A DNA stretch of 62,473 nt, the filler included, from Sphacelaria rigidula (taxonomy: Eukaryota): assembly GCA_964200075.2 (NCBI GenBank). It is 7 parts of 7 records of this genome, joined end to end, with 100 filler letters (N's around TTAATTAATTAA, not from the genome) between each part and the next. Parts side by side here need not be neighbours in the genome. Positions count along the whole stretch, not along the records: positions 1 to 8,839 come from CAXNAA020009972.1; 6 more parts are not named here. One strand, 5' to 3'. The notes below the pieces were generated by a model, which worked only from the letters and a program-made list of their open reading frames with translations, did no database searches and was not told the DNA's origin. Numbering within the stretch: the stretch's first letter is position 1; each line of letters opens with the position of its first letter. Shown in pieces: positions 1 through 62,473 of this stretch. The translations under genes were made by a program, and so were the position numbers.

Positions 1-55
<55 letters not shown>

Positions 56-437
56 CATCATTATTATTATTATTATTCTTGTTGTTGTTGTTGCTGTTGT
101 TGTTGTTGTTGTTTATTCCGTGGGACAAGTCGGGTCCAATGCCGCTTTTCACCGAAGAAGGTATGGGACATGTCGACGTGATGAGGCCAATCCTGTGGCC
201 TCGCGGTGTCTCGTCATTCCTGAATACTGGAAAATCTGAGTCAAAGAGTCGAGTCAACACCAAGCCTGAATGCATAAACGTTCCTTTTGATCCGCTAGCG
301 CGGGCGAGGGGAGCCGGGGGGGACTCCTTCGAAGGATTTGTATTCATTTTTAATGCAACTCGTATCATTATATCTGTACATTGACCCGGTTTCTCCGACC
401 CGTTATCACAGACGTAGATTCGTCTTTTACAGTACCG
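1..437 (-). CDS. Probable downstream exon of the DDT gene, ending in a poly-Asn/Asp tract; runs off the contig end, acceptor uncertain
   Basis: Stop-free minus frame ...SKESPPAPLARASGSKGTFMHSG...DLSHGINNNNNSNNNN; the (ATT)n/(GTT)n microsatellite at 1-110 reads as Asn/Asp. Confidence 0.4.
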
Positions 438-799
438 TCACTACTATTCCTTACATTGGTATCCCACCTCCTATCGCATTCTACCCAAAGATATAATAGC
501 GCCTGGTGTTTTGGGGAGATGTGTGTTATCGTACCGCGTACACGACATCTTCGTGACTTTGCCAGCATCTTCAACACCGAAACATGAAAGATAAGCGGTT
601 CTTCTTGTTTTGTTTCATTTCCGCGATTTTTTTCTTCAATAATTCATCTTCCTAATTGCTTCCTTCTTCACTCAAACGTACACATCGTACCATTCCTATG
701 CTCGCTTGCTCGTACTCTTCCTGTCCATCAAAACATGTCCGAGGTGAGGACACTTTTTTTTTTTTTTCATCTTGGCTTTCCCTCCCCCTTCTACACCAT

Positions 800-1100
800 A
801 AGACACCCATGAGGCAGTGTGGAGTCAGTGGCTGTATCTGAAAGTAGCGATACCAGATAATGAAGCAACTCATTGGAGGCTGCCATCCAAATGCGAGATA
901 ACCAGTACGCTTCGGGACGAACAATATTACTTGGCAGGATCCAGCTTACTCTTCATGCGACTCGTCGAACACATCACAGCGCTTCGCGGTTGGTGATGGA
1001 TTCCGGGCCTGGTCCGGCGAAACCCGGCGTGCTCCGTCCCGGCTTTGTAGGGATGCGAGATCAATGGTCATATGACTACCGCATTCAAGATCGTGAGTAC
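800..1100 (+). mobile_element. Poly-C-targeting non-coding retroelement, long form, 5'-truncated
   Basis: Homologous to 19728-20284 (reverse); ends ...gatcgtgagtac followed by a C-rich tract. Confidence 0.8.
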
Positions 1101-1303
1101 ACCCTCCGCCATTCACCTTCTAGACTTCTCCGCATGCGCCTAAACAATATAGACGCCAATTAAAAAATCGCACAACAGAAATGAAAACCATACGGATACA
1201 GATGACAGGCTCCCTTCCGCCCTCTTGTCTCCATTCCACTTTTCTTCCACTTTTGAGTGTGTGTATTTCCTTCCAAAGTGTCCTTTCATGTGTTTTTTCT
1301 CAC

Positions 1304-1408
1304 CTTACCCCGAACGATGGCCGAGTCCATGAGCATGTCTGTCAGCCATCTTTGGAGGGACAGCTTTTGCGTGATCGACAGCTCGCCGTAACTGCATTGC
1401 TCCAGCGA
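1304..1408 (-). CDS. DDT gene exon: WHIM1-like motif
   Basis: tag|SLEQCSYGELSITQKLSLQRWLTDMLMDSAIVRGK|gtgag; phase 0-0, in frame with the previous exon; fits the Y..L....KL..L..L.D WHIM1 pattern. Confidence 0.8.
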
Positions 1409-2273
1409 CTATGATAGTCAACGTCGTAGTCAGGATTCAGTCGCAGGAACGAAATATCGAGAGAGGAGGGAAGTTCATGATACACGTCGTTCACATCGTG
1501 TTGAAGCGGTGTACTACACGCTCATAAACGAAAACAGAATAACGTCTATTTTCACAGGCATTACACCGTCGAAAAGACTGATCTACAGCAAATCACTAAA
1601 CACATGAGCGGAATCAGAATTGTCTACTCCTTGCGCGGTACATTAGTGTGAATTGATCTATACTTCCGCTGGACAGACCAATTTGCTCAGGGCACACACG
1701 TGGCAATGACACAAAAAAAAAAACAGCACACTCGAATCTGTGGAAGATAATTGGTTCTTCCGTACATATGCTGCAATACTGTGTGGGTTCATAATACTCA
1801 CAGTCGGTTCGTAGTTGGCACAGTACGTCGAAAATCTACTGCAAAGGAGAAGCAAAAAGAGAGAAAAAATGGCCCCAGTACTTGCACGCCTTCTAAAAAG
1901 ACAAAACAACAGCAACAGCAACAGCAACAGCAACAACAACAATAAAGACATGACACAACAGGAGTGACTGCCCGCCATCAGCTACAGACACCTCCCATTC
2001 GGTCAACAAGTCCCATGGCCTTATCCCCTTCCCCTAACGTGTTTCTTGATTGATTGATCCAATGATTACTTGATTAACACACATCGTGGCTATACACAAC
2101 ACCGACAACACCACCACCAACATCAACCACGACCGTCAACAAAAGCAACAACGGGGACGACGACCTCCGACTAAGCGCGGACGCGGTCCTCAGATCTTGT
2201 CTTGTGGGGTTTCAAAAACTCTCCCCGTACCCCTGCTCCTTCTTCTTCAAGATACGAGCACGTTTCAACGCAC

Positions 2274-2438
2274 CTGCACCGCTGTGGCCACGGGATGTCC
2301 TTCTTCGGGCCACTCCTTCTGCCCGTGCCTCGAAAACAACGCTCGGGTGTACCTCAACTGTGCGGACAAGAACAACCTCAGCACCTCGGGCCACGTCGCC
2401 GCGTTGAGGAGGTCGCCGAGTACCCTCCGCACGGGTTT
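2274..2438 (-). CDS. DDT gene exon containing the LLNAATWPEVLR motif
   Basis: cag|KPVRRVLGDLLNAATWPEVLRLFLSAQ...VATAVQ|gtgcgt; TWPEVLR is typical of DDT/BAZ/BPTF-type proteins. Confidence 0.85.
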
Positions 2439-3280
2439 CTGATCCCAGCCCAAACAGCATCGCCAGTATCACCAGCATCACCGACATCATCGGCGCCACC
2501 ACATGTACCCAAAACCAATTCCAGTCGTTGTGGGATAGGATTACACCCGCCACGTCACGCCACGCCACGCCACGTCAGGTCGCCGCATCACGTAACCGCA
2601 CGCCCGTTGCGTGTGACGTCGACATGCATATCAAGCGTTGCACCACGCCGGGAACCAAGCCGTTGAATCGAACGTCCAGCCGGAAAGAAATAATCAAGGA
2701 AATATGCGAATGCACGCAACCAGGTCGGAGAATGGCGAGAACAGGTCGCGTTTGATTGCATGCTTTATGACCACATTGCATCCATGGAAACCGAACCAAA
2801 CCGTCCTCGGTACCAGTGCTATGCTGCAAAATATATTTTTTCCTCTCCCAACTGTTAAGAGGAGACACAAACCATTTCCGGCAGCAGCCCTCTGCAACTA
2901 GCATGGATTCTTTTCCCACACAAAGACCGACGTATGTTCCTTCAGTCTATTACAGTACGGTACCATTTTTGTTTTCCATGCGACAAATCCTAACGTCCTC
3001 GTCACAAATGCATTCATACGTTTCGCCTCCTGGCCATTATAGACACACATCAAGCCCTTTGGGAAGACACGTCTGTCGCACCAGGGCTCACAGAATCCAG
3101 CATGTGCAAGTAGCACCGTACTTTTTTGCAACAAAACGCTTCACCAAACAAAGCTGTGTACAAGTGGTTTATTCGTGAATCTGCCCATCTTCATCACAGG
3201 CAACCATGCATTATATTATCAGTCCCACACAAAAAAGAGAGAGAGAGAGACAGCCCCAACCACACACAAGCAAAATTCAC

Positions 3281-3369
3281 CATAGAATTGAAGGAACTCT
3301 CAGCGACAATCGAGCAGGAGCCGTCTTGATTCCTTCCAAGCGCTGCCCGCAACAGAACCATGTTAAGCT
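3281..3369 (-). CDS. DDT gene exon (end of the DDT domain)
   Basis: ttttccag|(E)LNMVLLRAALGRNQDGSCSIVAESSFNSM|gtgaat; phase 1 start matches the previous exon. Confidence 0.8.
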
Positions 3370-4329
3370 CTGGAAAATAATAAACAACGACAATAACAAC
3401 AGCAACAACAGCGAGAACATTCGTTTTTCCGGCAGGGAGCAACACCAGTAACAACACTTTAGTTTTTTACTTTTGGAGAGAGCGAGGAAACACAGGGAAA
3501 GTGCAAACCCATTGTTGGCTTGCGCGTATTCGTTTCCGTTCCTCCTTTTGTTCTAGATACTACAACATCCATCCGATCATGGGACATCTCAGCACACACG
3601 ACAAAACAAGCGGAGACATGACAAGACAGTTTTAAACGAGCGCTACCACTTACATTTGAACCGCGACGTGTCTTCATCTACGGTATCGGTTGCGCCAACA
3701 TATGTGCGTGTTTTCTACTACACAAAATGAACGCCAGTACATCTGGAAACAAAGCCGCAACGCGGATGACAAGCCCAGCCCACTGGACCCGAAACGACAT
3801 AAAATGCTAAAATCTAGCTATTTATTTTCTCTCCCCGTTGAACTCGGGGGATCTACTTTTCACCGGTTCTCATGGCGTATCTCTTCTTTTTCTCTTTGGT
3901 AATGTGTCTTGTAAGGAATGGCAGGGACGATATTGGAAAGGCGAGCCTACTTCTGTGACCACGGGTTCGCGAGATCGGACTAATGTGCGGAAATAATAAT
4001 AATAAATGCGAACAGAACAAACGTACGCGGTCGGACCGAGGTGGATGCCTACTCCACGGAGAATGAAGCAGAAGTGTTGTTCCATGACCGCCCGGCTTAC
4101 AATACATCGAACGAAAACCAGAGCGACTACTGGACAACTGACGGTACTACAGCATATTGAATCGTGGTTCAACTTTGCTCCTGTAAGAGGTACACAAAGT
4201 GAAATCACGTATTCCATTTTTACCTAAATTTTAGCGCGGTTTTGAAAACAGCGTAACGCGCAGCAGAAAAATCCTTCCGGAAAATGCCCCCCTCCCTCCC
4301 CGCCGCCTTTATCCTTATTCTCTGCTCAC

Positions 4330-4438
4330 CGACCACTAGCGGATGTACTCCCTCCTTCCCACCCGAAATCACGGCGCTCTCAAAGTCATCCAAAGTGAGA
4401 CACGACAGCTGCTCCGCTTGTAGCTCCGGTCCAAACGT
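4330..4438 (-). CDS. DDT gene exon (DDT core)
   Basis: aacag|TFGPELQAEQLSCLTLDDFESAVISGGKEGVHPLVV(G)|gtgagc; matches the DDT F...L.......LDDF..A pattern; absent from the ORF track. Confidence 0.85.
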
Positions 4439-4707
4439 CTGTTACCCGCGGAGGGTAAAGCATACAAACGCGAACATCGTTATTGATATTCCGGCGGTGG
4501 ATGCAGCGACCGCGAGGAATTCAGATGTCTACATACATCAAGTGTATATTTATTGTTTGATTTTATTTAATGTTTTCTTATCAACGCGTTACAGGCAATC
4601 CACGGCAGCCGAGAAAGAATCCCCTACGAGTACACACAATATCGCAGCAGGCCTTTTATATGTACCTATTATAGTACAGAACTTCTCACATTTGAGGAAT
4701 ACACGCG

Positions 4708-4748
<41 letters not shown>

Positions 4749-4911
4749 AAGAAGTCTCCTTATTCGTGCGAAAATATTCGACAACCCCGCTTCTTCACCC
4801 TCCCAGATCATTCGAGAGCATATGCGCAACGATTGTACACGACTAAACAGTGGCAACATGTGCTGACAAAATGTATGCGTTATATAAATCGCACGTTTTC
4901 CGCTGGATCGC

Positions 4912-5276
4912 GGTGTTATGTGTGTGTTGTCATCTCATGTGTTCTGGACGCCAGTCTACACCTTTCGGTATACGTGGGCGCATCAGCCAGGGTCACTCAG
5001 GAGGAAGGCCAACACAGGAGTTTTCTTTGTTTGTTTTAGCACTTCACTTTCCTCCTGCTGTGCTCGCCTTTCTTTTTTTATCGCGAGAGGGGTGTAGCAG
5101 TCCCTTTCTCGTCGACCCTGAAGTCCAATTTTTGTGTACCCACATATGGTCGCTGTCCACTGTTGGGCATTGTGTGTGAAAAAAATCCCACATCGTGTGA
5201 CTGCACCGAGATTCGTACCTACAACCCAATCGTCAAAACGTTTCGAGGTTACCAACTGAGCCACCGGGGGCGACCG
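4912..5276 (-). mobile_element. tRNA-derived SINE family 1
   Basis: Head ggtcgccccggtggctcagttggt (A box), degenerate B box, ~360-bp body and CA-rich tail; other copies at 36161, 50110, 53702, 54719. Confidence 0.85.
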
Positions 5277-5333
5277 TACAGGTAATTCATGCCTGCAAGG
5301 ATTGACATTTTTCACCATTTTTTTCGAAATCAC

Positions 5334-5372
<39 letters not shown>

Positions 5373-5803
5373 GAGGGAACGGAACAAATCAAAGCAACTT
5401 ACTGCCGACACCACGCCATAACGAAAAACTGGCTACCGCAGGCACTGTATCGGTGCTCTACTTGGAGAGCCTGGGTTCGTGGACACAGTGTGCACAAGCT
5501 GTCGGTCGTGGGGAATGACCCCCGCGGATATTGTCTAGGGGACCGGAACTACGGAACCCCAGGAACGTCAAGAACATGCTCTCCACTTTCCGACCGAATG
5601 AAAGACGATCGCATCGCATGGGGCCGTCGATTCTACTGCAGTCAGTGCGTTGCAGTCAATCCATGAGCTATCGTGCACCCGTTTAGCGCCCTCAGATGGC
5701 ACAACCATGCCAGGCAGTGACACAGCAAGTGAACAGAATGCTGGTTCCACGGATGCACACCCTGGGCGTTTCACGGGGGGCAACGACACTTTGCGCGCCG
5801 TAC

Positions 5804-5971
5804 CTTCAAGAAGTCCCACACGGCAAGGAGATCGCCCACTGCCTCCGCTGGGACCTGCATGCGGTGTACAGGGGCAAGCCTTTCCGGCCGCCGTGGAGGC
5901 AGATTTTCCCTGCCGTCGGCCTCCCTCTCCCGCTCCTCCGTCGCGTGGAGAATGTCGTCCTCGATCAACTC
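5804..5971 (-). CDS. DDT gene exon (start of the DDT domain); DDT-WHIM1 chromatin regulator, ISWI partner-like
   Basis: tgcag|ELIEDDILHA...VPAEAVGDLLAVWDFLK|gtacgg; GDLL.VWDFL is the DDT N-terminal motif; five exons splice in frame. Confidence 0.85.
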
Positions 5972-6143
5972 CTGCATTTCGTCGGCGCGAAATAACGACC
6001 GAGAGTATAAATTGCAAGAACAGACACAAACAAAAAGGCCAGCGTGACAAGACAGTACAGGGATATTGCGAAAGCCGATGATGAGGGATAACACAATTTT
6101 CGCGGTTGCACTGAATTTGATCACCCCCCCCCTCCCCCCCTCT

Positions 6144-6221
6144 GGAGTAGGAACGGTGCTCCGTCTCGAAAGTGATGCGTGGTCAATGGTCACGTGACTG
6201 AGGCAAGCAACAAATGAGTAC
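6144..6221 (+). mobile_element. Poly-C-targeting element, short subfamily A
   Basis: ggagtaggaacggtgctccgtctcgaaa...caacaaatgagtac, flanked on both sides by ccccccctct. Confidence 0.85.
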
Positions 6222-8344
6222 ACCCCCCCCCCCCCTCTCTCTCTCGCGTCGGGACTTCTGGAACTAGCCATCTCGTGATCTTGCGGGTATAACGATTTTG
6301 AGTAAGGACTGACTGCGTATTCGTTCCTCCCGAGTTTTCTGTCCCCGAGACCGGCGGGGCGAAGCTTGCGAAGGGGCTAGAGCCATGTTTCAGCCTTTGT
6401 GAGGCTTGAGGGTCTGCTTCACTAGGCAAGGAAAAATGGATGCTGAGCGGGGACGTTTTTTTGGCGTTTGAAGCCGTCAAATCGACGCGTTATTCAAGGG
6501 GGGCGAGGAGGGGATCCAGACGGAACACACACAAGAAGCAGGTTACGGGAGATATCACTCAGCACCCTGAAGATCCAACAACTACTATAGGGCATGTCTT
6601 GCGAGGGGACTGTACAAAAGTGGATCCCCAACGTGTTGCCCTTTTTGGTTCATTTCTCACCAGAATTATAGTGAGAGGCCGGTAGACCCATTCCAGCTCG
6701 CGACCTAGAGACGAGGTGCACTCCAAAACCGTACGGCACCTCATGTTCAAAGTAGGGTAATTTGTCATTTCTTCGTAATTAGCGATTTTCTTGGGTTCTT
6801 TCGCTTGCCCCCGCTCATCAACTTGGGGATCTGAAGATACTAGTATCCGCTCCACATTCCCAAGAAAATGAAATAATCTGTATTCAATAGACTGAGTGAC
6901 TTACGGGCTGATATGTCATTGGGGGTCCTGCCACTTTTCAGCCCCAGATTCTGACTCTTCGGTATTTTCGATCGATTGGGCCTGTCTCGTTCGTATTTGT
7001 GAAGAAATGAAAATGTTTGTTTTCTTTCATTCTACCCACTCATTGCACTAGAGCCGGAAAACTGTGTTTCACGGTCGATGACACCCTCCTGATAAACGGG
7101 GGGTATCTACTCGTAACGCCGCTAACACCAACTAACACTATTTTGGGCACAGTGTTTTGGAGACGATCTGTTCATTTTACCAAAATCTACCGACGCTAGC
7201 ACGTTCAAGTTCTATCGAAGAGTAGTACGCGAGAAAAACCCCGAAACAACGCAAGGTACTTCGGATGAGAGCAACTACATTGATAAAAAAAAGAGAGGAG
7301 ATTTTGGTGCTGCATGAAATAGCGCAATGCCACTCACGGGAAGTGACGCAACTCTCTCAACTATTACGCTAAAAACAACTTGCAAGCAAGCATTGTGTGA
7401 CGGGTTTATATTCTAGGTTGCCTATCTGTCTCGAGGTCACATGTGTGATACTGACGTCATCGGGTCGAAGAACGCATATAATTCACTAGATACGCTGTCT
7501 TCGGGTCGGTTTTAGGATAACAACAATTTCTTCTTTCCCTGACGCTCGTTAGAGTACATATTCAGCGTGCGCACCCACCAGTAGTGTATCAGTTGATACT
7601 ACGCCCTGATTGGCCTCGGATACACGTGTGTCGGTGCCCCTATGTGCGTTTGGGTGTGCGCGGGGGGCTCAGACCGTGACCCTACAGAGGCACATTTGAA
7701 AGCCATAAATAAGGACTGCGAACCCTCTCTCGGAAATTGAAGGCCTTACAAGCAGTACGCACCCCTGGGGCACCAACATACCATAGTCCTTGGGGTCGTT
7801 TGTTGAAAACCGCAAACACGCGCAACGGTGAATTACCCACCCTGCTGCAGAGTGGATGACAGCTGTTTCGCCGCATTTTTTGGTGACAACGTTTGTTCTG
7901 GAACAAGTCTGTCAACGGGCTGTTGCGACACTACCCTGAGGCTATGCACCCACGCTGCATCATCCGCAGTATCTTCGGCCATGAATCCGTTGTTCTATGG
8001 TGCTGCTGTAGATAAGGCGTGTTTGACTCCATAACTCAGTATTCGGGGCTTTCCACAGTATTCTGAACCCAGTTTAAAAGTGGGTTGCGCCGCATTTTGC
8101 GAACCGTAACGAGGTTCTAGAGAGAACCATCGAGGAAAGCACACGTTGACTCGAACCCAGTCAAGCAACATCGACGGCCGTTTCGCAATGAGCTTTCGAC
8201 TCCCCCAACGCGCACAGCACTCGACTCACCTCCAGCAACGTCCGTATTACATACGAAAGATGCATAGTCAATGAACGACACATCCCGAACACTTCCCTAC
8301 AACTCAAGATGATGCACACGAAAAAAAACTCACACAAAAACACA

Positions 8345-8600
8345 CGCCAGCGAAAGACTCCACACGTAGGACGCGCACGAGTATGACTCGTGGCACTTGC
8401 AATCGATGGGCTGCTCGTTGTGGAAACACACAGTAGGGCGAGTACTCGAGTCATTGCTCGTTGTGGAAAAAAATAGTAGGGCGAGCACTCGAGTCATTGA
8501 GTGTTTTGGAAAAAATAAATAGGGCGAGTACTCGAGTCATTGCTTGTGGTGGAGAAGTAGATGGCTCGAGCACATGAGTCATTGCTCGTGATGAACGACT
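8345..8600 (+). repeat. Dispersed repeat with ~40-bp tandem units (tagggcgagYactcgagtcattgctcgttgtgg)
   Basis: About 5 units here; same head and units at 35940-36670. Confidence 0.8.
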
Positions 8601-8761
8601 TGAGTGGAGGAGTCAGGAATTCGACGAGCAGATAATTATAATGGGCTCTTCGACGATCTTGAACCTAAAATCTTCAAGTTCATATGCATATCTGCACATG
8701 TTCAAGCGTCAGGCTCCAAAGCTCGTTTTCATTTTACTCCCCCCTCCCCCCCCGACAGAAA

Positions 8762-8821
8762 CGTCTCGAAAGGGATGCGTGGTCAATGGTCAAACGACTA
8801 AGGCAAGCAACAAATGAGTAC
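8762..8821 (+). mobile_element. Poly-C-targeting element, subfamily A, with a 16-bp TSD
   Basis: ccccccccgacagaaa at 8746-8761 and again at 8824-8839. Confidence 0.9.
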
Positions 8822-8839
8822 GCCCCCCCCCGACAGAAA

Positions 8840-8939
8840 NNNNNNNNNNNNNNNNNNNNNNNNNNNNNNNNNNNNNNNNNNNNTTAATTAATTAANNNNN
8901 NNNNNNNNNNNNNNNNNNNNNNNNNNNNNNNNNNNNNNN
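8840..8939. other. Artificial 100-nt contig linker (N run-TTAATTAATTAA-N run). Identical linkers at 17779-17878, 26718-26817, 35657-35756, 44596-44695, 53535-53634
   Basis: Same N-flanked six-frame stop motif recurs every 8,939 bp; 7x8839+6x100=62473. Confidence 0.97.
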
Positions 8940-9636
8940 CTCGCACTCAATCACCCAGAGCGAAGCGCCGTGGTGTGTTCTGTAATGCGTGAGAGGACCG
9001 CGTGCTTAGAGGACCGCGGCGTAGTCCAAAACACCCCAGGATCGACATCTTTTTACACCAATTGGGCCAGTCCCTGCAGGTACCACGCCCCTGACCCTAA
9101 CCCCAACACTAACCCTAACCCTAACCCTAACCCTAACCCTAACCATACGGATATTCAATTTCAGATGCGGTCCTTCAAGCACGCGGTCCTCTCACGCATT
9201 ACATGTTCGGCGAGTCGCATGAAGGGTGAGCTGCATCTTGTGAGGATTGTTTGGCCCGAAGCCTACTGATTATCTTGCATTCGGATGACAGCCTCCAATG
9301 AGTTGCTTCATTGTCTGGTATCGCCACTTTCGGAGACAGCCACGGCTTTTACACTGCCGCATGGGTGTCTCACCACTGAAGCACCACGTAGAACGATCAT
9401 CCCTATTGTGCGGAGTCGAGGATCTTCCACGCCGCACAACATGATACGTCCCGACTACCATCACGGTCACCGCGAAAGAAACTTGAGCGTGCAAAACAAA
9501 TCGGGAACCTGATTGCCTAGCTTACGCAATGAGTGGCATGTTCTATAGCGCCATCGCCAACCGACGCCAGCCCCAACGGGGGTCCGCCCCTACGAAGCCG
9601 GGACGGGGCACGCTGGGTTCTCGCCTGAGCAGGCTC
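8940..9636 (-). mobile_element. Poly-C-targeting element, long form, interrupted by a MITE and cut by the contig start
   Basis: Colinear with 19822-20284. Confidence 0.85.
8981..9203. mobile_element. MITE with TGT..ACA ends, ~37-bp TIR, 5-bp TSD (TGTTC) and internal (CCCTAA)n
   Basis: TIR TGTAATGCGTGAGAGGACCGCGTGCTT; the empty site gtgtgttcggcg is visible in the paralog at ~19855; copies at 11083-11287 and partial at 16894-17000. Confidence 0.9.
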
Positions 9637-9879
9637 TGCCGGGATTGCGGTGGGAGCTCTCCTCGCGTGAAGCAATGTAAGGAGCCCCGCCGTCGCCTCA
9701 TCTCCGCGTAGTGAAGACGAATCATCGGGCCGTTTACAAAATAGCATACCTATTACTGCGCAGCGCACGGACAGAAATTCAGAAGAACACTATCCGCTTG
9801 TACATGTAGTTAATGGTATGCAGAATTGTAGGCGAAGCCTGTACGCAGTAATGGTCGAGTAGAGCCGCTACGGGCTTGT

Positions 9880-10620
9880 TCAGCATCGCACAGAACGGCG
9901 ACATCGCACGCGGGTGCACTTGAAACGCAAATACCACATGACGTGATTCAATTTACGAGCGGGGATCGGCATCATCTCACCTAGATGCGAGAATAATGAA
10001 TGAGCCAAACGGTTTGAAACGCGATCGGACAGAGGTGCGATGGCACGCATACTAGCGGTGTAATGGCGGTGTAGTGCTCTCTCAATAGACAGGCTTCGCT
10101 GTCGGTAGACGGGCCTCCAACGTGTCAACGGACAGGGCCTCAAAGAGTATGCAAAGTAGCGGTCGAGCTCACTTGGGTTATGCAGCACAAGACAGGAGGC
10201 GATGATGTTCACCAGCGCTTTTTTGGCTGCGACAACAGTACACAGCCAATCCCTTCTCGGAGCAGAGAACTGAAGATGGGTTAGAAACATGTGAGCGATA
10301 TGGGAGATTGAAATCGACGAACCCAAGTCGCCACGTTTCTCAGAAAAGAAACATTCTTCACGTCCGTCAAAACCTCTTGTATCTTTTCATTCAATGTCCT
10401 GCTGATGAGTCAGTCTTATCAGCTCTCACGACAGATTATGTTGCCTTCCTTATCGTCACGGCTCCGCTACAACATCTAAGTACGGTACGTTGTCGACCTT
10501 ACTACGCCGAGTAAATCGATGGATTGAAACGGGTACATGGAATCGTCACAAGCCGTACACACATCATTACAAATGGCCTTATAAAACATTCAACAGTAAA
10601 CAGTTTAAGCAGACATAGCG
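9880..10620 (+). pseudogene. Highly decayed reverse-transcriptase relic, Penelope-like
   Basis: Ordered remnants GVVLSQ*TGFAVG..S, GGDDV, FFTSVK and thumb-like SKYGTLSTLL; 10350-10590 is paralogous to 17005-17260. Confidence 0.4.
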
Positions 10621-11082
10621 ATTTTTCGAAATCCATTGTATCTTCAGCGCGGAAACATTGGCAAGCATTTGTTCTTGTTTCGGCATGTTCCACCACTACT
10701 CATCCCTAGCACAGAGCGACGGGTGTGCAGGTAAGGGCATCGAGAGGCAAGGAGTGGCACCACGGAGTGCCCCACATCACGCGGGGCATCCCATCGGGTT
10801 CGTGTTGCACACGTATAGCGGCCGGTTATCTTGGTATATATTTCAATCCTGTGTACGTCCGGGTGTCTCGCTGCAGGTGCCATCCGCTTCGAGGACGGGA
10901 ACCTCACAATCAGTGGCGTTACGACGTTCGAGAGCAGCACTGCTGAAGATTTCGGAGGTGAGGCACAATCCACGCCAACACAAATTGAGCAGTAAGCACC
11001 CCCGTGATCGACAGCAAGGCTGCCCACTGCCGGACGGCTACTGTGAATGGTTTGGACGGGAAACTCTCGGGTTTGCCCTACG

Positions 11083-11287
11083 TGAAATGCGTGAGAGGAC
11101 CGCGTGCTTATAGGACCGCGCCGTAGTTCAAAACACCTCAGGATTGATGTTTTTCAAAACCAATCGGGCCAGCCCCTACAGGTACCATGCCCCTGACCAT
11201 AACCCCAACACTAACCCTAACCCTAACCATGGGGATGTTCAAATTCCGATGCGGTCCTATAAGCACGCGGTCCTCTCACGCATTACA
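11083..11287. mobile_element. Second copy of the telomeric-repeat MITE
   Basis: Same TIRs and ccctaa repeats; degenerate TSD ctacg/taacg. Confidence 0.9.
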
Positions 11288-11679
11288 TAACGGGCCATGT
11301 GCAGCGTATCCGTCGAGCACACGAAAGTAACAGGACTGCTGATTGAATGGTAACACACCCCCTTTGTCATTGCCGAGTAGGTTCACGATTTGTTCAGGAA
11401 GTGCTTCTCGACAACAAGAGCCGCTGAACGCTGTATGCACCTCATTCGATTGATGTTCACGTGGTTGTTTTCAGTGAAGCGCCGCCACATGCTTCCGCCA
11501 GAAGCATGCAGACCATGTTCGTTTGGTCGTATTTCCTCATCTTGTAGCTCTGAATAGCGACGAGGTGGTTCGGGAGGAGATGATGTGTGGTGACAGCCGT
11601 TATTCCCGTACACTGTATGAGGTACCTGTTAACACCGAATAAGCCCTGTCTTGTGGACAGATGGTGCATATACTGTCAC

Positions 11680-13030
11680 TTCCTTTGGAAAGGTGTGGAC
11701 CCGAGTGTGCCCGTGGTTCTAGATCTCTGCAGACCAAGCCTTGAACAGCACGCACTACTATATCGCAACAGGACTAGGTCCATATTGTAGGTACGAATCA
11801 ATCGCCTCGATCGCAATTCCCGATAGCGCGGCCTTGAGTATACAACATTCGGCAAGGGGTATCGATAGCCGTCTCCCACTGTCTGCTGACTGCACTGGAG
11901 GACATCGAATGGCATATCCCGAAGCCCAATGGTTTCTATCAGGAGGTATTGATAGACTCAAGAAGGAAGCGATTGATCGGTCAATAGTTCGCTTGGTACT
12001 GTATGTGTTATCTACTGCATTTCACAATCGCTGTAGATACGTATCGTTGTAAACAAGTCGCGGCTGACACTAGTTCTCGCTACCCAACAATATGTCGTGT
12101 TACACAATCATTGTAGTCCATGGCTTTTCCACCAGTGTGTTGCTTCCACAGTCCCTGTCGGTAGGTCCATTTGCATATCGCACTTACGGTAGCGACACGT
12201 TGAAGATCTCACCGATAACGCGATACGTGCTTGAAGCATGTGAATTTGTCACCCGTATGGTCCTGGTTCACGTGGTGTTACCGCTTCAATCCTCTGACAA
12301 ACATCCTGAACAACAGCGATGGAATGGGATATGGGCCACCATCGATATACCTTCACTTGTGCCCTTGATACGGTTACCGTCTGACGGAGAATGATTTCAT
12401 TGATCATCAATCGTATCGCCCAGCGCCCCGGTGGTGTAATTGTCCGACTGCCGCCGTCAGGATGGAGAGAACGAGGGTTCGATTCCTGATGCGTTGGGGG
12501 TTTTCTTCGAAATATCTGATTCTCACAGTGGACAGCGTGAGAACGTGAGTAAACTGAGTAGTCGACTGATATTGTCACAATGCTGCCTATTGATTCTCAT
12601 TGATACTCTTGATAGGGTGGCAATCGTTGCCCTCAACGTCTATTTTCGCTCCAAACAGAGTTTGCGTAAGCATCACGACAGCTTATCGTTCGAGAAGTCG
12701 GCTGACATCACTGCCCATTTTCACCAGTTGTTTGAGCCAGTTGCTTCGCAAGAAAAACGGTGGGTATTTATCACGCAACAGTTTGTTTCCAATATACCTC
12801 CCGATGCCTCTCGTCAATCAGTGATACATTTTTTTTCTCTGCTGTTGACACAACATTTTTCTTCGTTCACCAAACTTGATTTTATGTATAGGCCCCGAAC
12901 TCATTGAAAAGTTCAAAATCTGTGAGTGTGTTGTGGTCATCTACCCTGACCAACAGTATCTACGGATGTGCGGACACGGGGGTGATCGGCGTTGGTAATA
13001 CTCGTCGGTGTGCGGGCAATCCAAATGTTG
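11680..13030 (-). pseudogene. Decayed Penelope-like reverse transcriptase, interrupted by a SINE
   Basis: Motifs in the expected order, allowing frameshifts: VMSADFSN (~12700), QVKGISMGGPISHSIA (~12340), RVIGEIF ~RYIDDIF (~12210), ASFLSLSI ~FLDL.I (~11960), YRYP...GI...LIR thumb (~11830). Confidence 0.6.
12423..12560 (+). mobile_element. tRNA-derived SINE family 2, 3'-truncated
   Basis: A box tggtgtaattg and B box ggttcgattcc; relatives at 29165(-), 50972(-), 60320(+). Confidence 0.75.
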
Positions 13031-13340
13031 GCATCAGCAATATATATATATATATATGTATCGATGGACATGTTCGGCATCATATAACGATCGCCATTTC
13101 TTAAGGATATATGACAGCCGAACGTCATCAATAACTCTGACCAACTTTCGATGTTGATTTCTCAACGCTGCAGAGAAGCCAGGCATGCATATGTATGAGG
13201 GGGTAGCCACTCCTTTGATCCAGGGTCTGCTGCGGACCATAGCTCAGGACACTACTTCGAATGCAGTCAAGACCTTTTGCTACAGCGAAGGCCATCGGAT
13301 CTGGTGGACTTATCAGCGCGTGTGGTTACGTCGCGCAATG

Positions 13341-13592
13341 GACACTTTCGACGATATCCCTCGGCAAAAAACGTGACTGGCTTGGCGAGGCAAATGTACA
13401 CGTAAATCAAAATGACACAAGCCCAGCACAACGAGCAACTAGAAATTCCCACGCTGGGGTCCTTTCTCGCAAATATCGCCCATATGTGCGACACTTCATG
13501 CAGCCTGAAACCAAACATCAGGCCGCGGTATGATCAATACCGTCGTGACAGTTTTGGGCTGGTTTTGGGGGGAATGTTTCGTAGCAAGCCTC
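13341..13592. mobile_element. ~250-bp MITE with TIR GACACTTTCTACGATAGCCCCCCCCAAAA and a 4-bp TSD
   Basis: Inverted relative to copies 27865-28115 and 33333-33581; flanks aatg/gatg. Confidence 0.8.
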
Positions 13593-13619
13593 GATGCACT
13601 ATGTTTTAAAGAAGGGGAG

Positions 13620-13895
13620 AAATAGAAGCATACGCTGGATGGAGTAAGTGCTTAGCTATCGTAGGGTGTTCTCCATCCAGTTATTGAGCCAACCTAGTTG
13701 GATACCGAGGTATATCTCGCCACCACGTCTGCAGGTGCCACATGCGATGAAGAGCCTTGGTAGAGATCGTGAGAATTTCCGGAAGTATGAACAGACACCA
13801 ATCCTGTCCACTGGCTTTGAAAGCGTTCCGCCAATGACTTGAAAAGACATTGAGTTCTACGCAACCCCCAACGCGATATAGACACCACCAGCCAA
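13620..13895 (-). pseudogene. Decayed GIY-YIG endonuclease relic upstream of the RT
   Basis: One frame reads AGGVYIALGVA*NSMSFQVIGGTLSKPVDRI (GVY...YIG.T...R), then LY(K)ALHR after a frameshift. Confidence 0.45.
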
Positions 13896-15929
13896 CATTA
13901 ATACCACGAGGTCCTGGAATGTACAAACAAAATAACGAAAACTCTCAATTGCTGAGCCACGTTTGATTCTATTGATGACCATCGCGCAGCCAGGGGCCCG
14001 CTGGAAATAGCCTCGCAACACACACGGTCACACAGTATTTGCTTAGAGCTTACCGAACCGTGCAGGAGCTTCGATGAGCACTCTCGCCTGTCAGTTTTCG
14101 ATTTGACGTATCGAGTTCGGCCATCACAACGAGAACGGGTGCCACATTTTCATGCAGGGATCAACGGCGCGCCGATTATACACGTGTCTTCAGCAAGCGT
14201 TTTGCTGCCACAGTCCGATCCGCCTTTGTACGCACACATTTCGCTATTTCTGCATGACAGTCTAGCGCGGTTTGCTTTGATCAAAACGTGAGGTCGCACT
14301 AGCAGACCGTACAGGCATCGCCTCCTGAGACTGACAGGGTTTGCGGGGTGCCTCCTGGCACCCCGCGATACGACCGCATCCCCTCCTGGTACAGCCGTGC
14401 CCAGCAAAATTACGACTTTTACCCGTGGCATAGAAATAGCTCTCATTCGCTGGCTTTCTCTCAGCAACAAAATTTCGGGGTCAACAGCGCCCGCTTCGGG
14501 GGCGGATCTAGGCAGCGTGAGCGGTGTCGGGCTTTCGTTCCTCGTAGAGCCATTTCTTTCTTCCGGGGGGAGCGATATGTCAGTGTTCAATATCGAACGG
14601 ATAAAAAAGCTCGATACGGTTTTTCAACGTATCGACCTCAAGACGTCGACACCGGTATTTTTTTCGACACGCGGAAAATTACCCGATACGTATCACTACT
14701 CGATAATGATACTTGATACGATACGATACGGCTGTTTTGGTGGGGACACAGCGTGCAATATCTCATGGTACTATACAAACACTAGCAACCTAACCCGGAG
14801 TGGGTGCACGCCTGATTATATGAAGGTACAGCAGCACCAGTGTGTCATTTGTGATTATTGTTATCTTACATCATGTAAGTGGCGGCACAAGGGGCAAGTC
14901 GCTAATGAGGTAGTTGATCCCAACTCGAGGTGTGATGCATGATAAATGGTGTTGTTCATGTCGGTGATATACCAAAGTATATTTCGCGGCCACTATTCTG
15001 TCATGTTAATATCGAATTTAAGCATTTATCTCGACTCTGCGCACTGCGTACCGCGAACGCACTCATTATTCAATAACAAACGCGCCAAACGACGAAACTG
15101 GGCGAAAAATAATGATGACTGCAAATGCGCTCTCGTTTTTGCTGTTCTCCATTCTGTACCAAACAAGGGATGATTCGGCAGCATAGGTCCGATCTTTTCA
15201 TAGTCGGCTACACAACGAAGTATACTCTCCAGACACCTGAACCTTCGGGGATTACTCTGCTTGCCCGCTCTCTCAACTCTTGCTTGAGGGCACTGGGGCG
15301 GTCACTGGAGCAGTGGCAGCAGCCGTAGCAGACACAGATACAAACTGTTCTGCAGAAACGCCGACCGCTACCGCCTTCGCGAAGACGAAAGTCTGAAAGC
15401 GGCTCATGTGGCGGACGGGTGTGGTTCGCAGCAAATGGCGGGGTGGTGGGCAGTGGGGTGATGGGTGGTGGGACAATGTGCTGTCTACCCCCCCTCCTCC
15501 CCCCAGGTAAAACAAATATATATATATATATATATATCGACCACATCAATATCCGACATCGATATTGATATTGATACGTCAACACAGCGATATGTGCGTA
15601 TGCATTGTACATCTCCTCTCACATCGGACCCACCCTACTAAAGGGAGGGGGAGGGAGGGGGGGGTGGGGGGGGTACTTGATTCCACGGCAAAAGGCTCAT
15701 GGGTGTGTCAGACTACCTAACATATTCACGATGCCCTTTGTTCGGTAATTGATGGTGATCTTGGCAACTCATCTCTCAGTAAGTAGGGGTCATGGCCCGG
15801 CCCGGGTATGACGGCGTGAAGCTAGAGAACAAGGGAACGAAAGCCTAGGTGATGGTGATTAGCACTGGGCTCATCCGATATCAGTTTATTAAAGAACATA
15901 CACGACCTCAAAGATGGTTCCACGGTATG

Positions 15930-17260
15930 CTCCACTTCTCAAATATGAGAAATCGACAAAGTACCATGAGCTACTTTGTGCAAACTTCCTACGAAAAATA
16001 TCCGACAATGCTGACATACTCGGCACATATGCGGGAAGATATCCTCGTAAGTGACCGAAATACCAACACCGTTGTTTTTGGGTGAAAACGGTGTCAAGTA
16101 GTATGAATGAGTGATATCTATAAGTCATGACAAGCGCGTTTCAACAACCATTGCTGCTTTCGTGGAGTAATGGAGCAAACAACACCCCCCGTCCTCCTAT
16201 CGTAAGATGGGTCATGGGTATTTGCAACATTTGTGTCAAATTTGACACGTTTCGGCCAACGAAGATCTCAACTCCTCAATATCTCAAGTACAGCGTACGT
16301 GCGGAGTTGGGTCGCACAACGCATACAACCGTGGCTGAACAGGGAAAGGTCGTTGAAGCCTCAATGCATGTGTTCGCAGAGAAACACACAGATAAATCGA
16401 GAGAGAGACAGAGACAGAGAGGCGTCCAGAGGAGGGGTTGCAGAGAATGCAAAGTGTTTGTGAAACACGTGCTTCGTGCAGTAAAAGCGAGGACGACGGT
16501 CTTCACGGACGCTTCACTTGGCCGAACACAGCATAACACACTCTCAGTTTCTGCGCTACAGAAAACTGCTGACAAGCTGGTAAGCCTGCCTGACGTGGGT
16601 AGCTTTGAAGAGAGTATTAGCAAAGGGCTACGTCAATTTTGTCGACCAAGCTCTCGTAAACTATGGAACCGTCCATCCAAACTGTTGATACCTAGCACTT
16701 CACGAACCAATTACTTCACTATTCTGACAATATGCTGACTACTTGTATATCCGAACTATCTAAAGTACATAAGACCCCTTGGATTACGGATACCGCCAGC
16801 GATCATGAACATCACAGATTCACGAGGTACAAGGAAATCGACCGCCTACTGCACACCAGCTTCAGCGTTCCAGAATGAATGTACAGTACAGTGTGTAATG
16901 CGTGAGCGGATCGCGTGCCTTTCGGACCGCATCGGAGTTTCAACACCCATACGGTTACGGTTACGGGCAGTGTTGGTGTTAGTATCAGGGGCGCGGGCAC
17001 AAACAATCTTCACGGACGTCAAAACTATTTGTATTTTTTTATTCAATACCATGCAGATAAGCTAGTCTTAATCAGCTCTCCTGGTAGACTATGTTGCCTT
17101 CCTTATCCGAACGGCTTCGCTACAACATCCAAGTACGGCACGTTGTCCACGTTACTAGGCCATGCTGTACTTGACCCGAACTGAACAGGAGAGTTAAACG
17201 GGTACATGGAATCGTCACAAGCTGGACAGCCATCAACTACAACTGGCATTACAAAACATG
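15930..17260 (+). pseudogene. Decayed RT relic, Penelope-like, interrupted by a MITE fragment at 16894-17000
   Basis: IDK....LCK, PRPPIVRWV, KGLRQ...S, HYSDNML, IFTDVK and TSKYGTLSTLL in order; 3' part paralogous to 10350-10590. Confidence 0.4.
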
Positions 17261-17271
17261 GAGAGCAATGA

Positions 17272-17543
17272 CCTAGAAAAGGTATACCTTCTCGCTTTTT
17301 GCCCAAGAGATGTAAGAAAAATGGCCAGAAACGCGAAAACAGTCGAACACACCATTTTGACCGTTTTCGCTCCGGAGTTTCCACGCACATCATTCGAGGG
17401 GGCCATTAGCATCCGGGCCTCGAAAACAAACGGGGAAAAAACATGTCACTCGACAGATATGGCCACGCGAAAACGGACGTCTCACCTCCTGCAACCGCGT
17501 ACCTTTTTTAGGCCAGATTTCGCCCAGGTATACCTGATCTAGG
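17272..17543. mobile_element. Probable MITE with an 18-bp imperfect TIR
   Basis: cctagaaaaggtatacct ... aggtatacctgatctagg. Confidence 0.45.
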
Positions 17544-17949
17544 AAATCGTTTACAATCGTACTTTATCTGGGCCACCGATCGACCGAGAACGTACCTGTG
17601 TTAGGCCATCGCCCCCTACACTGTACCTGATGCGGCACACATCGCGCGCAAGGGAATCTACGCGCCAACTCCAACCATGGTGCCCACACAGTCGACTCTT
17701 TTCCCGCTCATCTGCCGTTCACGGACGCCACAACGACCACGCCCCTTTCTCCCCGGAAACGGTTCCCGAGTCTCTCCANNNNNNNNNNNNNNNNNNNNNN
17801 NNNNNNNNNNNNNNNNNNNNNNTTAATTAATTAANNNNNNNNNNNNNNNNNNNNNNNNNNNNNNNNNNNNNNNNNNNNGGGGCGTCGCTTTTGGTGGGTT
17901 TGGGCAGAGCCCCACAAACCAAACCAACCACGAGCCAACAGAGAAAAAA

Positions 17950-17980
<31 letters not shown>

Positions 17981-18477
17981 ATGGATTGCGGCTCATCTAT
18001 TTTGACACACTATTTCAGGTATGACGCTCACGCATCAACCCTACGGAAGCGAGGTACCAAACTGCGACACGCATACACGGGGAGAAAATAACAGAGGGAG
18101 ACAGACAAAGAAGGAGACTACAGCAGTGACGAAGCACAAGGATCCCGTACATATTTGTTGCTTACGTGTTGTACCAAGATATGAAGAACTGGCGCAAAAA
18201 CTCAAAGGGATAGGACTACTCTCGTGGCGACCGCGAAAGCAAGAAACGACACCAGATCGAATGCAAGGCCAGCACACAGCTACCTGTATACCCGCTTGCC
18301 TTCTACTGAACTCGCAAAAAGAACGAGCGGATTGCGGTGACTGTACTTGTGTTGAATCACTGGTCATCATAAATCGTCTCGTCAAAAACGAAGGAAGATA
18401 AAGCCCACATGAAAAAAAAAGAGAGACGAACAAGAAAAAAAAACGATGCACCTCAGAACAGCAAGAGATAAACTCAC

Positions 18478-18717
18478 ATCCCTACTCGTCCAGTCTCCAT
18501 CTTCCCCCCTGTCCTGAAAGCCGTAGTTATCCTCCCCCGCCGTACCACCACTGCCGTCCGCAGAATTTTCCGAGAATCTTCGCCCACGCTCGCCGCCGCC
18601 CCCGCCCCCGCTACAAGCGCTTGCTTCTTCATCTCCTCCTCCCTCGCCCCCCTCAACCCCACCCGCCCCGCTACTATCCCGGCTGGGAGAGAAGGGCTGC
18701 CGCGCCCCCGTCGCCAT

Positions 18718-18753
<36 letters not shown>

Positions 18754-19425
18754 GTCCCCGCGTGGTACGGATGACGCCCCACTACTACGATAACCGTTCG
18801 GCGTATCGGGAGCCAACGAGGCAGACTCTGGGGATTCCGGCGGTCGTATCAAGGCGCTGCTACCCCCCCCAACCATCGCCGCCGCTGCCCCGCCCTCCAG
18901 TGGCGCCGGTACTGAGTTTGGAACACAACCACCGCGTACTCCGGCCTCCACCGGTGGCCGACTCGGCGATGTCGATCCCGAGACACCGTTGCCCGCACCA
19001 CCACCAGCGCCGACGACGCCAGTCGATGCTTGCATCTTTGGTGACCCTGGTCGTCTCCGCTTCAGGCTTGTAGCTGTTGTCGTACAAGAGGAAGGGCCAC
19101 TACCGCCTGGGGAGCGGGGGGAAGGGCTAGAAGGGAAAACGTGCACCAGGCTGTGTTGGGGTATCGGCCGTTGTTGGTGTTGTAGGGGGGGGGGGCGACC
19201 ACTGCCGCCGCTACCCTCGGGAGCCGGCGCGTGAGGTGATCCACTGGCTCGGGGCACGCTGCCTCCGCCGCTCCCGCCCGTCGGCACCGTGGCGGGGGCG
19301 ACGGGGGCTCCAGCCACTGGTGCGGTGACTGCTGCCGATCCCATCGCCAGCAGTCCAACGCCGCCGCCTCCTCTCATTGCTGCGACGCCACCGGGGTGAA
19401 TGGGAACGCCCCCGCTACTGGGACT
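18478..19425 (-). CDS. Large low-complexity G/S/P/A-rich exon, function unknown; acceptor approximate
   Basis: >300 open GC-rich codons, NLS-like KRRRP, ends ...GDWTSRD|gtgagt. Confidence 0.75.
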
Positions 19426-19628
19426 TGTGGAAATGAACAGGATGGATGGTGCATGACGTGTGTGTGAGTTTGTGTGTGTGTATGTGCGTAGTCGGTATCT
19501 TTGTTTTGGGGCGTGTCGTGTACATCATAGTGCACTTCCGGCATTTGGAATCCCCAAGGAATTACTTGGGAAGCTGTGAAGCTAAAGATGGCATGGGCGG
19601 GGAATGATACACGGAGGTGGTAGTGGGT

Positions 19629-20284
19629 GTACTCATGATCTTGCATGCCGTAGTCAAAAGACCGTAGACCTCGCATGCTTGCGAAGCCGGGACGGAGGAC
19701 GCCGGGCTTTCGCCGGACCAGTGGGGAGTACTCATGATATTTCATGCCGCAGTCATATGACCCTTGACGTCGCATCCCTACAAATTCGAGACGGAGCACG
19801 CCGGGTTTTCGCCGGACCAGGCTCGCAATCAATCACCAAGCGCGAAGCACCGTGGTGTGTTCGGCGAGTCGCATAAAGGATCACTGGTGTCATGATAACA
19901 TTGTTCGGCCCGGAGTCTACTGATTATCTTGCATTTGGATGACAGCCTTTAACGACTTGCTGTACGATCTGGCATCGCCACTTCCAGAGACAGCCACGGC
20001 TTATACACTGCCTCATGGGTGTCTCACCATTTACGCACGACGTAGTACGATCATCCGCATTGTGCAGAGTCGAGGTTCTCCCACGCCGCACAACATGATC
20101 TAGCTCGACCACCATCATGCTCACCGCAACAAAACGCAAGTGCGCAAAAAAAAACGTAATCTGGTTGCCTGGCCTACGCATGGAGTGGCGTGTTTAATAG
20201 CGTCATCGCCAACCGACGCCAACCCCATCGGGGGTACGCCCCTGCAAGCCGGGACGGAGCACGCCGGGTTCTCGCCGGACCAGG
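19629..20284 (-). mobile_element. Apparently full-length long-form poly-C element (19728-20284) plus a tandem extra 3' module (19629-19722)
   Basis: The 5' ~39 bp (20246-20284) is directly repeated at 19783-19821; both 3' modules end TGAGTAC plus a C-rich tract. Confidence 0.85.
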
Positions 20285-20297
20285 GGAGGGGGGGAAC

Positions 20298-20425
20298 GTA
20301 CTCATTTGTTGCCTGCCTTAGTCGTTTCACCATTGACCACGCATCCCTTTCGAGACGGAGCACCGTTCCTACTTTTATTAGAGACACCTCCAACATTCCG
20401 GCGCTCATTTACGTTTATTTCATAC
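20298..20425 (-). mobile_element. Poly-C-targeting element, subfamily A (longer copy)
   Basis: Shares its 5' extension with the 23597 and 26205 copies. Confidence 0.85.
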
Positions 20426-21072
20426 ACTACACCAAAACCGGTCACATATCTTATCCCCGTCCTGTTTCGCCGTCTGCGGCCACAATTCATCTCCTGATAT
20501 CACCATCGCTTTTTCGCTACTGTCTAGTGCTCATGACTCCAGAATTTAAGTCTCCCGTGTCACTTGAAATATAGGAGCGCGGCTGCGTCACACGAAACGT
20601 TGCACGCACGGCCCAATTTGACGGCTCTTGAGCTGGAATTTCACAAGACCCTCTGCACCCAAGAAAATGATACATTGCGGGGCCAGCTGCCGTTTCTCGA
20701 ACTTTTCCTGAACCTGTGACGTCATCTTGTTTTTGCCTAAATTTCAAATCCCCATACCTTCCTTTTCTCTCTTTTTTTCTTTGCTGCTCTCAAGATGTTC
20801 TGCATGTCGATCACAATAAGCTGCTGTCAAAATTTCAGCATTGAACTCCTAATTATACGCTGGACGTCGCCTGAGCGAGAAAAGTACTCGCTGTTGCCTG
20901 GCCCAGCTCGTGATTGATCGAGCAACATATGTTGAGGGAAACGTAATAGATCAACCCACACAGCACATGAAGCATTTCAACAAAAAGTTTTTGAATCAGC
21001 AGGTTTCTAGGTAGTCAACATCGTCATGGCGCGATGTATTTCCTACTTTCAGTAAGGAGAACAAAACATTAC

Positions 21073-21198
21073 CTTCAGCAGTCCGATTCCCATCTCCGTC
21101 CACTCCTTGCCGCTTAGACGGAAAAGCTTGGCCCTCACCCTGTGCACGCACTCCTCCAGCTCTTCTCCGTTCACCACCTCGGACGGGTCGATTAATCC
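21073..21198 (-). CDS. Exon encoding the N-terminal part of a RanBP1 (Ran-binding) domain
   Basis: gcag|GLIDPSEVVNGEELEECVHRVRAKLFRLSGKEWTEMGIGLLK|gtaatg; matches GEE.E......AKLF.....W.E.G.G.LK. Confidence 0.9.
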
Positions 21199-23596
21199 CT
21201 GCACTGTTGCGCCGCGATATGAGGTTCAAACGGTTTGGAAAAAAAAAAATGTCGTACAAGGTGACGTTTTGGTCCTTTTCGAGTGGTAGCGCTTCAAGTT
21301 TCACCATTTTATTTTCATCACTCGACGTTGTCGTTAACTATTACTGTTGTTATTGTTGCTGCTGCTGCGGTTTGTCTGTGTGTTTTTTCATCAAGAGGTC
21401 CAACCCTTTTGAAACCGTTGATGAAAAAGTGACGATTTACAACTGATGTTCTCTTGGGCCAGATATGATTGTTTTCCTGCAACTGTTGATGCGGCCACCC
21501 AAAACGGTGCATCACTCCAAGTTCAAGTACACTCATGTGACGGATTCGTGCACCAACTCGAATAGTGACTATTTCCCGGCGACGAAAGCTCGCATACGGC
21601 AGTTTGTACTGTTTTTCGCGAGTTCCAAGAGGGTTAATGCAACCGTAAGGCAAGCAGATTACGCATCACGCAGTGCGTGGCCCGGTCACCACGACGCTCG
21701 ACTCTCAACAAACAACCATGCGATGTACCCGAAAATGCTGGAACACGGAAACCGCGTGATGTACCCGAAAATGTTGAACGACGAAAACCCTCAACACGCC
21801 TGTTACCAGCTGCACTAGCTACAGGTTACTAGCTTAAAGGCAACAAACACGTGCCATTACACACCATTACCCTCATGGCATTCAAGATTCGATGCTAAAC
21901 GAACGCACAGACGTATTTTCGGTACCAAGTTCCGTGAGATACTCACATATCCGTTCAGGGTGATAATGTAAATACCCACACTACTTCGTCCAAAACATTC
22001 GTGTATAGATAGGGCTGGGAACTGGACTAGTTTATACTGTCGATCAAACTGGAGCTGGAGATAAACTGAAACTGGCGACGAAGGCGCCAACCTTTGCCGT
22101 TAAGGCTATTTTTAAACCAATTTTCGTATAGTGAGTTTACAACACATGTGCTCAAACCATGACATTCAATTTGACTGTACAAATGAAGTCTGTACTTCAC
22201 AGCTGCAGAGGAAAATATGGGGTATCAATATAGACGCAGGGCGCTTCGAAGGCGTCGACGGAAATTGTTCGCGTCAATGACGCGTGAGGCAGCGGTGCAC
22301 AGCTTCGTGCTTCGTTTTGCGTGTTTCGGACGACTTGTACAGCATCGATCTGGCGTCCTGTGGTAGTACCATAGCACATGGAAAACGGGTCTTATCCTGG
22401 CCCAGTCACTAGCTGACAACTTCAGGTGTTTTCAGCTTCCTGAACTGACCCGTCTGCTTCATTGGTACCTCGTGGTTTTGCAGTTTTCCGTTTTTTCGGC
22501 CGCAGCGTGTAGGTCCACGCCTGCTCCGTCGAACAAAAAAACCAAGGAAGAAAAAAGAGTTGTGGCTTTCATGTGCGGCGGGACGCTTGATGCGGAACTG
22601 CCTAACGGCAAACCCCAACTGCCAGTTGCCCATTGCATGATGAAGAGCGGTTTGAACACGATGTAGCACATGCTCACTACACCTCGAAATAATAAAGCGG
22701 ATATATGCCGGGGTTTGTCATTTCATTGCAAAACAGCCGAGAACGAAGATAATAAACGGTAACCCGTGACGACGAAGTTGAAACACACCATGGCTTGCTG
22801 TTCAACTACATGAGTGTTTGTCGGCCCGGACGTAAAAAAAGTAGCGCTCTTATCCCCAAGTACTACCAACCTTGCCTTCTTTGTTCCCATCCATCAACCA
22901 CTCCTTACGGACAGTATTTTCTGCTGCATACTGTAGATGAATGATTATGAATCGCTCACCGCTTGGAGTGGGAGTTTGGTGTCATCTGAACGACCAGAGT
23001 TCTCTATGCAAGAGGTCACATTTTTTACAACCATCCATGTTTTTGAAGGGAGACAAGCCGAGTAGCGGAATTTTTTCCGCCTTCGACGGCGCTCCAACGA
23101 GGCCCCCTCACCAGCTGGGGGGGGGGGGCGTGGGGACGAGCAGCTTCGCCGCTAGCTGCCCACGTTTTTCCAGTTGATCCGTTCGTCGATCAAGTGGAAA
23201 ATAATGGATTTGCTGGCCGTGTCGGCGGCCAGTTTAAACTTGGCTGTTCAACCTTAACTGACCGGAGCTGCCAGTTCACAGCCCCATCTGTGTATAAATG
23301 ATCGCGCATCATGTCAATTTGCATGATAAACCTGAGCAATCGGGATGCCCCCCCGACATCAATATTTTTCCCCTACTTCTTCACTTGGTCTTAGTCTAGT
23401 CTGCTGTTGAGTTTCTCCTCTTCTATTTCATTTTCCCTGAGCGAGTATTTGAGTTTCGTTCTTGTCTTGTGCACTGACCAAGGCTCTTTCCCTGAGGGAT
23501 CTCTCAAAGTGCGACAACCAATCCATCAACTAAATCCGTCAACCAACTCACTGCCGCTAGAAAGGGGATGACATACATAGAAGCTTCTTTGCGTAA

Positions 23597-23723
23597 TATA
23601 TGGAAGAAACGTACTGAGCTCCCAAATGCTGGATGTGTCTCATATGAGGAGTAGTAGGAACGGTGCTCCGTCTCGAAAGGGATGCGTGGTCAATAGTCAC
23701 ACGAAGGCAAGCAACAAATGAGA
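23597..23723 (+). mobile_element. Poly-C-targeting element, subfamily A
   Basis: Family sequence followed by a C-rich tract; no TSD seen. Confidence 0.85.
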
Positions 23724-25556
23724 ACGACCCCCGCCCCCCGCCATCCCTCTACTTGCCGCCAAGGCCTCGACACTCACGTGGTGCCTTCCCCACACCTACT
23801 CCGCTGCCGCCGCTCGAAGTTCCCTGAGGGTGGTTGATGTACACGCGCCGAGCAGAAATCGCACACGGATCACCATCACGAAGAACATTCCAGCTACGCT
23901 CACAGGGCTTGTTGGACCTAAAAAATAAAATAAAAAGCCGCCGACTGTTTCCAGCCTGCCCGTTTTGAGACCAAGCTTTTTTTTTGTCCTTCCAAACGCG
24001 AAAAGACGACGAGGACGATGACTCGCTCGACACGTCAGCAGACAAACGGAACGACGGACGAACTCCCGGGGATGACGTCGAAAGGAAGGTGATCGTGCAC
24101 GCTTCTTTCTGCATTGTACAAAAATTGTAATGCCGTGCCGGGTATAGCATACCCGATATTTTGATATAGTGAAAAAGTCGCACATGACCTACCCAAGCCC
24201 CTCGCGGTGACTTGCATGGGCTTTAGGTAGGGGAACAGCGGCACTGGTCTGCCTGCTGCTGTTGGCATGGTTCGGATCTCCACTTCTCAAACACAACAGT
24301 ATCGGGTATACTCTACGCGACCCGCCCTTGAAAAAAAATGACAGATTGCGTGGAATGACAGACCGCACAATTCCACTTCCAAGTGCTAATACGGACCGAT
24401 ATAACTTTACGGAGATGGGGCAGAAACTCACTTGACCTTCTGACGTCCTCAGGCAACACCATCATACCCCTGCCCCTCCCCGCTCCCTCCCCCTAACCCA
24501 CACCATCGCCCCGCGTGACCAAGTATAATAGTAATGCTCATGATTGATTCATTCATTGATCGACCGACTGATTGTGTCACATCAAACGATCCGCCACACT
24601 AAAGGCACCACCTAACCAAACGTGAACACACGGAAACACTTTGGAATGAGCTCCCCTCAATTCAAGGAAAAACGAACAAGCACGAAATCACACCCCTCCT
24701 GTGGACAAATTTGTATCCCTGCATTGCACAAAAAGAGCGCACGATTGCATCACGTCACCACGGAGAATACCATCCAAATCTCACGAAACCCACGAGTCAC
24801 GGTCAACGAAACGCCTCCCTCTCCCTTGCGTGTTGGAAGATGGAGCATACACCACCCTTCGTTTGATACACACGCAACAGAAAAAACGGTCGCTTTACTT
24901 GAGCTCCGTGTCTCGAGAGTAAAGGTGGGCAGCTATCTCTCCGCCTCTCTAGTTCCGACAACACGAGTGAGGAGTGTCGTCAAAGCTCAAACGGCCCGAC
25001 TCCTCATGCAGACAAGCGAAGGCGTTTTCCGAAGTGAAAGTCGAGCGATCCTGCCTCTCGTCTCCGCTATGTCGAATGCAACATCTTTGGGTTGACAGTA
25101 CAGAGGGTATTCACAGGTCACCCCTTGCCTACACACACAAGAATTTCACTGCGCGGGTCTCAAAAAGTATCGTTGTTTCGGAGATATATAGCGACGATAC
25201 AACTCTGAACTGCCTCCCTCTTCATAAACCCCCCCTTGCAGCTCTGGAGTTCAAGATGTTGAGTAAGCACCCCCTTCACACCTGATATTTTCCATCAACC
25301 CTTCGATGAGCGCTCGCAAATAAGCACGTTAGTCTGACAATTTATTATCCAATATTATATCAAGGCCAAATCAAATAATACGACACATCTGGATAGCCAA
25401 AGTTTCGGAAAACACACTTGCACCCGCCCGTATAACCGTCATGCCACCTGCGAACCGAACACTCGCCGCCGCCCTTCCACCCACCCTGTGCGTGTGCATC
25501 GAAATTTCCTGCAACATCACCATGTAGCCACTACAATCGCCACAACTGATGCTCAC

Positions 25557-26024
25557 CTCCCCAGTCTTCTGCCCTGCACCATCACCCACCCCGCCCGCTG
25601 CTCCACCCTCGCCCCCAGCAGCGGCCTTAAGCGGCGTACTTCCCCACGCATTACTTCCACCCTTCCCGCCGGCGGCCGCAAACGACGTGAACGAGGAAAA
25701 AGAAGGCGCCCCGCCGGCGGCGCTCCCGAACGACAGCGTTGCGGGGGGCGCCGCCGTTGACGCTGGCTTCAACAAGGAAGTCGGCGCCGACGACGACGTC
25801 GAAGGGAACGCCGGTGTTGCGAAGGAAGAGCCGCTGGTATTTGTGGAGCTCGGCGCGGTGCTGGCCGTCGGGTGTGCCTCGGTTGTTTTCGCCAGTCCGT
25901 TTGTCGCTGCCGTGGAGGTGATGCTGTCGCTGCCGCTAGTGGAGCTGCTGGTTGCCGGGGAAGAGCCGAAACCAGCGAAGGTCAGGGGGGGCGACTTCGA
26001 CGCAGCTATCCCTGTTGCCAAGGA
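25557..26024 (-). CDS. FG/S/T/A-rich exon of a nucleoporin-like protein (Nup50/Nup2-like architecture together with the downstream RanBP1 exon)
   Basis: accag|SLATGIAAS..LTFAGFG..LSFG..PSFSSFTSF..QKTGE|gtgagc; 156 codons, phase 0-0. Confidence 0.8.
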
Positions 26025-26204
26025 CTGGTGGTGTTGTTTAGATAGCAGCGGCGGCGGGAAGGAGGGGGATTAGGACTAGGGCGGCGGCAGCAGCGGATGG
26101 GGAGCGCGAGGGTAGAAGAGTGATTATGACTTCTCGGTGATGACGTTTTCCCCTTCCCGCCATACTGCCAATGTCCTCCGCCCGCCGCCCCGTGAACGTG
26201 ATGA

Positions 26205-26330
26205 GATATGGAAGAAACGTAATGGGCGCCAGAATGTTAAAGGTGTCTATTAGGAGTAGGAACGGTGCTCCGTCTCGAAAGGGATGTGTGGTCAATGGTC
26301 AGACGACTAAGGCAAGCAACACATGAGAAC
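26205..26330 (+). mobile_element. Poly-C-targeting element, subfamily A, TSD ccgccgccccgt
   Basis: The 12-mer occurs at ~26182-26193 and ~26338-26349. Confidence 0.85.
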
Positions 26331-26665
26331 GCCCCCCCCGCCGCCCCGTCATTTCCTCCTCCGGCCTCGGAATGAGCCCGTGGTCCCGACATATCAATCC
26401 ATTTCTCCTTTTGGTGACAGCTTGCCAAATCGATTCGAGCAATGGATCAGCACTCTCGACCCCAACGTCGACTTCTGTTCACTTTTCGTGAACTCACTCC
26501 AAATCATGGGTCATCACGAGGGGGAAGTACAATAAGACACTAATGTATGCAGTCCGTCTCCACATGCAAGTGATGGGGCAAAATCCACGGTGCTACCACC
26601 TGTCACCTACGGTTAACAAAAAATAAAATAAAATAAAATAAAATAAGCAATTCCCCCCCCCCCCA

Positions 26666-26717
26666 CGATGGTAGTCGAGCTAGATCATGTTGTGCGGCGT
26701 GGGAGAACCTCAACTCC
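26666..26717 (+). mobile_element. 5'-truncated long-form poly-C element starting right after a C run; cut by the contig end
   Basis: Matches 20067-20117 in reverse. Confidence 0.75.
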
Positions 26718-27367
26718 NNNNNNNNNNNNNNNNNNNNNNNNNNNNNNNNNNNNNNNNNNNNTTAATTAATTAANNNNNNNNNNNNNNNNNNNNNNNNNNN
26801 NNNNNNNNNNNNNNNNNGGAAAAGAAAAGCATACGTGGAATAAAAAAATGACTCACTCAAAGCGAATGATCAAAGCCACTCTCAATCGTATTATCTACTC
26901 TCAATCTCACGAAAACGTACAATATACTGCACCATACAGCATGGGCATGGTACTGGCAGAAAAGAACGTTCGAGATATGACGGTGGTAGGTGTTGAACTC
27001 ACGGTTTAGTGCTCGAGAGTATGACGAGATACACATTGAATCACCTACAATTTGTTGTTGCTGTGGCACATGGTTTCGTGCTTCTTTTAAATATCAAGCA
27101 AAAACCTCCATAGACAACAGCATGATTGATTGAGTGCTTATTCTGAACATCATTTGGTTTGTCTTGGTAGACATTGGACAACGGGGTTTTAATTAACTGT
27201 GTGGATAGATATGCGAGGTATACACCGTCATTGCCGCATCCACGTCTGAAGCCGAAGCGTCGTATCTCAGCTCCGGCATATTGACATACACTCGTAAGCA
27301 GTGTTTGGGATTTGTTTCCAGCAAAAGCTGTTGAGAATTCTATCCCTTAGCCCAACTGATGACTAAT

Positions 27368-27589
27368 GCCGAGATAGCCCCCCCACAAAAAGTACACCGG
27401 ACACCATCCAACGAACCGGCTGCGATCCCACTGTTGGNNNNNNNNNNATGAGAGGCGTGTAGCAGTCCGAAATCAGCTATAACGCCCAAATGAGTCGCGT
27501 CGTGCAGCACGAAACCAGCTTTAACGGCAGTTGTGATCATCGCCTCCGTGCACGTTTTTGGCCGGTTTGGGGGGGGGGCTATCTCGGCA
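27368..27589. mobile_element. MITE with TIR GCCGAGATAGCCCCCCC, related to the 250-bp MITE; contains a real 10-N gap
   Basis: gccgagatagccccccc ... gggggggctatctcggc. Confidence 0.6.
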
Positions 27590-27864
27590 GCAGTCTGATG
27601 CATAAATTGGGGGGCAAGAGAATGAATTATTTTCAACAATCTTTGCTGCATCTCGGATCCCATCCGCTGACTACGGTGCTGTGTGCGGAACTTGCACAGT
27701 TGAGGCTGTTTGCAATAAGTTCTCTTTTTGCCCGATTTCCCGATGAATTAGCGGGCAAAGTGAGGCTTTATTTCGAACTCCTTCTCCTGTTTACATTCCA
27801 AATCCGCCAGTGTGTATCGGATTTGTGGAGCAGATGAAGCTCTTGAAAATAATGTTTTTGCCCA

Positions 27865-28115
27865 GACACTTTCTAAGATAGCCCCTCCCCAAAACCAGCC
27901 CAAACGTGCTACGAAAAAAAGGGCCATACAGTGCCTGATGTTTGGGTTCAGGCTGGATGAAGCGCCTCATATTGGCAACATTGGCGAGAATGAACCCAAG
28001 CGTGGGAGTTCCCAGCTGCTCGTTGTGCTCGGCTTTTCTTATTTCGATTCACGTGAAGATTCCGCCTCCTAAAACTATGCACTTTTTTGGGGGGGGGGCT
28101 ATCGTAGAAAGTGTC
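27865..28115. mobile_element. 250-bp MITE with perfect 4-bp TSD CCCA, nested at the centre of a foldback (~27810-28185)
   Basis: ccca|gacactttctaagatagcc ... gctatcgtagaaagtgtc|ccca. Confidence 0.85.
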
Positions 28116-28679
28116 CCCACTTAAACTGGGCAAAAAAAGACTTCATTTTGAACAGCTTCGTCTTCTCTACAAATCCCGTACATGTGTATGGGATTGGTGC
28201 AGCAGACGAAGCTGTTAAAAAAAGGATCTATTTCGAATAGCCTCTTCTGCTGACCGAAATAAAATTCTCTTTTTGCCCGATTGCCCAATTGGATATCGGG
28301 CAAAAAAACGATTTATGTCGAAGAGCGTTTCTAAATAAATACATTTATAGATTCTGCAACAGAATAATTTGGGATTTTCAAATCAGGAGAGCCTCTCCAC
28401 AGGGCTGCTTACAGGGTCTCGAGAAAAACGCTACACAAAATGCTGGTAGAGGTACTCGGGTTTGCAAATGCCGTGCAGGGGCTTCTAGAAAGACTGCGAA
28501 GAACTCTGTGCTGCACGTCCTACCTGGTACTATCTGTCCACGTGTGAACGCCGTCGTAGCAGGAAGCTCATGCGAATGGAAACGAAACCCGCGAGGGCTT
28601 GGGCGCGGGACGGAGGCGGGGCATCATCCCATCTTCGCTACGCTGACACCCGCTCTAATACGGTGTAACGTTTTTTTCA

Positions 28680-29165
28680 TAGGGTATTTGGAAGTTTTGG
28701 AATCGACACTCCTTTCATTTAAGTGGAGACTTGACATGGGCTTTCCCGACGTGTTGGGCCTGTTGGAGGCCTCCAGGTGCTACCTGGGACGACCACAAGC
28801 CATTGAGGCCACCACCTAACGATCGTGTATCCCGCGACAGTCCATGGTACAACCTGTCATGTTCGATTGATTTTAATCCTTGTCGTATTCTTCATCCGTC
28901 GGATTTTGCACCCTTCGTCTTCATCGGAACGAGTGCCGTGGTCTCCAGAGGACAGCCCAACATTTTGGCCCCGCGAATTGGACCAGCACTTCCGCACGGC
29001 GTCGATTCTCCCCAATCAAACAAGTCCACCACTCCTGGGTAATCACACTCTCGACGGCGGGAATTACATACCTCGAAGAACACCCCCAAAACACGGGGAT
29101 CGAACCCTCGTGTTTTTAACCCTGACGGTGACAGTCTGATCATTAGACCACAGGGCGCGGCGGCT
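28680..29165 (-). mobile_element. tRNA-derived SINE, family 2-related; 3' limit uncertain
   Basis: A box tggtctaatga and B box ggttcgatcc; similar to the 12423 copy. Confidence 0.65.
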
Positions 29166-29582
29166 GAAATGCCTCTCCCAAGGATTCATGCCACTCAACG
29201 TCTTGCGCCAACAGGCAGATGTGGCACGAAAACTTGGGAGCTCGTAGCTATATTTTGTCTGTCTACTCTTTCTTCAGTATAGTATCTGTTTACAGCCTAC
29301 GCGCCTCTGCATACGTTTGATCCTTGTCGGTTGCAGTTTATTAAGAACTCGCCGCCGTCCAGAACAGATGTTACTGCAGACGAATATGCGAGCACCTGAC
29401 TTCAGCACCGCGAGTTTCCTCGCACGCCACACAACCTCAGGGTGTTGTCTTTTCTGTCCAGAAAACACGTCACGATCGGAACTCCAACCCTTCATCTACA
29501 CTTCTGCACTTTCAGGACGTACGTAGACCACATACATAACTCGAGGACTCCTGATGCAAACCTTTCCTCTCGTCTACCTGAC

Positions 29583-29855
29583 CACGACGTACATGGGTCT
29601 GTACTTTTGGGCAAAGCGGGGTGGTCGTCCTCCTCCCAAGGGAAGTGGCCAAAGTTTCTGCTCCTGCTGAGTGAGGTGATCCCGGGTCCGCCTGCATGCG
29701 ATGAAGTTACCGCCCCGTCGCGTGTCCTCGGCGTGGTGTCCGGTTGCGTATAGGGGTGTCCGGTTCCAGATAGGGATGTCAGGTTCCAGGAAGGGGTGTC
29801 ACCAACCAAAAACGTGTCCATGACCCAAGGTGGAGGCCTAACCTGAGACAGGGTT
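29583..29855 (+). repeat. Diverged direct repeat, copy 1 (copy 2 at ~31938-32290, with more tgtccggtt subunits)
   Basis: acgacgta...gggaagtggccaaagtttct...cgtggtgtccggtt present twice. Confidence 0.8.
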
Positions 29856-30064
29856 TACACAGTGTAGCTTGTTTTGGGGATATTACGAGGCATAGTGTGG
29901 TTCAATTTCGTGGTAGATAACAGTTGTATAATATGAATTTTTTTTAGATGCGTTGAGGCTAGCACCCACCCTCCCTCTCGTGTGGAACCTAAGCAACGAC
30001 CTTCGGAAAACACTGTCTTGCTCCTATAAGCCAACAGAGTCCCTACTGGTGAGCCTCTGTATGT

Positions 30065-30822
30065 GGGCCGTTTCTTTTACTTTAGAACCCGCATCAGCTG
30101 TATGTAGTTTTACTATCCCTCCTGACAGTCCCAAACAGGGTCTGATCCAGGGACAGAAACCGCTGGCACCCTCCCCCTCAGATAGGATTTGTGACAACCT
30201 CGCATGGTTGGGATTAGCGCGCAGGGAAAGTCCTGAAGGGACAGATCATTTTCTTGGAAAGCAGTCATTCATTGTAACGGGTATAACGCGTTCAAGCAAG
30301 TGAATTTCGATTTTGAACAGGGAAAGATGTACTACGATACCCCTGAATACTATTCTACATGTTTCATTCCGAGCGATTTTCTCCAAATACCCGTACAGTT
30401 GTCACAAATCTTATCTGAGGGGGAGGGTGCCAGCGGTTTCCGTCCCTGGATCAGACCCCGTTTGGGACTGCACGGGTGGCCACTGGGGTCTGTAACCTGG
30501 CCATTTTGGGACCTTATCCACCTTTGGTAAGGTCCGCGGATCGGGTAGACAACTGAGGAGCATTCGCACAGCATGGACAGGATCGAAACAAAACATGTCC
30601 CAGTCTATAGGCGGGTGACTCCCCTGTAGACTGGAACATGTTTTGTTTCGAACCTGTCCATGCTGTGCGAATGTTCTTCAGTTGTCCACCTAATCCGCGG
30701 ACCTTACTAAAGGTGGATAAGGTCCCAAAATGGACAGGTTACAGACCCCAGTGGCCACCCGTGTATCAGGAGGGATATTAAAACTACAGCTGATGCGGGT
30801 TCTAAAATAAAAGAAACGGCCC
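30065..30822. mobile_element. Three nested foldback elements: outer GGGCC..GGCCC, inner CAGT..ACTG (30126-30470) and inner CACGGG..CCCGTG hairpin (30471-30763)
   Basis: Each layer has its own inverted arms (~60, ~72 and ~140 bp). Confidence 0.9.
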
Positions 30823-32799
30823 GGATTCTGCAACCGCGTTGCTCTACAGAAGTATTGTTCCACAGCCTCACCGCGAAGCCGGTTCTCAACACAGCCACGG
30901 CGGAAGTGGCCATACGAGGTGTGATAGCGGGTGCAGACGGGATGAAGCGCCTCGCATGGGCGCTACTGGCGAAAAAAACCCAAGCGTGGGATTAACCCTT
31001 ATCCCCGTTGTGAGTGTCTGCAGATTTATTGATTGTGGGGCATCCATTTTTATCCAACTGACGGTTGTCCTGTAGTGATGCTGTGTACTCTGGTGATGGT
31101 ATATCTCAGCAGACTGCTGAATGATGCTGTGTGTCAAAGATCGCTGGCGTCTGTCGCCGCATTAGATCGTTTCGCTGACGGCGGTCGTCGCCGGCGCAAC
31201 AGTATGAAGTCTCTCTCAGATACTCAACAACAGGCGCTCAAAACCTCGACGACTAGTCCAAATAAGTATGTTTCCAGCATGCTTTGTTACGTGTTCCCTA
31301 GGGCTTAGACGCAGGTCCTGCTCAGAAACAAATGCCTCACAATCGATCACGGCGGGTTTTTTGTTGAACTGCTCATCATCATGCTTGCCCTGCCGTGCAG
31401 ACACTTCTGGGTGAGGGTTACATGGTCTGACCCGGTTGCGAATTCCGAGCCTTTTGGATGAAGCAAATGAAATTTCGATGGTCCGTTGAACCTCACACCC
31501 ATGTTGAACCTCAGAAACGAACCCAGGCTGTTATAACATAACGGAGCTGACCCCTTTCTTTCTTCCAACCTGCCGTAACACAACCCGGACACAGGCATGA
31601 AATTACGAAGACCAACCATCCTTCCCCTTCAACATACCATGACATAGCCTGAGCATAAAAAAACATGGAATGACGGCACAATCCACTATTTTCCTTGAAC
31701 CCACCATAAAGCATAGCCTGGAGATGAACATCAACTGGCGAAGCTAGCCAAGGGGGAAGAGGTATACCAGCAGTCGAAAGGAGGAGGGAGTACATGCACA
31801 GGATCGGCCCTGCGGCAACGCATTAGAGAATTGAACTCATACGTATAATCGCACAGCTATTGATTTATACAAAAGAAAAAACATCGACGACAGTGGTTGC
31901 GTGCACGGACCATATCTACACGATGCAGCACGGTAAACACGACGTATATGAGTCTGTACCATTGACCAGCGCGGGTTGGTCCTCCTCCTCCCGAGGGAAG
32001 TGGCCAAAGTTTCTCCTCCACCTGAGTGAGGTGATTCTTGGTCCACCTGCTTGCGAGGAAGTTACCACCCCATCGCGTGTCCTCCGCGTGGTGTCCGGTT
32101 CCAGTCAGGGCTGTCCGGTTGCGCATGGGGGTGTCCGGTTCAAGATGAGTTTATCCCGTTCCACAGGCGGTCCGGTTGCAGATAGGGCGATCCTTTTCCG
32201 GAAAGGGTTGTCCGGTTCCAGAGGGGGTTGTCCTTTACCAAAAACGTGTCCATAACCCAAGGGGGCCTCTAACCTGCGACAGGGCTTTTGGATATAGATC
32301 TTGGCTCTGTCGGTCTGATTACAGTGCTTGACTTTCATGTGAGAGTTGGCAGTAAAAGTTCTGAGTTCCACATGCTGGGCAGGTGAGAATTAATAGTAAG
32401 GTTTTGAGTTCCACATGCTCGACATATGATAATAGTGCCGATTTTGATATGGCCCTTGGTTCTTTGCTGATTCAGTCTATTGACAGTACTTGAGTCCATG
32501 CGATAGTTGGATAGGAAAGGTTCCGAGTTGTACATGCTTAACGGCTGATCACGGACTGAATGTTGCTCATTGTTGATTTAGTCTGCTCACATTATACGTG
32601 AGTTCATGTGCGCGTCCGGCAGTATTTTCGGGTTCTTGTCGGGTCGACTGTTGATGGCGTGGTTCCCGGGGAATCATTCGTTGCTTGGTAGACGGTTGGG
32701 TGTTGTGGTCAGAGTTTCGTTTTGGTCCTGCCTTCTGACTCTCTTGGGTTCTTGGTGTGAGGTAACTATGCATGTAAAGTTGGTCCCTGTTGTACGGTC

Positions 32800-33330
32800 G
32801 AAGAGTTAACAGAAGTTTGGACAACTTCTTGCCTCCGCGGTCCACTCGAAAGCTCACTCGTAAGCGTCGTTTGGGGGTGAGGCTTGCCTGCTCGTATTGT
32901 ATTGTAATGGAATCTCCACTTCTCGTGAATAATTGGGTCGGCTGCTGTGCAGTTTAGCGCTTGCAGTGAATTGATTTGGGCTGACTGCTGCACCGTTTCG
33001 TGGATGCAGTGATGTGAAGCTCATCGAACAGCAAAGCGTGAGCCACTGTTCTTGGGAACTCAGGGCAAAGATTCAGTCGGCTTCCTTCTGATAACATCTC
33101 AAGCTAAGCCCCACAAAAAGTCGCATACATTGTATCACTGACCGCTATGGATAAGTGAGGAGGGTGATGAAGTCGGGGTCTTTTCAAGGCCATGGCGGTT
33201 GCGCTCCGGGCGAAAAGGTACCTCGAGCACTCAGCGGTTTTCCTTCAAATCGATGTGACATTTGAATTACGATTTCTACGCAACGTTTACCCACTCTCCA
33301 CATGCTCAAAATCGTAGTAAACACCATTAG
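32800..33330 (-). pseudogene. Possible decayed Penelope-like RT N-terminal region
   Basis: HYNTIRAGKPHPQ...SS....KKLSKLLLTL resembles Y...K.HK.P..R...S....K.LSKLL. Confidence 0.3.
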
Positions 33331-33332
33331 CT

Positions 33333-33581
33333 GGTACTTTCGACGATAGACCCCCCCCAAAACCAGCCCAAAAGTGTCACGATACAAATGACCATACAGC
33401 GCCTGATGTTTGGATTCAGGCTGTATGGAGCGCCTCATTATGGCGACATTGGCTAGAACGAACCCAAGCGTGGGGATGTCCAGCTACTCGTTGTGCTCGG
33501 CTTTCTCATCTCGATTACCGTGAAGATTTTGCTTCCCAAAACCATGCACGTTTTTGGGGTGGGGCTATTGTAGAATGTGTC
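33333..33581. mobile_element. 250-bp MITE copy
   Basis: Same TIR and body as 27865; flanks agct/agtt. Confidence 0.8.
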
Positions 33582-35939
33582 AGTTGGGGGAATCTAAAGG
33601 AGAAACATACTTGAGAACGGTGACTATAGCATCGGAATTTTACCCCAAACCGTGGTACTACGGTGATATGAGGTTTTGGCCTCGTTGGACTTCCACCGAT
33701 ATATATATATATATATACGCATATGAATCAAAGACTCAGAAACTTGCGGACAGGTGCCTTTATATATGTCGTAGAAGAGATCAGATCGCCCACAAATTCG
33801 GCAGTTCGGTAGGTATTGGTGCATAATGGGAAAAAAACGTTGAAACATGTTTCAAATTTTGTCGCCTCTCTAACGCCCTCCCGGGGTTCAGACGAGGAGT
33901 CCTCAGGAAGCCGGTACAGAGTTCCTTCGAGCACTAAATAACAAATGCAATTGTCCCGAGGTAGTCCAGCATTATTTGTATTAAGTTTCGTTGAGAACCT
34001 CGATAGACTGATCGAACGGGGTCGTTGTCATGTCGAAAAAGGCATTCGCCATACTAGAATCAACTCGTTCGGAGGTTGTACCGGCACGATGCTCTTCGGC
34101 ACAACCATTTGCAAAGCCTCACCCAATTTCTTCTCAGAGTTGGACTCTGAACACTTGCACACACATAGTGTAGGCCATCATGACACTTTTCTAGGACGTA
34201 GCTTTCTCTAGCTTGCTTTGCCGGTTACCGGGGATCCCAAAGTGTGATGCCGCGATGCCCGATCTGTGAACAATATAGTTGGGAACCCCGATATGAATAC
34301 AAGAAAACAAGTCGCAACACACACAAGATCGCTGAAATCCGCGTACATCGCAGCCAATGACTGAGTTACGACTCTCCTGACATGAAATTCGCTCTATTAC
34401 ATGCCCGATAATATGACCGCGTGCGAGAATTAAACTAGTACGGTAGGATACTACGATCCATCTACAAACGATCGGCGGGTATGAACAGATTCTAGTCGAC
34501 GAATGTGTGCTTGTATAAGGTGGAAATTGGATTGTTTGGGTTGACGCAGCTGCTTGGAGCTGGATACAGAGTTGTACCTGACCAGCCGCGGGCGTACGTC
34601 ACTACTGGCGCTTTGAATAGCCACAGCATGGCGCGTCAGGCTGGTTTTGTAGTATGGCAGGGTTGTATGCGTGGCTAGGGGTTTTTATGGGAAAGGACTC
34701 GACCCCCCCACGAGCGACCCACCGATCAGTCTGCAGGCATCTATTGGATATAAGAAGAGCTTTTTACCCATCACCTACCACCATCGGTCTCTCCTGTCTA
34801 CCGGTCGCGAGCCCACAGCCTTGACTTGAGTCTCTAGCTGTGCTGTACTATCACCCTTATCCTCGATTGTTATTTGTATTTAGGCTTTGCCCCCATCCGC
34901 CCCTGCCGCTTTTGCTGTTCGATTTTGCCCGGTCCTGTCGCCCTGAACGTGCCTGCGTAATGCCGCGAGTCATCCCACGGTCGTTGGTATCGCATCATAC
35001 CACGTTTATATCCTCTCCCGCTGGTATTTTTTGCTGTTGAATTTTTCCTCTGTCGCTATCAAATGTGTTATACTGGTGATCCCTTTCCCTCATCGCCTGC
35101 ATTTAGCAGTCATAGCCCACGGTGCACTATTATTGTCATTTTCTCCTTTCACCGACTCAATCACTTTTTTCTTCCCCTTTTTGCCCCCTTATCTGCCGTA
35201 TGTTACCTCTTGATTTTCCGCCGTTTGTCTCCTATATTTCTACAATTTCAGTTATATTCTCTACTCCCCGTGGCAATTTTACTCTACAGCCATCTTCGCC
35301 GTGTGTTTTTGCTACCTTCATGTTGCAAGCGTACAGCCCCGCCCATCCATGGTATTGTTTTTTGCAAATGTTTTGCTAGAGCCATTGCCTGACGCACGAA
35401 AGTACACCCCAGGTACATTTGTCTTGAGAAACCTGCGATGGCAAACTCCAGGGACGACCACTAAGCGCAACGAAAGCCAACTCGGGATAACGGGTGAGAT
35501 AGGGCATCGACAGCGCCTCCATCAATCGTAGCCAATGGCGGTTTGCTAGACATCTCAGAATATGGTGTAACCATATATCGGGAAGGTTGTAGCGTAAGAT
35601 TAACAGGTGGGTGCATCGAAGAAACGGGAGCTGGTGGGCGTCCTGCTGGGCTCTGGNNNNNNNNNNNNNNNNNNNNNNNNNNNNNNNNNNNNNNNNNNNN
35701 TTAATTAATTAANNNNNNNNNNNNNNNNNNNNNNNNNNNNNNNNNNNNNNNNNNNNTGATGATTCGTCCTAACCGTCGAACATTCCTCCCATAATGTCAG
35801 TGCCAGAGCCGATATTTCATATGGCGCGAAAGGTTGCGGCTATTGAATAAAGCAAAGCAAATTCATGGGTCATACGTCTGCGCAGCGCATCGCTTGTATC
35901 CGACAGGGTAATCCAAAACCGCAACAATGGTGTGTATTT

Positions 35940-36670
35940 TTCACACGTCGGACGAGCACGAGTATGACTCGTGGCACTCGCACTCCTTGGGCTGCTCGTT
36001 GGCCGTGACAATCAATAGGGCGAGCACTCGAGTCATTGCTCATTGTGGCGAAAATTAGTAGGGCGAGCGCTGGAGTCATTGATCATTGTGGAAGAAATTA
36101 ATAGGACGAGCACTCGAGTCATTGCTCGTTGCGGGAAAAAGTTGATAGAGCGAGCACTTGCCGGTCGCCCCGGTGGCCCAGTTGGTAACCTCGAAACCGT
36201 CTGACGGTTGGGTCGTGGGTTTGAATATCAGAGCGATCTGGGATTTTTTTTCACACAATGCCCAGCAGTGGAGAGCGACTACGTCGTGGGTACACCAAAT
36301 TCGACTTCATGGTCGACGAGGGAAGGGGACTGCTGAACCCCTCTCGCGATAAGAAATAAAGGCAAGCACCGCAAAAGGAAGGTGGAGAACTGAAACAAAC
36401 AAACAAAAAAAAGCTCATGTGTTGACCTTCCTCCTGTGTGACCCTGGCTGGTGCGCCCATATATACCGAAAGGCGTAGACCGACGTCCCGAATAAATGAG
36501 ACGGCAACATAACACACTCGAGGCATGGCTCGTTGTGGGAAAATATTAGTAGGGCGAGAACTCGAGTCATTGTTGTAGAAAAAATTAATGGGGCGAGCAC
36601 TCGAGTCATTGCTCGTTGTAAAAAAAAGTAATAACTCGAGCACACAAGTCGTGCTCGTGGTATTTTCGTA
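35940..36670 (+). repeat. 40-bp tandem-unit repeat family, interrupted by a SINE
   Basis: Homologous to 8345-8600. Confidence 0.8.
36161..36516 (+). mobile_element. tRNA-derived SINE family 1
   Basis: Colinear with the 4912-5276 copy. Confidence 0.85.
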
Positions 36671-36994
36671 AAACATCCACGAGTGCACTTGTTTCGACAA
36701 GTAATGGCTCGTCTGACGTGCGGTATTTTTCATCCCATCTGCAGCCTAGTGCAACATTTTGCGATCTAACTCCCAAGAGTTGTATGCAAGTCCGAACTTC
36801 CACCGTCGAGTAAACGCGGCAGTCTCGCGAGCCTGCGTTCCTTTGTGCCCGTTTTCCTTGCGCTTTAATATGTTGGCTTCCCTATTAGCGGATGGGCAAT
36901 GGCACGTAACGGGGTCGGACGTCTGTACATCACATCTCGCTCTCCGATTCACGTGTAGTCGTGCACGACATTACCGTGACAACTGCTCCACGGG

Positions 36995-37510
36995 CAGCGA
37001 CCACAACGTACCCTTTCCCTGTGGTATGCCCCGTCCACGAAGATGAAAGCACTATTGCACGTCGTCGTCGATCCGAACTCGTTGATGAGTATAAATGCTG
37101 TGGACGTGTAGGGCTATTCCTTGGGAAGGGCTGCGATGGCCTCGTCGAGGTGGGAACCCGGGTACCCTCCCGTGACGGCTAGACTTCGACGCGAGTGGTG
37201 CACGATCATCTCGTACGTCAACGTTGGAATCTTCCCTCTTCCCGTGTGCAGTCCGGTGTGCGAAACAGGCGTGGAGCCCTAGAGGACGCGAGTAACATCC
37301 GCTGATCCTGTCGCACCAGTGAACCCACAACCCATCGTGCACACGGCCATAACTTTCTTGAGGTCTTCTCCCACCGGCAGCTTGATGCTCATATCGGACA
37401 GTTCGTACCCAAACGTTTCGCAAGAGACATGGGAAAATGTCTGCGCCGTTGCAACGCTCCTGGTAGACATCTATAAGACGGGATCGAAACAGTTGCCTCT
37501 CCCCAATACT
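36995..37510 (-). pseudogene. Decayed PIF/Harbinger (DDE_Tnp_4-type) transposase
   Basis: One frame with stops: VLGRGNCFD...GFTGATGSADVT..HTGRGKIPTLTYEMIVHHSRR..VTGGYPGSHLDEAI...FIFVDGAYH; three catalytic-Asp motifs in order. Confidence 0.85.
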
Positions 37511-37516
37511 TGCTCT

Positions 37517-37575
37517 GTCCCGAAAGGGATGCGTGGTCAATGGTAAAACGACTAAGGCAAGCAACAAATGTGTAC
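37517..37575 (+). mobile_element. Poly-C-targeting element, subfamily A, heavily 5'-truncated
   Basis: Followed by a ~21-nt C run. Confidence 0.85.
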
Positions 37576-38059
37576 GCCCCCCCCCCCCCCCCCCCCCATT
37601 AGCCTCATTTCTTGTGGGGACAAACAGAAACAAAGTCCAGAATGCTTCTTTGGCCCTTCTTCGTCGTTTCACGCCCTCAAAGGGAGCTTGGTGGAGTTTG
37701 GCATCTTGGAATGACTTGGTCTACTCGTTGAAACGGTTCTAGGACATGTTGGCGTTTCCCCGGTTGTCACAGTTTTTATTTTTGGCTAAACTTGCATATT
37801 TGTCCAAGAACGGTCAATACTGGTCAAATCTAGAGAACTTGAACGTCGCTGAACAAAATTGCTTGTGTGGCCGATTTAAAAACTGTGGCCATCGGAAAAC
37901 GCGCAGGTGTCCTAGAACCGTCTCAACGAGTGGAGCAAGTCATTTCAGCATGTTGAACTCCACCCAGCTCTCTTTTAGGTTAGGGCATTAAACGATGAAG
38001 GACCAAAATAGCGTTGTACTGGACTCTTTTTGTTTGCCATAAAGACCGGCCTTAGACCC

Positions 38060-39811
38060 ACTCTTATGGGAGCCGTTCAGATTTTTTTTTTCGAAAATTT
38101 TGAACAGGTGGTCACGAAACTGACCATTATGGAACAAAATCGTCACGATTTTGACCTCCAAAATTTTGAACGGACCCAAAAAAGTGCAAAATTTTGGCCA
38201 AGCGTTCAGAATCGGGTGACGATTCTGCCGCACGCTTGAACACCTGTTCAAAAGTTAGCACAAGAAGTAAAATGGGACATGTCATGGTTTGTTGTACAGC
38301 AGCGCACGCAGACGGCTCTCTCATGTGCTGCATCTGGCACTGCACAATCGTGTATTTAAACTTTGCCAAACCTGTCTGGTCTCTGCTGGATTACCTGCGC
38401 TGCTGTACTTCTATTGCATTCCGAACAACTGCAGTTGGCAGGCAGTGCTGTCTTGCCGAAGTTGAAAATGCAATGTTGCTGACACGAAGCATAAAAGTCA
38501 GGTGACTATTCATGGGCGCACAGCTGGTTTCCATCGCCAGCAGTAGCCACGCGTGCGAGACACACTCGTCATGCACAGCTCCCACAGAGAGGTGCGCACA
38601 GCTATTTCTCCCAGCACTTCGCCGAGTGAGCAAGCATGGGCCCATCGGCGGGTAGTACGGACTAGCGCGTTCCAGCACGGTGGCTATCACGCGCAAGGTG
38701 AGTGGGCGTTGTCGCATGATCGAAACGCGGACCGTCTCTCGCACGAAAAAGAGCAGCAACAGCAGTATTGACACCGGTTGATTAAGACTCACCCCCAGCC
38801 GTACACATCTACTGGCAGTAAAGCTGCTGCTGCTGCTGCTGCTGTTCATGCTCTTCCTCCTTTTCGTGTGGTAGACGCGGTTAGTGTTTCGACCCGTGAC
38901 AATGTCGACCACCCGGCGCGTTATTGCCTCTCTACTTCGAATCAATTGTCGTTGTCACCCCCACTGCATTTTCAGTACGCATCACTTGTTTTTCCTGTAG
39001 TGGACGCTGGCTTTATTCGCATCACCAGCGATAACAACGCGTGTGAGACACACTCGACGTGTACAGCTACCACAAAGAGATTCGCACTGCTATTAAACCC
39101 AAAACTTAGCCGAGTGAGGAAGCATGGACCCATCGGCGCGTCGTACGGACCAGCGCTTTCCAGCACGGCGGCCATCACGGGCAAGGTGCGTGGGCGTTGT
39201 CGCACCATCAAAACGCGGACCGTTTCTCGCCCGAGGAAGAGCAGCAACAGCAGCAGCAGCAGTATCGGCATCGGCTGATTCAAACCCACCCACAGCCGTA
39301 TATATCCACTGGTAGTAACGCTGCTGCTGCTGCTGCTGCTGCTGTTGCAATCGCTTTTTCTCCTTCTCGAGCGGGAGGCCGTCCGCATTTCGACCGGCGA
39401 CAATGCCCATACACCCTTGTGCGTGATTGCCGCCCTGCCTGAGGTCGCTGGTCTATTCGTGTGCTGTTTTCGTCATGACATCACTCGTCTTTCCCCCTAC
39501 ATTAGAACGGCGTGTGATTTCTCGTGAAAATGAATCTGTGAACCGTCACGTCACCATCACTATATACCTGTATCACGAAATGATGATCACCTTCCTTGTT
39601 ACGTCAAAATGCCACCTTCTGATATATATCTTCTTGAGGTGCTGTTGTAGAGATGCACACCTCCTAGGTCACGCTAACTTGGATATCCATGTACAACTCC
39701 AAATTTTAGGCCATAATAGTGTTCATTTTGACCCCGGTTCAGAATCGTGGCGGAAAAAAAACGCGTTTGAAATTCTTGCAAAATATAATTTTGAACGGCT
39801 CCCATAAGAGT
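38060..39811. mobile_element. Non-autonomous DNA transposon with TIR ACTCTTATGGGAGCCGTTCA and an internal ~480-bp tandem duplication (38530-38920 / 39020-39405)
   Basis: Inverted 20-bp ends; the same end motif recurs at 42019-42043. Confidence 0.6.
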
Positions 39812-39823
39812 TCGCCTTGACGC

Positions 39824-41825
39824 CTTTTTTTCGATCGAAATAAAAGTGCGGTGGAATTGATCTGAGCGAACTCGTTCAGTTTTCGCGAGTTGGATCTAAG
39901 CGGATTTGCAAGCTTTCGATCGAAGAATGACAGGGAAAATTGTGAAGCGGTACTTACTCGCTTGTCTACTGTGCGGACAATACCGTTCTGTATGTATCGT
40001 GGGCACGTAGTGTGTCTGAGTGTGTGTGCGTGTTGCGTGTGGTGTAGGATGCGAAGAAGCGAGTGATGTGTAGTACAGACAGGACAGGACCATCTGTACT
40101 CTCTGCACACAATGCGACGTGAAAATAACTTGAACAACGTACAGTTTTGTACTGCCTACACTGACCATGGGCGTGTACAGGTCGGTCGCCAACCCTTCCA
40201 CGCAATTCCGTCGCCGACCCCTACCATAAAAGACTATGCTCACGTTTTCACTGACAAAAAATAAACACATCATGTCCAACTACTGCAGTGTATCTATCCC
40301 TGTGCTCAACTCGTGCTCCATGCTGCAGCGTTGTAGTGGTAACTGAGTATGAGTTGTATGGGGTTTGCATGGTTATGTTAACGGGTGATATCTGGCGTGG
40401 TGGTCTGCAATGTAGGAGTCAAGGACCCCTTCGCGCAGTTCCTCCGCATGTTTTCGACAAATAAAGCTCAGCTTGGGCACATTCTTCCTCATTTCCGCTC
40501 GCCTCTGAATATAAAAAAAAGTAGTTGGAGCCAACTAGGAACAGAAATGCCGTGGGCTCATTAGCTCGAAAATCCTCCACCACAATTCATCGAAAAAAAC
40601 TATGCTTCAAGACACGCCCTTAAATGGCTTTTAACCCCTAGAAGGCCATAAGCCACAAGCCTCAGATCACCCCTAGATCGCCCCCCTCAAGCTCGCGAGA
40701 AAACGGCGACTCCGCTCACGTTGAAATATGCCATATTACACAGGTGAGAGGTTCGGGTCTTTTTATTTTCGCGGAAGGGGCTGTTCTCGGGGGAGAGGGG
40801 AAGTGAAACAGGAGTGCACTGAAACGGAGATGGACCCAGATCGTGCTTTATCGTGCTTTTACTTGCTATTCGAATGGAGCGATCTGGCGACTGTGGCGGT
40901 TAGGGAGGGGTCGAGGACATGGGCATTTTTAATGTACGTCCATCATCACTTTTGCCCATCTTTACAGCTACGGGCTTGTCTGCGAGTGCTTGATGAAAGT
41001 CCCCAGTGGGTAATAGCGATGACGGAGATCACCGCGCGATGTGTTGTCCTGTATTACCCAATGGCGACCCTCAGTGGTTCACCGCCCTGGCTTCGTCGCA
41101 TTACACATTGCCCTGGTTGAACATGAGCAAGAAATGACCGCTGGCCAGCCGTTGTGGGGCCATCGTTACTCATTGTCTCCTTTGCATAGCCGCATGCACC
41201 GCGGTGCCAGCATCTACCGTGTGCAGACAGTACAGACAGTACAATCTAAACTGTCTGTACTGCACCATGGTGAAATCTGTTCCACGTCTTTCGGTATGTA
41301 GACGGTACAGAGAGTCTGTACTACTGGCTGTTCTGCACCTTGTTGAAATCATTTCTACATCCTTCTGTATGCACACAGTATGGGCAGTACAGCACTGTCC
41401 GTACTGTACGTTGTTTGTTTTTTGTAATACGGTTGAGTACATGGTTTCGTTCAAACCGCAGGACTGTCGCCCGAAATGTTGTTCCGAAACGAGCGCGAAT
41501 AATTCTACCTTCTTGGTATGATGTGTTCATTTCTTATTGACGATAACTTGCGTATCTTCTTTTATGGTGGGAGCCGGCGACGGAATCGCGCGGTAGGGTG
41601 GGCGATCGAATTGCATTGACGCCCGTAAACACTACAGACAGTACGGCATTGTACTGAACTGTACGTTGCCCGCTTTTTTTCTACATCCCACTTTACGGAG
41701 ACACTCACACGCACTGTAAATAAATAGTACAGGGAGTACAACTTTACCGATTACAAGTCAGCAAGAAGGGCTTTGCGAATTCGATCGAATCAACTCCGCC
41801 GCACTTTTTCGTTCGATCGAAAATA
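39824..41825. mobile_element. ~2-kb element with long, diverged inverted arms
   Basis: 39824-39875 is inverse to 41775-41825, and 40130-40232 is inverse to 41558-41670; many cagtacag/ctgtactg motifs. Confidence 0.6.
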
Positions 41826-42639
41826 ATTTCGGGAAAGACATCCCCTAATAATTTGTACTTCAGACAACACAAAGAAACAGCGCGGACGGTTGGTGGTAGT
41901 TACAGTACCGGGTGAAGGACAAAGTCATGCCAACGACTTGGTCTCGTGCCGGATAAACATCGCGGTCTCCAGGCCCATCGCGGTCTCCAGGCCCAAAGGG
42001 TGAGGCCTTGTCTCATCGGGACGGCTCCCATAAGAGTTCGCCTGGGGTTGTTCGCAGGGGTTTCGCCCCTCTTTGCAGGATATTCTTCCGCCCTTCCCCC
42101 TCCCCTCCCCACAAAAAATCGCATTTGAAATTGGTTTCTGGTACCGAAAATCTAATTTCCGAGGGACTGTCCTGACCCTTTGACTGCGAGCCTCGCCCCC
42201 GAACATTTTCGCCGGCTGACAGTCCAGGAAGATTTGGGGGTTCCCAGGGGTCGGGGGCGGTGGGTTCCGGGGGAACAGGGGGGGGGGGCTGTTTGCATAG
42301 CAGACCCGGAAAGCTCACGAGGTTAACCATGTGTGTTTGAAAGTTTCCCGCGGAAAGCTCTAAGCCGTGAACGAGGCCGAAGAGGAGAGAGTGACCATTT
42401 TGATAGTTGTGATGAGTCAGAATGACCACGTTATTACCCCAGAGATGACTACTGGCTACCTTGCAGCGAAGCCGTGTTTGGCCATTTTGGTGCCGACCAC
42501 TCAACCACAGAAGTCACCAGCAAATGGCGTGCTTTTTACTCTGCTCGTAGTCTTTGCCGCCTGCCTGACCCCTCTTGTGTAGCCAGCATGGCTTCACACT
42601 GTACTTTTTCTACGAAGCACTAATCGGAGACATCAGCTT

Positions 42640-44230
42640 CGTGCAGTACGTTGTTCAGTGGAGAGTGATGGCACGCTGACTAATTCTTGCCGTTGTATCC
42701 AGCCGTTGATGGCGGAGAAGGTTCTCCCATGTACGGGAGTAGTCGAAGCAACAGTACGGGGACAGTTATATAGGGACAATAGTGGAGACGATGCGACATA
42801 AGTGCAAGATCGAAACACGCTCGAGGTGTGGCAGCTCCGCCCCGGCAGTAGACTGCGTTCAGTGGAGAGCGATGGGACGCTGACTGTTTCACAGCGTTGT
42901 ATTCAGCCACTGATGAAAAACGTTCGCATGTATGTACGGTAGAGTACCAGCAGTACAGACAGTGAAAGAGGAGGTACACTTAGGACGAAATCACATCCTT
43001 GCAGGATCAAAACATGCTCAAGATGTGCCAGCCCTGCCCCGAAAGTACCAGGACTCCTGAGAGGGCATAGACAGGAGGAGAGGGTGTGTATATTGTTTGC
43101 ATATATCGCAGCAGTGGCGGCTACCAGCGTGCACCACTTGCAAACCATAAAAACATGTGCCCCCACGACGGCAAAAAGCTTTTGAGCGAAGACATACATA
43201 CACACTGTCTCCGCATGCACATGTACTTGACTTGTGGCTCAAAATCGGTCAGGGGTCCTCCGGGTCTGTTTTCTCTATATATACCCAACACCCTCATGTT
43301 CATAGAAAAGGGCGTTTTGTGCTGAGAAAAAACATCCCTCCTCAACCCCATTCGTGGCATAGTTCGTGTGAGTTCACCTGCGGGAGGTTCTCGGTCGAAG
43401 AGTTGACCCTTTGACTAGGCGCCTCGCCTCAGCATAGTTATGGGATCTGACAGTCCCGGTACATGCAAGAGTTTCCAGGGGGTGGGGCGGGGTCCCTGAT
43501 CACAAATCAATTGGTAAGGTTTCCAAGACAACCATGCCTGTCTGGAAGTTTCCAGGGGAAAAATCCAAGTTAGGTACAGAGCCGTAACACAAGAACGTGA
43601 GTATTTTGGCTGTTGTAATCGGTCAAATTGATTACTTTGTTCCCCTCCAAACTCACTACAGATCAACTTCCTCGCGGCCTAGCCGTATATAACCGTTTGG
43701 GTAATGACGATAATAGAAGCACCCAAGCGAAGGAGGTGTTTTTTGCTCTATGGGCAGTCGTTGCGCCCTCGGCCTGACCCCTATTGTGCTGTCCAGATAG
43801 CTACGCACTGTACTTGATGTTGGGCAACACCAAGCCGCAGAGGTGCTAGCAGCGTGCAGTAGTACACCGTGTTCAGTGGAGGGTAATGGCACGATGATTG
43901 TCTCAGACCGTTTTATTCTGCCGCTGCCAAAAAAAGTTTAGTGTACGACACAGTCAAGAACAAAGTACAGCTCAGACGATATGAAGTGCGCACATCAAAA
44001 CAGCACGCTCAAGAGTGTGCCAACACTGCGAAAAAACGGATGGATAGAAAATGCGGATGCTTCACGTTGTTCGCATACATCGCAGCAGTGAGTGGCTGCT
44101 AGTGTGCACCACACTTGCACAGCATGGAAGCATGTCACCCCACATTAACGGCTCAGCGAAGACACACGTACATTTACTTGACTCGTGTCTTGAAACCGGT
44201 CAGGGTTTCTCCGACACTACCTTCTGTATG
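42640..44230. repeat. Degenerate internal duplications (~190-bp units; 43000-43260 similar to 43990-44220)
   Basis: gttcagtggagRg at ~42652, 42857, 43871; catcgcagcagtg..gtgcaccac..tacttgact..cggtcaggg twice. Confidence 0.55.
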
Positions 44231-44537
44231 GATACTCAAGATCCGCATGCCTTGGCGTGAAAACGTTTGTCTTTTCAATAAACCAGCTGTTACGAACCCC
44301 AATTGTGGCGTGGTTGATCTCAGTTGATCTGTGGGGGGTTCGCAGCCTAGGGGTAAACCATTGACCTCCAGCATCGTGTGAAACAGTGTCGACGGCTGAC
44401 AGCCTGGGGGGTTTCATGTTTCTGACCGGGGGCGCGCGGATGCCCCCATCGTCAGAGAAGGGAACTCTTCCCCGATCAACCATGCGTATTTCCAGGAAAT
44501 TTCAAGGTCGGGTAGCAGGCCTGAGGGGGGGGGGGGC

Positions 44538-44595
44538 GTACTCATTTGTTGCTTGCCTTAGTCATTTGACCATTGACCACGCATCCCTTTCGAGA
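44538..44595 (-). mobile_element. Poly-C-targeting element, subfamily A, cut by the contig end
   Basis: G run followed by cgtactcatttgttgcttgcc. Confidence 0.85.
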
Positions 44596-44695
44596 NNNNN
44601 NNNNNNNNNNNNNNNNNNNNNNNNNNNNNNNNNNNNNNNTTAATTAATTAANNNNNNNNNNNNNNNNNNNNNNNNNNNNNNNNNNNNNNNNNNNN

Positions 44696-44906
44696 AAGAT
44701 TGTTCGGCCCGAAGCCTACTGATAATCTCGCATTTCGATTACAGCCAATAATGAGTTGCTATATTTTGTGGTATCGCCACTTCCAGAGACAGCCACAGCT
44801 TTTACACTGCCTCACCGGTGTCTAGCCAGCGGGGGGAGGGGGGGGCGTACTCATTTGTCGCTTGCCTACGTCGTTTGATCATTGACCACGCATCCCTTTC
44901 GAGACG
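44696..44906 (-). mobile_element. Subfamily A copy (44846-44906, TSD tcccccgctg(g)cta) abutting a long-form fragment (44696-44824)
   Basis: TSD seen on the plus strand as tagccagcgggggga / tagcagcggggga. Confidence 0.85.
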
Positions 44907-47900
44907 TAGCAGCGGGGGAAAGATGGGTTGAATCCGTTGAGATGACGGACATACCATGAGGAAGGGGGCGCGTGAACAAAAATACGACAACAAGAAAAAA
45001 AACTAGCGACTGCCCTTACCCTGCCAGTATTGAAGCCAACTGAAGATATATGCATTTTTTTCACAAGTATGTGTCCAAATCTCGAAATAGGTTATTGTGC
45101 AGTGCACTACTCACTTGACGAGTTGCCCTAACGCGACCTTTGCTTCCAAAGCACCCACTAGCTCCCCCCCATCGGTGTCAACGGTCAGCAGGTGCTCCTC
45201 AAAGGTCACCGTTAGCCCTGACATCCAAACCTGATCACAAGAAGGAGGTAATCAGACACGATCTCGACACTTCATCTCCCACGGCAATTACTTCGAGCGG
45301 ATCGAAAAAATGGAGCATGATCCTCAATCACGACAAGACCTTCAGGTCGAGCAAGACTATGGAGGCAGCGTAGACTACGAGGGATAGCAACCCCCCCATA
45401 TCGAATTCCAAACCTTATCCTCGATCCTTTCAACGGGAAATATCGTGAAAAGCACAAACGACCCCGTGCACATCGTACGCTAGGGAATGTATCACCCCTT
45501 GGGGCGAGAACAAGCCTAACCCAAAACCTTGTTTTTTCTCGCCGAACACGGCAAGCCACGCTGCCGAGAAAAGCAAAGTTGGATGTATGCGTTCGGAATT
45601 TTTCATCAGTTAACATGACCTCATGATCGACGCACAGAGTCCTTGTGGTATTACGGGATCTTGCCAATGGAGGAGATCGACGTTGAAGATTTTTCATCGC
45701 TCCCGATGATGAACTCTGGCTGATGATCTACAGTGTACACACATCTTGATCCAATGACATGTTTTATATTCTGATAAGGACACAAGCGGCGGCGTCACGA
45801 GCACCGTACGACGCCCCCTAGTCATGAGCATCATGAGTTATCGGTAGATATCATCATAAGCCGGTGGAAAACAGTTGATCGTATTCCATCACCAAAAAAA
45901 CGGCAGGACTTGTTTCGCCACCTGCTTTCGAATTCGAGTTGGTCCACGTTGACATACTACCGTGTAACGTACAGTAGTCACGAGTACTAGCATGCACATC
46001 TGAGCAAGAGTCGAAAATAGCGGATACAGTGGGTACCTGACACTTAAGCCAAACGTTTGGAGTAAAGAATCCGACTTAACCAGGAAAGGGCTACGAACAT
46101 CCGTTCACTACCCGGTGGCACAAAGTTCGGACAAAATATGAGGATGCAGTCAAAATATCCTGCACCAGCGTCACCTCGATCAAGGCGCGACAACAGAAGA
46201 GCCTCCAGTCAGCCAGCCAAGGACAGGACACGCCACGTCAACACAGTTCCAACAAAGCCCACAGCAATCCACATTTTCACATCCTCGGGGAAACTTTAGC
46301 CGCGGTACACCGATGTACACACAGCGTTTACTCGCTCACTTGATTGGTGGGGGTAACGGCAACGCAGTTCGAAAAACTCAAAGACTCTCCTTTGTCTTCG
46401 GAACTTCAGATACCGGGAGCACAAATGCTGATACCTACGAAACTTCGAAAAAAACATGTCGTACAGTGGTTCTCCTTTGTCACAAACTCAGAAGTTACTC
46501 TTCTTGTAAGTGGGGAAGTGAGCACACAGCCGCTATTCCTGGCATTTCCTACGCGCCTTTGAATGTGGTGAAAACGGCCATACATTTGCGCCTCTGCAAG
46601 TGATGCATCTTTCCAAAACTGCCGGCTCTGAGTCTGTCATTGTTAGAAGGCAAACAGTACATGTATCAAGAAGATGGCCGCACAAAAAAACACAGTAATC
46701 TGAAGACATCGCAAGGATGGGCAGATGGACAGAACGATACTTGAACAGGTTGTAGTACTACACGAGCTAGCCGTCAATTTCTCGTTTTATACCTCGATAC
46801 TCCTACACAAGTCGATTGACGCTTCAAAGCGCAGAATGCAGCGCGATATTGCAGCACACTCACAGACTTGTTTGGTGGGGCTTCGACCGTAATCGTGCCC
46901 GTAATAGGCGAAGCCGTGTCCAGGAGAGCACAATGCCGCTGGAAGACCTGCCTAGGCACCAAGGACAGAGACAGTGTATCCATCCACGTTCGCTCGGCGT
47001 CCACCTCTATCAATACCTGCCGGTTCGCCGATCACAACCAGGATTGGGAAACGGTGCTTACTATCGTTTCCCTTGGGTTTTCCTACCGGGGCGAATCCGT
47101 AGTCTCTCTAGTAGTCTCTCGAGGGATCGACTCATAGCTCTCGCGGCGCTTTCCTTACACTCTCTCAATATCTATAGATGATTCAGCGTTCCTCTCGGAG
47201 TCCGTCGAGTTACGTTACATCTCTCATGTCTTCCCGGTGACTCTCGTTCTCATGGTTTTGGTGCGTGGAAGCCAGACGAAAAATAACAACTCTACTGACG
47301 GCATCGATTATAAACCTCGCCAAAACCCGTTCAAACCAATGTTGTCGGTTACGTGACACGCATATTTTCCCGGTCCGAACGTGGAACGCACATGACACCG
47401 GAAATCGCCGAAACTTTCAATTCTCGGGCCCCCGGGGATCCCCTACTCCCCACTTCACATCAACTGATTTCGGGGCCCCTTTCAAACGTAAAAACTTAGA
47501 GCGTACACGGCAGCGGCAGCAGCAGCCGACACGGGCAGACCACGGCGTCTAGGTCATGGGGATCGCTGCCCATGAGCCTGGTGGGTTTCGAGGAGCGCGC
47601 AGCACTTCTTGCGTCTGCGACCTTAGGGATTTTGCCGTAACAGCCGTACCTAACTCCAAAAGATTATTTTACGTGGTTGCTCGTAAGTGACTACCTCAAA
47701 CGACCGTAACCGACGCCATTGATTCAAATTAATGTTGACGTGCATGAAACGTTTGCCCACAGGGCCCGGCGCCAGCGCCAACAAAGCTGCGCCCAGCATT
47801 TTTTCTTTTTTTTATCGCCACACCCTCAATCCTTTCTCGTCGTCGAGACGACTCCGTAGCGGCGAGGAATTCATTCACGTCTCCCCAGGTACATTTCTTC

Positions 47901-48189
47901 ATGTTACCAGGTTCCTCTTCGGGAGGTTGGTACGGGGCGTCCAGGGGGTGACGCAAGTCGACAACATATGGTTAGGAGAAGCTACTGTTGTATCTCAATG
48001 TACAGCAGTGGTCGTGGCTATACAAAACATCGCACGTGTTATGGGATGTCGTTCGGAAATATGGGAATTCAGACGGAGGCCGACGGCGGAACCGCCGGCG
48101 TAGGACATGTGTGGTATACCCGAGGTGACAGCGGGAGGCACTTCCCGAAAAATGTAATGCGTGGAACATTCCTGGCATGTGTTTTGTAC

Positions 48190-49560
48190 ACACCCTGGAC
48201 AATACAATATGGTTCCAATATATATTAGTCGATCATATTGGAATTTTGCGATACATTGCCGGCGTAATATATATTGGTACCCTTGGACTGCAGACGTATT
48301 GCGCACCCAATATATATATACATATATTGATGTCGTGGGACTGCATACATATTGCCCGTCCAATATATATTGGGGCAGCATGGGCGACAGCATATTGGGC
48401 GACCAATATATATTAGGGTCGCATCGATGAAACCATATTGACCGGTCAATATATATTGGGTCTGTGTGGGTGTCAATGTCTTGGCCGCTCAATATATATA
48501 TCGGATATGATAATTATGGTGTACGATTCAAGAAAGGTCCAGACGCGATGGATGCCGGGGCCCGTCCAAGTTGGGAGAAGCTTTAAAGGGAGCCATAAAA
48601 GTTCGCGTGCAATACTACTGAGAGTTGTCGAATGCGCTGGCTTATATTATATATATATATATATATATCCGGTCAGAAAGTATGGTGACAGAAGAGGCGA
48701 CCCGGTATATACGCCTCCTGATACCTATCTGACCACCGGGGCGAGACCGCCCATCCCCTTTCCAGCATGTAATATAAATATCTTGGCTAAACATCACAAA
48801 CGCGGGTCGATATGGGCCTTTTGGTACCCCTGTGGTCACCGGGGCTGTGTTGCTTATACCCTGGACAATACAATATGTTCCAATCTGATGCCAATACTTT
48901 GTATTGGAGCCAGCTCAAATACTGTCCTTTCAATATATAGTGTTGAAATGCTCTCAGAGACATTGGAGCGACAACATTTATTGCTCGTGTCATGATCATG
49001 AAGTAATATATGACAATATATATTGGACATACCTTTGCTCCGGGAATGAAACATTCAAGATATATATTGTGCACGCCGGCCGTGAATGTATTGAAGTGTC
49101 AATATATATGGAGTCGAAGCGATGCGTAGCATACTTTCACCATAATATACATTGAACGCAAACCATGCAAAAAGTACTGCTATCCCAATATATATTGCGC
49201 ACGCTCATCGCAGAGCTACTGTGCAGCCAATATATATTGAACGCGCTTGCGGAGGAATATGCTGAGCGTTTTCGGCATGTGGTGACACATCTTTCAACTT
49301 TCAATGGCACCCGCGAACACAGAACTGCACACCATACTAATTCCAACACTCTTTCCAATCTACATGTCGAAAATCAAAATATATTGCTGCACCAATATGT
49401 ATTGTGACCGTCCGTTCCCTCGTGTACCGTCCGCCCAATATATATTGGACGCATCGACGCACGACATATTGGGGCGGCAATACATATTGACGCCTCGGGT
49501 GTTGAGTATATTGCATCATCAATCTATACTGACCCCGTGTGGCAGCCAATATATTGCCCA
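48190..49560. repeat. Two clusters of the palindrome CAATATATATTG phased at 42-43 bp
   Basis: Starts at 48265, 48308, 48361, 48404, 48447, 48490; ~49014, 49057, 49100, 49143, 49186, 49228; 49393, 49436, 49478, 49520. Confidence 0.9.
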
Positions 49561-49584
49561 TTGCATGGTCTTGTATATGCTGCT

Positions 49585-49901
49585 GACCAAGGCCGAAGCA
49601 ATACTTGAATGTTTCCAACTGCTTTGCTCTCATGTTCTCGTGACATTGGCAGTATAACCGGTGTGTCCGTGCTCCAAAATGAACGAGAACGCGACAAAGA
49701 GAAATACAGGGAAGCAATAGCCCGCCACAAGTAATCCTGTTTCAAGTTTTGTATGATCTTCAACACGCTTTTGTGGTCCGGGTTCCTGTCTCAAGTTTTC
49801 CGTGATCTTGAAAAGGCTTTTATGGTTCGGGATCGACACGCCGCGATAAAGGGCCAGTTTGAGCGGCTATGAGTGGCTAGAACACGCGCCACAGGTATCA
49901 G
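49585..49901 (+). repeat. Diverged direct repeat of 53270-53534
   Basis: caactgctttgct.tcatgttctcgtgacatt ... agaacacgcgccacaggtatcag twice; also 47910-47960~51815-51865 and 49950-50035~51905-51990. Confidence 0.8.
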
Positions 49902-50109
49902 GTGACACCCAAACCTGAACGGTAATGTACCGCTGAGACTTCTTAGTGCGCTGCAGAAGAAAGCTTGGGGGAAAACGCCTTGCCGCCAGAGAAAAGTCGG
50001 CAAAAGTGGTGAAAAATGTGAAATGATGCATGTGCATACAATCGAGGATTCGATCAGCTCATCCACAACCGGTCAACCATGATCAGATCATCTTCGTTAC
50101 TCACGTCTA

Positions 50110-50475
50110 GCCGCCCCGACGACTCAGTTGGTAACCTCAAAACTCTCTGACGGTTGGGTCGTGGATTCAAATCCCGGAGCGATATGGGACTTTCTTCTCA
50201 CGCCATGCTCAACAGTGGAGAGCGACCATGTCGTGGGTACACAAAAATTCAACTTAACAGTCGACGAGGGAAAGGGACTGCTGAACCCCTCTCGCGATAA
50301 AACATGAAGGCAAGCACCGCAGAAAGGTCGAGTACTACGAAACAAACAAACAAACAAAAAACTCCTGTGTTGGCCTTCGTCCTGTGTGACCCTGGCTGGT
50401 GCGCCCCCCATATATCGAAAGTTGTATTGTAGACCGGTGTCCAGAACAGATGGGACGACAACGCACACACACACT
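50110..50475 (+). mobile_element. tRNA-derived SINE family 1
   Basis: Colinear with the other copies. Confidence 0.85.
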
Positions 50476-50619
50476 CGCGTCTTCACGCTCTCAGCAACGG
50501 CATCCAGATTTTTCACGCCTCAGAAACATCGTCTCCATCGGGATTCGAAACAGCAATCTTTGTCCCCTAACCGGCTATCAGTTATTGCTGTACACTAAAC
50601 TACTGTGTATAGTATCAGT

Positions 50620-50972
50620 GACACCACCCGGTCGCGGAACTTTGATTTTTTGTCACTCCCAATTACTCCCCTTCCTGGGGATGAGTCCGTCGTGTCAAGG
50701 GATCAACCCATAGGGCACACGCGTCTCGCACTTGGGTACCGCGGATTGGATCAGCACTTCTTCTACTACTCCTGCACCGCGTATACTGCATTTAAACAAG
50801 TACAGCTAAGCATTATGTTTGCTGCTCACGTCTTCGCGCATTCAACGACGGAAATAAGATACTTCAGAGAAAAAAGCCAGTCTAGACGAGGTGGGCGGGG
50901 ATTGCACCCACGCTTCTCCCGCCGTTAGACCCTAACGGTGCTGGTGGAACCATCAGACCGCCGTGCGCGGCG
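50620..50972 (-). mobile_element. tRNA-derived SINE family 2
   Basis: Colinear with 60320-60615 (reverse). Confidence 0.7.
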
Positions 50973-50981
50973 TTTAGCAAT

Positions 50982-51078
50982 GTACTCATGATCATGCATG
51001 CCATAGTCATGAGACCATCGACCTCGCATCCCTACAAAGCCGGGACGGAGCACGCCGGGTTTTCGCCGGACCAGGCTC
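50982..51078 (-). mobile_element. Poly-C element 3' module (subfamily B); no C tract at this copy
   Basis: gagcctggtccggcgaaaacccggc...tcatgagtac. Confidence 0.85.
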
Positions 51079-51312
51079 GTGTCCGCAAAATCAACGCTGA
51101 GGCAACAAAACCCATAGACGCGCAGTCTAGCAGGAGCACACCATGAAGTTCTCTCTCTAACCGTATTGATGAAAAAAAGCAAACACACGTATACACGGGC
51201 ACACGTGAAAACAAAATATGATGCTAAAAAATACCATCAGAGAGCCGGGAACACCGCAAGGGTACAGTACTTAATGCCGACAACAATCCCCTCCCCCCCA
51301 AAAAACACTGAC

Positions 51313-51529
51313 CTTGAACACATCGTTAAACCAGCCAGGTCCTCCGAGGTTAACCTTGTCCAGATTGCAGATGTAGTTGTACGGGTTTTGGTCCTCTCCT
51401 ACTCCACCCATCGGGTCTCCCATTCCCATTCCTGGTGCAGGGCGAGTAGTGAAGAGTTTTCAGTCCAACATGGGCACAACGTGGTCATGGCCAATAGAGC
51501 GAGTATTGCGATAATCTCCCTCAAGGTGA
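51313..51529 (-). pseudogene. Exon-like relic with one in-frame stop, inside transposon-like DNA
   Basis: ctag|..HLEGDYRNTRSIGHDHVVPMLD*KLF..NPYNYICNLDKVNLGGPGWFNDVFK|gtcagt. Confidence 0.35.
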
Positions 51530-53634
51530 CTAGACAAAAGCACATTGCAAAAAACATCTGCAGTTTCTGTTCGCATACAAACAACATGCATACGTGTATT
51601 TTAGAGGTATTAGTGTTACACATATTGAGAGGTTCAAGTCTCTTCTCATGTACGTCACGCATTGGATGCACTGTACACCCATTCCTATTCATCACATATT
51701 GTGACTGCTTTAATATCCCGTCACACAACCACTCTTGTTCTTCCTTCAATAACACAAAACACATGTTCTTACAAAACGTGGACATAATATATGGATATAT
51801 AATATAAATATACAAGGTTCCCCTTCGGGAGGTTGGTGCGGGCCTCCCGGGGGTGACGCAAGTCGGAAGTATAAAATATACTTCGTACGAGTATGTCTTT
51901 TCAGCGCGCTGAAAAAAAGCGTGGGGGAAAATGCCTTGCTGGCAGAGAACACTCGGCAAAAGTGGTGAACATGTGAAATGATACATGTACATGATATATA
52001 TATATATGGGTTGAATGAAGGGAGGAAAAGCGCGCGTGTCATCGCTTTGTCCGCTTCGATCGAGCAGGTATATATTGCCCTCCGCCAAAAATAAATAGAC
52101 GTGAACAAACATACACAACTGATGACGGAGCCTCCGATTACATTGAACGATTGTTTTGTGAGATTGAGAGTAGAGGATACGGTTGAGAAGGAAAAACGGT
52201 CAATTAGTGAGTTAATCGTTTCAGTTCCGAAATATCCCTCCACGAGGCCCTCACAGAAGTAGCGGGCTAACTCACAGTTATTAACCTGCGAAGCACCAAG
52301 ACAGAGATGATCCTGTGAAGTCAGTGTTGCGCTAAAAGAAAAAAACTATTAATCGGAACAAAATCTTACCGTTTTGCCCTCTAGTGCGCACTGCTGCAGC
52401 GCACAGCACCAGATAGAGCGACTTGGAACTGTTGACTGTGGCTTGCACAGCCTATGAGCGATGTTTCAGCGCCTCGCAGCGGCTGCAACGCGCTTGGGGC
52501 CGTGCGCCATGAAGTGCGCAGCTCAACAGACTGTATGCCGATCGGTGCACTAGAGATGGTCATGATCCAGAACGGACCGCAGTACAGACCGGTGCCAGTT
52601 TGCTACCGCGTCGGCCGTCGAGTCGCTCAACATGTCTAAGTTTATGCATCTGCGCATGCAGCCTGTAGTGCGACACTGGTAGACCTAAAGAAATGTACAT
52701 ACACAACGACTGGTACTCGATTTGACTTGGTTTCAGACTGAAGAAAGTTTTGAGAAAAATCATGATTTGGGGCTGGTGAGCAGTGGTGAGCAGTAGAACC
52801 AGGTCGTCCAGAACGTGTTTTGGTCCAAAATCGGCTCAAAGGCGTCGATTTGAGCTCTCGAATGGCGTCGATTCGAGTTCTCGTGACGCACGCTTGAGCT
52901 AAGAAACTGCACCCCCCTTGCCCGAGAGTTCTCGGTATGCCTTGGTCGATGTGAGTGCTAGGGTTAGCGTTAGGGTTGGTGGCATCTCCATAGCACCAAC
53001 CACTGTTTACGTACATTTCTTCAAGCCCCCTCGGTGAAGTACTTGTGCAGGGATGCCTCCTTGTCACGAGGACATTCTTGCGCCGGTACTTCACATAGGT
53101 GCATCCTTTGAGGGAACCCTCTGTTACGGGTTGCATGACCACAGGGATTTGGTCACCCCCCTGCGCTTGTCGAGCACAGCTGACCTACAGAGAGGACGTT
53201 TGCCCACGTGTGTGCCTTGTTCAACTCGCCAACAGAACAGCTCATTACACGGTCTTGGTTTTGGTGGTGACTAAGGTAAGGCGGAGGCAATGTTCATTTG
53301 TTTTCAACTGCTTTGCTTTCATGTTCTCGTGACATTCGCTACACAACCGCTGTCTTCGTACTCCCGAATCAACGAGAACGCAAAGAAATACCCCGTCATG
53401 AACAGGCTTTTGTGGTTCGGGTTCTTGTTTGAAGTTTTCCATGATGAGGCTTTTGTGGTTCGGGATCGACACCCCGCCAAAAAGAGCCAGTGTGGGCGAC
53501 TTTCGATGGTCAGAACACGCGCCACAGGTATCAGNNNNNNNNNNNNNNNNNNNNNNNNNNNNNNNNNNNNNNNNNNNNTTAATTAATTAANNNNNNNNNN
53601 NNNNNNNNNNNNNNNNNNNNNNNNNNNNNNNNNN

Positions 53635-53702
53635 GAATCGAACCCCCCAACTCAACCATCAGAAGGTTACGAGGTTACCAACTGAGCCACCGGGGCGACC
53701 GG
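53635..53702 (-). mobile_element. SINE family 1 head, cut by the contig start
   Basis: ccggtcgccccggtggctcagttggtaacctcg...ggttcgattc. Confidence 0.8.
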
Positions 53703-53953
53703 CTTGAATTAATAGCATAAAAAAAAAGCAAATCAATGCGAATAATCTCACAGAATATTTTACCTACGGTGCCCAGTAGCCTGATCCCTCTATAACCCCT
53801 GGGTCAACATTGTCTCTTTCCTTGAAAAGGTCCACTACTACTCCCCACCTCTTGGGTGTGTCCCTGTTTTCCCAGATTTGATTAAACTGTACAACATGAT
53901 CATCATAGTGATAATTCCTTACCCCCCGTACTTCACACGGGGGGGGGGAGGGG

Positions 53954-54033
53954 ATACTCATTTGTTGCTTGCCTTAGTCGTTTGACCATTGACCACGCAT
54001 CCCTTTCGAGACGGAGCACCGTTTCTACTCCTT
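53954..54033 (-). mobile_element. Poly-C-targeting element, subfamily A
   Basis: G-rich tracts on both sides; degenerate TSD. Confidence 0.85.
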
Positions 54034-54718
54034 TCATGAGGGAGAGGGGAGGATTTTCCCAGAATTGCGAATAATCGGCAATTCCAATCGACGATAGCAG
54101 CAAAAATTTTGGAAGTCTCCCGAATCAACCACGTGGGCACCCCACCCCGATACAATTGGGGCGAATCGAAAACTCATTCGCCGCTGATACGTGAAGCCCG
54201 GTGGATGCACTCCCCATGTTGACCTCTTTGGGACTTTCGGAAGTTGACTAACCGTGGGTATTGCAGCATCCGGGTCGTCCATGAACGCTTTACGGTGCAA
54301 AGTCTGCAACAGCACCGCAAGTACGGTGGTGTTTGTGCAAGCGCTGAAACTTTGATACGTCTTTGAGAGCACCTATTCATAGCAAAAACTCTCTCCGCGC
54401 TCAACATGCTCACCGGTTTGGTCAGACCACCGTTTGGAATCGGCATTACCGAACATCTTCACTTCGCTAACGACTGGCAGACATACTTGTCCATCTGTGG
54501 GCGCTTGAAGGTCAACCTGTCACGATTTTGGTTGCTTCCCGTTGCTCCAAAAAACCAAACAACCCGAAACCCCATCCCACCCACCAATTACACCCCTTTA
54601 CTATTGATGAGAAAATCTAATTGTGGTTGATTCATCTCATGAGTTTGTGGAAGGTTAAATTCTCCACGATTGTTCTTCCACCCAGAACCCCAAAAATTCT
54701 GGTACAGTATCATATAAG

Positions 54719-55070
54719 CCGGTCGCCCCGGTGGCTCCGTTGGTATTGTAACCTCGGAACCTTCTGACGGTTGGATCGTGGGTTCGAGTGTCGGAGCGAT
54801 CTGGGATTTTTCCTCACAGAATGCCCAACAGTGGAAAGCGACTATGTCGTGGGTACACAAAATTCGACTTGATGGTCGATGAGGGAAAGGGACTGCTGAA
54901 CCCCTTTCGCGATAAATAATAAAAGCAAGCACCACAGAAGGAAGGTGGAGAACTAAAAACAAAAATCCTGTATTGGCCTTCCTCCTGTGTGACGCCGGCT
55001 GATGTACCCACATATACCGGAAGATGTAGACCGGCGTCCAGAATAGATGCAACGACAACACATAACATAC
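54719..55070 (+). mobile_element. tRNA-derived SINE family 1
   Basis: Colinear with the other copies. Confidence 0.85.
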
Positions 55071-55366
55071 GACATAATCGGAATCCAAATTTGTATGGCG
55101 TAATTGTCCACAAGTTCTGCCTGTTATCCTGTTTATATAGAACGTATCTCGCCTCGAGTTTTATGTTTGTCTGGCCTACGTCCAGGCACTCGTCTTGTGT
55201 GCGTTATTGGAGGCTTTTCCGTATGGACGAAGATTTGCCATATACCGGGGATGACGAGATATCATCTCCTGGTGCGAATTTCCCGAGGAAATACTGATGG
55301 AATGAATGTTCATTTTTGTGCCCCCCACCCCCATCCCCACCCCCGCCCCCGCCCCCGGCGCCTCAG

Positions 55367-55482
55367 GTGTTGAATAGCGCGACGGGCAGCACTGTATCGA
55401 AGAGCCTCCTTTACTCGCAGGGCGGCGGGGTTGCGTTGTACGCCCTTGGCTTTTTGATCGCGATTGGTGGTATACTTACTAG
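55367..55482 (+). CDS. Possible orphan exon with a transmembrane-like helix; coordinates approximate
   Basis: ctcag|VLNSATGSTVSKSLLYSQGGGVALYALGFLIAIGGILTR|gtaggt. Confidence 0.4.
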
Positions 55483-56250
55483 GGTAGGTTGATGTCCTTC
55501 ATGTTTTGTTCAAGTCCCGGCAATGTCGTACAATGGTCAAAATCTTGCTCAAGTTCGCTCGGTGTTGAATTATTTCACATTTATTTCTGTGCTGTGCTCG
55601 ACGGTAGGGAGGGGGGGGAGGGGGCGTCACCGTACTTTCGACAGTTAACGTCTGAAAAGGGTTCATGATGTATGATGATCCACTCACGGACACACTGGAG
55701 AAGTTTGTCATTTCGCAACGGTTGTTCATCACCTGATGTTTTCGTTGTCCCTATGCTCGTAGTACTGTAACCATAGCGAGTGAGCTGGGCGAAGAAGGCT
55801 TTGGGCTGTGCATCTTTCGTTTTTTTATTTTTGTCACACCTGTCGTGCTTTACATTTACTAGGGAGAAGAGAGTGGACGTGCTTACGGGGAAACCCCATC
55901 ATCGACGTTTTGTTTTTGTATTTTACGCATTGTATTTGCATTCTATGAATGTATCAGTAATTGCCTTTTCCGAGCAGCTCGTTTCGTGCTTCGCGCTGTA
56001 TATTATTGATACTTTATATTGTAGTATTAGTTGGACGGCGCTTTCGTCGGTAGTTCACTACGGAATGTTACTGTACTGAGAATAAGACCCCCCGACGATG
56101 GACATTTTAGCCGTCACAACGTGAGCCCTTGAAAGTAGTTTGATGCGTTCTATCTTGGGTCTACTGGTGATGAACGTTTTCTCCCTGCCCAAAAGAAAGG
56201 CCGTCGAAAAATGGTTCACGTACAGGGGGGCGGGGGGGGGGAGAGGGGGC

Positions 56251-56347
56251 GTACTCATGATCTTGCGTGCCGTAGTCGTATGGTCATTGACCTCGCATCC
56301 CTACAAAGCCGGGACGGAGCACGCCGAATTTTCGCTGGACCAGGCTC
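56251..56347 (-). mobile_element. Poly-C element 3' module (subfamily B) with a degenerate TSD
   Basis: Flanks cacgtacagggg / cacggacaaggg. Confidence 0.85.
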
Positions 56348-57928
56348 GCACGGACAAGGGAGGGAGGGGGCAGGGGCAGTGACTGCTGAAGAGGATGGTG
56401 TTCTGGGGCACAGTACTACAGTCAACAAGTCAGAATAATATGGGAGACACGGAGGCATGCGGTCGTCCTTTTTTCATCGCGCTGCAACAGGAAAAAAGGC
56501 CGACAAAAGTAGTTTTGTTGTGGGTGCTGTCGTCTATCGTGTTGCTTCCCATGATGTGGGATGTAGTCCGTTCCTTGTGTCGACGTGCTTGATTTTCAAT
56601 TTGTTATATATTTTCAATCATGCGCCTTGTATGTACGTGCGCGTTACCATGTCTTCAAACAAATGACATGCGATAGTCGTCTGAAACTGGAGTAACTGAA
56701 TCGCCAGTAGTAGGTATCCTGCAAGTATTGTCCAAACGGTGAGTACAGCAGTGCTGTCTTTATGGCAGACGTGGTGATGTAGTACATTTTAAAGACGAGA
56801 AAACAGTGGCACGCAGTTTTTCTATCGGCTCGGGAAAGAATACTGTACCGGGAACATCCTCACATACGATTTACTCTTTCCATCAACCAGTAGGTATGTG
56901 TATTGTTTCATAGGTGACTTGCGATACGAGGTGCGGTTAGATTTGTTCCCAAGATGTCAGTTTTTTTTTGTAATTTTGTAATATTGTGGCTTTTTGCTGT
57001 TTTTATTGTACTGTAGTAGATAACGAGCAGATACTGTGCCGACTATATACATTTATTTTTCATGTAAAGATATTTTTTTATACTCGTATGCGTGTTTCCC
57101 TCTGTTGGTATAGTTGTCTGTACACTTCTTCCAGCGGATTGAGTGACTCATTTTTACTTCTTCCTATGAAGTCCTTCTCTCCTCTCTTTTCATGTCTTTC
57201 AGTTGGTCTCCCCTGCATAGTATCATGATGTTTGGCTCAATGTCAACTGCATTCCGCATTCCGTCATTCGGTTGGTATGGCGTCCCTGGTAGATTTAATC
57301 TCTGTGCCCGGCTCGCACTATTAATACTGCTCATGTGCTTGTTCTGCTGAATATCACTGTGCCGCTTACCGTGTTGTGCTCTGGGCTCGTGTGTATTCAT
57401 TTTTTACATTGACATTGGTGAATTGCTACTGCTGCTGCTTTCGGGGGGAGGGGGGGGAGTTGGTTGTTGCAGACTCAGCATGGAGAGCACACATATATGT
57501 AGTGTAGTGACATCCTTGGTACGGTCGCACTATATCATATGTGCACGCAGGGCCAAGTTTAGCCTGAACGTGAAATAAATCGCGTTTTGCGTTAGTGTTT
57601 CACATACGTACGAGTTGCGGTACAGTGTTTCCGCTCCGCTTTTCGACTTCTAGGTGACAAGGCAACGAAACTTTTGACACGGCTAGCGGGGTTGCGGACA
57701 ACCACACATACCCTGTCGCTTTCAATTCCTGGGACACAATACAGTAAAACATATAAGGCCGACTCGATTTGTGCCTTGGCTGTATTTTCAATCGTCGCGG
57801 GAGGGGGGGGGGGTTGCATGTCTACGTACAGGCTGCCATAACAGAGGATCTTGGAAAATGGGAACGACTTGTTATTATAGAAATGAAGAAATAAGATGGT
57901 GGACGTAACTGTGCGAAATGGTATATAA

Positions 57929-58364
57929 CACGGGATCTTACAAATTGGGGATGGATCATTTATTGGGAATGAGAAACCCGGAGGATTAAAATCTTCGTAT
58001 CCACACGACATCTTCGAAAAATGATTTTTTCACGTACTGGTAGCTGTTGGCAGCTGCTACACGCTACAGAAATTTGGATTTCAATCACCGAAATTTTGGG
58101 GTTCTGGGTGAAACCAAAACCAATTTCGGAACCATTTTGGCGTCCGTTCGAACATCCGAAATTCCCCAAAATTGATTTTTCACCTAGAACCTCAACATTT
58201 CGGTAATGGAAATCCAAATTTGAACAGCGTGTAGCAGTTGTCAATAGCTATCAGTAGGTGAAAAAGCGGAACCATACTTCGAAGATGTCGTGTGGATACG
58301 AAGATTTTAATCCTCCGGGTTTCTCATCCCCAATTGATCCATCCACAATTTGTAAGATCCCGTG
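57929..58364. mobile_element. ~435-bp foldback MITE with CACGGG..CCCGTG ends
   Basis: Arms of ~190 bp are mutually inverted; two ORF-track entries both contain MSCGYEDFNPPGFS on opposite strands. Confidence 0.9.
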
Positions 58365-58879
58365 TTATGTGCCCTACGCTGACCTAGAGCTGATGAATAT
58401 CCCCAACATTCAACAGCCCAAAAGATCACAACGTTTTTTGTGTGGCTCTCGCAACTTACCGACAAGTTATTTCGGAAACCATCCTCACACTTTCCTCAAA
58501 ATCAACACTTCCCCAACGACCACAAAGGAAAAATGCACATGGAATGTATCTAAACGGTCCGGAAGGAGCTGTCTATTGTTGTGTGAGATTTTAGGAACAC
58601 ACAGAAGATCCTCGAAAATGGGGTTGGCTACTAAAATGAGGTTCTAGTGGCCTTCCACAAATCCAGGTTTTGTGTGAAACAGTTATGCCAAGGGAAAGCA
58701 TCTTCGCACAAAACGTTTTTGTCGCAGTTCAGCGGGTGTGGCTAGGTGCACCAAATGAATGCGGTGTACACGCGTGTCGACGACGATATCACCGGAGAAG
58801 CAACGGCGGAGAGAAGCTCCTCGCCCGTGTCATTCGTGTGTCCTCGTTCGGCGATTCCCACTCGCTGGAGAGGTGGCAT

Positions 58880-59600
58880 CATTTTACCAGCACATAACCA
58901 ATTCGCCACGTGCCGGCAGGCGGGTTATTGCTGCATAGTCCCCCAAAGATCAGGGTGCCGAGGGTTGTAGTATCTTGTCTGTAATGCTCTCCAACGCAAA
59001 GGTCGATTCCTCCATGCCTCTTTTTTTGGACAGGACGTGCCTCTGTGCGCTGCACAACACATCGTCGGAAGGCAGGGCGATGTTCCCGTCACGGCTACTA
59101 TTCTCACACACATACGTGCGAGCAATGACGGTGTTGCGGCAATATGATCCAATCGCAACTTGGGGGGTGCCATTGCCATCGTTAATTTTACCCGACCTAT
59201 CCACAAGTACAAGAGTATGCCACAACCCAGTTGGGGGATGTATGATAGATCAAACACTCGCGGAGACCTTCTAGGCATGCGGAGTGAAAAAAGATACCTC
59301 TGGCGGTCACCTCACTGTTGCTGGCGTGACCCATATGGGGGTTGCCATCCTGTAATCTGAGCTTTTCTGATGTACAACCGGTCGCGCGTGCTCAGTAGGG
59401 TGTGTGTGTGTGTGGTGGTAAAGGGCAAAAAATTGCCAGCTGAGGACATCTTAAGTTGAGGCGAGATATGGTTACGGTTTCACCAAGATCAACCACGTGC
59501 CATTGCATTTGTAACCCACGCCGTCTTGACAAGCGCTGACCGCAAAGGTCTTGTTTAAGAATAGCTTCAAAGCAGGGTGGTAGTAGGAAGTACGTCAAAC
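58880..59600 (-). pseudogene. Possible decayed Penelope-like RT N-terminal region
   Basis: LLYLWIGR......PPKLR...IAA followed by LGDYAAITRLP (motif A-like). Confidence 0.35.
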
Positions 59601-60319
59601 AAGCCCGAGCATAGCTTTCGTTGCTCTACTGACTCCCTTACAGTACAACAGGAGCACCGAATTCTATAATACAAGCCTTCTACAATTGAACACTATCGTT
59701 TCTTTTTTTAATATTATCTCCCATAGAATCAAAACAGTGCCGAGCTCGATTCTCGACGCGACTACTTCTTTCCGGTAGAGAAAATATATCTCCCATTGAT
59801 GTGGAAATACGTTAGAGGCACAAGATCTTGTTGCAGCGTTGACGAGGGGCAAGCCAGAGGATCACGTCGAGAGGACTTTTGAGCTCAGAAATTCTTCAGT
59901 TGACAGCTTGGCGCGCTCTTCCTGTGCACTCCATGGATATGCAAAGTAAAACTAATGCATCCGCCATCAAGTATCCCGTTCTATACCTGCAAAAACTAGC
60001 GATCATGTACTTTGTTTATTCTTGTTTTATGCGCGCTGAGCCTGATGGAGGTCGCGCTCGGAGAACAGCTCGAGCAAAAAAACAGTTTTGGCTGACAAGA
60101 CACAATGGGCACGGGGGCGGGGCATGGCGTGCACAGGGGAAAACACGCGCGCATACAACCTCGAGAATGACGCCATGAGTGTGCATGTGTAACAAACCAA
60201 CATGTTGAGGATGAGGCGTCTCGCCGAACGGCGGTCGCAACCGGTTACACGTAGTGGGTTAACACCGCCCCAATCTTTACAGAACGAATGATGAGGGGAT
60301 GCATGAATATACTGTGTGC

Positions 60320-60615
60320 CGCCGCGCACCGGTGGTATAATGCTGTAGCTGGCATTTGGGCTGGGAAAACGCGGGTTTGATTCCCGCAACATGCGTCTAG
60401 TCCATCCTTTATTTTTTCAAGTATCTGATTTCCGTCATTGAAAGCGTGAGGATGCGAGTGGCGAAGAGGGCGCTTGGCTGAGGTTGTAGGCAACAATCGA
60501 CGCGGTACGAGAGAGCTGGTCATGATCCAATCCGCGATACCAAGATGTAAGGCATGTTCTGGGTGAGAGATGGAGTGATCCCTTGAGACCACAGAGTTGT
60601 CCCCAGGAAGGTGAC
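60320..60615 (+). mobile_element. tRNA-derived SINE family 2
   Basis: A box tggtataatg and B box ggtttgattcc; colinear with 50620-50972. Confidence 0.7.
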
Positions 60616-61758
60616 GGGTCAGGAATAGAACGAAAAACAAAATGTAGTCGTGGTGAATCAGCGACGGGCGGAACGAATCACATACAAACATGCAGCAAGA
60701 CAAATTGCCGATGCCAGCCAGCAGCCTCCCGAGAGCAACAGCACGCAAGAGGGGTGAATATACTGGATACAGCGACGGACACGAGGGACTCGCTTCGGTG
60801 GAGCAAGATGAAAAATTGCATGTAGGCGCGCATCGTCTGCGTACACCGCGCGTGGGATATGTGCTACACTTTGTCAATCCAAGACTAGGTAGATGCCGGG
60901 GGAAGACGAATATGGCAACATACATCGTCCACGTTTGTGCTGAGATTTCGAGTCTCCAAATAACGTCGACGAAAGACCGTCATCATGCTTACACTTTGCC
61001 AACTTGACAGTACAGTGGATGCCACGTTGTTGTAATATACACCTGGATGAGAAAGGTCTTCTCAAGGCACCGATGGTTTCAAGTGATGGTGAGAGACAAG
61101 GGAATGGTACGCAATTTACGGATGGGTGGTTAGAAATTGGGAGCAACAAGCGCTTGATGGGTCGAAAAACACATGGGCGCTGGCTGACGCCGATTAACGA
61201 ACATATACGTAGGTTACATCCGACTAAATCAATCAGCATTTATTCTAAAGAAGATAAAAAAGTTACGATTATATCTGCTTACATGAGTGTCTAACAGCGC
61301 GCGCACGCATCGGGCAAGACTCATCGTTTTCAACACTCCAACGTCAAGAGACCTTCAGCCTTTTCTCCGAGATTTTCCCCCATCACGACTCCTACGGAGC
61401 GAATCGTACGCATCGTGACTTATCCTCGCTTTGTGTGAAAACATCGGTGAAACGTCGCTTCATTTCCAAACCGGAATTATCCTATCCCGAAACGACACGT
61501 AACAGAGCATTTTCTAAACATGAGGTCCAAATCCGAAGGACCGGTTTCCCTAACCTCAAACACTCAATAGACCATACCGACTCGATCACAACATATTGGG
61601 ATCCGAACATACGGAGTCCACTGTAAGTAGTGTTCATGTACGGCCTTGACCACCGGCGCACAGTGACATCCTGATCATGGTCGCAAAAGAAGACAATCGA
61701 ACACCAGTCCCCCGGACACAGCTAGCTGTACACCGCTATTTCAAGCCCTATGAGTGAC

Positions 61759-62180
61759 TCAAATTTCTTTAAACATTACACGCCACAAAACCTCATACAC
61801 GTCCTCTGCAACCAAGTTGCCCTTGGCGTTCAGGCAGCCCTCCCGCCCGAGTTCTTCCACCCCACCAACACCCCCGCCCCCCCCGGCCGCTCCTCCTGCG
61901 CCCTCGCCCTCTACCATAACCCCATCTGAACCCGTACTAGCAGCCTCCGTTTCTCCTTCTCCTTCCCCTAACGCGTCACCACTAGCGTCCGACTCCCGCG
62001 CACGTATTTTCCTGAAAGCCAGGAGGGGTCGGGGATCTCCAACGGTACAGGGCAACCGTCCGTGGGACCCCCGAATCCCGTCGCACCTGCGCGGTTCGAC
62101 GAGAGAGCCGGGGGGAGGGGGGGTGTCTTCATTGTTTCGAAGCATCCCGGGATGATGAACGGTTTGGGCTCCCCCGACTC
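61759..62180 (-). CDS. Probable terminal exon of an unknown protein
   Basis: gtttcag| then ~140 GC-rich open codons ending ..EDVYEVLWRVMFKEI*. Confidence 0.6.
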
Positions 62181-62473
62181 TGAAACAATTGTACATTATC
62201 TATGGATTTCGTGCCTTTTTCATGACGCATTTCCCAGAAATATCATGTCGTTAGGAGATGCTCGCTTCAAGCATGTTTCCGAGATGTAAAACAAGGCATC
62301 AACATCGGACGTCGAGTATGCACAGTTCCCAGGAAAATACCAAGTCTAAAAACATTCCATCTGTTGTGCCTCTCCCCGCTCCTCGCGTCTACGAGCTGGT
62401 CCAGCTGTACAAAGAGCATTTCCCGAGAACACCACAACTTCTCAGGTTTCCCGAATCAGTGCGACTTGCGCAT

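Follow-up and report, generated by a model that had tools for sequence, protein, structure and literature searches.

Short C-tailed repeats of Sphacelaria rigidula are very probably the 3' ends of an RTE-X-like LINE and copies of a non-autonomous partner

Several LINEs have a 3' tail in common with a SINE, as is the case for RTE (Bov-B) and its SINEs and for the eel pair UnaL2/UnaSINE1. In human L1/Alu, the poly(A) tail pairs with a T-rich nicked target. Membership of the RTE-X clade is defined by the placement of the RT domain in a phylogeny or by a best match to Repbase RTEX. In Ectocarpus, RTEX-1_Ec32 and RTEX-2_Ec32 are curated as LINEs of 5.5-5.9 kb, with the description "single EN-RT ORF; (C)n 3'" and a TSD that is "C-rich" (PMC12477816, Genome Biol 2025). 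The accompanying entries include RTEX-N2 (188 bp) and RTEX-N1 (607 bp), a non-autonomous element that can occur in tandem and whose 60-bp 3' end is 83% identical to RTEX-1/RTEX-2 (PMC12477816). Further, RTEX-N1 is given there as the top single family in Ectocarpus, its more than 6000 copies amounting to 2.48 Mb (PMC12477816). The unclassified repeat 'Sower' was described as the most abundant Ectocarpus repeat, at about 2.5 Mb (PMC3145265), and, judging from the like size and rank in these descriptions, RTEX-N1 is probably the old 'Sower'. RTEX elements are reported in Saccharina too (PMC4421812).

We analyzed a stretch of 62,473 nucleotides of Sphacelaria rigidula (GCA_964200075.2; hereafter, the window), which consists of seven contigs of 8839 bases with spacers of the form N44-TTAATTAATTAA-N44 between them. 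The best explanation of its short C-tailed repeats, and one that we regard as highly likely, is a LINE of the kind curated as RTE-X together with a non-autonomous element of 559 bp (hereafter, N), the two having a common 3' tail, and it is matched by the Ectocarpus descriptions (PMC12477816). The window LINE and its relatives have the single EN-RT ORF, the (C)n 3' end and the C-rich TSDs described for RTEX-1/2_Ec32, and the likeness extends to thousands of copies that are mostly short and 5'-truncated (PMC12477816). N in turn resembles RTEX-N1/N2_Ec32 as described: it is non-coding and non-autonomous, about 600 bp long, has C-rich TSDs, occurs in tandem and is of top abundance, and its LINE homology is limited to the 3' end (52-59 nt at 78-83%, against about 60 bp at about 83% in RTEX-N1). 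The lengths differ, however, N having 559 bp, RTEX-N1 607/604 bp and RTEX-N2 188 bp, and the 301-bp and about 95-bp forms of N described below are not among the RTEX-N table entries examined (PMC12477816). Compared by their descriptions, the window elements may be the RTEX-1/2/N1 families themselves or sister families in a related alga. A preliminary description, made from the sequence of the window, had taken the repeats for an unclassified family; a LINE/non-autonomous pair with (C)n tails is already known in kind, the Ectocarpus RTE-X and RTEX-N elements having been curated, and novelty is not supported (PMC12477816).

That description had reported about 17 pieces in six of the seven contigs, as one non-coding family with subfamilies A and B. 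When the window was searched with the 21-mer GGGATGCGTGGTCAATGGTCA, allowing up to three mismatches, 13 matches were found, against none in 100 shuffles. Blastn with the longest copies recovered 19 pieces, namely nine 3'-terminal pieces of subfamily A, two internal LINE pieces, which matched the longer LINE reference only, and eight pieces of subfamily B or its longer parent N. The 3' module was present in six of the seven contigs, and contig 4 contained only an internal LINE fragment. The repeat family is thus real, but it comprises two distinct related retroposons and not one non-coding family with two subfamilies.

The 3' end was preserved in 14 copies and, as had been claimed, it is fixed: all 14 end in GAGTAC with at most one mismatch, 10 of them exactly and four with one mismatch (GAGAAC twice, GTGTAC and GAGTAT). 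C-rich sequence followed 13 of the 14 preserved ends; the copy at 50982 was the sole case with neither a C run nor a C-rich 3' flank. Among the 12 bases past the first downstream base, we counted 9-12 C in each of the nine A copies and 10, 8, 7, 7 and 4 C in the five B copies. The earlier statement that a C run follows all but one copy was right as to the exception at 50982 but holds loosely, because the longest C stretch behind three of the B copies was 3-4 consecutive C. The window contains 69 C/G runs of at least six bases, of which 12 are element tails and 57 are not. The 5' ends, described as ragged, were so in subfamily A, whose copies measured 58+, 60, 60, 65, 78, 79, 137, 167 and 232 bp, but not in subfamily B, whose 5' ends fell at three discrete places, at about 93-100, 301 and 559 bp.

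From the sequence comparisons that follow, subfamily A is the terminal 3' part of an autonomous LINE with one ORF for EN and RT, of which the window holds dead pieces of 58-232 bp. The preliminary description had seen no ORF, had considered the whole family non-coding and non-autonomous, and had proposed that copies be extended in the search for one with an RT ORF. A scan of metagenome contigs with a 20-mer yielded 73 loci, three of which (L013, L021 and L054) were true copies, and such an ORF was reached in L013, a marine metagenome contig. Here, a 681-aa frame, open at its 5' side, passes through the A module and carries Pfam RVT_1 (E=2.8e-33). The frame ends in ...NGAPSRKGCVVNGQMTKASNK (with more of the C-terminus, ...GGVSIRSRNGAPSRKGCVVNGQMTKASNK) and the stop, which is the TGA of ...AAATGAGTAC and is followed by GTAC, one G and C8. 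The stop of the LINE ORF therefore sits 4 nt before the element end (...AAA TGA GTAC). L021 and L054 have the C-terminus and C tails as in L013.

Full-length relatives of the L013 ORF were found in the proteins P0002 (1360 aa, 90% identity) and P0003 (1328 aa, 77%), which end in the C-terminal peptide of the L013 ORF. Both are annotated with PF03372 (Exo_endo_phos) and PF00078 (RVT_1), and P0002 with PF14529 too. The LINE thus encodes EN and RT in one ORF and has almost no 3' UTR, and the A module corresponds to the last 17-75 codons of the ORF plus its stop. When P0002 was compared with the window by tblastn, eight of the nine A copies were matched, within aa 1286-1360; the copy at 44847-44906 was not among the matches listed. 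Since the EN-RT ORF terminates in the A module, the A pieces are extremely 5'-truncated LINE copies, and subfamily A is the very partner that had been postulated, in place of a non-coding dependant of it.

Within the window, Pfam searches of all 200 stop-to-stop ORFs of at least 90 aa found no RT or EN domain (0/200), giving only six sub-threshold chance matches in five ORFs. The link between the window and the LINE is drawn from the three metagenome contigs, one contig of a bacterial MAG and the database proteins. The bacterial-MAG contig (L074) was the only match when P0002 was used to search for a full-length LINE locus in the viral_contigs set (0 matches) and the genome_contigs set (1 match). 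It is a 7-kb contig of a Sulfitobacter MAG with a 5'-truncated LINE copy of about 335 bp and a C tail at 349-690, and probably represents algal DNA that was placed in the bin of an associated bacterium.

The other 70 of the 73 metagenome loci (L001-L073 minus L013, L021 and L054) were rejected as element copies, being unrelated, bacterial-looking coding sequences that share a motif by chance. They share ATGGGATGCGTGGTCAATGGTCC, which in these loci we take to be the IspG/GcpE motif MGCVVNGPGE; its likeness to GCVVNG in the LINE C-terminus is a chance coincidence of nucleotides and peptide. A further protein, P0004 of Ectocarpus sp. CCAP 1310/34 (1927 aa), combines the C-terminal third of the LINE ORF with Gypsy-type RT/RNase H and other domains, and its C-terminus, ...NGAPSRKGRVANGQMTTASNK, matches the LINE ORF end. 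The LINE tail has here given rise to an annotation artefact, a chimeric gene model.

The copy from which the preliminary description started is a 60-bp, 5'-truncated LINE 3' end on the plus strand (8762..8821), 98.6% identical to the L013 LINE over 69 nt. Its sequence comprises the codons of the last 17 aa (SRKGCVVNGQTTKASNK), the stop and GTAC, with G and C9 behind them, and it aligned with P0002 aa 1344-1360 by tblastn. The flanking repeat described there was confirmed as a 16-bp TSD, CCCCCCCCGACAGAAA, with its 5' copy at 8746..8761 and its 3' copy at 8824-8839, the contig end. The local order at 8746-8839 is CCCCCCCCGACAGAAA, then CGTCTCGAAAGGGATGCGTGGTCAATGGTCAAACGACTAAGGCAAGCAACAAATGAGTAC, then G CCCCCCCCC GACAGAAA, then the spacer. 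Just upstream, about four tandem copies of a unit of about 47 bp (...tagggcgagtactcgagtcattgctcgttgtggaaa...) lie at 8400-8590.

Four other A copies lie on the plus strand. A 78-bp fragment (6144..6221) is followed by A and C13 and has the TSD CCCCCCCTCT at 6134 and 6229; one of about 137 bp (26194..26330) has a tail of G and C5 and the TSD CCCGCCGCCCCGT at 26181 and 26337; and one of 65 bp (37511..37575) is followed by G and C21, with a weak TSD (CCCCAATA vs CCCCATTA). The fourth, of about 167 bp (23559..23725), is old, ends in GAGAAC and has no clear TSD. On the minus strand, the longest copy (20298..20529, 232 bp, about 83% identical to L013) encodes P0002 aa 1286-1360 and abuts element N; no TSD was found in its flanks. 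A copy cut by a contig end (44538..44595, C12) is 100% identical to L013 over 67 nt. A 60-bp copy (44847..44906) with a tail of G and C8 has the TSD CCCCCGCTG(G)CTA at 44907 and 44823, its insertion point lying just upstream of a B copy. A 79-bp copy that ends in GAGTAT and has a C-rich tail (53954..54032) was found by both blastn and tblastn, and is adjoined by an internal fragment of the RT region on the same strand (53744..53935, P0002 aa about 698-763). The second internal fragment, the sole piece of contig 4, was found by blastn at 31757..31839 on the plus strand (84 bp, 80% identity), and tblastn with P0002 gave a weak match at 31760-31873.

Element N is present in full length at 19728..20286 on the minus strand (559 bp), and its 3' 301 bp correspond to subfamily B. 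A second N copy, cut by a contig end, lies at 8940..9633 on the minus strand; the two align over about 430 nt from a common 5' end, with 81% identity. This second copy contains a 223-bp MITE (8981-9203) whose 27-bp terminal inverted repeats (TGTAATGCGTGAGAGGACCGCGTGCTT) are perfect; the MITE has what looks like a 5-bp TSD (TGTTC) and, at about 9095-9140, a telomere-like run of CCCTAA inside it. A fragment on the plus strand (26664..26716, N positions 168-220) is cut by a contig end and preceded by C12 (26653-26664). The 301-bp form occurs at 801..1100 on the plus strand, where it starts with (A)GACACCC, has the 3' flank ACCCTCCGCC and shows no clear TSD, and, as a 5' part that blastn found cut by a contig end, at 44696..44823 on the minus strand; both copies (801; 44823) have a discrete 5' start. 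In translation, the two 301-bp forms showed stops in all three frames. The short form occurs three times on the minus strand: at 19629..19721 (93 bp), head-to-tail behind the full N with TCCCCA between; at 50982..51079 (98 bp), the copy whose 3' flank is not C-rich; and at 56251..56348 (98 bp), with a long C-rich tail and the TSD TGTCCGTG vs TGTACGTG, preceded by C's.

The first 41 nt of N repeat a module at -94 to -55. This 41-nt module (CTGGTCCGGCGA(A/G)AACCCGGCGTGCTCCGTCCCGGCTT...) occurs twice in N, at the 5' terminus (20246-20286) and about 55 nt before the 3' end (19787-19826), and again at 1008-1045, 51037-51075 and 56306-56344; it had no match in Rfam. Because the first 41 nt of N repeat an internal module, the short forms (93-100 bp; at 19721, 51079 and 56348) start at one place, and they look like a 5' module fused to the tail, not random truncations.

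Homology between N and the LINE is limited to the last 52-59 nt of N (78-83% identity). This common terminal stretch upholds, for subfamily B, the dependence on a partner RT proposed in the preliminary description, and, on these alignments, N would presumably be copied in trans by the LINE protein, the two forming a LINE/parasite pair with a common 3' tail. The SINEs of Bov-B and UnaSINE1 similarly keep only the terminal tens of nucleotides of their LINEs. Unlike in the Bov-B or UnaL2 pairs, the tail here overlaps the coding end of the LINE, and the terminal repeat is (C)n. The core of the common tail is GGGATGCG-GGTCAATGGTC. The stretch of the LINE tail is conserved although it is non-coding in the parasite, implying that the RT recognizes the 3' end of the RNA. 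A consensus fold of the last approximately 100 nt of 11 copies gave no convincing conserved structure (-5.5 kcal/mol, 14 pairs, 1 compensatory).

We scored TSDs by local alignment of each 5' flank with each 3' flank, down-weighting C:C matches because C-rich flanks match one another by chance. A score of at least 12 was reached by 4 of the 12 true pairs and by 3 of the 132 mismatched pairs (Fisher p=0.0009), and a score of at least 10 by 5/12 and 9/132, respectively (p=0.002). The TSDs, 10-16 bp long in 4-5 of the 12, were clearest in the youngest copies; a convincing TSD was absent in 7 of the 12 testable copies, mostly older or nested ones. All five TSDs listed in the preliminary description (8746, ~26182, ~44846, 6134 and ~56251) are present, and its reading of the fixed 3' end, the 5' truncation and the variable TSDs (p=0.0009) as signs of target-primed reverse transcription is sustained.

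Its view that the C run is simply a tract that pre-existed at the target is not supported, given C's that lie outside the TSD. Between GAGTAC(G/A) and the TSD, we counted about 1 such C in the copy at 8762, 5-6 in those at 6144 and 26194, and 8 in that at 44906, and the copy at 56348 has at least 20 C-rich bases before its TSD starts. These extra C's indicate that the (C)n tail belongs to the element. In the 5' copies of the TSD, the target itself began with C5-C8. Thus, a short (C)n tail is part of the element, its insertion sites are C-rich, and the C run consists of both tail and target sequence. We know of no way in which a C tail could arise by ordinary polyadenylation.

The repeat structure, the fixed 3' end, the C tails, the TSDs and the ORF that enters the module were observed directly; the G-run nicking, the C/G priming and the mobilization of N in trans we infer from them. 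An APE-type endonuclease would nick the bottom strand in a G run, and the exposed ...GGG-3' end would pair with C's at the 3' end of the RNA and prime cDNA synthesis. A second nick, 10-16 bp downstream, would then give a TSD that starts with C's, and early termination of the cDNA or loss of the template would leave the copy 5'-truncated. N would be copied in trans by way of the common terminal ~55 nt, which is conserved though non-coding in N. Priming from a G run on the bottom strand had been suggested before, and TSDs that begin with C's are consistent with it. The window LINE resembles L1/Alu in that a homopolymer tail would pair with a complementary homopolymer at the nick, and in that the TSDs begin with the tail base, so that tail and TSD cannot be sharply delimited. 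Unlike in L1/Alu, the pairing would be C/G instead of A/T, and the LINE is of another clade and has one ORF.

It is conceivable, though we consider it rather unlikely, that the (C)n tail arises, or is set, at the site of integration and is not copied from a transcript that ends in poly-C. The RT would then start where the G-run primer meets a short C stretch after GAGTAC(G/A), slippage would extend the tail, and the last ~50 nt would serve both as C-terminal coding sequence (GCVVNG...) and as the recognition signal of the RNA. The C-terminal motif ...GCVVNG... recurs in LINE families that are only 41-43% identical. Were the tail made at the site, the system would offer a natural parallel to that of L1, with C/G pairing in place of A/T, and the minimal mobilizable unit would be about 95 nt, the size of the short B form.

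Three other explanations compete with that of an RTE-X-like LINE and its partner N. We consider it improbable that the LINE lies outside RTE-X, in another or a new APE-type non-LTR clade that came to use a (C)n tail independently. Such a placement could be suggested by the Cys/His motif in the C-terminus of the LINE ORF (CPCG...H...C). However, among the Ectocarpus LINE/PLE entries examined, (C)n was given for the 3' end of RTE-X only, with (CAA)n for RTE, (CA)n for CRE and (A)n for Chlamys (PMC12477816). Further, proteins attributed to two Ectocarpus species belong to the 90% cluster of P0003, and the single EN+RT ORF with an almost absent 3' UTR also speaks against a different clade.

It is very unlikely that N/B is a true SINE, transcribed by Pol III, with a head of tRNA, 5S or 7SL RNA origin fused to the LINE tail. 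The discrete 5' end common to the N copies would agree with a SINE, as would the shortness and extreme abundance of N, and the Ectocarpus authors allow that RTEX-N1/N2 'could be SINE', leaving the question open (PMC12477816). On the other hand, ARAGORN found no tRNA-like gene in the whole window, although a diverged head would still be compatible with this, and Rfam gave no match at the gathering threshold in the whole window. When Rfam was searched at E<=10 on 19580-20560, the one match was to an sRNA at chance level (E=5.4), and no self-cleaving ribozyme (HDV-like or hammerhead) was matched in this interval. In the same Ectocarpus source, weak homology is described between the RTEX-N1 head and the RTEX-2 5' end, a relation that would fit a LINE with an internal deletion (PMC12477816).

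Least probable of all is the original proposal of one purely non-coding, non-autonomous family with two subfamilies, inserted site-specifically into poly-C with the whole C run belonging to the target: the window pieces are indeed short and without a long ORF, their TSDs begin in C runs, with C7-C8 already at the target in the 5' TSD copies, and free C tracts are common (57 of the 69 runs), but the EN-RT ORF of L013, L021, L054, P0002 and P0003 runs in frame into the A module and terminates there, the P0002 C-terminus matches eight of the nine A copies, C's outside the TSD follow the element end, and '(C)n 3'' is part of the description of the curated Ectocarpus LINEs (PMC12477816).

With the LINE of RTE-X kind and its partner N as the preferred reading, the apparently new, ORF-less retroelement that targets poly-C reduces to RTE-X-like LINE 3' ends and a partner element, a result that is mainly housekeeping. 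No repeat class is more abundant in Ectocarpus-type genomes than this RTE-X-like one, whose curation dates from 2025. In annotation, apparently non-coding pieces of 60-230 bp should be masked as LINE tails, and gene models that enter such tails, such as the chimeric P0004, should be distrusted.

The abundance of the elements was also seen when the reads of four public runs (X1, X3 and X4 among them) were aligned to contig 3. The element-bearing bins had the highest summed contig depth, 2.6e5 to 5.5e6 against approximately 50-130 in the lowest, apparently single-copy, bins; these sums show great abundance, not copy number. Loose ends at the 5' borders (20030 and 20284) and the 3' borders (19625 and 26339) fell at G/C runs. 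X1 and X3 each yielded 25-28 contigs with head-to-tail joints, and in the window the tandem arrangement is that at 20286-19629. No empty allele was seen on contig 3 in the four runs, none of the 15 listed joints (1406 further) skipping an A copy. Contigs of X3, and partly of X4, enter the insertions at 23559-23725 and 26194-26330 from their flanks; these insertions therefore seem to be common to the runs.

Other features of the window were noted. In a different repeat family, a run of C7-C10 lies internally, flanked as in ...GA(T/C)AG(A)-Cn-A(A/C)AAA... (27378-27384, 27569-27578, 28089-28098 and 33351-33358); this family is unrelated to the GAGTAC tail, and therefore not every C run here is an RTE-X tail. 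An exon-like ORF lies at 25374-26069 on the minus strand. At 17950-17979 there is a run of G30, or C30 when read on the minus strand, where ...GATGAGCCGCAATCCATT comes before it; the summed depth of its bin was roughly 10-20 times that of the lowest bins, and the run may be the tail of another C-tailed element.
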